Source: Octopus vulgaris
Taxonomy: Eukaryota
Assembly (NCBI GenBank): GCA_951406725.2
Contig: OX597827.1
Span: 29,264,001-29,328,000, forward strand
DNA: 64,000 bases
Reading direction: 5' to 3'
Positions 1 through 64,000 of this stretch are shown here, in pieces. The notes under the pieces were generated by a model, which had not been told where the DNA came from, made no database searches, and saw nothing but the letters and a program-made list of their open reading frames with translations. The translations under genes were made by a program, and so were the position numbers. Positions within the stretch are counted from its first letter, which is position 1, and each line of letters starts with the position of its first letter.

Positions 1-300
1 CTAGCTAATCTATTTTTAGTTTTCTGTACGATTCTGTTCGGGGTGTTCTGTAGGTAAAACAGACAATCGTCACGATATAGGCCACCACCGATGTCCGGGA
101 ATTGGTCGGATAATTCATAGAGAATATAGATTCCGACCAAATCGGCAATCTGCGCGCTATCTGAACTACCCATAGGTATATCGAACTCGTTGGGAGTATC
201 CTTACGAACCCATAACTTATCTTCAAACTGTATAAAGGATTTTCTGGCGACTAGAATTATATCAATTTCTTCTCTTGTGAGGCCTGCCTTATTATGTGCA
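1..300 (-). mobile_element. Penelope-like element reverse transcriptase fragment (runs off window start)
   Basis: Manual minus-strand translation: EEIDIILVARKSFIQFEDKLWVRKDTPNEFDIPMGSSDSAQIADLVGIYILYEL...FPDIGGGLYRDDCLF. This contains PLE-type FDxxMGS and YRDD motifs. Confidence 0.85.
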
Positions 301-319
301 TGCCACATAATATATATAT

Positions 320-1990
320 ACCGGAGTAAACACATAAATGTGAAACAAGGTGAGAAAAAGAGTAATTCAAATACCAGACGTAGAGTAATATGCTTCATTT
401 AAAGGCAGCAGAAATTTAACAAAAGCTGTTACTCGGAGTTTCACGTTCTCGTTCGTCGGATAGTTTAGAACGGAGATGACAATTCTATCAAGACTAGTAT
501 AAACGTTACACCTTTAAAAATGAATTTGTTTGATTGGTCCTTTCAAATAAGGGTCATATGCGAGCGATAAGCAAAAATAAACAAAACAAATAAATGAGTT
601 CAATATAAAATTATAAAAATCGCGGAAAAACCTTAAATCGAAGATTTGATTAAATACATATTGTCATTAATTATGTAGAAAATATAATTCGATTAATACA
701 ATTAATACATAAAAATTTAAATTAAAATATATTAAAATATTTCACAACAGTACATACTCATACTAAAATACACAGATAGATGTCCGCAGACCACATACAT
801 ATACAGACATATAAATGCAAAACGAAAATATACACACAAATACATGTACACACATGCATACGCAATCTTGCTCACATGCAAAAATCACTCGGTGTATACA
901 TATAGACTATAAGCAAAATGCAGGGAAGTGGAAGAGACGATCTTGTAAGCAACAGAAAGCTAAAGACGTGAGTAAGGGAGGGGGAGGGGCGTAAAGTTAC
1001 AGAGAGAGAGAAAAACGAAAGAAAGGAAGAAAGAAAAAAGAAAAAGAAAAAAGAAAAAGTCTGACTATACGTAACGGATGATCATAAGATGAAATTACGT
1101 ATACATGTGTATATAAGCATGTAAGCCGTAAATACATATATACGAACACATATAAATATATAGAGACAAGTATGCAAACACACAAGTCCAACTGAATACA
1201 TACACATATATTCATGTATGTATGTGCATAAGTACAAACATACACTCTCACTTACACATATACATAGACGCATGCTTACAAATACATATGCATGCCAATA
1301 CAAATATTCACAGAAAAAAGTCTAGGGTCTGCGATTATTATTTTTTTTAATTGCTGAGTGCATAATAATAAAATGTTTAGATAAAAGACATCCAAAATAT
1401 AACACCCTATATTGGATTATCTATAAATTAAATTACCAAAGTGAGTTTATACAATATAAAATAGTAAAATAAACTAAGTCGAAGGTTTTTTCTTAAGAAA
1501 TATATCGAAATATAATCAAAAGATATACAAAACTTTGCGTTGCGGAATAGAACCTGCATAATGTGAAACAAATCCAACAGTGTGATCAAAAGCTAGTCCA
1601 AGAATCAAAAGATCAAAAAGACAAAATATACGCTATCCATATGGGATATTGATGTTCGACATTTTAAATTTGGTTGCGTGCCTGCATGAGTTCAAAAGTT
1701 TGCTTCTTTGATTCAAAGAATTAATGTCTTGGAATAATATGAAATATTTCTCTAATAAACAGAGATCGCATTTAAAATTCTTCCTATGTGCCCCGTGCCT
1801 GTATGGTGCCGCTCTATCTAGAATATTCCATGACACGTTGAAAGGTCGGGTTTCTTTTTCTTTTAGTTCCCAGACATATTTCGCCAGGCTGGTCTTCGTC
1901 TTATTTTCTGGGTATCGAAAGTAATTGTTGTGCGAATAAAATCGGGTTTTAAAAGAATTTTCAGAAGCCCCTGTATAAATCTTATATGAT
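320..1990 (-). mobile_element. Penelope-like element 3' part: GIY-YIG endonuclease C-terminus (~1990-1633), long 3' UTR, pseudo-LTR with hammerhead, ending at (TA)n
   Basis: Minus translation YTGASENSFKTRFYSHNNYFRYPENKTKTSLAKYVWELKEK...CDLCLLEKYFI...LNQRSKLLNSCRH. Hammerhead-like motif at 425-463. Confidence 0.8.
425..463 (-). ncRNA. Minimal type I hammerhead ribozyme motif (U4C core variant)
   Basis: Minus strand CTAT-CCGACGA-ACG agaa CGT-GAAACTCCGAGTA-ACAG: core, stem II, near-palindromic stem III, GUA site, stem I with one mismatch. Confidence 0.55.
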
Positions 1991-1999
1991 GTAAAGTGA

Positions 2000-3174
2000 T
2001 GTAAAGTTATTACCCCCGAAAACGGTTATGGTAAATATGAAAAAGAAGACTATTACATAGAAGGTGCACTCAGTGGAGTGTAGGAGGGTGGAGCAGATGA
2101 AGATGGAAAAAGTAGAAAAAGCTCTCAAGGGGCTTTCGAAGGAAGTAAGATATATAGCAAAAGGAAGCGGATATGGGACGGTGTTTGTCCAGTTTAGGAC
2201 AGAAGAGGAGGCAAAGAGGCTGGCAAGTACAACTGTAAAAACTGAGGAACTAGTACTTCTACCCTCCTATCTTGGAAGAAAGAATTCTAAGGTGAGGGTA
2301 GAAGGAATTCCACCTGACATAAAAGTGGCTTGGGTTGCGGCAGCCGTCCTCGTTGGAAGTGAGGAGGTGACTGTCCTCCAAGCCACAGAGACAGAGGAAG
2401 GAAGCTACAAAGGAAAAATACTGGAAATGATCATACAAGCGGAGGCGAAGGAGCTGGAAAATTTGGCGGAAACGGTGACGATGGGAGAAATAGTATTGAG
2501 AGTATGGGTAGAAGGCAGAACCCCGCGGTGCTTTAAATGTGGCCAAAAAGGCCATATTAGAGCACACTGCCCCCTACAGAAGAAAAAGATAGAGACGAAG
2601 GAGAAAAAAGAGGATGAAAACAAAGACGGACGAAAGGAGGAAGAATGGATAGTAGCAGAGTGTAGAAGGAATAAGAGGAAGAAAAGAAAGAACACTGAGT
2701 GTGATATGGTACCCCAGTCCAACTCCATCCCACCCAAGACAATTCAGACCCACCCGCCCCATACAGACACCAGACCCAACCACTCCCTTTCCCCACAAGA
2801 AAAAAGAAAAAGAAAAAACAGCAGACACCACAGAATTTAGAAAACCCCTCACCCGGTGAAAAAGGTTGCGAAAGAATGTTGTCATTAAGCGAGAGTGAGA
2901 GTGGAAACAGAAGGACTAGACCAGAGATTAGAGAAGAATTCAGACTCAAAGGCAGCAAGTGGTGTTGCTCAGAGTGGGGTGAGTAGCACACTCTTCATAT
3001 TTTCATTTTCAGATATCATGCATGTTATCATAAACTTAATTTATTTTCTCACTTTCATTTTCATGTCACTCACAGTATCATTTTATTTTTACATATTCTT
3101 AATTCTTATATGTCTCAACATGTTTTTGTAGTGTCCCCTCTGTGTAATGCCTTTATGGCAAAATAATTGAAATA
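2000..3174 (+). mobile_element. ORF1-only non-LTR retroposon, element A (5' truncated; HAL1-like, Tx1/L1-type ORF1)
   Basis: Zinc-knuckle ORF followed by a T-rich 3' UTR, TGCC-tttat-GGCA hairpin (3148-3160) and GAAATAA. No endonuclease or RT. Abuts SINE-A-like target sequence. Confidence 0.75.
2028..2840 (+). pseudogene. Tx1/L1-like ORF1 protein: two RRM-like segments, CCHC zinc knuckle, basic tail
   Basis: CFKCGQKGHIRAHC; VRYIAKGSGYGTVFVQF; KVRVEGIPP. ATG at 2028 is in frame but followed by a TAG at 2058-2060. Track ORF is 2064..2840. Confidence 0.75.
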
Positions 3175-3190
3175 AAGTAGCTCGCTAACC

Positions 3191-5184
3191 TCTGACGTGT
3201 TCAGACGTGTTTTTTGGCTGCTCCAGTTGTCACGTGTTTCAGCGTGAAATGTTGAACTTTTGAGACTCGACTACAGGTATGTGTTTAATGTTTTTTGGGG
3301 GGCTTAGGGAAGTTTATTGCTTTGCATTTAATATTTTTTAGCAAGTAATAGACTACACTTTGCTCCGGACATTTTCCTGCCTGTGGTCGAGTATAAAGAC
3401 TCACTTTGCAGTGAGAATTGTGTTTTTTGAGGAGGCGTAGCCCCTCCTCAAAAATTATTTGCTTTCGAGGAGATTACCAACGACAAACAAGGACTGTTTT
3501 CATTGGGATTTGCCAGGAGGCACCAAAGACTGTTGAACGTTTGGCCAGGAGTACGTTTTCGGCCAAAATAATTAATTCCTTTGCTGAATTTGAACTCTTC
3601 TTCAAGCTATCATTATTTTTAATGAACTTTTTTTGAACTTCTATTTTCATTTCTTCCCTTCTGTTGTGTTTTCCATTCTCCTTTTTGTGACCTATTTTAT
3701 TTTTTGTTTGAACTGTTTTTGAACTTTACGTTATGGCAAAGGAACTTATTGTGTGGGACCTAGCACCTCCCAAAAAATATTTAAAAGAGCTGGAAAGAAA
3801 GACCGTGGTGTTGAGGACATACTCGAAGTCGCTCGACACCATAGCAGTCTTCCCAAAGGCTACTATTTTAAACGAGCTGGCAGACTACATGCCAGCCGTT
3901 AAATATATCGCTCGGGGAGTTAAATACGCAACGGTTTGGTTGCTATTTGACTCCCCCGAAGCAGCTTGCGAATTTGCAAGCAAGCCTATCGAGGGCGAAG
4001 AAATATTGTTTCTCCCCAATTATATGGGAGAAAAACTGTTGAGAGCTTGGATCTGCGGATTACCACCAGGCATTGAGCCAGAGTGGATAGAGGACTCTAT
4101 CCGCCGGGGCTTGGATGGTAGCAGTTCCAAGCTACTGAACGTAAAAGTGCAGCCTGTGGCTAACTGGGAGGGGTCAAAAGCTGTTTTGACCCTATGGACC
4201 CAGTCAGCCAAAAGTCTGGTTTTACCGGACTTTTTGAGGATGGCCGGGTACAGGTATCCGGTGATGTTTGAGGGACGCCCCCCACCCAAGTGTCACCTGT
4301 GCCTGGAGACCGGCCATATTAAGAAGAACTGCCCCAAGGACAAGAGTAGGATCCTGGAGCAGTTGATGTTGGAGCCTCTCCCAGCCCCCCCCCCCCCCCC
4401 CAATGGAGGGAGAGAAACAAAGTGAGGAAGCGGTGACTTCCTCAACAAAAAGAAAAGTGGGGAGCAATGGCGACCCACCAAAAGAACCGGAAGCTGCGGG
4501 AGAAAAAGAGGACCCGGTGTGCACAACACCTAAACGTAAAAAGGTAAAAAGAAAAAGAAAAAGAGAAACGGGACGCCGCCGGCGGATTGTAACACGCAGA
4601 CGGCGTCTCCCATGTCTCCTCCGGCAGTTGTGTGGCCGGAGAAACAATCTGTGATATTCTTCTACAAAGAAGGAATATTAGAGAATGAAATAGGTAAAAT
4701 GAGGAGGAGAGACCAATGGGAGGGACTTCGGTCCTGCACGGAGGATGCCGAGTGGCCTTCGCAGCTGGCTGCGGAGGTCCTACTGGATAAAGATCTTTGC
4801 AGGATCACGAATTCTTTCCCGGGGGACTCCTTTCGAGTTTTGCCTGTATGGGGCCTGACGAAGAACGATTGCCTCAATGAGGCAAGAGCGCTCATCGGCC
4901 GGGTAACATGAACCTGTTTTTGTATTATATTGAGAAGGAGGTTTATTGCCTCTTGTAAAATTTTTGAATTTGTAATTTGTAAAATTTGGAATTGTTGTGA
5001 AACTTTGAAACTTTTGTAAAATTTTTTGGAAAAAAAAGAACAATGTATTAGAGAAGCGAAAGTCGGCGGGCGCTTTCGTCTTCTCCCATCATCATCTTCG
5101 TCCATCACCATCATTCATTAATGTCTTTTGTCCAGCCCGCAGCTACTCTGTGTACTGCCCTAGTGGCAGATTATATATGAAATA
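3191..5184 (+). mobile_element. ORF1-only non-LTR retroposon, element B (apparently full length, ~2.0 kb)
   Basis: About 540-nt 5' UTR, ORF1, 3' UTR, TGCC-ctagt-GGCA hairpin (5156-5168), GAAATAA. Flanked by AAGTAGCTCGCTA at 3175-3187 and 5185-5197. Confidence 0.8.
3733..4911 (+). pseudogene. ORF1 protein (~390 aa): two RRM-like segments, CCHC knuckle, basic linker, conserved C-terminal domain; frameshifted at the poly-C run (~4385-4401) and the A-rich run (~4545-4565)
   Basis: CHLCLETGHIKKNC. Track ORFs 3733..4425, 4403..4654 and 4612..4911 are colinear with copy C, where the knuckle and the MEGE segment are in frame. Confidence 0.75.
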
Positions 5185-5418
5185 AAGTAGCTCGCTATTT
5201 ATTCATTTATTTATATATATTATACAAAATATTTCAAATCAACCCGGAGTTTCTACCTTTACAAACTGGGTATTACATCCTTATTACTTGTGTGATTTTT
5301 TTGCTGCCCTGGTAACTGTTTTTGTTTACTTTCTTCTTCCCAATATATCATTCCCTGGAAATCTGAATCGCTATTACATTTATCCAACACTCATCGAATT
5401 TCATATGTTCACGCTCAT

Positions 5419-5455
<37 letters not shown>

Positions 5456-5456
<1 letters not shown>

Positions 5457-5612
5457 ACGGGCTTCTTTCAGTTTCTGTTTACCAAATCCACTCACAAGGC
5501 TTTAGTCGGCTGAGACAATAGTAGAAAACACTTGCCCAAGGTGCCACGCTTTGGAACTGAACCCGGAACTATGTGGTTGGTAAGCAAACTACTTACCACA
5601 CATCCACTCCTG
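5456..5612 (-). mobile_element. SINE-A, 5' half
   Basis: Matches head consensus GGAGTGGCTGTGTGGTAAGTAGCTTGCT...GGTTCCGGGTTCAGTCCC (A and B boxes) of other copies. Confidence 0.85.
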
Positions 5613-5696
5613 TTGAAGTTTCTTGCTGAGCAAAGAATGAGTACAAAGCGTATCTACTGGCTGTATGTGTTTGTGTGTGCATATGTGAGTGTGTGT

Positions 5697-5742
<46 letters not shown>

Positions 5743-6205
5743 GCGTGCGTGTGTGTGTGTGTGTGTGTGTGTTGGTGTGTGGTATTTCCTAATCGGCTTT
5801 CATTTGTTGTGGTTTAGAGTATCTACCCGGTTCTTCTTCAGTATCGAATTCATTCTCGGTCTCACCATTACATCATCCATAGAAACATTTCTTTTGAAAT
5901 TGTTTTCTGCTTCGGAAATTGAAATTTGCATATTACTTTTTAGGTTTCAGTTCGCCTATCTTAATCTTTCCTAAGCTCCTAATGTTGGATTATATTGGTG
6001 GGAAACTGAAGACAGATGAATAGTAGGAGTGGATACAATAATCGTCTTAATATGGTGGCAAGATGGTACACCGATAACGGACTGCATATTAAACATATGT
6101 ATGCATGCGATTGTGTGCGTGTGTGATGTGAGCGCGTGCACGTGTATATGAATGTGTGTGTGTATATATATATGCATATATATATGTATGTATGTGTGTG
6201 TGTGC

Positions 6206-6236
<31 letters not shown>

Positions 6237-6237
6237 C

Positions 6238-6290
<53 letters not shown>

Positions 6291-6339
6291 TACGTATAAG
6301 CACACACGCACATATATATGTGTGTGTGTTTATAGATGT

Positions 6340-6590
6340 AGACGCGTAGTTTAGTGCATAAAATGATGCATTCCTGATGCAAGATTGTGGTTTCGACTCC
6401 TAGACCAGGCGATGCGTTATGGTTTGGAGTAAAACACTCTATATCACATTACCCCAGTCAACTCAGCTGGCAAAAACAAATGAGTAATGCTGCAATGGAC
6501 AGACAGACCGACATCTTGTCCACTGGGGAATACATACCCCTACAGAATCTGGGAAATCGGCCTGAAAATCGGATGGGCTGAGGAAGAACC
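6340..6590 (+). mobile_element. Degenerate tRNA-derived SINE (C/D-related head, V-domain-like tail)
   Basis: GGTTTCGACTCC B box; tail resembles the 30562-30866 copy. Confidence 0.55.
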
Positions 6591-8386
6591 TACGAAAATT
6601 TTTGAGGTATATATACCCACACACATAGAATTGAACCCAAATAGTTAATAAAGTGTGTGCAGGAAGGAAGGAAAGACAGACGAGACAGAAAGTTTTATCA
6701 ATGGGATAATGTGGGGCTGAGTAAACGAAAGATGAAGATAAATCAAAGATAGAGATATTGCTGTTGTTTAGCCGACGTCAGTTATGATCAAACGGATATA
6801 GATTCTCAAACATTATTCCAGCTGTGGTTATATAGTATTGGCGGGGGCGAGGGTAACGCATCCGTTTTCCTTCAGTTTTTAAAATATGTTTATGTTATGT
6901 GGTGCGTATTTGGTTGTTGTAGCACCAAGTCGAGCGCCAACGTGGAAGATTCATCGTTAATGTGACTTGATAGTGTAGAAGTGTAAACGATAGTTGTAGA
7001 AGGATTGGGAGGATGTGTAGAAGTCGAGATAAATCAGAGAATGAACGAGCTAGAAAGAGCAAAACCAATAAAATACAGCGCGAATTGAGAAGGAAGAGCA
7101 AATGTGCCAGCGAAGAAGAGAGAGAGAGGAGGAAACAGACAGTGAGATAAGTAGAGAGACAGACAGTAAAAGAGAGAGAAAGACACCTAGATAGAGAGAG
7201 AAATAATTGCTGAGAAATGAAGATGGAAAAGAGAAGATTGAATCTAATGAATGTGCCGTGGATGTAATGTAAGTGCGTTTGTAATAAGACAGGAGAAATG
7301 AAATAGTTTTTAAAAGTCATAAAATCCACCAGTAAAAGGTCAAGGGATCAATTATTGATTAGGGGCCAATGAGGTCATAAAAATCAAACGAACGATAGAA
7401 CTCGAAATTTAGTAATATTTCAACCAAACAACAAGCAGACATGTGTTATAATTTTATGGAAAACAAACAACCAAACAAATTTTTTTTTGTATAAGCAATG
7501 TAATTTCCCCGTTGATTAAAAAATTGTATGTTATTTTTGTTGTTGTTCTTGTTGTTACTTTAAGTAGATATTAAAAGAGGCAATAAATATCAACAGCCAA
7601 ATCTCGTTCTTTTTTTCTCTCTCCGAAGAGATCTTAAACTTTAGACCAAAATGTCAAGAACTGCGACTTCTATTAACGTCTCTTCGTTTGCGTTTATATG
7701 ACGATATGTAAATCAAACTTTATACACCCTGTGTTTCGCCGAATGCTTTATGTCTTTCATGGCAACGTCTAGTCTTATTTAAGGAAATATAGGATTTGAT
7801 AACAATAAAAGCTCCACCAGAAACCATTTGCTTTTTCTTGTTTGTTTTTACTTTCTAATCAATTTCCCACACATTTCTTACATTTCTATTTTTGGTTCCT
7901 TTTTCTGTATTTCTGATCGAGATTTTAAGCACAAAATGCGTTAAACAGAAACACAGTAACAGAAAGACAATATAATATGCTCAGATATGGGGAATAAGAG
8001 CAATAGTTTTTGTTATCACGTTTTGTTGCAGACTTCTCGACATTTCATTACAATTCCAAAAGGTTTGGTGGTCTTCGGGAAAAAGTATTGAGATCAAGAA
8101 TTACACTGTTTCCTTGAATGTTTTCAAATCCGCATCAACACAACCACGAAAGTCAATCTTTCCCACCTAGCATCACGAACTAGAAGAAAGAATTCGCTTG
8201 CACTTTGCAGTTAAACAAGAAATAAAAAACGGTTTGGAACTAACTGAAGATTTCTAAAAACTGAACATAAAAATTCTCTGCAGAAAATAGAATGTAACTT
8301 CTCTGGTTATCTTCTGGACAATTTCTCTTAACTCAATGTAACGCTTCGGAAGAATTTGTCTCCATGTAACTTAACTGGGCCAAATC

Positions 8387-9003
8387 AAGTGTGTGCATCT
8401 CAGAGGTGAATATGTTAAATAAAATCATGCTACAAATAAAATAAAACCTCTGAATTATAAACAAGAGCTCGGTAATTCAAGCAACAGAAACACTACTTTA
8501 TTTTGTATTGCTATCGGTGTTCCTATTCCATAGTACATATTTACACTTCGGTAAATCGTTATTGCTTGGACGTAACCACAAAACAATATTCTGAAGAGAA
8601 ACGGAACCAGATAATTCTTTGCTTGTCGTTCAATACTCTTATATATTTTATCCACGTCACTTCAGGTTTTAGAATTTAAATATGACGAAAGTGTAAAAAT
8701 CTATTGATTTATATATCTATATAGAATTTTGTAACGAAATCTACTGCGCTTATCGTGACTTGTAGGAAAAAGTGCACAACTGTTCTAATATTACCTTAGT
8801 TGTCGGGTTTAATTCGTAAGGTTTCATAGATTAACATATTATTATACAAAGGACTACTGAAAAGTTCTTAGATTTTAAGGGTATTGCGAAAGGCCATATT
8901 GGAGGGCCAACCTTCCACGGTCTTTTACAAGGGCTTAGAAAAACTGAAGGACCGCTACAATAAGTGTGTGCATCTCAGAGGTGAATATGTTAAATAAAAT
9001 CAT
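8387..9003. repeat. Exact 42-bp direct repeat (8387-8428 and 8962-9003)
   Basis: AAGTGTGTGCATCTCAGAGGTGAATATGTTAAATAAAATCAT occurs twice, 575 bp apart. Confidence 0.9.
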
Positions 9004-9076
9004 AATTAACTGATCCTCTTCTATTTTCTTTTCCCCAAAGATGGGAACATTCCACCACTCACTTCTCGTAGATACA

Positions 9077-9215
9077 GGTATGGCTGTGATATTAAGAAAC
9101 TCGCTTTTCAACCACCTGATGTCGGATAGAGTCCCACTGAAGGGCATCATAGACAGGGATATTCTACTATAGCCCCAGGCCGACCTATGTCTTGTTAGAG
9201 AATTCGCTACAGATA
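9077..9215 (+). mobile_element. SINE-A, degenerate 5' part
   Basis: Similar to SINE-A head through TTCTACTATAGCCCCAGGCCGACC. Confidence 0.6.
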
Positions 9216-9230
9216 TTGGTTTGTGTGTGA

Positions 9231-9621
9231 AGGCGCATGGCTCAGTGGCTAGAGCGTCAAACTTACGCTCGTGATGTTGTGAGTTCGAATCCCAGACCGT
9301 GCTGCGTGTTGTGTTCTTGAGCAAGACACGCTATTCCACATTGCTCCAGTTAACTCAGATGTAGAATTGAGTTGTGACGTCACTGGTGCCAAGCTGTATC
9401 GGCCTTTGCCTTCCCTTGGATAACACCGGTGGCGTGGAGAGGGGAGGCCGGTATGCATGGGCGTCTACTGGTCTTCCATAAACAACCTTACCCGGTCTTC
9501 CATAAACAACCTTACCCGGTCTTCCATAAACAACCTTACCCGGTCTTCCATAAACAACCTTGCCTGGAAGGGTGGTTTTCTGTGTGCAATACCATGATCA
9601 GTCATGACCGAAGGAGGTCTC
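9231..9621 (+). mobile_element. SINE-D with internal 24-bp tandem x4 (~9470-9565)
   Basis: Head GGCGCATGGCTCAGTGG...GAGTTCGAATCCC; homologous to 34480-34805; unit GGTCTTCCATAAACAACCTTACCC. Confidence 0.85.
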
Positions 9622-10219
9622 AGCATTGATTTGTGTAAATGCTGGATAGCCGCACCGTTAACAAATCCTTCGCAAACACGAATTCAAAAACCTGTCAACA
9701 AACTAGGCTACCAAAAAGTCATTGCTTCATAAGTCAAAGTATTTATAACCCACTACACCATATAAGGTTAGGCCTTGATTTGTTAAATTCACTCTCTGAT
9801 CGTCACCGAGGTGAGGTAGTCAGAAGATATATCCGTTATGAGCCAAAATCGTAAATGGTATGTTTAGGATTTAAATGTTTATCATCCGAAGAAAACGGTT
9901 TTTTTCTTTCATGATGTAATTGATTTGATCATCATCAAGAAATAGGTCGAAACAGTTGTAGTGGTGCTCAACCAATTTGTATTCTTATTTTTTCTGTACT
10001 TAGAACTTTCGCTGAGTTGGATCTTGAAATTAATGTGGACCATGATAGTGCATACTGGAGTATATTTGTATGTGGTTTTACATGTGCATGTATTGTTCTA
10101 TCAATGAGTATACTGCTCTGTTCGTGTGAATGTGTACGTAGGCGGTAAGACAAGTCTTTTTATATATTAATATATATACGTGAGTATCCGTATATTGGTG
10201 TCATTATCAAAATACCTCA

Positions 10220-10800
10220 AAGCGGCGAGCTGATATAATCTTTAGCACGCCGGGGAAAATGCTTAGCGGCGTTTCGTCTGTCCTTGCGTTCTGAGTTCAA
10301 ATTCTGCCACGGTCGACTTAGCCCTTCATCCTTTCTGGGTCGATAATTTAATTACCAGTTGAGTACTGGAGTCCCCAAAACATTTCAGGCCTTGTGCCTA
10401 TTGTTGAAAGGATTATTAAAATACCTCTTAAGGCGGTGAGCTGGCAGAATCGTTAGCACGCCGGGTGAAATGCTTAGCGGTATTTCACCCGTCTTTATGT
10501 TCTAAGTTCAAATTCCGCAAGGTCGACTTTGCCTTTCATTATTTCGGTGTTAATAAATTAATTCCAAGTGAAACACTGGGGTGGACATTATCGATAGTCC
10601 CCATCCCACAAAATTTCAAGCCTGCAGCGAGCTGGCAGAATAATTAGCACACCAAGCAAAGTACTTAGGGGCATTTAGTCCGTCCTTACGCTCTGAGTTC
10701 AAACTCCGTCAAGGTCGACTTTGTCTTTCATACTTTCGTGGTTGATGTAAGTGACTTACCTCCCCCAAATTTCAAGCCTTGTGCCTATAGTTGAAACGGT
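10220..10800 (+). mobile_element. Three tandem SINE-B copies
   Basis: Repeated GCGGCGAGCTGGCAGAATCGTTAGCACGCCGGG...GAGTTCAAATTC...GGTCGACTTTGCCTTTCAT-type units starting at ~10220, 10431 and 10625. Confidence 0.85.
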
Positions 10801-10841
10801 TGTTAAAATACCTCGATTAAATTGGATTCTGCAAATAATTC

Positions 10842-10951
<110 letters not shown>

Positions 10952-11004
10952 GCACACATATACACACACACACATACATGAATATATGTATATATTTGAA
11001 TTGA

Positions 11005-14000
11005 TCTAGTTTCAGCTTATGAGCAGTAGTCATGCTGAGGCACCACCATTTGGTGTAGCTACATGATTTTACTTCACTAATTTCTTTTAGAAATTGACAT
11101 TTGTTTTCTTTATTACCCACTAGGGGCAACAATTAGAAATTGACAATTTGTGCATGAAAGACTTTGATGCGGCTGCCTTTATCTGCACTTCCTACTGTGA
11201 AGTTGGTTCATCTGGGACACTTGACAGTAAGAGGTCCAGTTTCGTTTTAAAATTTCTTACGTTCATCCCATGCAGGTCTCTCAAATCCTTCGCGACGATA
11301 TTGAAAAGCTGTGATCCCCTAATGCCCAGGCTGTTGCAGTATCTTGTCCTCTATCTTAATGGCAAATTTGGTGTCCTTAGCACAATGCAGTGGCACCCTG
11401 TTCTAGTATTAGTGTAACTCTCGATACCAAAGTTTGGGACAAGTCCCTCCAGGATCTTACAGATGTATATTATGGCATATCTTTCTCGCCTACGCTCTAA
11501 GAAATAGAGTCTTAATCTCGTGGGTTTTCCCCAGTAACTTATAAGCTACATAGAGGCTATCTTCTTGTAGCGACGTTGGATTGCCTCATGTTCTGCAATT
11601 AATTTGACACTGATTTGTGACAATAGCTGGGAGCAATAGTCAATGTGGCTTAGGACAAGTGTCCTCCAGAGGACCATCAGAGTTTCCCGATCCCTTGTTC
11701 TAAAAGTTCTAAGAATCCATCCAGTCAGCCGCTTGCATTTCATTTCCAGCTTAGCAACACGCACATAGAAGGATGCATCATTACTCATGTAAATGCCCAG
11801 GTTTCGCACTGACTGTATCTCCAGGTCCAGTGTATTTAATTGGTAATACATTTAATTTTGCATGCTGATAGCCAAAGGCTTGAACCTTTTCAGCATTAAA
11901 CTACATGCTATTCTTATCAGGTCACTTGCATATTTCATACAAGTCAGATTGCAGGTGTATAGTGTCTTCAAGGTTATGTATCACCTGTGAAACTTTTGGA
12001 ACATCTGCGTAATTTGTGATCGTGGGGCTCTATGAGGCTGAAGGGCCACGTCTGAGAAGGCCATTATGAACAGTAGTAGTCCCAAAATAGTGCCTTGCGG
12101 ATCACCGCTTACTATTTGCGTGTCATTGGAGGTAGCGCATGACTGTTATCCTTCAGAAAGTCATGCATCTATTCTCTTAATTTCTCGACTATGCCGAGAT
12201 CATGCAGTTTGTGATATATCATTCCATGATCTGACTTTATCGAAAGCCTTTGCAAAGTCGGGATATATCACTTTCACATTTGATTGGTTGAGCAGCTGTT
12301 TCAACACCCAGTCATAATGTTGTAAGAGTTGAGCCAGGCAGCTTCTTCCTGGTCGGAAACCATGTTGGATGTTAGTCATTTTACTCAAGGAAGGTGATCA
12401 ATTTTCTTCTGATATTCATTCCATGACTTTGCTGATGTGTGAGGTCAGAGAGATAGGTCTGTAGTTTTTGGCCTCTGCTTTGCTACCTCCTTAATGAATA
12501 GGGAATATCTTACCCTCCTCCAGCTTGCTTGGAAATTTTGCAGTTGCAAGTAGGCTTTGAAAGAGGAACTCAGTGGTTTTGCTAGGACTCGCTTACATGC
12601 TTTTAGAAGGATTGTTGGGAATCCATCAGGGCCAGTATCTGAGCTCGGGTTCATTTCATCTAGATCCCTTATTACATCGTCTTTTTTATATTGATATAAT
12701 CAATCATCATTGCCTCTGTTTTTATATCTGCAGCAGTAAAAATGTCAGCGGGATTGCTGACCTGCAAGTGTCTTAGTTGTGGAGTGAAAACACCTTTGAA
12801 TTGTTCATTTAGTGTTTTACTTATCCTCATTGGGTTTCTTGTGAGTGAACCATATTTTTTGAGGAGTGGACCTATCCTGCGCTGCACTGAGGTTGTTTCT
12901 TTGGTAAAGTTGTAGAAGGTTCTGGGGTTAGATTTTATATTGTCTATAGTCCAGGCTTTTTTCTACTCTTTCTTTTTCATGAGAGAGTTGCAGATTATTT
13001 TTCAATCTCCAGCAGTTGTATTTTCGGGCTGGACTTTTCACTGCTTTCAGTTTGTTTGTTTAAGCGATTTTAATATTTTGTACGCTGTCTCATAAGAATT
13101 TTCCTCATCCTAGGGATTTTGTTCTTGTGTACAGTAGCCTTTCTCCCTGGGACACATTTGTAGCTTGCATTACAGACATGAATTATTGAAGTTTCATGTC
13201 GATGTCCGGTGAGGAGAAACATTTAGACCAGTTTTGTTTGAGGATCTCTTTCTCTATTTGTTTCCAGTTTGCTTTATGGAAGTGCAATCTGGAAAGATTT
13301 TGAGAATTTCTTGTGCGCTGCATGTCCATGGTTTCCTTTGGCCCGTCCATGATCAGCTCTATCATGTTGTGATCAGAGAGTAGCGTCGGTGTCACTTTCA
13401 CATTATGGATGAGATCCATATTATTTGTGAAGCAGAGATCCAGTATACTATCTGCCCTGGTTGGTTGGAGTACTATTTGTTCTATGTACAAAGTGATGAG
13501 GTTCAGGAGGGACTTCACTTGTCCTTGTACGCATCACGCTATTCATGTGAGAGAAAGGCCCTCAGGCCATCCGATATTGGGCAGGTGAAGTCTCCCATAA
13601 CAAGTACACTTATGTGTTGTTCTAATGTGACTAGAACTTCTATTTTTGTAAGGCAGTCTTCAAACTTGTCTGCATGATTTGGAGCATGTGGAGGGGCGAT
13701 ATGTAGTACATATAATTACACCGAGTTGTCTTTATTAGTGTGTCACATACTGAATTTGAGTGTGACAAAAGGGCCTGGGGTTTGAGGTCATCGCTGATAT
13801 ACACGGCAATTCCATCATGACTACTTTCTTTTCTGTCAGTCTGTAATACAACATACTGTGGTATGTGTATTTCTGCATTTATTATATCTGGTTTCAGGTG
13901 TGTTTCCGTAAGAGCTATGCATAAGGCGTGATTGCAAGCAACAAGGTCTCTCAGGAAAGGAATATTTGTCCTGTTACTAAGTGTTAACAATTCTCTGATG

Positions 14001-14047
14001 CTCAGTAAGAGCACCGATGTGATGTCTGTGATGTTACCATGCTCTCC
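11005..14047 (-). mobile_element. Decayed CR1-like LINE ORF2 (APE + RT) with 3' tail
   Basis: IALTETHL, ILDLCFTNN, QHGFRPGRSCLAQLL, PDFAKAFDKV. Many frameshifts. 3' tail GGTGCCTCAGCATG...CTGAAACTAGA. Confidence 0.9.
11087..11145 (-). mobile_element. Tiny 5'-truncated SINE-B tail insertion with 13-bp TSD inside the LINE
   Basis: TTAGAAATTGACA at 11087-11099 and 11133-11145 flank TTTCTTTATTACCCACTAGGGGC, the reverse complement of the SINE-B long tail. Confidence 0.7.
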
Positions 14048-14086
14048 ATACATGTATATGTATGTATATATATATACATGTATATG

Positions 14087-14201
<115 letters not shown>

Positions 14202-14951
14202 ATATGCACATATGTATGCAACAGTCTTATGTACTTCTCTCGCTTTCAGTCTCTGATATTGAAACTTCAGGGATATTCGGTGAATGGCCTACAAGATGTT
14301 CTCTTGAATTGAATTGCACTATATTGTTTATGTTTACTCTCTTCTTTATATGAATATAAACAATTTTTTTCTTCTATACACGAATTTCTTCCAGTGAAAT
14401 AGCCGATGAAACCGATTAAATACAACAACATGACTTGAATCGTTCCCTACAAATATTAAACTGAACAACAATCGCATTCACAAATGACATGACGACAACC
14501 ATGGATACAGCCTAAAGAAACATTTGAAAAACAGTCTAAAAGTTTTATAGTGCTGTGCACCATTGGGCAAGGTCGCCTCAGTTCAGATGACACCATTCCA
14601 AAATCTTGAAAAAAACACAATGAGTACGATGATCATAATGTTGCGAATGGTTTCTCTCGGTGTAACTTATTCAATTTAAATAAACATAATACTCTACTTT
14701 AGTTCATGGATTAAGTCCTTCTTTATATTGATGTAATCAATATCTGCAGCAAACTAACAATTAAATGCACTCGCAAATACATGCAAGTACACAGTTAAAC
14801 ACACAAGCACACAAACACACAAACAGACATTACATAAACATAAGGCGTGCATACATATTCATAAATACATATGTACATACTTCTAACCATAATATATATA
14901 GAGAGCGAGAGAGAGAGAGAGATACATAGAGACAGACAGACAGAGATGCAA

Positions 14952-14982
<31 letters not shown>

Positions 14983-15038
14983 CGTGTCACTCATATATGT
15001 ATGCTTGTATATTCACACACACACACACACACACATAA

Positions 15039-15108
<70 letters not shown>

Positions 15109-15393
15109 GTCAATGTTTATACTTAAATATTTATATTCGTGTATTGTGTGTGAATGTTCCTATAAGGGCGAGACTTTCTGTTGCTCGTAAACGTTGCATT
15201 CTCGTCACGAATGTTGTTGGCAATATGAACTTTGCAACACGATTCAGCTTAGGCTATTAGCCTCGATGTACAGCAAATACATATCTCCTTCTTCTTTTTG
15301 TATCTATTGTATATCCATCGTATATCACAATTACATATTAGTTATTGGTCGTGCTTTCGTTGGTTTGCTGTTGTTCCTGTTGTCCTCAAAATA

Positions 15394-15872
15394 TTTATTT
15401 CTTTGTTGCCCATAAGGGGCTAAATATAAAGGGAACAAACAAGGACAGACAAAGGGATGAAGTCGATTACATCGACCCCAGTGCGTAACTGGTACTTATT
15501 TAAATCGAGCCCGAAAGGATGAAAGGCAAAGTCGAACTCGGTAGAATTTGAACTCAGAACGTAACGGCAGACAAAATACCGCTACGCATTTCGCCCGGCG
15601 TGCAAACGATTCTGCCAGCTCGCCACCCTAATAATTTTCTATATAATAGTGAATATACTTTTCTACTCTAAGCACAAGGGCCGAAATTTTGGGAGAGAGG
15701 GCCAGTCGATTAGATCGACCCCATTACGTAACTGGTACTTAATTCATCGATCCCTGAAAGGCTGAAAGGCAAAGTCGACCTCGGTGGAACTTGAACTCAG
15801 AACGTAACGATGGACGAAATACCGCTAAGCATTATGCCCGGTGTGCTAACGTTTCTGCCAGCTCGCCGCCTT
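15394..15872 (-). mobile_element. Two SINE-B copies (long-tail 15394-15628; short-tail 15660-15872)
   Basis: Reverse complement of the SINE-B consensus. Confidence 0.9.
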
Positions 15873-16232
15873 AGTATATTCTAAAAGAACTGATTGCGTT
15901 GAGTTTTACTTAATCATTGATCAGTTTTAAAGAGTATTTATTCCATGGACAAGCTTGCTAGTGCCATTCCATTTACGTAATGTATGTATGTATGTATGTA
16001 TGTATGTATGTATGTATGTATGCATGTATGTATGTATGTATGTATGTATTATGTATGTATAGATACATGAACAGATACTTAGATACATAGATAGATAGAT
16101 TGATAAATATGTGCGTGTGAGTATGCATGTGTGTGCGCGTGTGTGTGTATGTGTCTGTGTATGTATTTATGCATGTATATATGTCGGAATATTGAATTAT
16201 ATATATAAATACCTCGATATTTTTGCCTATAC

Positions 16233-16270
<38 letters not shown>

Positions 16271-16276
<6 letters not shown>

Positions 16277-16850
16277 ATAGTTATCGCCATACTAATATGG
16301 CATTCTTATAAAAAAAAGAAAAAAGCTGTCCGCTTATTAGCTCCATGAGGCCATCGCCTTAAGTTAGCTATTTGATACACAAACTGTATCCATATAACCT
16401 TCGAACAAGGGAGGTCAGTCGCTCCACACTACTTGACCGGCAGCTACAGACGCGTTTCGGGGTATTGCCCCTTTTCAATGCAGCGTAGCCAGCCAGTAGG
16501 TGTCGCTTCCGACAATCTCTGTTCGATGGTTTTATTTACCTAGTTTCGGTGGAATACATCCACTTGTTTTCAATAATAGAAATATTAAAATAACTAAGTC
16601 TCTCTAAAAGAGAACAGCGGCAGCGTTCCCGGAAAATAATAGTTATCGCCATACTAATATGGCATTCTTATAAAAATAAGAAAAAAGCTGTCCGCTTATT
16701 AGCTCCATGAGGCCATCGCCTTAAGTTAGCTATTTGATACACAAACTGTATCCATATAACCTTCGAACATATTAGTATGGCGATAACTATTATTTTCCGG
16801 GAACGCTGCCGCTGTTCTCTTTTAGAGAGTCTTAGTTATTTTAATATTTC

Positions 16851-16856
<6 letters not shown>
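16271..16856 (-). mobile_element. PLE pseudo-LTR / retrozyme-like element: ~362-bp unit partly tandem-duplicated plus an inverted segment, in (TA)n
   Basis: 16271-16407 is repeated at 16633-16769. 16768-16856 is the reverse complement of 16573-16661. Contains a hammerhead. Confidence 0.8.
16443..16484 (-). ncRNA. Type I hammerhead ribozyme, U3-A8 covariant core
   Basis: GCTGCA-TTGAAAA-GGGG caata CCCC-GAAACGCGTC-TGTAGC: 6-bp stem I, 4-bp stem II, palindromic stem III, GUC site. Confidence 0.75.
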
Positions 16857-16894
<38 letters not shown>

Positions 16895-16897
<3 letters not shown>

Positions 16898-17063
16898 CAG
16901 GAGTGCCTCTGTGATAAGTAGCTTGCTTCCCACCCACATGGCTCCGCATTCAGTCTCACTGCATGGCAGTGTGGACAGGTGTTTTCTACTATAGCCTCGA
17001 GCCGACCAAAGCTGATGTGTGTGTGTGTGTGTTTGTGTGTGTATATGTGTGTGTGTGTGTGTT

Positions 17064-17096
<33 letters not shown>

Positions 17097-17299
17097 TTGT
17101 CACCCCACCATCGCTTGACAACCGATGTGAGTGTACTAACATCCCCGTAACTTAGCGGTTCGGCAAAAGACCCAAAAGAATAAGTGCTAGGCTTTCAAAT
17201 AATAAGTCCTGCGATCGATTTCTTCGACTAAAGGCGGTGTTCCAGGATGGCTGCAGTCAAATGACCAACACAGATAAAACAATAAAACAATAAAAGAAT
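16895..17299 (+). mobile_element. SINE-A, near full length
   Basis: tRNA-like head, internal (TG)n, tail AAGGCGGTGTTCCAGGATGGCTGCAGTC. Confidence 0.85.
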
Positions 17300-17364
17300 A
17301 TATATATATCTTTATATGTAAGCACATATGTATATATGCATATACTTACCTGTACATATATATT

Positions 17365-17428
<64 letters not shown>

Positions 17429-17840
17429 TTCTTTCTTTCTTTCTTTTACTTGTTTCAGTCATTTTGACTGCGGCCATGCTGGAGCACCGCCTTTTAGTCG
17501 AGCAACTCGACCCCGGGACTCATTCTTTTTGTAAGCCCAGTACTTATTCTATCGGTCTCTTTTTGCCGAACCGCTAAGTGACGGGGACGTAAACACACCA
17601 GCATCGGTTGTCAAGCAATGCTAGGGGAACAAACACAGACACACAAACATACACACATACATATATATACATATATACGACAGGCTTCTTTCAGTTTCCG
17701 TCTACCAAATCCACTCACAAGGCATTGGTCGGCCCGGGGCTATAGCAGAAGACACTTGCCCAAGATGCCACGCAGTGGGACAGAACCCGGAACCATGTGG
17801 TTGGTTAGCAAGCTACTTACCACACAGCCACCCCTGCGCC
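17429..17840 (-). mobile_element. SINE-A, full length, well preserved
   Basis: Head GGCGCAGGGGTGGCTGTGTGGTAAGTAGCTTGCTAACC; tail GGCGGTGCTCCAGCATGGCCGCAGTCAAAATGACTGAAACAAG. Confidence 0.9.
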
Positions 17841-18329
17841 TATATATGTATATATGTATGTATGTATATACATACATGTACATAAGTATGTACACACGTA
17901 TATATATAGACATACACATAAATATATATATGTATACATATATCGTATTATATCATATTATATCATATTATGTTACATTATATTATATAATGAATAAAAG
18001 CCGTTTGATCAGATAATTGAACATAAGCTCATAGCTGCTGACCTTGAATCTATTATTGTTATTTAACCTTCTCGTTTGTTTCATTTTTTATTTCTGTTAT
18101 TTTCGGGTGCATAAACGCAGAGGGGATCATGGAAATTCCAAAGAAATTGTTATTCTTCATTCCACAACTATATTAAATGTGAGAAATAGTATAAAGACAT
18201 TTAATGAAAAAATATCAATACCAACATGGCGTGTTAAATATTCTGCACAGAAAGATATTTTACAACTCTCAATCAGTAAACAAAGTTAACAACTCCACAT
18301 AGCCTCACTCCATATATAGTGTGTATATG

Positions 18330-18419
<90 letters not shown>

Positions 18420-18502
18420 GATAGATACATACATACATACATACATGGATGAATACATATTTGTGCGTGTGTGTATCTATATACATACATATATATTTTT
18501 TT

Positions 18503-21500
18503 TTCTAGTTTCAGCTCAGAGCTGCGGCCATGCTGATGCACCGCCGTTTTGTGCTACACATTTATTGCGACGAACCTCGTCTAATATGTGGCACTTGGTG
18601 AATAATGGAGTTTGATACAGCTACTCTCATTTGCACCTCTTGCCGTGAGGTAGGTTCATCTGGGACTCTTGACAGGAAGATGTCCAGCTTTGATTTAAAA
18701 ACTGCTACATCTACTTTGTGCAGGTTCCTCAGACTCTTTGGGAGAATATTAAAAAGCTGTGGGCCCTTGAAACCCAGGCTGTTGCAGAAGCTGGTCCTGA
18801 AGAGTGATGGCATTGCTGGGATCTTTGGCACTATGCAGTGCCGTCCCGTTCTAGCATTGGTGTAGTTTACAATGCCAAAATTTGGCACAATTCCTTCCAG
18901 GATCTTCCAGACATATATTACTGCATACCTCTCCCGTCTTCTCTCCAGGGAGTAGAGTCTTAGCTGTTTCAACCTTTCCCAGTAGCTGAGCTGTTGCAAA
19001 GAGAGATCTTCTTTGTGAATCTTCTCTGGATTGCTTCAAGGTCCGCTGTTAATTTTACACTGGTGGGTGACCATAGATGTGAGCAGTAATCCAGGCGACT
19101 GAGGAGAATGTCCGCCAGAGGACCATCATGGTTTCCTTATCTCTGGTTCTGAATGTTCTTAGGATCCACCCAGCCAGTCGTTTGAACTTTGTCGCCATCC
19201 TGGTAATGTGCACTTGGAAAGAGGTATCATCACTCATGTCGATACCCAGGTCCCTCACAGATTTATGCTCTGGGATTGAAATTCCATGTGGACCGGTGTA
19301 TCCTGTAAGTTTAATATTCAGTTTTGGATGCTGGTAGCGCAGGGCCTGGAATTTTTCAGCATTAAACTGCATATTATTATCCTCAGCCCATCTGTAGATT
19401 GAGTCCAACTCCTGCTGCAGGTGTGCAACATCGCTGGGGTTCTGTATTTTCTGCGAGACTTTCGTATCGTCTGCTTAGCTGGCCAGAGTGGCTATCCGGG
19501 CATTTGAGGGCATATCTGAGAGGGCCACTATAAAAAGCAGTGGTCCCAAGACAGTGCCCTGTGGAACACCGCTCACTATTTGTGTGTTCATAGAGGTGGC
19601 TCCATTAACCACTACTACCTGACTCCTATCTTTCAGGATGTCATGCAACCACACTCCAAGTTTTCCAGCTATGCCGAGGTCACGTAGTTTGTGGCATATC
19701 ATACCATGATCCACCTTGTCAAAAGCTTTTGCAAAATCAAGGTAGATTACGTCCACATTTGTTTTGTTGAGTAACTGCCTCAACACCCAGTCATAATGCT
19801 GTAAGAGCTGGGTCAGGCAGCTCCTACCTGGTAGAAAATCATGCTGGGTATTACTCAGCAAGTTATTTTCCTCAAGGAATGCGATTAGTTTCTTTCTGAC
19901 TATCCGTTCCATGACTTTGCTGATGTGTGAAGTCAGAGAGATAGGCCTATAGTTTTTGGCATCTGCTCTACTTCCCCCTCTATGTATTGGGCATATTATT
20001 CCCTCCTTCAGCTTGCTTGGCAGTTTGCCATTCGCAAGAAAGCTCTGAAAGAGAATCTTGAGGGGTTTTACAGGGCATGCTTACACGCTTTGAGGATGAT
20101 GGCTGGGAAACCGTCTAGACCAGCAGCTGAGTTTGTGTCCACTTCATCTATGGCTAGTAGGACATCTTTTTCGCTAATGTCAATACATTCTATTCTAACC
20201 GCCTCGCTGGTTATAGGTGAGGCGGCAAAGAGGTCCACTGGTTCGTTCACTTGTCTGTGTTCCAACGGGGTGGTAAAGACACTTTTGAACTGGTCATTCA
20301 GCATCTCACTGATCATAGTTGGGCTGTCTGTGAGGAAGCCATCCTTTTGGAGGAGGGGTCCTATCTTGTAGTGCACTGAGACTGTTTCTTTCGCGTAATG
20401 AAAGAAGGCCTTTGGATTTGATTTAATGTGTTTTATAACCCAGGCTTCTTTGTCTGCTTTCTCCTTCACATAGGATTGTTGCAGCCTTTTTTAGATCTCT
20501 ATCAGTGTTGTTTTTAGGCGGAACGTTTCGCTACTTTTGGGATGTTGGTTGAGACGATTTGCAACCTTCGTCCGTCGTCTCATGAGGATCTTCCTGTCTC
20601 TTGGAATCTTGCTCCTATTTGTTTTGGCCTTGTGCTCTGGGACATATTTCTAGCATACGGCTTGTACAGAAGACATGAAACATTCTAGTTTCATGTCAAT
20701 GTCTGGTGTGGAGAGACATTCCGGCCAGTCCTCTCTGAGGATTTCTTTTTGGATCGATTTCCAATCTGCTTTGTGGAAGTTCAGATTAGAGAGATTTCGG
20801 GTGCTTCCTTTAAGCTGTATGTCTCTGGTTACTTTCGGCCCAAACATAGACAGCTCTATTATGTTGTGATCCGAAACTGATGTCGGTGTCACTTTCACAT
20901 CATGAATGATGTCCACATTGTTCGTGAAGCAGAGATCCAGAATGTTATTCGCCCTAGTCGGCTTGAGTACAACTTGCTCCATGAATAAGGCATTGGTGAG
21001 GTTGAGCAGGGACTCCACCTGTACTTGCTTTCAATGATTCATTCCTGAGAGTATGTGACCTTCGGGCCATTTGACGTTGGGGAAGTTGAAATCACCCATA
21101 AGAAATATGGTCACGTGGTGTTCCAGATTCATGAGGATTTCTTTAATTCTTGTGAGGCAATCTTCAAACTTGCCTATGTGATTTGGGGCATCCGGTGGGC
21201 AATATGTATTGCATATGACTATATTATGTTGTCTTATGTATACAATTAAGGTGTCACATACCGAATTTGAGTATGTCATCAAGACCTGGGGTGTGAGGTC
21301 ATCTCGGATGTATACAGCAACTCCACCATAGCTCCGTTCCCTTCTGTCTGTTCGCAGTATGGCATAGTTTGGTATGTGCACTTCTGCGTCCTCTATATCA
21401 AGGTTGAGGTGAGTTTCCACAAGTGCTATGCATAGGGCTTGATTGCATGCAGTAAGATCTCTCAGGAAAGAAATTTCGTTTCTATTTTGATGCAACAGAG

Positions 21501-22180
21501 CCCCAATATTTAGTAAAAGTATTGGGGTGACGGCTGTGCAGGCGTTAGGGAGGCCATCCCGTGTCTGTTTACTGTGGTGGTCTTGCATAGTGGTGAGCAG
21601 GGTTCCTTCTCTGTGCTTGGTGTAGCCAGGTTAGCTGCCGGACAATTCTTTCCGCCATGCATAAAAAAGACTCTTGCTCAGCTGCTGCGTTGCGCAGAAC
21701 ATCTGAGGAGCGCACTTCGTTTTTGAAAGTTTTCCTGGGAGACATTTCTTGTGTTCCCTCGGTAAAGTTTTTCTCTTTGAGTCCCCTGAAGTTCTGGCGG
21801 GGTGTCGGGTGGGCGAACCGGCAGTTTTTGCCGTCCTCACCATGCCAACATTTGCCTCGCATGTAGAACTTACAGGCTCTTCGGTGCCTTCCAGATTTCT
21901 TATTTCCTGGGTGGCATTGGATCCTCCATGGGGTTCTCTGCTGTTTGAGTGGTGGGTTGGGGTTTCAGCTTTGGTTGTTTTGCCTTTTCCCTCCTTATTT
22001 TTGTTTTCGGTCCTTCCTTTTTACTTCTGTTTTTCTAATTTTTCTAATTTTTCATTTCTTCGTAGGACCACTAGTACATAGGGGGCTTCCGGTTTCTGCT
22101 CCCTTGGCTCCCCCTATCCTTCACTACTTGGTCGTTCACCGGGGTAGGTGATCCATTTTCCTGAGGAACCCCTGGATCAC
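18503..22180 (-). mobile_element. CR1-like LINE, near full length but inactivated: CCCH-finger ORF1 remnant plus APE-RT ORF2
   Basis: CKFYMRGKCWHGEDGKNCRFAH; ALVETHL, GDFNFP, YLDFAKAFDKVDH, SGVPQGTVLGPLLF, YADD mutated to *ADD, LYSLERRRERY. 3' tail followed by an A run. Confidence 0.92.
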
Positions 22181-22420
22181 AGATATATATATATATTATA
22201 TGCATATGCATACATATATATATACATGCATTCATACATATAAATATATATATATATTTATATATATGCATATAAATACATATATATAGATAGATAGAGA
22301 GGTAAGTAGGTAGGTAGGTAGGTAGGTAGATAGATACATACATACATACATATATGCGTATATATATGTGCGTGTGTGAATATGTATAAATATATATATA
22401 TATGTGTGTATATATGTATG

Positions 22421-22494
<74 letters not shown>

Positions 22495-22499
22495 TATTT

Positions 22500-22975
22500 T
22501 TTGCGTAATGAGATAAAAAAACCGAGGCTGTATAGATATTAGAGCATTTATAGCTGTTTACAGCTGTTTCTAGGATATTAATTAATAATATCCCTTAATC
22601 GGAGACGGTGTGAGATGAAAAGTTAAGACAGTTATTTTCGATGTGATACAAATAGAGAGTGATGTGGAGGAAAGAAAATAGATGAAAGATATGTATGTGT
22701 ATTGAGTTTGTAAATCCGTTTTATAGGCATAATGGTATATATGTGTAATATTCCAATATCCTTTGAATAAGATCCAAAAGCCCAACAGAGTTTAATATGA
22801 GTCCTACCAGATGTAGAGTTTATAAACAATGTAAGAGAACCTTATATTGCTTATAAACTTTACTTTATCTAAGAAAGATAGATAAATAGTTTCTCTCGTA
22901 ATTAAGAGAAACCACTTCTTTCGGAACACGAAGAACAGGAGCTTATTTTTGTTATGAAATATCCAGTCTTTCGAC
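22500..22975 (-). mobile_element. Degenerate PLE 3' end with hammerhead remnant (~22555-22605)
   Basis: Decayed LREKLFI resembles CLLEKYFI of the PLE at 1633. Minus strand CCGATTA...GGATATT/AATATCC...GAAACAGCTGTA. Confidence 0.5.
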
Positions 22976-22992
22976 AAATATGGACTATTATA

Positions 22993-23430
22993 AAGCGGCG
23001 AGCTTGGAAGAAACGTTAGCACGCCGGGCGAAATGCTTAGCGGTATTTCGTCTGCCGTTACGTCCTGAGTTCAAATGCCGCCGAGGTCGACTTTGCCTTT
23101 CATCCTTTCAGGGTCGATAAATTAAGTAACATTTGCGTACGGGGGTCGATCTAATCGACTGGTCCTCCTCCCCACAACTTTCGGGACTTGTGCCCCGAGT
23201 AGAAAAGAATATTTAAGGCGACGAGCCGGCAGAAACGTTAGCACACTGGGTGAAATGCTTAGCTGTATTTCGTCTGCTGCTATGTTCTGAGTTCAAATGC
23301 CGCTGAGGTCGACTTTGCCTTTCATCCTTTAAGGTTCGATAAATTAAGTACCATTTGTGTACTGGGGTAGATCTAATCGACTGGTCCCCTCCCTAAAAAT
23401 TTTGGGCCTTGTGCGTAGAGTAGAAAAGAA
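22993..23430 (+). mobile_element. Two tandem SINE-B copies (short tail)
   Basis: Consensus match ending CTTGTGC..GAGTAGAAAAGAAT. Confidence 0.9.
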
Positions 23431-23560
23431 TATAGACTATTTTGCGTAAGATCAGTGATTATTGGGATAAAGAGTAAATTTGCGTATGAAGAATAGTGTC
23501 AGTATTTTTCTCCCTCCTAAGTGTAAGGGTATGGATTGTTCTAACATTGCATCACTTAGC

Positions 23561-23621
<61 letters not shown>

Positions 23622-23981
23622 AGTGTGTATTACTGTGTATACAAACATACGTGTTCTTGTTGTTGACGGGCAGCATTCGATGTCTTGTAACCAAATGGGA
23701 CTTTAGTCTAATATTTAGATGCTATCATTTGTAACTGTATTTGCTTCGAGATTCATCGTTCCTCCAAAAAAAGGACATATAATATGTGTGTGAGCATGAG
23801 CTACCGTGAGTGTGCGTGTCTGAAAGTATGTATGTATGTGAATGTATGCATGTGTATGTATGTATGTATGTATGTATGTATGCATCCATTTATGTATGTA
23901 TGCATACATTTATGTATGTATGTATATATGTATGCATGCATTCATACATATACAATTCAGAATTGCTTTCCCTCTCAGTAT

Positions 23982-24029
23982 TCGATACTGATGAGGAGAT
24001 AATTACTTCGAAATGCATGCATCCATCGA
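23982..24029 (+). ncRNA. Type I hammerhead ribozyme, canonical core
   Basis: TCGATA-CTGATGA-GGAG ataatta CTTC-GAAATGCATGCATC-CATCGA; palindromic stem III, AUC site, one mismatch at the base of stem I. Confidence 0.7.
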
Positions 24030-24310
24030 TATGGGTCTTTTTATATAACGAGACTTAGCAAGTTATCCAATAGGCATCGATCAAATCGATAAAATACGTA
24101 CCGGACTGAGATGGGGTTGATAAGAATTCTCTGCAACACCTTCAAGGAGGAGGGGTTTCCTTCTCATTGCCGCAAACCAGTGAATGAAACTAATGAACTA
24201 TTAAATGAGTATGAACAAAAACGACTACATCACTTCAGTATAATGTTTGCCGTTTATGAACACACGCACACACACACATCCATCCATTCATACATACGTA
24301 CATACATATA

Positions 24311-24318
24311 TCTATCTA

Positions 24319-24366
<48 letters not shown>

Positions 24367-24735
24367 CGGCAGTTTGTCTGTGCGTGTTTCTGTGTGTCTG
24401 TTTGCTTGTACCCTCACCCTGACCACGGCTTTCAACCGATTCTGATGAAACTTGACACACACATAGCCCAATGTCATAATTCAAAACTAACGCAGCGAAA
24501 ATTTTGAAAAGTTTCCCCAGTTCTGAAAAAGAACGATAAATTCGACATGGGGTCGAGAATCAGGAATACGAACCACAAACTGTCTAGGGGACGCAACTCC
24601 ACCTTTTTTAAATCTCAAAAAAAAATTTACCATCATTTTTTTCCATTTTTTTGCTATTTTTTGGCTATAACTCTCTAAAAATGCTATATAGTTATTTCCC
24701 TTACAAACCTGAGCAACGCCGGGCGATACTGCTAG
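24311..24735 (+). mobile_element. Non-autonomous Helitron
   Basis: 5' A|TC...TATATAAAA; 3' hairpin CCTGAGCAACGCCGGG followed by CTAG|T. Confidence 0.75.
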
Positions 24736-24767
<32 letters not shown>

Positions 24768-25177
24768 CATACATACGTACATACATGCATACATACATAC
24801 ATACATACATACATACATACATACATACATACATACATACATACATACATACATACATACATACATAGAGAGAGAGAGTTTGTGATGCAGATAAACACAA
24901 TTAGGCTTGACTCATACATGCAAACTCACAAACACACACACATACATACATACATTCATACATGCACACGTACGTACATACATACACACATATATATGTG
25001 TGCGTGTCTGAATGTGTGTTTGTATACTAATATATTTACATAGACAAATAAAAACACACAATACTAAAAAGAGAATAAATAATTACTTAGTTCGACAGCT
25101 GTATATACATATATATATATATATATATACATAACTATACATATATATATATATATATAAACACATATATATATACA

Positions 25178-25213
<36 letters not shown>

Positions 25214-25974
25214 TGTATGTATGTATGTATGTATGTATGTATGTAGGCAATATACGGAAGCCTACTTTACATATTACCCTGGCTGTTATATCAGAATTGT
25301 TTTCATTTACCTCTCAACAATCAACTTGTATTCAGACAACAAAACTCGTTATCTTTACTATTTGAGAACAACATAAATATATGCCGTGTGATAAATGCTA
25401 CCCTGTGATGTACGCTTAGTATTTAATGGTATTTAACATAATTACTTTCTCTCTTATTGTTGATATCAATTTGACGTTATAGTTTCGTTGGTCTCAATGA
25501 TAGCAAGACTGGTGGGTGAAGACAGTGTGATATCTTATCATTGCTATATTGTGCACAGGTCGTCAATAAAAGCAATATTGATAATTATAACATACAGCTA
25601 TGTGATTGATTAGTATTCACAATCTTTCTTTCTCTCTCTCTCTTTCTCTTTCTCTCTTTCCCTCTCTCTCTCTCGTTCTTATTCATTCTCTTCCTGTTTT
25701 CTCTCTTTCCCCACCTTCGATCTATCACGTGTGTGTATGTGTGTGTGTGGATGTGTGATTGTATGTATCTACAAAAACACATCCACCCATACGTTTATAT
25801 AAACATATATATGTGTCTGTGTGTGTGCGTGCGTGCGTGTGTAACTATGTATGTATCTATCTATGTATGTATGCATATAATTATAAATTCTGTATGTGGT
25901 GTGTGCGTTTGCATATGAATATGTTCATATATACATATATATGTATGCACATAACATACATATATATAGAGTGA

Positions 25975-25975
25975 T

Positions 25976-26062
<87 letters not shown>

Positions 26063-26129
26063 CAGACACAGACAGATAGATAGATAGACAGATAGACAGA
26101 TAGATAGATAGATAGATAGATAGAGAGAG

Positions 26130-26220
<91 letters not shown>
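25975..26220. repeat. (GATA)n/(GACA)n microsatellite
   Basis: Direct inspection. Confidence 0.95.
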
Positions 26221-26286
26221 CGCTTTATATATATATATGTATGTATGTATATGTAGTAGATGTGTATTTTTATGTATTCATGTATG

Positions 26287-26922
26287 TCATTATTCAGTTT
26301 ATTTCTAGATTTCTTGCCAATAGAAAAAGGATCGGTTTAAAACCTACATTTAGGGCTCCTTCATTAGAACTTCAACATCAACAACAGAGTATTTTTGTTT
26401 GTATGTTTGTATGTATGTATCTATGTACGTAGGTATGGGTGTATATTTTATGTATGCATTCTTGTGCATATAGTTGCATATCTAGACATGCTTATTTATA
26501 TTTAAATGATAAAATTCTGCAAAGTTTTATAGATTTTTACGGTTCCAGCGATGGATTGGATCTGTAGTCTTCGAATTAGCTTTCTCTTTTCTGGTTTTGA
26601 GAAGCCTAATTTCTCAAGATTGTTATTTAGTCATTGTGTTATATATCCCATGACCCCAATATTTACAGGTATAGACCTGGACTTGCAATCTTGATAGAGT
26701 AACTGCAGAATTTTCAATAGTTCAGCATAGGTGTTCTCTTTTTCACTGATCTTCAGCTTTATGTTAACATCCGTTGGGCAGCTTTTTTCCACAATTCTAC
26801 ACAATTTCCCTTCTCTCTCCCAAATCATTATATCAGGTCTGTTGCGCTTACATTTTATTGAGGTCTTCACTGGGACATTCTACCAGTACTCCCTTTTATT
26901 ATGAGTGGCAATAGCTTCTACC
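26287..26922 (-). mobile_element. R4/Dong-type non-LTR retrotransposon 3' fragment (restriction-like endonuclease + 3' UTR), flanked by (TATG)n
   Basis: NRPDIMIW...IVEKSCPTDVNI...EKENTYAEL...PVNIGVMG matches the RLE signature. Confidence 0.8.
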
Positions 26923-27947
26923 ATATATATGTATGAATGTATGTATGTATGTATGTATGTATGTATGTATGTATGTATGTATGTATGTATGTATGTATGT
27001 ATGTATGCATGTATGCATGTACGTAGTGGTCAGAATTTTAAGAAATTCAGTCGAGTACTTCACTGAGCAGTGATATCCGGACTAACTGAATTCTTATTGT
27101 AGCCAAGATGGAGCAAATGTCTATCAGTGTGATACAGCTAGATGCAAGCATGATGTAATGTACAAAGATGAAGTGTAAAATTTGACGTGTGATTCCTTGG
27201 CAAGCGATTTGGTGTTCCGCACTCACGATTTGAAAATGTATCAAATTTTTAATCTTTGTCCTAATTGATATGAAGAAACGGAATTGTATTTCTGTGTGCC
27301 AACGTACTGTTCCTGAAATTTGGGAAAACAGTAGGGAACAAGGGATCGAGTAGCCCTGAAAAAGAAAAGATAATAAAAGACCACACATTTGGGTTGAAAG
27401 TGTAGTAAATTTAACAGAGGTCAGCACATGATTAATGTTAATTGTTAATTATTTTGTCGATCATAGATTGGTGAAAATAACAAACTGGCCGCTGGATTTC
27501 AGAACAAACTCATAGACATTTCGTTATGAAGCGTTGAACTAACCAATCAACGGAGTAAGTAGACACAAGAATAGCTATAACAAGGTTTCAGTTTTCTGCG
27601 GCGGATGTCATGCTCATTAGTAATTTAAATCAGTCTTTAATATGTAAAACAGTACGGATTAGCTAATTGATAATATTGTGTGTGAGTGTGTGTTTGTCTG
27701 TCTGTCTGTATCTCTGTGTATGCATGTACTTGTATTTATGTGTGTGTTGAGAGACGATAGACAAATAGACACAACACGTTTATAGATACATAGATATTAT
27801 ATAGATCTATAGATAAATGTATATACAGATGCATTTACGTAGGTTGGACGATCGATAAAGATACATGGATACATAGATTGATAGAAATATATAGTCAGAC
27901 AGACAGACAGGCATTTTGACAGACAGATATAAAATATGCTGACACAC

Positions 27948-28045
<98 letters not shown>

Positions 28046-28741
28046 GTAGACAAAGAACTTGCTAAATAAAGTATCCAGAAATAAATAAATCGACTTATAA
28101 AGTTTTCGTTCTCCGTTAAACTCTGCCAAGTCATAACGAAATCACAGAAGCATACAGGAAATCATCAAACGACGTGAAGTTTGATTTTTTTTTAAAATCT
28201 ATTATACTAACATCAAATAATACGATAATCGATTGACTGATCAGTTCTTTTTAATGACCATCTTAATACCAATCAAGCTTTTTTCTTTCATAACACCAAA
28301 AACGCTCTATAGAAGTTTTGCTGACCTCTCATCAAAAAATATAAACATTTAAAGTTTATCTTGTAATAACACAACTGAACTAACGATGTTCCTAATATCT
28401 AATGTAATTATCTTTGTTTTACTACTTCTAAATTTTCTTTTCTTTCTAATTATTAATACTATTACTAAAATTTTGTCATTATTCTCTGAATGTTTGTTAG
28501 TTTCTTGTCTTTGTTCTGCCATCTTTGCTTCGCTTTGTTTCATTAAATAGGCCATTGTAGGAAGTCTAAACTAATTACTCTGTAAACAATGGATCTCTGT
28601 AACAATGTATCAATAGTTAAACTCACAATAAAATATTAAATAACTAAATTCTACTGTTTGTGCTTCCTTCACTTCAACAATTTCTTCCGACACTCTCGGC
28701 GTAACTCCATTGTTTGTTGAAATTCGACACAAGACATCTTC

Positions 28742-28825
<84 letters not shown>

Positions 28826-28840
28826 ATGTATGTATGTATG

Positions 28841-28890
<50 letters not shown>

Positions 28891-29571
28891 TATATATAGA
28901 TATAGATATAGATATATATATGAATGTATGTACTGGTAGGTATGTATACGTATATACGTGAATATATATATACACGTATACACATTTATATATATTTCAA
29001 CAGTTCCACATATATTGGTGGCATCCTTTTTGTCTCGGGAGACAATGGAGTTGCGCATAAAATAATCTAATATATATATATGCATCATATTATGTAGACA
29101 GGAGCACACATGTCAAGGGGGGATAAAAATTTTAATAAACACTTTGTGGTTTAGATCCCCATTAGTCAAACATTCAAACGTAAGCCACTTCTGATTGTTA
29201 AAATGGCGTTGATTCTTTTATGATTCCTGATACGAAGACGAATACCGAAAAAGACTGATTGACAATGTAGCAATACTCTACCATACACTGTACACCTTTT
29301 ATATCTCGAACCGTGAAATACGCTGTTATAATAGGATATGGGAGCATAATGTAAATTGTTGAAGAGATGCCATGAGACAAGAAAGAAGTACGCAATACTT
29401 GAAAGCAGAGTTGAGTATTTTTTAAATTTTATTCATGTCGGGAGTATTCGAGAATGGGTCCAGATATGTCTAATAAATGCAAATCTAGTAACAATACAAT
29501 GTAATTCAAGTCATTACTAATTTTCGGTTGAGTTTAAATGAAACTCAGAGTAACGTAGCTTTCATTGATAA

Positions 29572-29960
29572 TCTCTCTATATATAAAGCTGAAGTTTGTG
29601 TATGGCAGGTTTGGTAGCCTTCAACTAACACTATCTCCTCTGAGACCCTGCGGCGCAAGTTGACCAAAATTGAGAGTATGATAGAAGAAGGCTTGTTCTT
29701 CATTCTGTAGAAGATAAAATTCAAATCGGACCATGATAAGACCAAAAATTATTTACATCAAAAAGGTGATTTTTTTCTATGAAAATCCCTATTTTTTACG
29801 ATTTTTTGACTGCTGTGTTGCCATTTTTCGGTGTATTTCAACCAGAAAAATGTTCACTTAAAGCGAACAACAAGCTGCATAATGCAAAAGTTTTACTTTT
29901 CAAAAATTCCAATTCTAAATGGTCGAAACAAACCCGAGCAACGCCGGGCGATACTGCTAG
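29572..29960 (+). mobile_element. Non-autonomous Helitron
   Basis: A|TCTCTCTATATATAAAG ... CCCGAGCAACGCCGGGCGATACTGCTAG|T. Confidence 0.8.
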
Positions 29961-30561
29961 TATACTTTAAAAGTAAATTCAGTAGAGAAAAGCGTTGAAG
30001 CCGGTAATTTCATCAGGAAGTTGTTCAAAGTCCGAAAACTGCCCGGATTGAAACCTAGCAGAATATTGCTGAGTTATTTTGATAGGACATAAGTATTTGT
30101 TACATACGCGAAAGATTACGTTACATACAAAGAATTGCAAGTGAAGCGATAGTCTAAAGCTATTAAGATTGGTTTTGTGCTACAGAAAATCTACGCAGTG
30201 GAATTTTAAATGTGGCTGAATAAAAATCCCATTGATTAAATGCTCTCTTGCTGTCAAAATCTTGAAATATCTGAACAATCAGATGAGATTTGATGTGAGA
30301 TAAACTTTGAGTAAGTCACACACTTGACATAATTTTTGAAGCTCATCGGCATGTATCAGGTCCATTGATATAACCACTCCACACCTTAATGAATGCTATC
30401 TGTAGACGAAAATAATTTAAACATGAATATGTAGCCTTCATTTTCTTTTTTTTTTTTCTGCTTCCTCTACATTTTACAGTGTTTTAGTATTTTCCGATTT
30501 TATTTTTTACAAGCCTTGCATTTTTGGTAATTTTTCATGTTTTTGCTCTTAGTGTTTTTTC

Positions 30562-30866
30562 TTGTTGTTTGTTCCTTCTCAAGCCATGCCTGACTCATAG
30601 GACCGGTTTCCCGCTTTCCTTGGCGTATAGGTTCCCCACCTGGACGGGACGCCGGTCCGTCGCAGGTGAGCTGCAAGATGCAGGAGGAAAATGTGTGAGA
30701 AAGTTGTGGCAAGTGTCAGCAGAAGTTCGCCATTACCTTCTGCCGGAGCCGCGTGGAGCTTAGGTGTTTCGCTCATAAATACACACATCGTCCGGTTTGA
30801 GATTCGAACCCGCAATCCCTCAACCGCGAGTCCGCTGCTCTAACCACTAGGCCATGTGCCTCCACA
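30562..30866 (-). mobile_element. SINE-C (tRNA-Arg-like head, octopus OR-type) with V-domain-like body
   Basis: GTGGAGGCACATGGCCTAGTGGTTAGAGCAGCGGACTCGCGG...GGTTCGAATCTC; CCTGCGACGGACCGGCGTCCCGTCCAGG. Confidence 0.8.
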
Positions 30867-31058
30867 CAGTGTTTTGTCTTACTTACTCATATTCTTCTTC
30901 ACTCTATCTCGCACCTTATTTCTGTTTCTTCTTGTGTCTATTATTGTCAATTTGAGGCGCTTCATTTTCTTTTTCTTTCTCTTCACGCCAAACATCGACT
31001 TCTTTTTATACTAATCATTGAGTAAGAATTTATTTTCTTGTTTGACTTGATTTATATT

Positions 31059-31117
31059 TGAACCCAGAACCATATGGTTGGGAAGCAAGTTTCTTACCAT
31101 ACAGTACGCCTGCGCCT
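31059..31117 (-). mobile_element. SINE-A head fragment
   Basis: GGCGCAGGCGTACTGTATGGTAAGAAACTTGCTTCCCAACC. Confidence 0.7.
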
Positions 31118-31714
31118 ACGTTGTATTATTGTTGCGTTGTTTGCCTAACTTTCTCTTCTTAAGCCAAACATCACGGCTTTTCATCGTCGTCTCTTTGCGT
31201 AAACATGGTGAATGAGAGGCACGTACTTAATTGCAATGAGAAAATTAATTAATAGAAATAATCTATAAACAAAAATCATATTCAAAATGCTAGCATAGTC
31301 TGGCGTTTCGTTAATGTTTGAATTTGTGCCGAAAGCGCTGTCTGGTTATATATGTAATGAGATACTGAAAAGAAATATCGGAGAGGAGAGAGAGTTTAAT
31401 TAAAAAAGCAGAAACAGAAAAACACAATCGCTTCTTCTAATCTGACTCACCAATAAAGTTTTAATTATACTTACCAAGCAATAATACGTTATACTTTACG
31501 ATTTTGTAATCATAACGATGCTTAATGAGATAAATGCAAATGTCGGACTGAGAGAGATCGAATTTAAAGAAAACAATTGTTTCTGCTTAGCTAACGATTA
31601 CTTACGAATGCTTAATCATAAAATTAAGATTAATTATTATAAATAATGTACGAAGACGAAGACGAAACAAAGATTCAAGAAGTCCGTTATAGTTTTCTTC
31701 TTTGTAAAATTTCA

Positions 31715-31850
31715 GTGGAGGCACGCGGCTTAGTGATTAGTGTGTCAGCACCATGATCGTAAGAGTGTGGTTTCGATTCCTGGCCCGGGCGACGCGTTTT
31801 GTTCTTACGTTGCCCCAGTTCACTCAGCTGGCAAAAATGAGTAACGCCAC
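31715..31850 (+). mobile_element. SINE C/D-type head fragment
   Basis: GTGGAGGCACGCGGCTTAGTG...GGTTTCGATTCC. Confidence 0.6.
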
Positions 31851-32074
31851 AAAAACCGGAAGCCTGGCTAGGCTTGATAGGGGCGACGTTTATCGTTTTT
31901 GCAAGATTACACCAATCAACAATAATTTATTGGTAATCATGAAATTGATCAAAGGAAATGATTAATGAAGAATAAAAGATTGTAGAGCTGAGATGCTTTC
32001 TGCTTTGAAAAATTTAAATAATCTGCTGAAATCTCTTGCATGACGACATACGTTATGAAGCATCGGTTTCAAGT

Positions 32075-32800
32075 TTTGGCACAAGGCCAGCAAGTTATGG
32101 GGAGGCGTTAAGTCGATCACATCGACCCCACTGAACAATTGGAACTTATTTTATCGACTCCAATGCTCTTTTCTACTCTAGGCACAAGGCCCGAAATTTT
32201 GGGGGAGGGGATCAGCCAATTAGATCGACCCCAGTACGCAACTGGTACATAATTTATTGACCTCGAAAAGATGAAAGGCAAAGTCGACCTCGGCGGAATT
32301 TGAACTCAGAACGTAACGGCTGACGAAATACCTATTTCTATTTCTTTACTACCCACAAGGGTCTAAACACAGAGGGGACAAACAAGGACAGACAAACGGA
32401 TTAAGTCGATTACATCGACCCCAGTGCTTAACTGGTACTTAATTTATCGACCCTGAAAGGATGAAAGGCAAAGTCGACCTCGGCGGAATTTGAACTCAGA
32501 ACGTAACGGCTGACGAAATACTGCTAAGCATTTCGCCCGGCGTGCTAACGATTCTACCAGCTCGCCGCCTTCTTACATCGACCCCAATGCCCATCTGGAA
32601 CTTAACTTACCGACCCTAATGCCCGTCTGGAACTTATTTTATCGACCCCACTGCCAATCTGGAGCTTATTTTATCGATCCCGGAACGATGAAAGGTAAAA
32701 TCAGCTTTGGCAGAATTTAAACACAGACTGTAAAGCGGACGAAATGCCCGTTAAGCGTTATCGCCGGCGTTTTAACGATTCTGTTAGCTCGCCGACTTAC
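32075..32800 (-). mobile_element. Cluster of nested or dimeric SINE-B copies with an internal ~33-bp tandem
   Basis: Long-tail copy 32335-32570 is joined to the internal GGTATTTCGTC site of another copy. Repeated ATCGACCCC...CTGGAACTTA units. Confidence 0.85.
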
Positions 32801-34399
32801 GTAATGGAAAATTAAGAGTAAATTTTTGGAGCATGAGATATTAGTTTTAAAAATTCATTCTGCTTGTGGGAGACGCCAAGGAACAAATTACTATGTTTAC
32901 CGAGGAACAAATTACGAAACAATCTGTGTACCGTACCTCCTGTATATACACTACTGAAATGTACGCTGTTGCGGTTTTCACCCGAGAGGAAATTTTGTGT
33001 AGTGTAAAAAGAGGAATTTATGTCAGAGCGAGGCGAACAACATTTCAATAATGAATCAGGAGAACGCCAGATGCATTTCAGCGTCTGTGTGACTTGTCTA
33101 AGACGTGCGCCCATAAGTCAAATGCCTAAACGAAATTGACCCCTCCGTTGTATCGAAAACATTGAAAAATACATTCAGTGATACTGCGGAAAGGTTTTGA
33201 GGTTGTAATAAACTGCATGTATGCAATTGAAACAACATTAAATTAAAATAACAACCTGCGTAATATACAATGCTATATAACCTATTAAAATGCATAGTGT
33301 GGTAGTGGATAAAGGCTCAAAAAGTACGAAACGCGTCTAGCGTTTCGCGGGTTACTGTCGAGATGATATTTGCCTCGCTTCAAAATATATTTCGTTTTAA
33401 AAACAGTATGCATATGAATAGATATTCTCTCAGACGGAAACCACAGCATCATGCCTTTCAGTGGTGTATATTTTTTATATATCGGACACAGAGGACGGCT
33501 TTTATTTGATGCTGTTTCAATCGCATACAGCGAATATATGTTTACGTATTTGTAATCATGACGAAGTTTCGAGATTTCAGTCTTGAATCGAAAGCGCTGA
33601 TTGGCTGCTACTGTCAGTAAGTGTTATAAGGATTAGTCTAAAATCGAATGTATTTGTGTCTGAATAAGTGATAGCTATCATATATTATATATATGTTCTG
33701 TAGGGAATTCTGATTTCTCTTTCCCTCGACAAAATAAAGATAATAGATAGGGGATAATACTAGGAGATAAGTCAACTGAAATAATTCATATATAAGATGG
33801 GCTTTGGTAACGTAGGCCTAGCATAGACATTAGCACTATATGGGAGCTTTCAATGTAGAAAAAACGGAAGATTAAGCTCTCGATTTAAGATAGGTTTGAA
33901 TTTTAAAATAGGCACCGGACTTAACACTATAAGTACAGACTTGTCCGCCTAAATGCCTTCAAGGCGGCGCCCCAGCATGGCCGAGTTCAAAGGACTGGAA
34001 AAGTAAAAGATAAAAGAAATAATGATTATATTCATAGCCGAAATGTTAGCAACCTTGTTGGTTTCTTATAAAATAGAAGAAACCCAAATGGTAAGCAAAA
34101 ACTGGTTTTAAATACAGGATTCTGTTTAGTTGTTTAGTACATCTGTGAGACGGTGTGATGGCCTTAAAGTTTGTACGTTGAGGGGATTATCTTGTGGGTG
34201 AATCTTTAAGCAGCAGTACATATGTAGTATGTTAAACTCTCGTTCCTTGTATTGGAAAGCAACATATATTTTTTGAAGGTCTACAGTGCTAATTTATATA
34301 ATTTGAATGTGTGCAGTGATTTCTTTGAGAGATTCCTGGTTTGCACGCCAAAGTCCTTGCCATAGAAGTAGGCGCCGGTGTATACGACTGTGTGTGTGA

Positions 34400-34445
<46 letters not shown>

Positions 34446-34479
34446 GTGCGTGCGTGTGTGTGCAGGCTCGTGTGTCTGT

Positions 34480-34805
34480 AGGCGCATGGCTCAGTGGTTA
34501 GAGCGTCGATCGTGACGTTATGAGTTCGAATCCCGGACCGGGCTACGTGTTGTGTTCTTGGGCAAGACACTTTATTTCACGTTCCTCCAGTTCACTCAGC
34601 TGTAGAAATGAGTTGCGACGTCACAGGTGCCAAGCTGTATCGGCACCTTTGCTTTTCCCTTGGATAACATCGGTGGCATGGAGAGGAGGGGCTTGTATGC
34701 ATGGGCGACTGCTGGTCTTCCATAAACAGCCTTGCCTGGACTTGTGCCTGGGAAGGTAACTTTCTAGGCGCAATCCCAGGGTCAGTCATGACCGAACGGG
34801 GTCTC
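34480..34805 (+). mobile_element. SINE-D
   Basis: Homologous to 9231-9621 without the tandem expansion. Confidence 0.85.
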
Positions 34806-35367
34806 AGCAGTCTTGTATGTGTGTGTGTGTAGGCGCGTGTGAATGTGTGTGCGCGAGAGCGTGAATATGTGTGTGTGCGCGCGCGCAAATATGCATACGA
34901 TCTCATAAAAAACACTGCTTCTAGAAAGAGGAACGAGAACCCTAAACCCAATGACCAGCATTTCCAACTGGATCTGGTCCAGAAGGAATCACAGAAAACT
35001 CCAGAAGTTAGAATCTTCACGTTGGGTTAAACTGGCTCCCAAGACCATCCAAAGGGACATGACTCAGGGGCACCCGACCCCTTAGAAAGCTGCAGGTTAC
35101 AACTGAAATATAATCAAGAAATCTAGCAGCTGACTTGTATCCTGGATTCACGATCTGAATGCGGAGTGGCCCCCCCTTCTGAAGTGTATTTTAATGCGAG
35201 GCATTCATTTTGGATTAATAAATATTTTTAGGTATTTTAGACTTATTATTAAGTTGTCTTTCCTCAACAGCGCTACACAGGTCTTTTCTAAATCACTAGG
35301 TTTTGTTTTATATTCCGCAATATTTCAAGCAAACTACGAAACAACTCCCCCATATCTCTCTATATAG

Positions 35368-35730
35368 GAGCACTCCGTCGGTTACGATGACAAGTATCTC
35401 AGTTGATACGATCAACGGAACAGCTTACTCCTGAAATTAACGTGCAAGTGGTTGAGCACTCGACAGACATGTGTACCTTTAACGTTGTTCTCGGGGAGAT
35501 TCAGCATGCCACAGAGTGTGACAATGCTAGCCCTTTGAAATACAGGCATAACAGAAACAGGAAGAAAGAGTGAGAGAAAGTTATGGTGAAAGGGTACAGC
35601 AGGGTTCGCCACCACACCCTGCCGGATCCTCCTGGAGCTTTAGGTGGTTTCGCTAATAAACAAACTCAACGCCCGATCTGGGAATCGAAACCACGATCCT
35701 ACGACTGCGAGTCCGCTGCCCTAACCACTG
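35368..35730 (-). mobile_element. SINE-C
   Basis: Reverse complement of the 36783-37150 family. Confidence 0.85.
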
Positions 35731-36133
35731 TGTACTTTGATATAAAGCAAACTATAATGCAGTCAGCTCCTCAGTGTTATGTTTGAAAGAAAAGGTGTTC
35801 TTTTCATATTTAAATACACTTCTACACGAGGAATCACGAAATGTGTTGCGCATCAACATCCAGGAGGATGTTGATCGAACGTCAAATAGGCATGTTGTCT
35901 CAGGACACGAGAACATTACCATCGGAAATTGCTCAATTAAAAGAGAGAAACAAAAAAAAAAGAAGACGAAAGACATTGAAAATCAATAAGGAAGAAGAAA
36001 GATTTGTTTGAACTCTGCTTAGCGATCGACAATGAACAGTCTTTGCTGTCATGAGCAGTAAACAACATCGTAGGAATTGAGTCGTTTTAACTGGAATATA
36101 TTGTTGTCTACATATGAACAACACATTTCTTAA

Positions 36134-36264
<131 letters not shown>

Positions 36265-36782
36265 CCTGATCAAATTACACTCGTTAATTTTCAGTACAAA
36301 CTTCCGCCTTAAAGGAAAATATGGAGAAAATAGAAAGTCAGCCTCGAATTGGTTTATCAGTCTCTCGAGAGTTTTCGTGATAAAAGTATATTAAAAATTT
36401 ATGGTAAACAGCAAGACTTATTCAGGTGTGAAGGCAATAAATAAAGATCTAAATACATCAACAAAACACAGTTAACAAGAATCTTAAACAAGCTCTTACA
36501 GGACCTGAAATATAACGATAAAATTGTGATACGTAAAAGCAATAAGAGCGATCAGTTTGTTATTATCAACAAAGGCGAATACGCAGCAAAAATCGACAAA
36601 ACACTTTATGATGACACAAATTCGTTAGTATTAAGAAGGGTAGTAACAAAACACTAGAGGGCAGGGAACGGCAAAAGGTGTTCAAAGAAGGACCCTGACC
36701 TAATGTAAGTATTTCAGTCGTTAACCCCTTATATTCAACATACATATTTACAAACATATACGCATACAAGCACATATAGTGG

Positions 36783-37150
36783 ATGCTTACACTAATGCTT
36801 CAGTGGAGGCGCAATGGCCCAGTGGTTAGGGTAGCGGACTCGTGGTTGTAGGATCACGGTTTCGATTCCCAGACCGGGTGTTGTGAGTGTTTTTAGCGAA
36901 AACACCTAAGGTTCCACGAGGCTCCGGCAAGGGATGGTGGTGAACCCTGCTGTACTCTTTTACCACAACTTTCTCTGACTCTTTTTTCCTGTTTCTGTCG
37001 CATCTGTGTCACGCTGAATCTCCCCAAGAACTACGTTAAGGGGACGTGTGTCTGTAGCGTGCTCAGCAACTTGCTTGTTAATTTCACGAGAAAGGCTGTT
37101 TCGCTGATCGGAAAAACTGGAACACTCGTCGTCGCAACCGACAGAGTCGC
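36783..37150 (+). mobile_element. SINE-C with 20-nt 5' leader
   Basis: ATGCTTACACTAATGCTTCA + GTGGAGGCGCAATGGCCCAGTGG...GGTTTCGATTCC. Confidence 0.85.
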
Positions 37151-37207
37151 ACGTTTAAAGTACACTGCTTTGCAATGCACGAGAGAAAACTAAGTAGAAA
37201 TTCATTT

Positions 37208-37318
37208 GTGGCAAATAGCTTGCTTACCAACCATACAGTTCTGCGAACGTGTCTTCTGCTCGGGCCGACCAAAGCCATGTGAGTGGATTTGGTAGACGGA
37301 AACTGAAAGAAGCCCATC

Positions 37319-37372
<54 letters not shown>

Positions 37373-37590
37373 GTGTGTGTTTGTGTGTCTGTTTCTCTTC
37401 CCATCATCACTTGACAGCCAATGCTGGTGTGTTTACGTCTTCGTAACTTATTGGTTCGGCAAAAGAAAACGATGAAATAAGCACTAGGCACACAAAGAAA
37501 ACGTCCTGGAGTCGACTTGTTCGACTAAAGGCGGTTCTCAAGCATGACAGCAGTCAGATGACTGAAACATTTACAGGAGATAAAAGAGAA
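37208..37590 (+). mobile_element. SINE-A (internally deleted)
   Basis: TAGCTTGCTTACCAACC head; CR1-type tail. Confidence 0.8.
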
Positions 37591-38059
37591 AGAGATAGCC
37601 GTTAGCATTAACATCTTATATACATTTCCATGAAAAATATTTCAACGAAGAAAGTTTTATTAATACCAGAACACTGATAAAAATCAATACAGAGAAATAA
37701 ACAAGATCAATGCATGTGAAATACTCTGCGAACCTTATGCGATCACTGCCTTGTTAAGAAATTTTATTTCCATGATTTTTTGCTGCCGATTGTAAAAGGT
37801 GCGACCAATGTGATGTAACTGTTATTTCTGTCAAATGATGATGCAAAGAAGGTCTTGAAAACTTCACATTTAGGAACGCCATAGTTTTGAACTAAACATA
37901 AAGAACACACGAAGATAAATTTAATATGAAGATTTAACCTCGAACATAACTATGTGGTCAATAACATGTGTGAATATGTATTTATCAATCTTTTTAGCTC
38001 TCCATCTATGTATGCATGCATGTATGTATGCATATATATATATATATATACATATATAT

Positions 38060-38291
38060 ATTTCGTTACTACCCACAAGGAGCTAAACACAGAGGGGATA
38101 AACAAGGACAGACAAACGGATTAAGTCGATTACATCGACCCCAGTGCGTAACTGGTACTTAATTTATCGACCCCGAAAGAATGAAAGGCAAAGTCGACCT
38201 CGGCGGAATTTGAACTCAGAACGTAACGGCAGACGAAATACGGCTACGCATTTCGCCCGGCGTGCTAACGTTTCTGCCAGCTCGCAGCCTT
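38060..38291 (-). mobile_element. SINE-B, long tail
   Basis: Consensus match. Confidence 0.9.
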
Positions 38292-38293
38292 AA

Positions 38294-38762
<469 letters not shown>

Positions 38763-38763
38763 A

Positions 38764-40335
38764 TCTCTTATTATAAAAGGCAGATTTTATCTGCCTCCCT
38801 TTGGGAGTTATACAAATCTACAATATAGGATTTCTTCAATTACAATTTACCTAGCATTTTTAAGAGTACAATGCCTCGCGTCATGCCAGGTCCAGTTTTT
38901 AAAATTTAAACTCCAATTAAGCAAAATTTACAGAAAACTCACATTCTGGTGTGTGTGTCAAATGCTTTTCTTAGTCTGGTTTACACCACACGCAAACGCA
39001 CACACACAGTGTGCAACGAATAAAATGAAAGTAAATAGCGACAGAGTGATTTGAGGAAGACTAAACTGAAAGTATTTAAACCACTACTCAAAAAATAAAA
39101 AAACACAGCAAACAGAAACAAATAAATACATAACCATTTACAACTCACAGAATTTCTTCAATTAGAATTTACCTAAGATTTTTCAGAGTACTTCAGTGGG
39201 TGATGCCATAAAACATTTCTTTCAATTTTACCACCAATTAAGACAAAATTCGAGAAAACTCAATATCTTAACATATCACTCCGAAAGCATTGATGTACAT
39301 GTGTGCGTGCGTGAGTGTGTGTGTGTCATTCCTCACACACACGCATACACATACATATACAACTACATACAACTACATACACATACAACTACATACAAAC
39401 ACGTGTGTGTTTGTTATTAGTAAAAAAAGGCGCCAAAACTCAACTCACTTATCATTCCAACACATTTGCAAAGACACACGGACGGACAGAAAAGGTAAAT
39501 TGGTTTTTATTTTACTCTGTATATATTTTATTATATAATATTATATATAGATATATGTATATATAATTGCAGTATGAAACAGTGTTTATGTATAAACAGA
39601 CGACACTTATATATAGTTACCAAGCCGCCCGAATTTACCTATTCATATTTAAATGAGAATATCAGAGCAAATCTCTTTAGTACATTCGTGAAAACACGTA
39701 TTATACTTCGTAAACACTTCAACTACAGTTTTGTACAAAAATCGAAGTGTAATTTTAATTCCGTGAATTATGGGAGATTTTTTTCCGAAATTTGTTCCTA
39801 TTGTGTTTTCAAAATTTGTAATTCTGACAAAAAATGGATACGAATTTCATTATATTATATCAAGCAGCGAGTCAGAATTCGAAGGATTTTCTACTGAAGA
39901 CCTTCATAAATCTAACTCTATGACTGAAAAAAAAAAAGCATCTTTATATAAGAGTGAAGTTGTGTGTCTGTCTCCTACGATTTAGATTCCTAACTACTCC
40001 CACATTTTGCGGTGCAGTTTAACCAAAAGCGGGTATCTTATAGTCGTGATTCATATCGAGCCCTTCTGGGTATTAGCGTGCGTCTACGATGAGTCTACGA
40101 TTTAAAAAAATTTACCATCATATTTTTCCATTTTAATGCATTTTTTTCGCTTTTATATCAGGGAAGTAACTCTCTAAAAATATCTACGATGTGTCAACGA
40201 TTTAAAAAAAAATTTACCTTAATTTTTTTTCAATTTTTAATGCATTTTTTTGCTATTTTTTGGCTATAACTCTCTAAAAATGCTTATATAATTATTTCCC
40301 TTACAAACCCGAGCAACGCCGGGCGATACTGCTAG
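38764..40335 (+). mobile_element. Composite non-autonomous Helitron(s): 5' TC starts at 38764 and 39941, one 3' end
   Basis: A|TCTCTTATTATAAAAG and A|TCTTTATATAAGAG. 3' end CCCGAGCAACGCCGGGCGATACTGCTAG|T. The last ~130 bp match the 24311 element. Confidence 0.7.
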
Positions 40336-41121
<786 letters not shown>

Positions 41122-41327
41122 CCTGACACCCTCTTCGGTCACGACACAGACCATGGATTGGACCTAGAATGTTACCTTTCCAGGCACAAGTCCGGGCAAG
41201 GTTGCTTCAGTTTTTAATAATGTTATATTTCTTCACTAATATGCATGCAATGCCTTATATAATAGAACTGTATATTAACAAATCAATGTAGATAAAGAAG
41301 GCTAGTTCATCAGATCATCAGCACTTC

Positions 41328-41710
41328 ATGCTTACACTAATGCTTCAGTGGAGGCGCAATGGCCCAGTGGTTAAGGCAGGGGAATCGCGGTCATAAGATC
41401 GCGGTTTCGATTCCCCGACCGGGCGTTGTGAGCGAGAGCACCTAAATCTCCACGATGCTCCGGTAGGAGGTGGTGGCGAACCTTGCTGTACTTTTTCACC
41501 ACAACTTTGACTCTTCCTGTTTCTGTTGTACCTGTATTTCAAAGGGCCAGCATTGTCACACTTTGTGTCACGCTGAATCTCCCCAAGAATTACATTAAGT
41601 GTACACGTGTCTGTGGAGTGCTCAGCCACTTGCACGTTACTTTCACGAGCAGGCTGTTCCGTTGATCGGATCAACTGGAACCCTCGTTGTCGTAGCCGAC
41701 GAGTTCCACG
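41328..41710 (+). mobile_element. SINE-C with the same 20-nt 5' leader
   Basis: Homologous to 36783-37150. Confidence 0.88.
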
Positions 41711-41777
41711 AAAGCTTCAAGTCTTGGGATGAAAGTATTTAAGCGAAGAGGTTGATTCAGTTGAAAGATCTAATCCC

Positions 41778-41816
<39 letters not shown>

Positions 41817-41950
41817 GAAACAACAATACACCGCCGAACTGGTACTCTTCTTCTAGCAATAGCAGCCAAATCTACCTAAAATCAAACTTGACCGTCTTGG
41901 AAGTAAAACGCAAACTGAACAGTAAGGGCACGGCTATGCCCTCACTGAAC

Positions 41951-42274
41951 CATAGGTTCTCAAAGTGTACGCTATTGCCCCCCGGTGGGCATTGAGACGG
42001 TCCAGGTGGACGCTGGTGCCTAAGGGGGAGGTGGGGAGGTTGCGATAGAGGTAAAGGAGGCGTTGTGAGACAGGCAGGGAATTGGGGGAGGCTATGAATT
42101 TATTACATTATTATAGTATTGTATACAAATTATATAATATATTAAATATCAAATGATCCATAATATATATAAATTAGTAAAATATGAACAATATATTTAT
42201 ACATAAAAATATGGGTGAGGGCACAGAGGGTATTCTGTGGCCATGAGGTGACCCAAATAGTTTGAGAAACTCTG
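41951..42274. mobile_element. hAT (Charlie-like) MITE
   Basis: Imperfect TIRs CATAGGTTCTCAAA ... TTTGAGAAACTCTG; degenerate 8-bp flanks CACTGAAC and ATCTAAAC. Confidence 0.55.
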
Positions 42275-42720
42275 ATCTAAACCTTGAGCGTAGATCACCG
42301 TGATGAGATTTAGACTGCTACCTAACCCCCGAAATCTCTATAGATACATTATGACATTATGAGTTTGATACCTTGTCTCTCTATTCTTATATTCTTGGGC
42401 GCTGAAGTTGTTGATAGATTCTCAAATATTCCAAACGACTTTCTACGGCCCGACTCAATTTTATTCTTTTCTCCATACTGAATATATGTTTGTGGGTATA
42501 TATGTGTGTCTATGTATGTATTTATGTATGAATATTTCCATTTATGGGTGTATTTATGTATTTTCTGAATATATGCTTGTATATATGTAGCATGTCCGTT
42601 AGTAAACAGTTTTAATCTTGTTGATTTTTTAGCTTTTATGAAACGAATCATTTTTCTTTTAATGTTTGTGATTTACACGTACATACACTTATGTGAACAC
42701 CAACACATACATATAAACAC

Positions 42721-42799
<79 letters not shown>

Positions 42800-43489
42800 A
42801 TACATACACGTGCATCAACACCAAGAGAAAGAAAAGAGAGAGGGGGAGAGACAGAGAAACAGAGGGAAAGAGAGACAACTGTATGTTACTGGATTATAGT
42901 TTTTCAGATCGACAATGTCTTTTCATGTCTCCCAAGTGAACTCCATCTTCATTTCAGAACGGAGAGGAAGGACAAAGTCATAAAAGAAAAACAAAATAAA
43001 AATAAGAACGAAAAATACTTCCCTAACAACCGACGTTTGTATTTCGTCGCTCTCTTGTCTCAGCGGTTTTTTCCCTTGCCGTATTAATGATAAATATCAC
43101 CGATAGCTCCGTTCGCAGGTTTGATGTGTTAGGTTTTAGAAGCAGTCTCTCAAGATCTGATCTTTACTTGATACCATTACAATGTCGGTCGGTCATATAA
43201 CGACCACTGTCTTCAGAAAATATGGTGGTTGAGACGATAAAGAGGATATTGTGATAATTCTTTGAACTGTTTAACATGAAGAATTAATGGTGCATTCTTT
43301 GATGAAAGTGACTACTGGAAATGTTTGCTAAAAACACCTTGTTGCACAATGCATTGAAAGAACAGCGTTGAATTTTCGAACCAAATTTATCTTATCAACA
43401 TCGTTTTGTTAGGGACAAATCAATTGTTTGGAAAGAAGTATCGTTTGTTATCTTTCTGTCATTCATCTTAAATCTCACCATCATCACCG

Positions 43490-43541
43490 TCGTCATTATC
43501 ATCATCATCATCATCATCATCATCAGTTTCACAACAACGAC

Positions 43542-43612
<71 letters not shown>

Positions 43613-43658
43613 TAACAATAACAATAACAACAACAATAATGATAATAATAATAATAAC

Positions 43659-43714
<56 letters not shown>

Positions 43715-43746
43715 TGATAATGATGATGATGTTAATGATGATGATG

Positions 43747-43778
<32 letters not shown>

Positions 43779-43800
43779 GATGATGAAGATGATGATGATT
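43490..43800. repeat. Compound (CAT)n/(AAT)n/(GAT)n microsatellite
   Basis: Direct inspection. Confidence 0.95.
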
Positions 43801-44007
43801 TCAAATTTTTGCCAAAAGGGCAGCTTGTGGGGATTGGATTAAGTCGACTACATCGACCCCAGTGCGTAACTAGTACTTATGTAATCGACCCCGAAAGGAT
43901 GAAAAGCAAATTCGACCTCGGCAGAAGTTGGACCTAGATCATAGCGACGGGCGAAATGTTTAGCGGTATTTCACCCGGCGCTCTAACGATTCTGTTAACT
44001 CGCCGCC

Positions 44008-44010
<3 letters not shown>
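43800..44010 (-). mobile_element. SINE-B
   Basis: Consensus match. Confidence 0.8.
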
Positions 44011-44064
<54 letters not shown>

Positions 44065-44067
<3 letters not shown>

Positions 44068-44622
44068 GCCCTGATGCAGTACAATGGTGTGGTTCTCATG
44101 ATATCTGATCTTAACTGATTGGAAGTGTTATCATGTACATTGTTTTGTCTTGGTATAAAAGATGGGCTACAGCAAATATCTTGTGCAATAGCACAGATTT
44201 GCTTGTCAGTTGCTTGACGTTAACCAGTTCAGCATGTCCCTTGGTGGTTGACGATATGTGCATCTCTGATCATGAGCAGAAGTACTTGGGGAACATCATA
44301 GCCATGTGTTGAGAGGAATTATTTGGGGTTTCGATAATTCATTTTTGGAAACATGTGGGTTTTGTTCAACATCCTTAAACAACCATTATTCAGGGACCTT
44401 TTAAGCTGGATGAGCTACTCGACCTGAAGAAAATTCTAATTGGGCCCCAGCTGCAAGGTCAGGCGCTGTTTATCTTGATATGTGATTATCATGTCGCGTA
44501 CTTATGTTTGAGCTGTATGTGCCTGGAGTAACCTTATCAGACAGGTAGTCATGATCGGTATATTGAGCTTCGTATAATTATACCCCTGTGTCACTTTAAT
44601 GACATGCACTGCTCTCTCGCTC
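44065..44622 (+). mobile_element. ~560-bp non-coding interspersed element inserted in (TAA)n
   Basis: Flanked on both sides by (AAT)n. A homologous 3' part at 58260-58472 (minus) also ends in (TAA)n. Confidence 0.75.
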
Positions 44623-44665
<43 letters not shown>

Positions 44666-44671
44666 GGATCA

Positions 44672-44890
44672 AGTCTCAACCTCGGAACTTTCCAGGAAGT
44701 GTCTCATCCCCGGAACTTTCCAGGAAGTCTCATCATCGGAATTTTCCTGGAAGTCCAATCGTCTGGACTTTCCAGTAAATCTCTCATCCTCAGAAGTTTC
44801 CAGGAAGTCCTCGGAATTTTGCAGGAAGTCCCATCGTCGTAACTTTCCAGGAAGTCCCATCCTCGGAGCTTTCCAGGAAATCTCTCATCC
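44672..44890. repeat. Degenerate ~22-30-bp minisatellite (CTCGGAACTTTCCAGGAAGTCTCATC-like, ~8 units)
   Basis: Repeated TTTCCAGGAAG core. Confidence 0.85.
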
Positions 44891-45074
44891 CATACAATTT
44901 TGAAAATATTATGTTCGCAAAAGTTTGGGATGCATTTGATTACACAATCGATTCACAATGGACCGATTTCTATACTGTACAGTTCGTTATATCTAAAAAT
45001 ACTTACGTTATAGAAACACGTGCCGGCCTTTGTATGATGTAATCCTGAATTAAAGATGTGTTACTCATTATTAT

Positions 45075-45215
45075 TTCTTTACTAGTTTTAGCTCGAGAAC
45101 TGCGGTCATGCCGGAGCACCATCATTAAAGTCTTTTGGACAGAAAAAGTGGAATGTTGTTGGTGGAACTCGAACTCACATCTCCTATAAACATGACAGGC
45201 GTTCTACCATTTTCC
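45075..45215 (-). mobile_element. Short SINE-like element: tRNA-like head plus CR1-type 3' tail
   Basis: Minus strand TGGTAGAACGCCTG...GAGTTCGAGTTCC, then GGTGCTCCGGCATGACCGCAG...CTAAAACTAG. Confidence 0.5.
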
Positions 45216-45579
45216 ATTCTTGCTATTGTGATTATAATATACTCTGGAATTTTTCGAAATTCTTCAAAGTGAAATTTGGAATTACTTATCGCACTGAGGG
45301 TATTACCATGGCTGTCAATTCCATTCGCATTTAACGTGTCTCTGACTGTTAACCAACTGAGTACTTAGAGATATTGGTATGTATATATATAATATTAATT
45401 CGAGACAAAACCACTATTTTGCAAATCAAACAAGGAAAGACTTAATCAATACATAAAAAATTGAATATAAAGTAAATAAATCGCCACTACAATTGTTTCC
45501 TGTCTTCAAATGACATTCATCCTAAATCTGATTTTTCCCTGTAAATTTGGATTTATTCCCTAATATTTATTATTATGTA

Positions 45580-45845
45580 TAACCCTATACATACACACGT
45601 CCAGACCCCTCATACGCACTTATACTCTCTCATACACACACACACACACTTATACATACTAATACGTACTAATACATACTAATACATACTAATACATACA
45701 CCAACCCCATACATACGCCTGTCCAGACCTATCCTACGCACTAATACTCTCTCATACACACACACACACACACACACCCTTATACATACTAATACATACA
45801 CCAACCCTATACATACACACGTCCAGACCCCTCCTACGCACTAAT
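45580..45845. repeat. Complex minisatellite (~110-bp unit, ~2.5 copies)
   Basis: AACCCTATACATACACACGTCCAGACC...TACGCAC-like segment repeated three times. Confidence 0.8.
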
Positions 45846-45944
45846 AGGTGATCATTCAACCCTGTTATCAACCCTATTATTTCCCCTTATTTCGCTCTCG
45901 CGTCTCATGTTTGATCTTTGACTTCTGGCCGAAATCAGATCGCC

Positions 45945-46152
45945 ATGTTGATTCGTTAGTTACTGCACGCATTTTTTTCTCTCCTTCTTTCTGTGTTTTT
46001 TTTTCTCTCTGTGTATCTTTCTGTTGAAGAGCGTAGGCTCGAAACGTTAAAGACTTGTTTTATTTATATTTCCTGAGCGCCATACTAATACAATTGTTTG
46101 TTTGTTTTCCACCTGCCTTCGTCTTTTGTCTATTTTCATAAAGCTTCCCGTT
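45945..46152 (+). mobile_element. PLE pseudo-LTR with hammerhead motif (46016-46053), ending at (TA)n
   Basis: TCTTT-CTGTTGA-A-GAGC gtag GCTC-GAAACGTT-AAAGA; near-identical copy at 51376-51583. Confidence 0.7.
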
Positions 46153-46249
46153 ATATATATATATATATATACATAATTAGAAATAGCAGTCGGAGACTGT
46201 TTATTTCTATTTTCTACATATGGGACTCAACATACGACGCATGGTAAAA

Positions 46250-47595
46250 TTTTGGAGGGAATATTTACGAATTCAATTGTCTTCCCGAAAGCCACAATTT
46301 TGAAAGAGCTGGCAGAATACATGCCAGCCATTAAATTTATTTCACGGGGAGTCAAATATGCAACGGTCTGGTTGCTATTTGACTCCCTCCAAGAGGCTTG
46401 CGAATCTGCAAAACGGCTCCTGGAGGGCAAAGAAATTATGGTTCTTCCCAATTATTGTGGGAAGAACTTAATGAGCCCGAGTGGATAGAGGATTCTATCC
46501 GCCGGGGTCTGGGTGGTAACAGTACCAAGCTGCTCAACGTGAAAATTTTGCCTGCGGCTGATTGGGAGGGGTCAAAAGCTATTTTGACCCCAAGTATCAC
46601 CTGTGCCTGGAGACCGGCCACATCAAGAAAAACTTCCCCAAGGACCAAAATAGGATCCTGGAGCAGTTAATAGAGGAATCACTCCCTGGTCCCTCAATGG
46701 AGGGAGAGACGGAGGAGGATGACGAGGAGGTTTCCACCTCCTCGAAAAAATGAAAGCGAAAGGTGGGCAACAGTGGCTGCCCACCGAAGAACCCGAGGGC
46801 TGTGGGAGAAAAGGAGGACCTGCTGGACACAGCAAAGGAACACCATCCTCCCGCGGCCCAAGGGAAAAAGAAAAGAAAAAAGAAAAACGGGACATTGCCG
46901 GCGGTTTGAAACACGCTGCCGGCATGTCCCGATTCTCCTTCGGTGGGTTTGCCGCTGGAGGAAGCATTTGTGGTCCTCTTCCACAAGGGAGGAACTTTGC
47001 AGAATGAAATTTAAAAAATTGAAAGGAAGGGCCGGTGGGAGGGGCTTCTGTCCTGCACGGAGGACCCTGAGTGGCCTTCGCAGGTGGCTGCGGAGGTCTT
47101 ATGGGATAACGATCTGTGCAGGATAATGAATACCTTCCCAGCGGACTCCTTAAGATATATGGCCAAGTGGTCCGGCTTGGAACCGAATAGATGCTTCGAT
47201 GAAGCGAGGAGCCTGGTCGGACAGAAAACTTGAAGTATTGGACGTTTGGACTCAAAAAGAGTCTACAAAATGTAAAATAAATGTGTGAGGATTATTGCCT
47301 CGCGTGTGTGATTTTTTTTTTTTCAATATTGAACTATGTACGAGGTTTATAGCCTCATTGTGCCTCAAAAAGAAAAAATAAGAACTCTGAACTATGTAAG
47401 AGGTTTATCGCCTCGTTGTGTTTTTTATAAAATAAAAAAAGAACAATGTTTTAGAGAAGCGAAAGTCGGCGGGCGCTTTTCGTCTTCTCCCATCCTTATC
47501 ATCCTTGCATCATTATCATTCATCCCATTAATGTCTGTGTCCAGCCCGCAAACTTCTCCCTGTGCGCTGCCCTTGCGGCAAATTAAATGAAATAA
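46250..47595 (+). mobile_element. ORF1-only retroposon, element C (family B copy; 5' truncated, internally deleted)
   Basis: VFPKATILKELAEYMPAIKFISRGVKYATVWLLFDS, HLCLETGHIKKN. Same 3' UTR as B, with TGCC-cttgc-GGCA (47568-47580) and GAAATAA. Confidence 0.88.
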
Positions 47596-47748
47596 GGAAG
47601 ATTGTTTCCCATTCAGGTTACCGGGTTCAGTCCCACAGCGTGGCATCTTCGGAAAATGTCTTCTACTATAGCCTTGGACCAACCGAAGCCTTGTGAATGG
47701 ATTCGGCAGACGGAAACTGAAAGAAGCCTGTCGTGTATGTGTGTGTGT

Positions 47749-47799
<51 letters not shown>

Positions 47800-48019
47800 C
47801 GTGTGTATGTACATGTTTGTGCCTCTGTGTTTGTTCCCCCACCATCGCTTGACACCGATCTTGTGTTTACGTTCCCGTAAGTTAGCGGTTCGGAAAACGA
47901 GCCCGATAGTAAGTGTTAGGCTTACAAAGAATTCGTCCTGGGGTCGATTTGTCCGACTAAAGGCGGTGCTCCAGCATGGCCGCAGTCAAATGACTGAAGC
48001 AAGTAAAAGAATAAAAGAA
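47594..48019 (+). mobile_element. SINE-A lacking only its first ~22 nt (3' flank of element C)
   Basis: AAGGAAGATTGTTTCCC...CCGGGTTCAGTCCCACAGCGTGGC through the tail GGCGGTGCTCCAGCATGGCCGCAG. Confidence 0.88.
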
Positions 48020-48021
48020 TA

Positions 48022-48059
<38 letters not shown>

Positions 48060-48560
48060 TGCGTGTGTGTGTGTGTGTTAGTTTATGTATATCTCTGGAG
48101 GAATGTATGATATCCTAATAAATGACTATGAAAATGATAAACACTTATGAACATCACGTGTATTTCAGCTTATATCCATGATATCATATACATATTTAGC
48201 AGATGTTTATCACTTGGCATGTTTCCAATCTATATCCATAATGAATGTTCTCTATTCTTTTAGACCGCATTAATGATTCATCGGCTCTTTTTTCCGTTTC
48301 GCGCAACAGGAAGGAAACGTAGATTATGGTTTTCTTTTGTTAGGTTTGGATAAAACTCTCTTGTAAAAAAAAAATATTGCGATATCATTTTAATTATTTA
48401 TCAGGCTACGCTGTATTCTACACTCTCACAAACACATGTGTGTTCGGGTATGCTTGTGTGTGTGTGTTTGTCTGAGTGTTTGTCTATGTGTATTTGTGTG
48501 CCCGTTGAATATGACAATGTATTTGAAGAATATTCATGTGTGTTTGTGTTCTGTTTTGCG

Positions 48561-48595
<35 letters not shown>

Positions 48596-49277
48596 CATGA
48601 CAAATTAATTTTTATATTGGAATCATTCCCTTACTATTTTCTTTATGCTTGACAACCGATTATGCTGCATTCTGTTAATTCTGACCAGTTTATCACTATC
48701 AATTAATCTACTCCTTCGTTCATATCATTCCTAAATACAATATTTTCACCAAATCGAAATCATAATTCTAAAATTTGGAGAATCATCAACAGAATAATGA
48801 ATAAAATAAACGGACCGTCAGTTTTCAGCAAGATATTTCGAAAGCATTTAATATATAAACAGAAATCAATTGAAAAGCAGCGAAGGAATAAGAAACCCTC
48901 TCTGCCTGCTTACATATAGTAATTTGCGTTGTTATATAGAGACGAAAGGCAGGTCATGTTTTGGGGGAATGGAAGCGAGAGAAAGAGCAGATCAAGCAAC
49001 TTTAATAAAGAGGCAATAGAGAAGTCTTACGTGATCTCACAGAAAATAAGCGCACAAACTTCCATCGGATTACATTTCACTGTCTTTAAAAGAGGTCACT
49101 TTGTTTAACGTGTCCACCATTTTTGTTTCAGTTTTGTAACTGAAAAAATGGTGGAATCGTCACGTCTGGAATGTTCTTGATCATGGATTTGCTCAGTAGG
49201 TGATGGCTTGCTATTAATATACAGCAATAAATCTTTATCAGTCCCTGAGGTTATACGTTTGAGGTCGATATTTGAGG

Positions 49278-49582
49278 TCCGTGGCCTGGTGGTCAGAGTA
49301 TTCGACTCACGATGGTAAGGTCGACTCCTGGGGGTGCGTAGTGTCCTTGAGCAAGCCACTTGATTCAACATTGCTCCAGTTCACTCAGTTGGCCAAAACG
49401 TGTTGTACTTGTAATTCAAATGGCCAGACTCGTCACATTATCTGTCACGCTGAATTTCCCCGAGAACTACGTTAAGGGTACGTGTCTGTGGAGTACTCGG
49501 CCATTTGCACGTTAATTTCACGAACAGGTTGTTCTGTTGACCGGATCAACAGGAATTCACATCATCGCAAACGACGGAGAAC
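49278..49582 (+). mobile_element. SINE with D-like body and C-type tail
   Basis: GTGGCCTGGTGG head; TTGCTCCAGTTCACTCAG; GAACTACGTTAAGGGTAC tail. Confidence 0.7.
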
Positions 49583-51093
49583 CAGTTTTCATATGATCAA
49601 CAGAAACCTTTCTAAAGGAATAAGACTGTTTTTGTTCTGAAGTACTTATAGAAACCTCGCTTTGGTTTAAAATGCAGTGGAAGATGCAAGACTCACGATG
49701 TTGAAATGCCATCTGTAACCTATAGAACGGACTTATGATCAGTTTTAAGGCCGTCGGCAGAAAAGTCACGGACAGATAAGGAATTGCAGGGGATTACGAA
49801 CGTGAGAAGCAAGAATTGAGACTAGTTATTAGTGAGGGTGACTTACATGCCATGAAGGAGTAGGAGTGATGAGAGAAGAGGAAGACTGTCTTGAATGAAC
49901 TTAAATGGAGATGGTATATAATTTGCTAATTCTGAAAGAGTTCATTGTAAATAGACATTGAACAAGAAATATATATCACGACTTTGGGCGAAAGTGCGTA
50001 GCGTTTTGGTTTGTGATTCTTTGCCAGTTAATCATAGGACATTCTTATGAATGTATTTATTAGTTTGTGTGAGTTGTAGTAGCAGCCCCCAGATTGGCCT
50101 TATGTTTTATATACATGATGTATCTAAACAGAGATTATCTTATATTTATAACCCATTCATTTCAAAGTTAATTTTATGCAAAATTAAAGCGAAAGAGTTT
50201 ATTGAAAATTGTAAGAAATTAAACTGTTTTGTCAATTAAACTCTGTTCTTATATTTGAAGGAGAACTTACATTTTATTGAAAACTACACATCACTTATAC
50301 ACTTTAAGAGACAATCATATTCGACGATAAACACAGTTTGTATTATTGATTTCTGTTTACTACTTAAAATGGTTCTTCGATATTTTCAGCAGAACGAGAA
50401 AGCAAATTATGGTTTTTATGTATAATGGCTTCATCCAGGGTATTGTGACAGTGTGCAGTCACGCTTTACAAGCGGCTTTACCTCCTTGTTGTTCAATAGC
50501 ACAAATGACTAGTGCATAGCCTTACAAGAAATACCGAGCCAACGAAGAAGCCTCTGTGTCGTCGATCGAACTGCTAGAAATAACAGACAAATTCCTTCAA
50601 ACTTCAAATCCCTATAAGCTGATTGTGTAATCATTATGTAGGCTGCTGAGAGAAGAGACTTTATGCAATGACTGTAATACAGTTTATCATAAGTCTGATC
50701 AAGCATGTGTGTCATCAGTCATATTTCTGACTAATGTTCGGTCTACATAATCAATAGTCAAACAGCAATTACTGATCAATCAAACTTTAACTGCAATGGA
50801 CAAACTAGATCAATTGTTAGCAACGGTCAACACCGTGGTTGTGGTATCAGTTTATGCTAAGAGGCATGCGTAGCACATAGATTATTGTGGGATCTCTTTC
50901 AGTGGCGTAAACTCTTCAATTAACACATACGGATCATCACATGCAAGGATCAAACTAGGACTGCAATCGACACCAATGGAAACGTGAATTCATTCAATGA
51001 TTTTTATCCAAGTATACGAACTGTTGCGATAGCAGATTACATTCTACAGGCTGATTCTTGTTTGTCATTTAATACTTTCGATTCCACACTAAA

Positions 51094-51152
<59 letters not shown>

Positions 51153-51254
51153 CACACAAACACACTCATAGATACATCCATACGCACAAACAGTACCACA
51201 GTACTGACCAGGCTCTAGGGTGTTGTAATACACCACTGGTCACAATGTGTTTCG

Positions 51255-51365
51255 AATTCTGTCATTCGTTTTCGTCTTGACCCCCAGTTGCTTGACCAAA
51301 TCGTGTTCCCACCGTCGTCGATGCCTTCCAAGTGGTCTTTTCCGATCTTTTGGAAACTACTTGGC
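51255..51365 (-). mobile_element. RTE-like LINE ORF C-terminal fragment
   Basis: Minus translation PKDRKRPLGRHRRRWEHDL resembles the RTE KRxxGRPxxRW motif. Confidence 0.45.
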
Positions 51366-51375
51366 ATACATATGT

Positions 51376-51581
51376 ATGTTGATTCGTTAGTTACTGCACG
51401 CATTTTTTTTCTCTCCTTCTTTCTGTGTTTTTTTTCTCTCTGTGTATCTTTCTGTTGAAGAGCGTAGGCTCGAAACGTTAAAGACTTGTTTTATTTATAT
51501 TTCCTGAGCGCCATACTAATACAATTGTTTGTTTGTTTCCCACCTGCCTTCGTCTTTTGTCTATTTTCATAAAGCTTCCCG

Positions 51582-51583
<2 letters not shown>
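51376..51583 (+). mobile_element. PLE pseudo-LTR with hammerhead motif (51447-51484), second copy
   Basis: Nearly identical to 45945-46152; followed by (TA)n. Confidence 0.75.
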
Positions 51584-51998
<415 letters not shown>

Positions 51999-52004
51999 GT
52001 ACTA

Positions 52005-52160
52005 CAGGCTTATTTCAGTTTCTGTCAACCAAATCCACTCACAAGACTTTGGTCGACCCGAGTCTATGGCAGAAGCCACTTGTTCAAAGCGCCACGCAAT
52101 GGAACTAAACTAAGAATTATGTGATTTAAAAGCAAGCTTCTTGCCATAGATCTATGGCTG
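52005..52160 (-). mobile_element. SINE-A, degenerate 5' half
   Basis: CCAAATCCACTCACAAG...AGCAAGCTTCTT. Confidence 0.65.
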
Positions 52161-52644
52161 CCACCGATCATTACTGTCGAGTAGACTTTGAGCACACATT
52201 ATATTTCTCATAGAAAGGTTATAGATTGTTTCTTTCCAATGGCAAACGAACACAGCACGACCAAGATGATATTTATGGGGGAATCTCTCAATAAAGATAA
52301 GACATTTATTTCCTCGAAGCTCAACAACACTGATTCGTTTGAATGGATTATTTATAGTTATTTAATTAGCAAATCTCAAATGGGAGTGACAAAGCAGATT
52401 TCGAAAAATTGATTGACCGAAATGAGATTCCTAAAATCTATATCAATTCCTAATGAATATTTTTGGTTGTTTGCAGTCTGAAGATTCTTTATAACTTTTA
52501 TTGTGATTTCGAATGCAAGTTATTAAAACCGCAACTGAAAGTCTGAATCAGATATCGTGCTGTAATTGGTAATTGAAATCATCAAATGACTTATACGTTC
52601 TTCGATCTAATGATAATGACAATAATAATAATAATAATAATAAT

Positions 52645-52711
<67 letters not shown>

Positions 52712-53473
52712 TGATAATGATAAATGGTAATGACGTACATGGAGGTATAGAGTTCGTTATTATGTTAAAGCTGTCGAAAGTGATCAGATGAAACAGTCGC
52801 GTTAAGATTTTCAGTACAATTTAAATTATACATTCGTCTTTGGTATATTAACTCAGAAATTATTGATGACGCTTTTATGATAAACGAAAAGCGATAACAG
52901 AGCGCAATAAGAGAGTGTCAATCACTTCCCCCGGATATATAATATACAGATACATGAGACATGAAACAAGATGGCGTACACAATGGACAATCACTGCACT
53001 CTTTCGTTTTCATCCAGATAGTTTATCTGATTCGAAATCTTTTTCATAATCATAATCGATCTTGTTTTTCATAATCGTACATGACGACCTCTGCTGGAAA
53101 TGAAAGAATGAGAATCAGAGTTATAATGGAAAGTCATGTACGATGTTGCTCGTGTAATATTGCTAATCTTCAATTTCTGGATATTTCTCACTTGTGTGGC
53201 GTTCATGTTATTGAACAGGGAAGAAGTTACGTTTAAACCGATAAGTAAGTATTAGCACTGTACTGGAGGTTAGTGTTTGGTTAATATTATCTAATTTAAA
53301 AATTCATCGATTCTTCCCCCCTTCCTCCAAAGTTCTCGAAGTTCTAGCAAAGATCATCGTTTCTGCCATTATTCTTGTGACTAAGCTATAAAGAAAATAT
53401 TTTATTATTAATAAATATGAGAGACAACTTCAGATGCGTTTTACCATTATTATGACCTCATTAACAAAGCATA

Positions 53474-53561
<88 letters not shown>

Positions 53562-54256
53562 GATAGTTTAACAAGAGACAGACAGGCATTGCCCCACAAC
53601 CTTTTTCAGGGACTCGAAGAGCTATATAGAGGAAGGAAAATTTTATCCAAATACAGAGAACTGGTTCGGATACTTGCAACGGTGCAGACCATTCCATTGT
53701 CATAGTAGTAATGTCAAACAGAGCAACGGATAAAATGTGACACTCCCAAAAGTGAAAAGGACAAATGGTAGAAGAATTACAAGTTGAGTATACAAGACTC
53801 TAAATATGATTGCGTTCAATAACTATATATGCTCTCTGTAGTGAGTTCTCAAATCTTAATTTTTGAATATTGGACGGTGGATGTCAAATGAAAAATTGCT
53901 GATGCCCTTTATAAGCAAACTTGGGAAGATAATTAGCTCGTTTTATTAATCATAAAGCGTCATATAAAAAACATATTTTCCAGACATTCAAACACCATGG
54001 ACTTTTTAAATATTTAAGTCATATTCTTTTATAAATCTGCAGCGAACTAACCATCACGATGCAGTAAGCAGAACCAGGCTGTAAGCACAATGACACACAA
54101 ATACATCGCGATGCTCTTGTGCACAACGACGCAAAGTACACAACAGTGCACCGTCTGAGAGCTGCTGGTTTAACGAGCGTAGAATATTAGTATATTGGAG
54201 AAAAGCAAATTAAAAACTGCCATACTCAGAGTCGCCATCCGCACTGGTACCAATAA

Positions 54257-54321
54257 TATAGCCTCGAGCCGACTAAGGCCTTGTGAGTGGATTTGGTAAA
54301 GGGAACTAAAAGAAGCCTGTC

Positions 54322-54365
<44 letters not shown>

Positions 54366-54567
54366 CTTTGTGCTTATGTTTGTCCCTCACCGCCACATGA
54401 CAACCGGTGTTGGTATATTTACGTCTCGGCGAACTCAGCAGTTTCGTAAATGAGTCCGATAGATCAATTACCAAGCTTTGAAAAAATAACTAATTGCCGG
54501 GGTCGATTCTATCGACTAAAATTCTTCCAGGCAGTGCCGCAGGCTATCAACTGAAACAAGTAAAACA
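54257..54567 (+). mobile_element. SINE-A, 5' truncated
   Basis: TATAGCCTCGAGCCGACTAAGGCCTTGTGAGTGGATTTGG through the tail. Confidence 0.75.
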
Positions 54568-54879
54568 TAATGGTTAAATAATTATAGGCATCTGAAACTG
54601 CGACAGCGTAAAATTAAAATCCTGGTGTGTGTGTGTATAATATCTGTTCCTGTGTGTAGTATCTGTTTGCGTGCTTGTGTGCAAGTGTGTGTGTGTAGTA
54701 TCTGTCTGTGTGAGAGTGTATGTGTGCGTATGTGTAGTATCTGTGTATGTGTGTGTAGTATCTGTGTGCGTGTGTGTATGTGTATGCGATTACGTGTTTT
54801 CGTGCGTTGGTGTGCATATACGTGTATGTGTGTGTACATGTGTGTGTGCATGTGTATGAGTTTCTGTGCATATATATGT

Positions 54880-54915
<36 letters not shown>

Positions 54916-55551
54916 ATTTATGATATGTATATGAGCATGGAATGGCACTTGTTCTAATATTTTGGCTCAAAGATATAAAACAGCAAATTAACCTGAGCCG
55001 TTTATTTATTAATTGCCTTTGGGGAAAGAAATTCCCACAGAAACTATTTTGGGCAAAGCAGAGCGAAGAACTCTCTGCCAGCTTACAGCCAATCCATTAT
55101 ATTTGAATCGCTGTTTTCAACTAAACTGCATACAGATATCTCACATTGCCTTCCCTCCACGATGACGACGATGACGATGACGAGGATGATGGTGATGATG
55201 ATGGTGGTGATGATGATGATGACGACGACGACGATGATGATGATGATGATGATGACGACGACGACGACGACGATGATGATGATGATGATGATGATGACGG
55301 CCATGACGGCGATGACGAGCAAGATGTAAAGGATGAAGAGGAGGAGGAGGGGAGGAGGAGGGGAAGAGGATGATAGAAGGGGGATGGGTGAAAGGGGATG
55401 AGGGTGGAAGGGAAGGAGAGAATGACGAGGATGTTCGCGTCAGTGAAGGGCAGTGAGAGGAGAGGAGGAGGCGTAGGAATGAAAGAAAATGATGAGGAGG
55501 AGGAGGAGGAAGGAGGAAATGGAGAAGGATAATGATGATGTTTACGATGAC

Positions 55552-55830
55552 GAGGTCGACTTTGCCTTTCATCCTTTCGGGGTCGATAAGATTAAGTACC
55601 AGTTGTGTACTGGAATTCATCTAATCGACTGGCACCCTCCCCACCCCAAAAAAAATACTTCGGGCCTTGTGCCCAGAGTAGAAAAGGATCGTTAGCACGC
55701 CACAGGAAAATACTTAGCGGTATTTCGTCCCGTCTTTACGACCTAAGTTCAATTTCCGTGGAGGTCCACTTTCCCATCCTTCTTTTCACACCATCACCAC
55801 TAAAATTGCTGGCCTTGTACAAAAAATTGA
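55552..55830 (+). mobile_element. SINE-B fragments (two)
   Basis: GAGGTCGACTTTGCCTTTCATCCTTTCGGGGTCGAT. Confidence 0.8.
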
Positions 55831-55858
55831 AACTCATATTACCAATATTAGAGAATAT

Positions 55859-56231
55859 ACATTATTTACATTTGACGGATACTTCTCCTCATCTTGTTTG
55901 ATGTTAACACAACGTTTCGGTTGATATACCCTCCAGCCTTCATTAGGTGTCTTGGGGAAATTTCGAACCTGGGTTCTCATTCCTAAGGTATTTTTCGAAA
56001 AATACCTTAGGAATGAGAATTCAGGTTCGAAATTTCCCCAAGACACCTGTTCGAAAAATACTTTAGGAATGAGAACCCAGGTTCGAAATTTCTCCAAGAC
56101 ACCTAATGAAGACTGGAGGGTATATCAACCGAAACGTTGTGTTAATAACAAACAAGATGAGGACAAATATCCGTCAAATGTAAATAATGTAAATAATGTA
56201 CATAATTCTTCGTCCCTTAGATGTAGAACTG
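55859..56231. mobile_element. Palindromic PLE pseudo-LTR element with two hammerhead motifs and 13-bp TSD
   Basis: Inverted arms around TTCGAA (~55997); TSD TATTAGAGAATAT at 55846-55858 and 56232-56244; hammerhead motifs at 55907-55950(-) and 56099-56142(+). Confidence 0.85.
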
Positions 56232-56752
56232 TATTAGAGAATATTTCTTTTTTTAACATAACAGAAAACAATTTTGAAGACATTATCGCTGCTGTTTCTA
56301 GCAAAGCGAAGGACCACTTAGAGGCTAAGACATCCTTTCGAAGTTTCCATGTTTATTCGAATGATATTTCTTTAATGGAATATCGTCCATAACTTCATAA
56401 TTACGGTTGACTCTTACAATACAAATATTCAACATTCTCGATTGTTAGTTATTTACTCCATCAAGAAACATGAACTCTACAACATGTTCAATCATCATTC
56501 ATTTATTTAGTTTTGCTTCGTCTTTTTCTCTTCCTTTCTTTCTGTTTTCTTTTCCTGGTGTAACTACACCAATCTGCAGATTCCTCACCAACCAATGCCT
56601 CCCAAGTCTTGTTCTGTTTTTCGTTCGTTTCTGTTTTTTCTCCCCTATGCTATTTATCAATCTGCAGCACATTAAATTTTACATTAACACCACCAACCTC
56701 ACACAGCGGCAGCAAACAGCGTGGATCTCCACACCATTTCTTTTCCGTAATG

Positions 56753-56754
<2 letters not shown>

Positions 56755-56786
<32 letters not shown>

Positions 56787-56810
56787 AACTACTACTACTA
56801 CTACTACTAC

Positions 56811-56855
<45 letters not shown>

Positions 56856-56857
56856 TG

Positions 56858-56912
<55 letters not shown>

Positions 56913-56938
56913 TGATGATGATGATGATGATGGTGATG

Positions 56939-57005
<67 letters not shown>
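56755..57005. repeat. (ACT)n/(AAT)n/(GAT)n microsatellite
   Basis: Direct inspection. Confidence 0.95.
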
Positions 57006-57008
<3 letters not shown>

Positions 57009-57332
57009 ATACAACGAACATTATCAATTCTACCAATCATAACAGTAATTGGAAACACTAACGGTGTATACCAATATTTATAGTTTGGTGCCGTGGCTGT
57101 TGTTGTTCTTCTTGTTGTTATTGTTGTTGGATGTTGTCGTTATGTGTAAATGTGTATTAAATGATACGTTGTATTGCATCTCTATGGTTTTGTGCGCGAC
57201 TGTTGGTTAGCAGCGGGGTTGCTTGTGAGTAGATGTCAATATTGAAATCGTTGTATGAAGCCCTACCAATGACACTGTGAAAGCGGTATTTGTGGGGACA
57301 TTTTGTGTTTTTTTGTGTGCATGTGTGTGTGT

Positions 57333-57407
<75 letters not shown>

Positions 57408-57516
57408 GCTTTACAACATAGAAATCACTATATACCATGTAATCGATTTCAGTTATAGATCTTAAATTTCATAGAGAAATATGTGTATCAATTTTGTTAT
57501 TTGTTTTAGTAAAAAG

Positions 57517-57599
<83 letters not shown>

Positions 57600-58054
57600 G
57601 TACTGGAGAAAATAAAAATAGTGGGGAAATTTTGAGGATTCTTCATTTTAGGATTAGTTTTCCTTGTAAAGAGAAATAGCAAACAGATTCAGAGAGCGAA
57701 TTGACGAAAACAACAAGTCTCCAGAACACGGTAACCTACCAAGTGTTATACAGAACGAAAACTGTATACGAACGGTGAGAGAGCTGGATATCTCAAAATA
57801 ATACAAGGATATTGGAAAGTATTTATACGGATGCATTCTCAATGGAGAATATTTAGTTTATACACGGGAAGTTATCCCGTATGAAAGAAGAAAAAAACAA
57901 AATTCTTTTCTCAGTATTGAGAGGCCCAATAACCTCATATATAAACTGGTGCCCATTAAACATGAACCTTATCCAGTAAATTTGAAGTAAATTGAAGAAA
58001 CTTTATATATTGATCAGAATAATGTTTTACAGTGTTCTATTAGAATGTCTGTTG

Positions 58055-58112
<58 letters not shown>

Positions 58113-58172
58113 TATATTATTATTATTATTTTTATTATTATTATTATTATAATTATTATTATTATTATTATT

Positions 58173-58240
<68 letters not shown>

Positions 58241-58259
58241 TATTATTATTATTATTATT

Positions 58260-58472
58260 GAGTGAGAGAGAAGCACATGCCATCAAAATGACACTGAGGT
58301 ACAAATATACGAAACCATCATGAGTATCCGTCTGATAAGGATACACCAGGCGCATGCATCACAACCATATGTGCGCAACATGGTGATCTTGCAGCTGGGA
58401 CCCAGTTAGAATTTTGCTCAGGTCGAGTAACTCATCCCGCTCAAAAGATCCCCGAATAAAGTTTGTTTAAGG
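58260..58472 (-). mobile_element. 3' fragment of the (TAA)n-associated element
   Basis: Reverse complement aligns to ~44373-44622 and ends CTCTCTCACTC-AATAATAA. Confidence 0.75.
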
Positions 58473-58474
58473 CC

Positions 58475-59150
58475 ACGGAAACTTCGGGCAATGCAAAAAA
58501 CACATTACAGTATGTGACTCTTTTTTCCTTTCTTTTTCTGGTTCATAGGATTATGCTCAACGTGGCTCCGTCATTCACACATACATTCACCCATCTTTTT
58601 CAGAAATATTCATTAGACAAAACTTCCCTCTCTACTCTAACCCTCCTCTTCAAGTGATACTTGAAGAAGTTGATGAAGAAAGTGTTTGTTTCTAGACCTT
58701 TCAGACGCGTTCACCATACACATTCTTTCGTCATAGCCACCAGTACCGTGATAATGGCTCTTCCTTCCCGTTTCAAGGAAGGAGGCGCGACAATATTCAC
58801 GATAGACTCGGGTGAAAAGCTGACTCATACCACACGCCACAGCCGTCTTTTAACATAGGCCCACATGTCAGAAATGCTTGGACACTGTACGAGTGCGTGC
58901 AGAACGATTGCGTCGCTCTGACCGCATCTCCGGTAGGTCGGCTCCGTGTTTCTCGATCCATGTATGTAGAGCTTATCTCGAAAGGGTAGGTAACGCTTCT
59001 CGATAGCATTGCCAGGTCAGGGATCTCTGAAAGTTGTTCATAGGTCCCGGCCCGAAAGTTGTCTTGGACAGGTGGGTCAGGTATTCCTCGTCTGTGCCCA
59101 GGTTCGTCACGAGATTATCGTTGTACCTCCCCTCCACTAATCCCCTATTG
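58475..59150 (-). mobile_element. Tx1/L1-clade LINE ORF2 C-terminus (zinc-binding region), decayed, with partial 3' UTR
   Basis: [15 protein letters not shown] / RDKLYIHGS...RCGQSDAIVLHALVQCP...MWAYV...KECVW...F*KRW; stop at 58543-58545. Confidence 0.75.
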
Positions 59151-59151
59151 A

Positions 59152-59252
<101 letters not shown>

Positions 59253-59299
59253 TAGATAGATAGATAGATAGACAGACATACAGACAGACAGACAGACTC

Positions 59300-59377
<78 letters not shown>

Positions 59378-59685
59378 TTGTATGCGTGTGTGTATGTGCG
59401 TGAGAATGTGTGTGCCACAGAACTTCACAAAACTAGACACCAATATTTAAGCATTGCCCAAACTATCGATTAAGAAAACCAAGCAATACTTATGTAAATG
59501 ATGAATCTACGAACACTTTCCACTAAGATAAAAAAAAATATTACATTCATATATAGCAAATGTGAATTCCATTCATCAGCTACCAAACGGATATCAGTGT
59601 CGTTTCGACACTTTTGTAGTACCATTCAATCGTCCGGGAGTTTTCGTTATATATTTGTCTACTTGGTTTTTTTTCTTTTATTATA

Positions 59686-60964
59686 CGAGGGACGTTCAAT
59701 AAGTAATGCCTCGGACCCACTTGCAGTTGTTTGATCTAGCATGTGCAATCATTTATATCTCTATAGAGTAAGTGACAAATTACAGCTCTGAATTAATTGT
59801 GGTTTCTGATTTACAGGTGTTTGAACTGAGTCAAGTGTGAAATGGAGCCTGTTGAGTGTCGAGCAGTGATCCGGTTTTTGTATTTGAAAGGACGCACACT
59901 ACGGGAGACTTTTGATGAAATGAAAGTAACTTATGGTGATGATGCCCCATCATATGACCTTGTAAAACACTGGCATCGTGAATTCAAACATGGTCGGAAC
60001 TCTGTGGAAACAGCTCCCAGATCTGGTCGCCCCTTCTGCCATTGATGAGGCATCTGTCCGTCAAGTTGAGGCTGCCATTTTGGAAGATCGACGCATAATT
60101 ATTCGCCAAATAACCCATGAGGTCAAGATTAGTACCGGGTCTGTGGAAACTATCATTCATGACCATTTGCATATGCAAAAGGTGTCTGCCAGATGGATTC
60201 CCAGGTTGCTCACGCCTTTCCAGAAGCAAGAACGCGTCGAGTGCTCGAGGGTGAATTTGGAGATGTGCCAAGAAGATGAGTCAAAATTTTTCAAAAGACT
60301 GATTACACAGGATGAAACCTGGGTCCATCACGATGATCCAAAGACCAAATCCCAGTTAATGCAGTGGAAGCACCGTGACTCACCCCCTCCAAAGAAGGCA
60401 AGGGTGCAGCCCTCCGCTGGCAAGGTCATGCTCACAGTCTTCTGGGACCAGGACGGAGTAGTGATGACATATTTCCTGGCAAAGGGTACCACAATTACAG
60501 GAGCCTATTATGCTTCACTTTTGAGGAAATTAAGAGAAGTTATCAAAATCAAGAGGCGGGGCAAGATCAGCAAAGGCATCCTCCTCCTGCAGGACAACGC
60601 TCCGGTCCACAACTCGCTTGTCGCCAGATCAGAAGCACAGGCGTATGGCTATGAACTCCTCCCCATCCCCCCTACTTTCCTGACCTTGCACCCTCTGATT
60701 TTCACCTCTTCCCAATCATGAAGTTGTTTTTGAAAGGAAAGCGTTTCCCAGATGATGCAGCCTTGATTTCTGAAGTCACGTTGAGGTTGGAGGACCAAGC
60801 TGGGTTCTTCTACAAAAACGGTCTCCATAGCCGCATCAAACGATGGGAGAAATGCGTAACTCTGGGTGGTTCCTATGTAGAAAAAGCCTAATAACTGTGC
60901 CAAGTTTCGTTGCTCTACTGCTATGGGAAGTGGGTCAGGGGCATTACTTATTGAACGCCCCTCG
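59686..60964 (+). mobile_element. Mariner (Tc1/mariner) transposon, full length
   Basis: TIRs CGAGGG(A/G)CGTTCAATAAGTAATGCC; TA target duplication at 59684-85 and 60965-66; 1279 bp. Confidence 0.95.
59842..60891 (+). pseudogene. Mariner transposase with two frameshifts (~60035, ~60665)
   Basis: RSGRP, WIPRLL, TQDETW, LQDNAPVH, and PDLAPSDFHLF in a shifted frame. Confidence 0.92.
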
Positions 60965-61624
60965 TACCTTAAGTAACTCTTATCGTAGGGTTTGTTTGTT
61001 TTCAAGCTCCGTTCCGGTTAATTTCTATTTCCAAATCTATGTATTTGAAACAAAGATATTTACAAATGTTTACTTCAATTTGTCCTTGGTGAATTTTATT
61101 TCACGTGTATTTATATAGTTACTGGAGAAAAATGCATTTGATCATATATTATTTAGGAGTGAGGGATAGAAATCTAGAAATATTGATGGTAGCAGCAGCT
61201 ATTATTGTTGTTTTTTCTCCACTCCAAGCCTAATCCATCAGAAGTTTGATCACAAGCTTTCCAATCATGAGAGAATTTAAGACTAGACTGTCCAATATGT
61301 CCCTTAGAGTGCCACTTGGAAGAAAATTTGACTGTTACTTTGCTGTGGTAAGCAACCAAGTAGGGGCACCCTCGTTGGCTAGCTAAGGTACTAGAAGAGA
61401 ACATAGACAAAGAGATTATCCAGCTGTTGTAAGACGGACCTTAAGTGAATCAGACGAATTCAACTCTTGACATATGAGCAATGATCCCATAAACAGACAC
61501 ACACACACACTCAGCACACACAGACACACTTACACACATTATTTAGCAACATTGCTTAAAGAACAGGGCAGTTTCATGACTTTGCTCATAACGGAGTTTA
61601 TGACGTTTCTAATATCACCTTTGA

Positions 61625-61735
61625 GGTTTGCGGCCTAATATTTAGGATGTTGGACTCATGAGCGTAAGATTGTGGTTTCAATTCCTGGACCGGGCACCGT
61701 GGTGTATTCTTGAACAAAACACTTAATCTCACGCT
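61625..61735 (+). mobile_element. SINE head fragment (C/D type)
   Basis: GGTTTCAATTCCTGGACCGGG...TTCTTGAACAAAACAC. Confidence 0.5.
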
Positions 61736-62190
61736 TAAGCTTTGTCTCAACAACGCATTATAACAGTTGAATCTCATCGTTCAGTCTGTTTCCCTTATGA
61801 TTAACCATTGAAGGCAACTCAGGTTGTTAGCAAATGTTTAGGATTGAAAATATTTCTGTCTCTGAAGGTAGGGAGACGCTGGTTTCCTATCACTGCAAAT
61901 GTTTAGTCACTTTTAAATATTACCAAATATTACAAATGTTTTATAAAGACTCTGAGTACACGACTCAAGCCGTCTTCTCATCAAAACGACTGATTTGTGA
62001 TAGGGTTCTGTTCCTTGTTGAATCTGCAGACATTGCTTATAGACAGATTCCAATATTTCATCTGTCTTTGATAGCACGCTTAGGTGACGTCTAATGTTAT
62101 AACCAAAGACAGACAGATTTTAATTTAATGTACAATTTCACGAGTGCCAGATTCACATAGAGCTTTTATTACATGAACATGCACAAGCTT

Positions 62191-62221
<31 letters not shown>

Positions 62222-62428
62222 CATTCTCAAATCTGCTGTTATAGATACATGCACATGAATGCAAATATATTTATAATTACAAATTGGAAACTAATGAGTA
62301 AGCTTGATATTATACTCCCAAACCTGACAAATCTCTTATTGCATATATCTTATAAATGCATCATAGATGATTACACAAACACACACACACACATATATAT
62401 ACATGTCTGTGTGCCTGAGCGTCTCTGC

Positions 62429-62459
<31 letters not shown>

Positions 62460-62807
62460 TGGGGCTAATTTAGCTGCTTCTATATTGATTGAAAAAACTG
62501 ATGAACAACCTTATTCGATTTTCCATTCTTATTGGATTCTCATCAGAGGTGTCTACCACAATTTTTCCCATTCCAGAGAAACAAGCATGTGTTTATATGA
62601 CCACCAATTACAGTAGACACAGAAAAGTAGATCTATCAATTTAATTACTAACACTTTATATTTAATTACTGACACTTTTTATTAACTATCAAGAGCCTGT
62701 CGAAGGGAATCTCAGTTCACACAGTATCATGATAAGAATACTGCATGTTACATACATCACATACATCAGTGTATATAGATAGATAAATATATATATATAT
62801 ATATATT

Positions 62808-64000
62808 GTCTACACCATCAGGGATAACCTAGACATGCTGAACCACCTCCCGAAGACAGTAAAGGACGGAACTCTACTGGTATCTTTCGATGTGGTGAAT
62901 CTATACACTAATATCCCACACGACTATGGTATAGAAGCAATCACATTTTGGCTAGAAATATACCCAGAAGATATCTCAGGACGAATTAACCCCAATTTTA
63001 TAATTGAAGCACTTAAATTCGTCCTGTTGAACAATCATTTCTTGTTCGATACTACTTACTATCAACAGAATGCGGAATTGCAATGGGGACCAGAGCTGCT
63101 CCAGTGATTGCAAACCTCGTAATTGGTTACCACGAACTTAAGTTATACCAATCATCACTAGAAAAATATGGCGCCTCTCTTAATTGCTACTTAAAGGAGA
63201 ACTGGAAGAGATATTTAGATGATTGCTTCATACTTTGGCTAGATAGCATGGGTCAACTCCTTGATTTCAAAAGAATGCTCAACAACATACTCAGCAATAT
63301 ACAATTCACTATGGAACACAACAGTAAGCACTCCCTTTTCTAGACATCTTAATTATAATAGTTAACAACCACATGGAAACAGACATCTTTTATAAACCCA
63401 CAGATACCTATTAACTAAACAATACCTATTATTTAACTCCTGCCACCCCAAACACATAAAAATCAACATACCCTTTAACCAAGCGAAAAGAATCTGCACC
63501 ATAGTTTCCGATACATACACTCGAGAACATAGATTCTTGAACTTAGATCTACACTAACTAAAAGACATAACCCAATCTCATTAGTAGATGAAGGCATCAA
63601 AAGAGCTAAGGAAATAGATATACAAAGGTTAAAGAAAACTAGCCGAAATACTAAACAAGACTTAAAAATACTCCCGTACATCTCCACACATAACCCCAGA
63701 AACAACGAAGCCTTCAACATCATCACCTTAAACCTTCCCATCCTCACAGCAGACAAAACAATGAACGAAATTTTAAGCTCATATAAAATTATAAAAAAGC
63801 AAAAAGCAACCGAAGTTACTGAAAAAAATATTAACCAGCGCTAGACTTTACCCACTAACAACTGAGCCAAAAGTGACAAAATGGGGACGTTCTAACTGTG
63901 GAACATGCCCACACCTTCTGGAAGGTTCAGAATTCTAATTCAAACAAGGAGAAATATTTAAGATCAAATCAAATTTCACCTGCGCCTTAGCAAATGTAAT
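62808..64000 (+). mobile_element. Penelope-like element RT, thumb and linker before GIY-YIG (decayed; runs off window end)
   Basis: LVSFDVVNLYTNIP, AMGTRAAPVIANL, WKRYLDDCF, FLDI, FYKPTD, FNSCHPKH, NCGTCPH, FTCA..NV; several frameshifts. Confidence 0.9.

What the first reader, a model, noticed from the sequence alone, without database searches (positions are those of the whole stretch)
2000..5197. ORF1-only retroposons that insert site-specifically into the tRNA head of a SINE
Seen in sequence: three elements (A 2000-3174, B 3191-5184, C 46250-47595) end in TGCC-N5-GGCA...TGAAATAA, and each is followed by the same position of SINE-A. After A comes AAGTAGCTCGCTAACC, a 15/16 match to AAGTAGCTTGCTAACC in the SINE-A at 17429-17840. 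After B comes AAGTAGCTCGCTA. After C comes an entire SINE-A missing only the ~22 nt up to the end of its A box. B is therefore bracketed by a 13-16-bp target duplication and stacked head-to-tail with A. Established: Tx1-clade LINEs with APE endonucleases can be sequence-specific (U2, 5S, tRNA arrays, other transposons), and HAL1 elements are ORF1-only L1 derivatives. Inference: these are non-autonomous ORF1-encoding elements that borrow a site-specific Tx1 ORF2. They would use an abundant SINE as a safe haven, splitting its A box from its B box and regenerating the target for tandem stacking. I do not know a published description of this, but could not check.
Basis: partly seen in the sequence, partly recalled or inferred. 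Interest (0 to 1): 0.9.

Follow-up and report, generated by a model that had tools for sequence, protein, structure and literature searches.

The report
Retrotransposon guild nesting inside a SINE
In this octopus-like genome a family of full-length jumping genes and several stripped-down partners that keep only their RNA-packaging gene insert at one exact spot inside another, very abundant jumping element and pile up there head to tail, so one genome parasite serves as the habitat of others.

Summary
58 of 60 best genome hits to the A and B tails are followed by the same SINE 9-mer (background 0.3%). The inferred helper exists: a 5.44 kb L1/Tx1-group LINE (ORF1 + APE-RT ORF2). All 23 full-length copies examined have the SINE body downstream; 21 have the 22-nt SINE head upstream and 2 another unit. 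100 of 108 of its exact tails are followed by the target. 5'-truncated copies also sit between head and body, so the SINE is a target, not cargo. ORF1-only families (about 1.5 and 2.0-2.3 kb) keep ORF1 under purifying selection (dN/dS mostly 0.10-0.26). Only about 0.9% of exact targets are occupied (397 vs 45,634), yet 20 of 60 tails abut another unit; arrays reach 9 to 16+ units. Corrections: the true duplication is mostly 10 nt or less, the rest of the 5' '16-mer' is donor-carried, and the window's own copies have lost their SINE heads. Closest precedents: Tx1-Mar/SINEU, HAL1, HeT-A arrays. I found no paper describing a SINE-head target; Repbase and Dfam were not checkable.

The parts
1994..3174 (+). 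Element A: 5'-truncated ORF1-only retroposon (A-type, full length about 1.5 kb); open frame 2061-2840 with RRM-like region and CCHC knuckle; ends TGCC-N5-GGCA..TGAAATA, no poly(A)
   Evidence: 92% to a full-length A from its position ~309; no ORF2 hit in A-type units
3175..3190 (+). Target copy AAGTAGCTCGCTAACC between A and B (SINE positions 23-38)
3191..5184 (+). Element B: full-length ORF1-only retroposon (B-type, 2.0 kb); ORF1 from ATG 3733, in two frames here (3712-4425, 4540-4911), uninterrupted about 395-410 aa in relatives
   Evidence: 93.7% to L061
5185..5197 (+). 13-nt remnant of the 3' target copy; SINE body lost
5198..5321 (.). Internal fragment of an unrelated abundant repeat where the SINE body should be
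46279..47594 (+). Element C: old, degraded B-type ORF1-only copy (72-82% to B), 5' end and SINE head absent
47595..48021 (+). Degenerate target (AAGAAGC-type SINE variant) plus headless SINE body
17429..17840 (-). Intact, unoccupied SINE-A copy (22-nt head with A box, target, B box)

Best explanation
A lineage of L1/Tx1-group non-LTR retrotransposons has an APE endonuclease that recognises the tRNA-like head of the genome's dominant SINE. SHOWN: insertions fall at GGCGCAGGAGTGGCTGTGTGGT^AAGWAGCTTGCT, just 3' of the A box, in the SINE's orientation in all copies examined, with no poly(A). At least three autonomous families (ORF2 57-68% identical) and at least two ORF1-only lineages share a short TGCC-N5-GGCA hairpin + TGAAATA(AA) 3' end and this target. 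ORF1 of the ORF1-only lineages (two RRM folds + CCHC knuckle) is under purifying selection. INFERRED from established TPRT: ORF2 nicks the bottom strand at the GGT^AAG boundary, binds the shared 3' hairpin and reverse-transcribes the RNA; the top strand is cut or resected about 7-14 nt downstream. Full-length RNAs start inside the duplicated target, so the cDNA end anneals to the overhang and writes the donor's version of positions ~11-16 at the 5' junction. ORF1-only elements make their own ORF1 RNP in cis and borrow ORF2 in trans. Separating A box from B box by 1.5-5.4 kb should silence that SINE copy, one of more than 45,000, so the cost to the host is small. Arrays probably arise from a mix of sequential insertion, local duplication and read-through co-transposition of multimers.
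For: Target after tail: 58 of 60 BLAST hits; 100 of 108 exact autonomous tails; 51 of 71 exact tails of one older B-type variant. Autonomous copies: 23 of 23 with SINE body 3', 21 with head and 2 with another tail 5'; median identity 98.9%; both ORFs open in L181 and L186. Domains: Exo_endo_phos, RVT_1, zf-RVT; best solved relative human L1 ORF2p E=8e-67 vs R2 6e-20. A private variant is duplicated on both sides in L194 and a SINE-subfamily variant on both sides of truncated L079. Six 5'-truncated copies in a listing-order sample of 30 occupied sites lie directly behind a SINE head. 53 of 62 extracted units hit ORF1 but not ORF2, 4 hit ORF2, 5 hit neither (units were chosen via A/B tails). dN/dS mostly 0.10-0.26 between B-type subfamilies at dS 0.4-2.0. 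B-type ORF1s form a 100/100 clade holding no autonomous ORF1 and including an Octopus sinensis protein. Model: tandem RRM matches.
Against: No experiment shows that ORF2 cuts this site or moves the ORF1-only RNAs. 2 of 60 tail hits lack the clean target (L017 unrelated flank, L057 deleted target), and 8 of 108 and 20 of 71 exact tails are not followed by the exact 7-mer; I did not read those flanks. In the 30-site sample 8 had no head within the stretch fetched and 3 were ambiguous. I could not search genome-wide for B- or A-type ORF1 followed by an ORF2. Autonomous families 2 and 3 are known from one copy each, inside one array.
Confidence: 0.88

Rival explanations
1. The SINE-like sequence is a fixed part of the element (a captured 3' end or 5' promoter) that moves with it, so insertion is not site-specific.
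For: Full-length copies do carry a donor-derived piece of the target (about positions 11-16) at their 5' end. The window's A-B pair has no SINE head or body around it.
Against: 5'-truncated copies with different breakpoints all begin right behind a SINE head (L079, L082, L092, L099, L100, L104, L106). Near-identical autonomous copies are followed by different SINE subfamily variants. A private variant is duplicated on both sides in L194.
Confidence: 0.02
2. The ORF1-only units are dead, internally deleted copies of autonomous elements, and the selection signal was inherited from their autonomous parents.
For: A-type ORF1 groups among autonomous ORF1s in an unresolved part of the tree. Many copies have frameshifts. 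Some 5' UTRs are shared between autonomous and ORF1-only units.
Against: A- and B-type units recur at uniform lengths on many contigs with no ORF2 remnant. The B clade is 100/100, lacks autonomous members in my sample, has at least four subfamilies at dS up to 2 with dN/dS mostly 0.10-0.26, and carries its own C-terminal region.
Confidence: 0.06
3. Arrays arise mainly by co-transposition of read-through multimers and by local DNA duplication, not by new monomers inserting at the regenerated target. This replaces only the stacking step of the best explanation.
For: Stacking is far above the 1-2% expected from 0.9% occupancy: 20 of 60 tail hits, in 16 distinct arrays. The A2-then-D order recurs on C3, C7 and C10, and those three D copies form a clade (0.984). 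Four D units in the C10 array differ by 0.5-1.0%, against 1.5-2.3% from the other D copies. Autonomous copies tend to be the last unit (2 of 22 followed by another unit vs 20 of 60; p=0.046).
Against: The C7 array mixes at least three autonomous families and several ORF1-only types in an order not seen elsewhere. Of three A2 copies followed by D, only two are sisters (0.933). The position bias is weak.
Confidence: 0.45
4. The endonuclease evolved on genuine tRNA genes; the SINE is a look-alike that now absorbs almost all insertions.
For: The site lies in the tRNA-like head right after the A box. The targeting clade is old (ORF2 57-68% identical, sister to an Argonauta protein). Dada transposons use tRNA A-box sites (PMC3706591, passages).
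Against: Every readable downstream flank is SINE body or another unit, never a tRNA gene. ARAGORN of 31 heads as tRNA at default settings. Young and old families differ in SINE variant used (0 of 100 vs 19 of 51 AAGAAGC), which suggests adaptation to the SINE.
Confidence: 0.2

Closest known systems
Tx1-Mar and SINEU of crocodilians (Kojima 2015, PMC4494074; passages and section 15 read)
   Same: Tx1-group LINEs plus non-autonomous partners share one site inside another abundant transposon; expected 16-nt TSD; tandem insertions sandwiching a TSD.
   Different: Target is a Mariner DNA transposon, not a SINE head. Partners are short non-coding snRNA-derived SINEs with poly(A), not ORF1-coding elements. 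Preference is 13-90%. No long mixed arrays in the passages I read.
Keno, Dewa, Mutsu, Kibi/Koshi, Tx1L (as listed in PMC4494074 and PMC3706591 passages; primary papers not seen)
   Same: Sequence-specific non-LTR elements in multicopy RNA genes, tRNA spacers, microsatellites or another transposon.
   Different: None of the listed targets is the Pol III head of a SINE; no ORF1-only partners are mentioned.
HAL1 (half-L1) (PMC5753468 passage; Bao and Jurka 2010 not held)
   Same: Non-autonomous, encodes only ORF1, arose more than once.
   Different: Mammalian L1 derivative with no sequence-specific target reported in the passage; different ORF1 type and a poly(A) tail (recalled).
Drosophila telomeric HeT-A/TART/TAHRE arrays (bioRxiv 10.1101/2025.06.09.658640, passages)
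   Same: Mixed head-to-tail arrays of ORF1-only and ORF1+ORF2 elements; about 40% of families ORF1-only; ORF1-only lineages give rise to new ones.
   Different: Jockey clade, added to chromosome ends; here L1/Tx1 group, interstitial, defined by a sequence target with a duplication.
L1-Tx1 families in an octopus repeat library (Bonar et al. 2026, PMC13282606; parts 1-2 of 3 and supplement search)
   Same: 13 recently active L1-Tx1 families, 421 insertions, mean 5,436 bp, close to the 5.44 kb autonomous element, so a relative may already be in that library (inference).
   Different: No mention of target specificity, nesting or ORF1-only partners in the text read; the Zenodo library was not seen.

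Membership tests
L1 group (L1/Tx1) non-LTR retrotransposon: autonomous element | ORF2 with N-terminal APE endonuclease, RT and C-terminal zinc motif | tested here: met
   Exo_endo_phos 5e-12, RVT_1 1e-27, zf-RVT 1e-8 in a 1133-aa ORF
L1 group (L1/Tx1) non-LTR retrotransposon: autonomous element | ORF2 closer to L1 than to RLE clades | tested here: met
   Human L1 ORF2p E=8e-67 over residues 6-870; R2 6e-20. CR1/RTE/Jockey references are not in that comparison.
Tx1 clade | RT groups with named Tx1 elements (Tx1L, Keno, Dewa) in a phylogeny | not testable with these tools
   No named Tx1 reference came; the tree has unnamed neighbours only
Tx1 clade | ORF1 with RRM and CCHC knuckle rather than vertebrate L1 ORF1 (feature recalled) | tested here: met
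   zf-CCHC just under the curated cut-off in P0020 and B, just over it in A; tandem RRM folds, best Z 9.7, rmsd 2.7, 83 aligned
Tx1 clade | Frequent sequence-specific insertion (PMC4494074) | tested here: met
   100 of 108 and 58 of 60
HAL1-like non-autonomous LINE: A, B, C | Encodes ORF1 only | tested here: met
   53 of 62 units hit ORF1 without ORF2
HAL1-like non-autonomous LINE: A, B, C | ORF1 maintained by selection | tested here: met
   dN/dS mostly 0.10-0.26 between B-type subfamilies, leaving out three C10 units whose cores start off-frame
HAL1 proper | Derived from mammalian L1 | tested here: not met
   ORF1 is homologous to the local autonomous elements' ORF1; no L1 ORF1 Pfam hit
HAL1-like non-autonomous LINE: A, B, C | Mobilised in trans by partner ORF2 | not testable with these tools
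   Inferred from shared 3' hairpin, target and junction structure
tRNA-derived SINE (target) | Head with A and B boxes and tRNA-like fold | tested here: inconclusive
   A-box-like TGGCTGTGTGG and B-box-like GGTTCAGTCC seen directly (box consensus recalled); ARAGORN 0 of 31 at default, mixed-strand calls only at -ps80; identity with octopus OK/OR1/OR2 not tested

The most novel reading that the evidence does not exclude
An old, octopod-wide hyperparasite community. The LINE endonuclease follows the turnover of SINE subfamilies: the young autonomous family uses AAGTAGC in 100 of 100 exact junctions, while an older ORF1-only variant used AAGAAGC in 19 of 51, and 15 of the first 100 empty targets listed are AAGAAGC. 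ORF1-only lineages have diversified under selection without an RT. Units travel as read-through multimers, with an autonomous element at the 3' end carrying upstream passengers in cis, building interstitial HeT-A-like arrays that silence the SINE copies they occupy.
Probability: 0.35. Interest if true: 0.87.

Novelty: new variant of a known kind. Interest (0 to 1): 0.72.

Why it matters
It adds a target class (the Pol III head of a SINE) to site-specific LINEs and joins three features known separately: Tx1-type targeting, ORF1-only dependants and HeT-A-like arrays. With young, apparently intact autonomous copies and partners that differ only in ORF1 and UTRs, two open questions become testable: why a non-autonomous element keeps ORF1, and how an APE endonuclease changes specificity as its target drifts. 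A 93%-specific APE element is also a candidate scaffold for targeted RNA-templated insertion. For cephalopod genomics, these units will be mis-annotated as SINE chimeras or host genes (one O. sinensis gene model is a B-type ORF1).

Tried and rejected
Rfam scan of the window: the 150 of 184 hits shown were miRNA models below their gathering scores, nearly all on simple repeats, with no tRNA hit. Homologue search for longer proteins: weak, unnamed hits; no Tx1 label. Sequencing runs: no RNA holder listed; the contigs laid were collapsed repeats and showed neither an empty site nor expression, so they are no evidence either way. An unbiased 40-site sample with 6 kb flanks could not be fetched, so family shares rest on the first 30 of 397 sites, 13 of them extended by 1.1 kb and 6 read in longer stretches. 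My first position test (0 of 20 autonomous copies followed by another unit, p=0.002) was overstated: I had skipped L160 and L161, tandem autonomous copies 5,455 bp apart on C9; counting them as stacked (from spacing, junctions not read) gives 2 of 22, p=0.046. The automatic head call mis-hit an internal ORF2 site for L094, L095 and L101; their junctions were taken. A B-box-like motif plus T-run near the 5' end of B-type units could restore a short Pol III unit, but A, D and autonomous types lack it, so it is not a general mechanism. The C-terminal region of B-type ORF1 (about residues 305-392) was not folded alone; its fold is untested. Papers not held: PMC2923044, PMC85248. Earlier scan findings: none. 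Paper searches that turned up no description of a SINE-head target or of Tx1 ORF1-only partners: (listings; seven papers opened). Repbase, Repbase Reports, Dfam and subscription journals were not searchable.
Full report
Observation. A ends at 3174 and is followed by AAGTAGCTCGCTAACC. B runs 3191-5184 and is followed by 13 nt of the same sequence. C ends at 47594 and is followed by a degenerate target and a headless SINE. A and B encode a CCHC knuckle protein, and Pfam finds no RT in their frames. In the window the context is damaged. A lacks about 300 nt of its 5' end and abuts a minus-strand fragment that I read as Penelope-like from recalled motifs (no Pfam hit). No SINE head lies within 20 kb upstream, and an internal piece of another repeat replaces the SINE body after B. 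The host is octopus-like by inference: the closest named proteins are from Octopus sinensis and Argonauta hians.

Targeting. I read the 3' flanks of the best 30 of 40 B-tail hits and the best 30 of 41 A-tail hits. 58 of 60 begin with the target 9-mer within 2 mismatches; the background is 0.27%. 36 of 60 continue into the SINE body by pattern. By eye, 20 continue into the 5' end of another unit (16 distinct arrays), 1 is a degenerate SINE body, 2 are cut short after the target, and 1 (L017) is off-target. Genome-wide, 397 sites match tail end + headless SINE exactly, against 45,634 exact empty targets: about 0.9% occupancy. Full-length ORF1-only copies lie between the 22-nt head and the body. 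In the first 30 of the 397 sites, 11 are full-length or near-full-length behind a head, 2 lie behind another tail, 6 are 5'-truncated behind a head, 8 show no head in the stretch fetched, and 3 are ambiguous. Truncated copies with unrelated breakpoints behind an intact head rule out a co-transposed SINE.

The helper. 9 of those 30 sites hit ORF2 and 13 hit ORF1 without ORF2. The commonest autonomous family is 5.44 kb. All 23 full-length copies read have the SINE body 3'; 21 have the head 5' and 2 another tail; median identity is 98.9%, and L181 and L186 have both ORFs open (20 of the 23 came from the top, leaving out L148, L160, L161). ORF2 (1133 aa) has APE, RT and zf-RVT domains and is closest to human L1 ORF2p among solved structures. 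100 of 108 exact tails of this family are followed by AAGWAGC, and 51 of 71 for one older B-type tail variant. Two more autonomous families, 57-68% identical in ORF2, occur in the C7 array. The three form a clade (0.954) next to an Argonauta protein. I could not place them against named Tx1 elements.

Junction structure. Truncated copies repeat 0, 2, 7, 9, 10 and 10 nt of the target, and 14 nt in L079, where an A-run may extend the match. L194 has a private change at position 8 on both sides. In all 5 autonomous insertions whose SINE is a TTACC, TTTACC or TTACG variant, the 5' copy still ends CTAACC, in three cases with a 1-nt insertion near position 10. So the true duplication is mostly about 10 nt or less and the distal part comes with the donor RNA. 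I infer that transcription starts inside the duplicated target and that the cDNA end anneals to the overhang. Doubled remnants at some 5' ends (target followed by a second, older-type target piece) fit this.

ORF1-only families. Of 62 units cut out between junctions, 53 hit ORF1 but not ORF2, 4 hit ORF2 and 5 hit neither (chosen through A/B tails). A-types are about 1.5 kb and B-types 2.0-2.3 kb. All ORF1s align with the autonomous ORF1s. A model of a B-type ORF1 (mean pLDDT 68.6, 11 sequences) shows two RRM folds, the knuckle region, a low-confidence linker and a C-terminal alpha/beta region of untested fold. Among 25 stop-free cores, dN/dS between B-type subfamilies is mostly 0.10-0.26 at dS 0.4-2.0, leaving out three C10 units that start off-frame; A-type pairs give 0.10-0.43 apart from one near-identical pair at 0.89. 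B-type ORF1s form a 100/100 clade with a long stem, no autonomous member in my sample, and an O. sinensis protein inside; A-type is a separate group (94/95). This points to at least two lasting ORF1-only lineages.

Arrays. Head + 9 units + body over 17 kb on C10; head + 4 + body on C7 and on C16; head + at least 16 units over more than 42 kb on C7. With 0.9% occupancy, independent insertion predicts 1-2% stacking, not a third. Evidence for multimer travel or local duplication is suggestive only. A2-then-D recurs on three contigs and those D copies form a clade (0.984); four C10 D units are each other's closest relatives; autonomous copies tend to be last (2 of 22 vs 20 of 60, p=0.046). Against it, only two of three A2 copies before D are sisters, and the C7 array is a one-off mixture.

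Target drift. All 100 exact junctions of the young autonomous family are AAGTAGC. 15 of the first 100 empty targets listed are AAGAAGC (p=3e-5), and so are 19 of 51 junctions of the older B-type variant. This may reflect an endonuclease tracking SINE subfamilies; differences in age or chromatin of the targets could also produce it.

Comparison and verdict. It works like Tx1-Mar/SINEU (shared site in another transposon, tandem insertion; PMC4494074, passages and section 15), like HAL1 (ORF1 only; PMC5753468, passage) and like Drosophila telomeric arrays (bioRxiv 10.1101/2025.06.09.658640, passages). It is an L1-group element; Tx1 membership is likely but untested by phylogeny; it is not HAL1 proper. 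A 2026 octopus repeat annotation lists active L1-Tx1 families of matching mean length without any mention of targeting (PMC13282606, parts 1-2 of 3 and supplement search). Ten paper searches found no SINE-head target or Tx1 ORF1-only partner, but Repbase Reports, Dfam and subscription papers were out of reach, and I put the chance of an existing database note at about 25%. Verdict: real, new variant of a known kind, interest 0.72.

Noticed in passing
window 3-398 and 1633-1993 (-): RT-like and GIY-YIG-like fragments that look Penelope-like (motifs recalled; no Pfam hit); the second abuts A's truncated 5' end.
   Followed up: partly
window 11141-13963 and 18589-21964 (-): Two degraded copies (70% identical) of another APE-RT LINE, with RVT_1 and endonuclease hits and an upstream CCCH-like stretch; unrelated to the SINE-targeting family.
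   Followed up: no
window 59966-61017: Mariner-type transposase frame (Transposase_1).
   Followed up: no
window 55956-56092: Long near-perfect inverted repeat, possibly a MITE or hairpin (seen through spurious miRNA hits).
   Followed up: no
G000:C9:2664555-2679058: Tandem autonomous copies about 5,455 bp apart; junctions not read.
   Followed up: partly
L118/L073 (C7 array): Autonomous family 2 shares its 5' end with neighbouring B-type ORF1-only units, and the family-1 5' start recurs on other units, suggesting 5' UTR or promoter swapping.
   Followed up: partly
5' ends of A- and D-type units (e.g. L119, L128): GCGCATGCG-like motifs directly after the target copy, and CACGTG/TGACGT in B-type units, resembling NRF1, E-box and CRE sites (names recalled): possible internal Pol II promoters.
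   Followed up: no
P0141: An O. sinensis gene model ('uncharacterized protein') is a B-type ORF1, 63% identical: probably a transposon annotated as a host gene.
   Followed up: no
P0020 residues 55-250: Atlas look-alikes include arthropod CCHC proteins and a ZCCHC3 RNA-binding-domain cluster (score 0.90); a lead only.
   Followed up: no
window 45945-46175 and 51376-51606: 98%-identical 232-nt repeat pair, one just upstream of C.
   Followed up: no

Follow-up and report, generated by a model that had tools for sequence, protein, structure and literature searches.

A probable octopod family of non-autonomous, ORF1-only non-LTR retroposons with a putative SINE-associated insertion site

The window, a 64,000-nucleotide stretch of the Octopus vulgaris contig OX597827.1, contains three related elements, A, B, and C (Table 1). 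Element B spans positions 3191-5186 of the forward strand and is composed of a 5' UTR, one ORF (3733-4911), and a 275-nt 3' UTR; its end lies at 5186 and not at 5184, where the original prediction had placed it. The 275 nt from the ORF stop (4911) to the terminal AATAAA (5181-5186) are too short for an endonuclease or a reverse transcriptase (RT), and the open reading frame list contains no frame of at least 100 amino acids starting past 4911 on the + strand of B. The element of about 2 kb thus has no room for either enzyme, as had been proposed. The frame opened by the ATG at 3733, the position of which is supported by the relatives P0004 and P0036, halts at 4425, and coding homology with C extends to a common stop at 4911. 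B as assembled is full-length yet not intact because its coding region contains two compensating frameshifts, one at a poly-C tract (~4385-4401) and one at a 13-nt gap relative to C near 4537. Segment 3340-3480 of the 5' UTR, one of six segments folded, is structured (fold z -3.16), and it is possible that this segment is a shared promoter piece. No credible match to a ribozyme or an Rfam RNA family was found in B. A TATA-like motif is located within 3340-3480, and the summed depth of the bin 3373-3493 exceeds that of the neighbouring bins.

Table 1 Coordinates of the elements and flanking features in the window
Feature	Position	Strand	Evidence and remarks
Left-flank fragment, cut at the start of A	1633-1987	-	ORF 1633-2025; no Pfam family
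Element A of the second lineage, with 5' truncation within ORF1	1988-3176	+	alignment with P0008 begins at 1995 (76%)
A tail: CCCCTCTGTGT, TGCC-5-GGCA hairpin (3148-3160), GAAATAAA	3117-3176	+	tail alignments
SINE-like 14-nt piece separating A from B; putative target duplication, left copy	3177-3190	+	13/14 to SINE
B 5' UTR	3191-3732	+	T 0.40 by composition; start deduced from where the SINE-like piece stops
B ORF1 core: RRM1, RRM2, and one CCHC knuckle	3733-4338	+	structure model; tandem-RRM matches
B linker, low-complexity, basic, with both frameshifts	4339-4623	+	alignment to C; P0004 in the +1 frame 4409-4513
B conserved C-terminal domain, then stop	4624-4911	+	58% identity between B and C
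B 3' UTR	4912-5186	+	82% likeness to C over block 5031-5185; hairpin 5155-5169; AATAAA 5181-5186; without poly(A)
SINE-like piece, right copy, 11 nt, remainder of SINE absent	5187-5197	+	repeat and SINE match
Other second-SINE-family copies with A-like tail	32333-32590; ~15400-15620	both -	tail sequences
Element C, decayed, 5'-truncated, B lineage	46270-47596	+	72-82% to B in three blocks
SINE 3' part after C, same start position as the flank of A	47597-47734	+	alignment
Second-SINE-family copy with A-like tail	51613-51845	-	nhmmer; tail alignment

The 5' junction of element A carries a 10-nt direct repeat, and the reading frame of A spans 2061-2840. Contigs of the public runs X2, X6, and X16 diverge from the window sequence at 1987, the left edge of A. 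The fragment on the other side of this edge is presumably the GIY-YIG end of a Penelope element. Element C has two internal gaps, 34 and 94 nt long, each between short repeats. The junction of ORF1 and 3' UTR had been described as the same in B and C; the stops are indeed aligned, but C is about 80 nt longer ahead of the conserved 3' block. A GAGG..CCTC unit is present in three copies in the 3' UTR of C (window positions 47290-47420) and in one copy in B.

Other repeats are found throughout the window. A frameshifted but nearly complete LINE, which we take to be CR1-like and which has frames resembling endonuclease and RT, occupies 18562-22240 (-), and fragments related to it lie at ~11250-11850 and ~13180-14245. 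The right flank of B (5198-5400) is the interior of a high-copy repeat, other copies of which reach to the left of 5201; its likeness to the repeat at 380-520 is not significant, nor is its assignment as a Penelope terminus (348/2000 shuffles). The frames at 59966-61017 (-) presumably belong to a mariner-type transposase, and we assume that 3-398 (-) and 62787-63844 (+) are further Penelope-like RT fragments.

The core of B ORF1 is formed by two RNA recognition motifs, RRM1 (approximately residues 11-100) and RRM2 (approximately residues 97-183), and a CCHC knuckle (residues 186-202). The structure prediction proposed as a check gives a tandem-RRM core: the AlphaFold2 model, built from a 34-row alignment, has a pLDDT of 87 and a pTM of 0.71. 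The top Foldseek rows are tandem-RRM proteins (E 3e-5); their TM over the whole chain is low owing to the orientation of the domains. Each half of the core aligns to an RRM in VIA-align, with La at Z 9.4 (rmsd 2.7, 83 residues) and p65 at Z 7.8-8.0. The Pfam zf-CCHC match is under the cut-off in B (E 0.003) and over it in A; a PDB sequence search returned knuckle and low-complexity matches only. The modelled RRM-RRM-CCHC layout corresponds to a type I ORF1, as defined in the accessible part of PMC5203782, and ORF1p with this fold would be expected to bind RNA. The CCHC knuckle matches retroviral nucleocapsids, as that of a gag-only LTR or DIRS-type element might, but the folded core is a tandem RRM and not a capsid, and a BLASTN search of 1-5400 against the window detected the 52-nt match between the tails of A and B but no long terminal repeat. 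A gag-only origin is therefore scarcely plausible.

ORF1 is under purifying selection between B and C, as the comparison of substitution rates suggested for this pair shows. The dN/dS is 0.27 (CI 0.16-0.46, 132 codons), and that of the C-terminal domain is 0.32 (CI 0.16-0.58, 89 codons), versus 0.86-1.20 in four wrong-frame controls (0.93 and 1.20 for the C-terminal domain). The linker has a dN/dS of 0.58 with a wide interval. Since dN/dS is low in the C-terminal domain relative to the wrong-frame controls, this domain is functional. No fold is assignable to it (best Atlas score 0.79, model pLDDT 56, best Z 5.2). Homology of the C-terminal domain of B to the C-terminal regions of eight other relatives was rejected (score -2.3, with 608/1000 shuffles equal).

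The A and B proteins had been thought to resemble each other at motif level only. The quoted motifs are present in both; instead of isolated motifs, however, there is a continuous alignment with 29% identity over 146 amino acids (E 3e-19). The reported difference in base composition is borne out, as the ORF of A is A-rich (A 0.378, C 0.183) compared to that of B (A 0.288, C 0.229). A search with B returned one homologue among 2911 candidates, from O. sinensis at 67%, and a search with A returned four among 806. An exhaustive homologue search produced 54 hits, several of them by knuckles or repeats alone (30 proteins were Pfam-scanned). The nine named relatives, from 20 of the 54 looked up, are all octopod: Octopus sinensis, O. 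vulgaris, O. bimaculoides, and Argonauta hians. A tree of 31 selected rows, some of which kept sequence beyond the ORF1 core, sets A apart from B and leaves most deep forks without resolution. Single linkage groups the 31 proteins into 18, 22, and 25 clusters at 40, 45, and 50% identity, that is, some 20 ORF1 protein lineages, among which there may be ORF1s of autonomous elements. A C-terminal LK..FP.DVG-like motif, which belongs to no Pfam family, was seen by eye in P0007, P0010, P0021, P0037, P0039, P0041, and P0058.

Some of the relatives are annotated as octopus genes, and P0015, named EPM2A-interacting 1-like, is a member of this ORF1 family. The nearest named Atlas cluster to ORF1 is ZCCHC3-like (0.91); a paper on ZCCHC3 does not mention Tx1. 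Such annotations and features are what processed pseudogenes of a spliced, ZCCHC3-like host RNA-binding gene would produce, the outcome named in advance as contrary to a retroposon family. The copies have no poly(A), however, and thousands of diverged contigs exist. The 31 proteins fall into 18-25 lineages at 40-50% identity; this diversity and the tail of 60 nt that is common to lineages only 29% alike and also found on a SINE make a pseudogene origin highly improbable.

Contigs aligned to the window were obtained from four of 24 public runs, representing three organisms, and number 3636, 4130, 2609, and 303. One of the four, X16, may be an RNA run. About two thirds of the public-run contigs are less than 95% alike to the window, and nearly all bins have depth, the figures for which are not taken as copy numbers. 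Among the 32 pieces listed of 10757, two bridge the stop of B by the 31-letter rule (X1 4759-4967 and X16 4748-4953), one covers A from ORF to tail (X16 2726-3123), and none spans the B ORF to AATAAA; the X6 piece 4682-4935 crosses the stop of B but misses the rule. No loose end leaves at 4911 or 5186 among the 24 listed of 1929. These pieces do not count ORF2-bearing copies, but support the absence of ORF2 as a family trait. The trait appears in B, in C, and in independent contigs bridging the ORF end into the UTR, and in both lineages, in agreement with the original prediction.

Alternatively, A, B, and C could be deletion derivatives of autonomous L1-Tx1 elements, with ORF2 present in most copies and selection acting in the parents. 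Many L1-Tx1 and L1 families are present in octopus, the contig evidence is partial, and distant relatives lie on contigs of 5720 and 6159 bp, which are big enough for ORF2. Nevertheless, B and C have a dS of 0.52-0.85 and yet aligned stops followed by related short UTRs, and the second lineage has the same layout, also in an independent run (X16 2726-3123). Several relatives are on contigs of 1.7-2.2 kb, which is a weak argument as contigs break in repeats. We regard derivation by deletion as quite unlikely. No fused ORF1-ORF2 form was found among 6655 candidates of 1092-3115 amino acids in a weak search. The B/C tail motif has no match in metagenome contigs. Searches for the DNA context of the relatives in metagenomes (alignment A5, 80 stretches matched) and of P0064 in viral contigs and prokaryote genomes (6 and 101 stretches matched, respectively) gave no confirmed case, and neither these searches nor that for fused forms returned the sequence of a partner element.

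The 3' tails of A, B, and C have in common the motifs CTGTG and GAAATAA and a TGCC-5-GGCA hairpin, the loop of which differs among them; in A and B, the likeness extends over the last ~60 nt. All three end in AATAA(A/G) without an A run. Each pair of tails aligns above 2000/2000 shuffles. The proposal that the ORF1s belong to two divergent lineages and yet have one tail in common stands, and the lineages may reflect either an old radiation or repeated origins. The fold energies of the tails are weak (z -0.15, -1.66, and -0.62). An RNA-guide model, in which the tail would pair with the sequence downstream of it, was rejected, as shuffles were as good in 27/500 (B), 197/500 (C), and 469/500 (A) cases. 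A tail profile (nhmmer) also brings out a second SINE family by its 3' ends; two of its copies have E-values of 0.097 and 0.27, and a related tail has 0.017. The tail of this SINE and that of A have in common an exact run of 13 nt, the hairpin, and GAAATA (score 38, 0/2000 shuffles); against B and C, 2/2000 and 8/2000 shuffles are as good. These shuffle figures flatter the match because the SINEs were chosen from the window by the same tail profile. One of the three second-SINE copies with a related tail, that at 32.3 kb, is directly followed by the interior of a SINE from its own family; the other two are not. Hairpin tails of a related, shorter form terminate at 43798 (-) and 32067 (-). We found no autonomous element with this tail; the CR1-like element, the only LINE of the window whose end was compared, ends differently.

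The right end of A and that of B are followed by the same sequence. An exact 18-nt repeat occurs at 3170-3187 and 5180-5197 (two matches; shuffles have a mean of 0.12, and 2/100 reach two). In 13 of 14 positions, the 14 nt after A are identical to the part of the SINE copy at 17816 (-) that immediately follows GGTAA; this copy is the sole other match of the 14-mer in the window at up to two mismatches, and 33 of 20,000 random window 14-mers match it equally well. C passes into a different variant of the SINE at the same alignment column as the flank of A and runs on in it for ~135 nt. We take the SINE to be tRNA-derived. There was neither a tRNA call nor an Rfam tRNA match for it. tRNA-derived octopus SINEs are cited in the accessible text of PMC4824008.

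The statement that B runs from target duplication to target duplication is thus correct as to the 18-nt repeat, whereas its reading as a duplication is unproven: the 11-nt repeat flanks B on both sides, yet also sits behind the tail of A, and neither SINE half is present left of A or right of B. The repeated sequence appears to be a piece of an octopus SINE. The coincidence of all these ends with a single position of a widespread octopus SINE hints at SINE targeting. Both independent junctions in the window (2/2) fall on this position, few for the criterion of more than 20% of flanks given in the available part of PMC4494074, and the odds for a SINE-site preference drawn from them appear to us about even. 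In target-specific Utopia elements, the 5' target half is sometimes lost, copies may be in tandem, or only a short 3' target fragment is present, according to the available part of PMC4640811. Since Utopia elements show such states, the absence of SINE halves around A and B is not fatal to the insertion reading.

It is also conceivable that the 11-14 nt are a target fragment carried at the 3' end of the RNA, acquired by read-through at a source locus or by a template switch to SINE RNA, that A and B moved as one 5'-truncated transcript, and that the junction of C arose by template switch or deletion between similar sequences. The absence of SINE halves around the pair, the 18 identical nt across the end in both A and B, and the two gaps between short repeats in C fit such a course. 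However, C, which belongs to the B lineage, does not have the 11-mer of A and B and has another SINE variant for ~135 nt, and a source locus beside this very SINE position would still need explaining. We consider a carried fragment unlikely, although it deserves weight.

We propose, with a probability of roughly 0.7, that B is a full-length, frameshifted copy of an octopod non-autonomous, ORF1-only non-LTR retroposon, that A and C represent two lineages and are truncated at their 5' ends, and that the family moves by the cycle described below. Target-primed reverse transcription leaves copies that are truncated to varying degrees on the 5' side and have exact 3' ends. The family is dispersed and multicopy, A and C are truncated at the 5' end, and the three 3' ends are aligned, as in the ORF1-present class of non-LTR elements. 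The 5' UTR would drive a transcript of ~2 kb ending at AATAAA, and ORF1p, with its two RRMs and zinc knuckle, would coat its own RNA in cis, as its fold suggests; we propose that ORF1 stays under selection because of this coating. The 3' hairpin tail may recruit endonuclease and RT in trans from an autonomous LINE, for which an L1-Tx1 element is the favoured candidate, somewhat beyond an even bet. The borrowed endonuclease might prefer the SINE site GGTAA|G(T/A)AG, prime reverse transcription there, and duplicate 11-14 nt, a step that we rate as balanced between yes and no. As the insertion site would be regenerated behind each element, a second element could land there, giving the head-to-tail A-B pair.

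In O. vulgaris, there are 80 L1-Tx1 families, 13 of them recently active, with 421 insertions and 2.29 Mb, according to the available part of PMC13282606, and Tx1 families target other transposons (PMC4494074, available part). A broader picture, which we offer only tentatively, is that of an old Tx1-derived radiation of ORF1-only retroposons in octopods that inserts at one position in the SINE head, forms head-to-tail arrays, and has a recognition tail common to the second SINE family, such that one borrowed Tx1 enzyme would serve both a protein-coding parasite and a SINE, with the other SINE as a safe landing site. The new element in our reading is that the putative target duplication appears to be a SINE piece at a fixed head position, which C hits too.

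A high-copy, multi-lineage octopus family of this kind would provide a natural test of the worth of a cis-encoded ORF1p, and some "uncharacterized" octopus gene models are explained as transposon ORF1s. If the SINE-site preference is true, the target sequence of an octopus Tx1 endonuclease would be defined, and the likely driver of one octopus SINE family would be named. The gain is moderate, as the basic kind of element is already known from mammals and flies. We found no description of this family in the papers searched; an existing entry in a repeat library (Repbase, Dfam, or the one deposited at Zenodo with PMC13282606) is possible.

HAL1 elements have a 3' poly(A) tail. The octopus family resembles them in being non-autonomous, in encoding ORF1p without endonuclease and RT, and in keeping ORF1 under purifying selection. 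It differs in its type I RRM-RRM-CCHC ORF1, as opposed to the type II coiled-coil/RRM/CTD protein of mammalian L1, and in having, instead of poly(A), a structured tail common to a SINE and an apparent fixed insertion site. The label "HAL1-like" is thus apt for the ORF1-only way of life, but the family is not a member of HAL1. HAL1 arose several times, with ORF1 coding kept by selection and ORF2p needed in trans, as described in the accessible parts of PMC5753468 and PMC3627910.

HeT-A forms telomeric arrays and has a long 3' UTR. The A-B pair recalls its head-to-tail arrays; however, compared to HeT-A and Ag-Sponge, the octopus element has one knuckle and a 275-nt 3' UTR and is interstitial. 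The window copies, which lie among interspersed repeats, have neither a telomere link nor a long 3' UTR. The family works like HAL1 and HeT-A in our reading; an L1-Tx1 element is its probable partner, and a preference for the SINE site is plausible. ORF1-only LINE derivatives are known from three clades, with HAL1 (L1), HeT-A (Jockey), and Ag-Sponge (CR1) named and no Tx1-derived case given in the accessible text of PMC5786205; the octopus family is a probable Tx1-derived addition.

Members of the Tx1 clade, such as Tx1 in Tx1D, Tx1-Mar in Mariner-N4, and Keno in U2, resemble the octopus family in their RRM/CCHC ORF1 (PMC5203782, accessible part), and several Tx1 families prefer sites in other transposons; they differ in being autonomous, and no SINE target is among those described in the available part of PMC4494074. 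As the octopus element has no RT, its clade is not assignable, and the link to Tx1 is one of architecture alone: a type I ORF1 with RRM and CCHC motifs is consistent with Tx1, though not exclusive to it. SINEU of crocodilians, as far as its accessible description goes, is likewise a non-autonomous retroposon with a transposon target in common with its presumed Tx1 partner, Tx1-Mar, but is non-coding and has an snRNA head.
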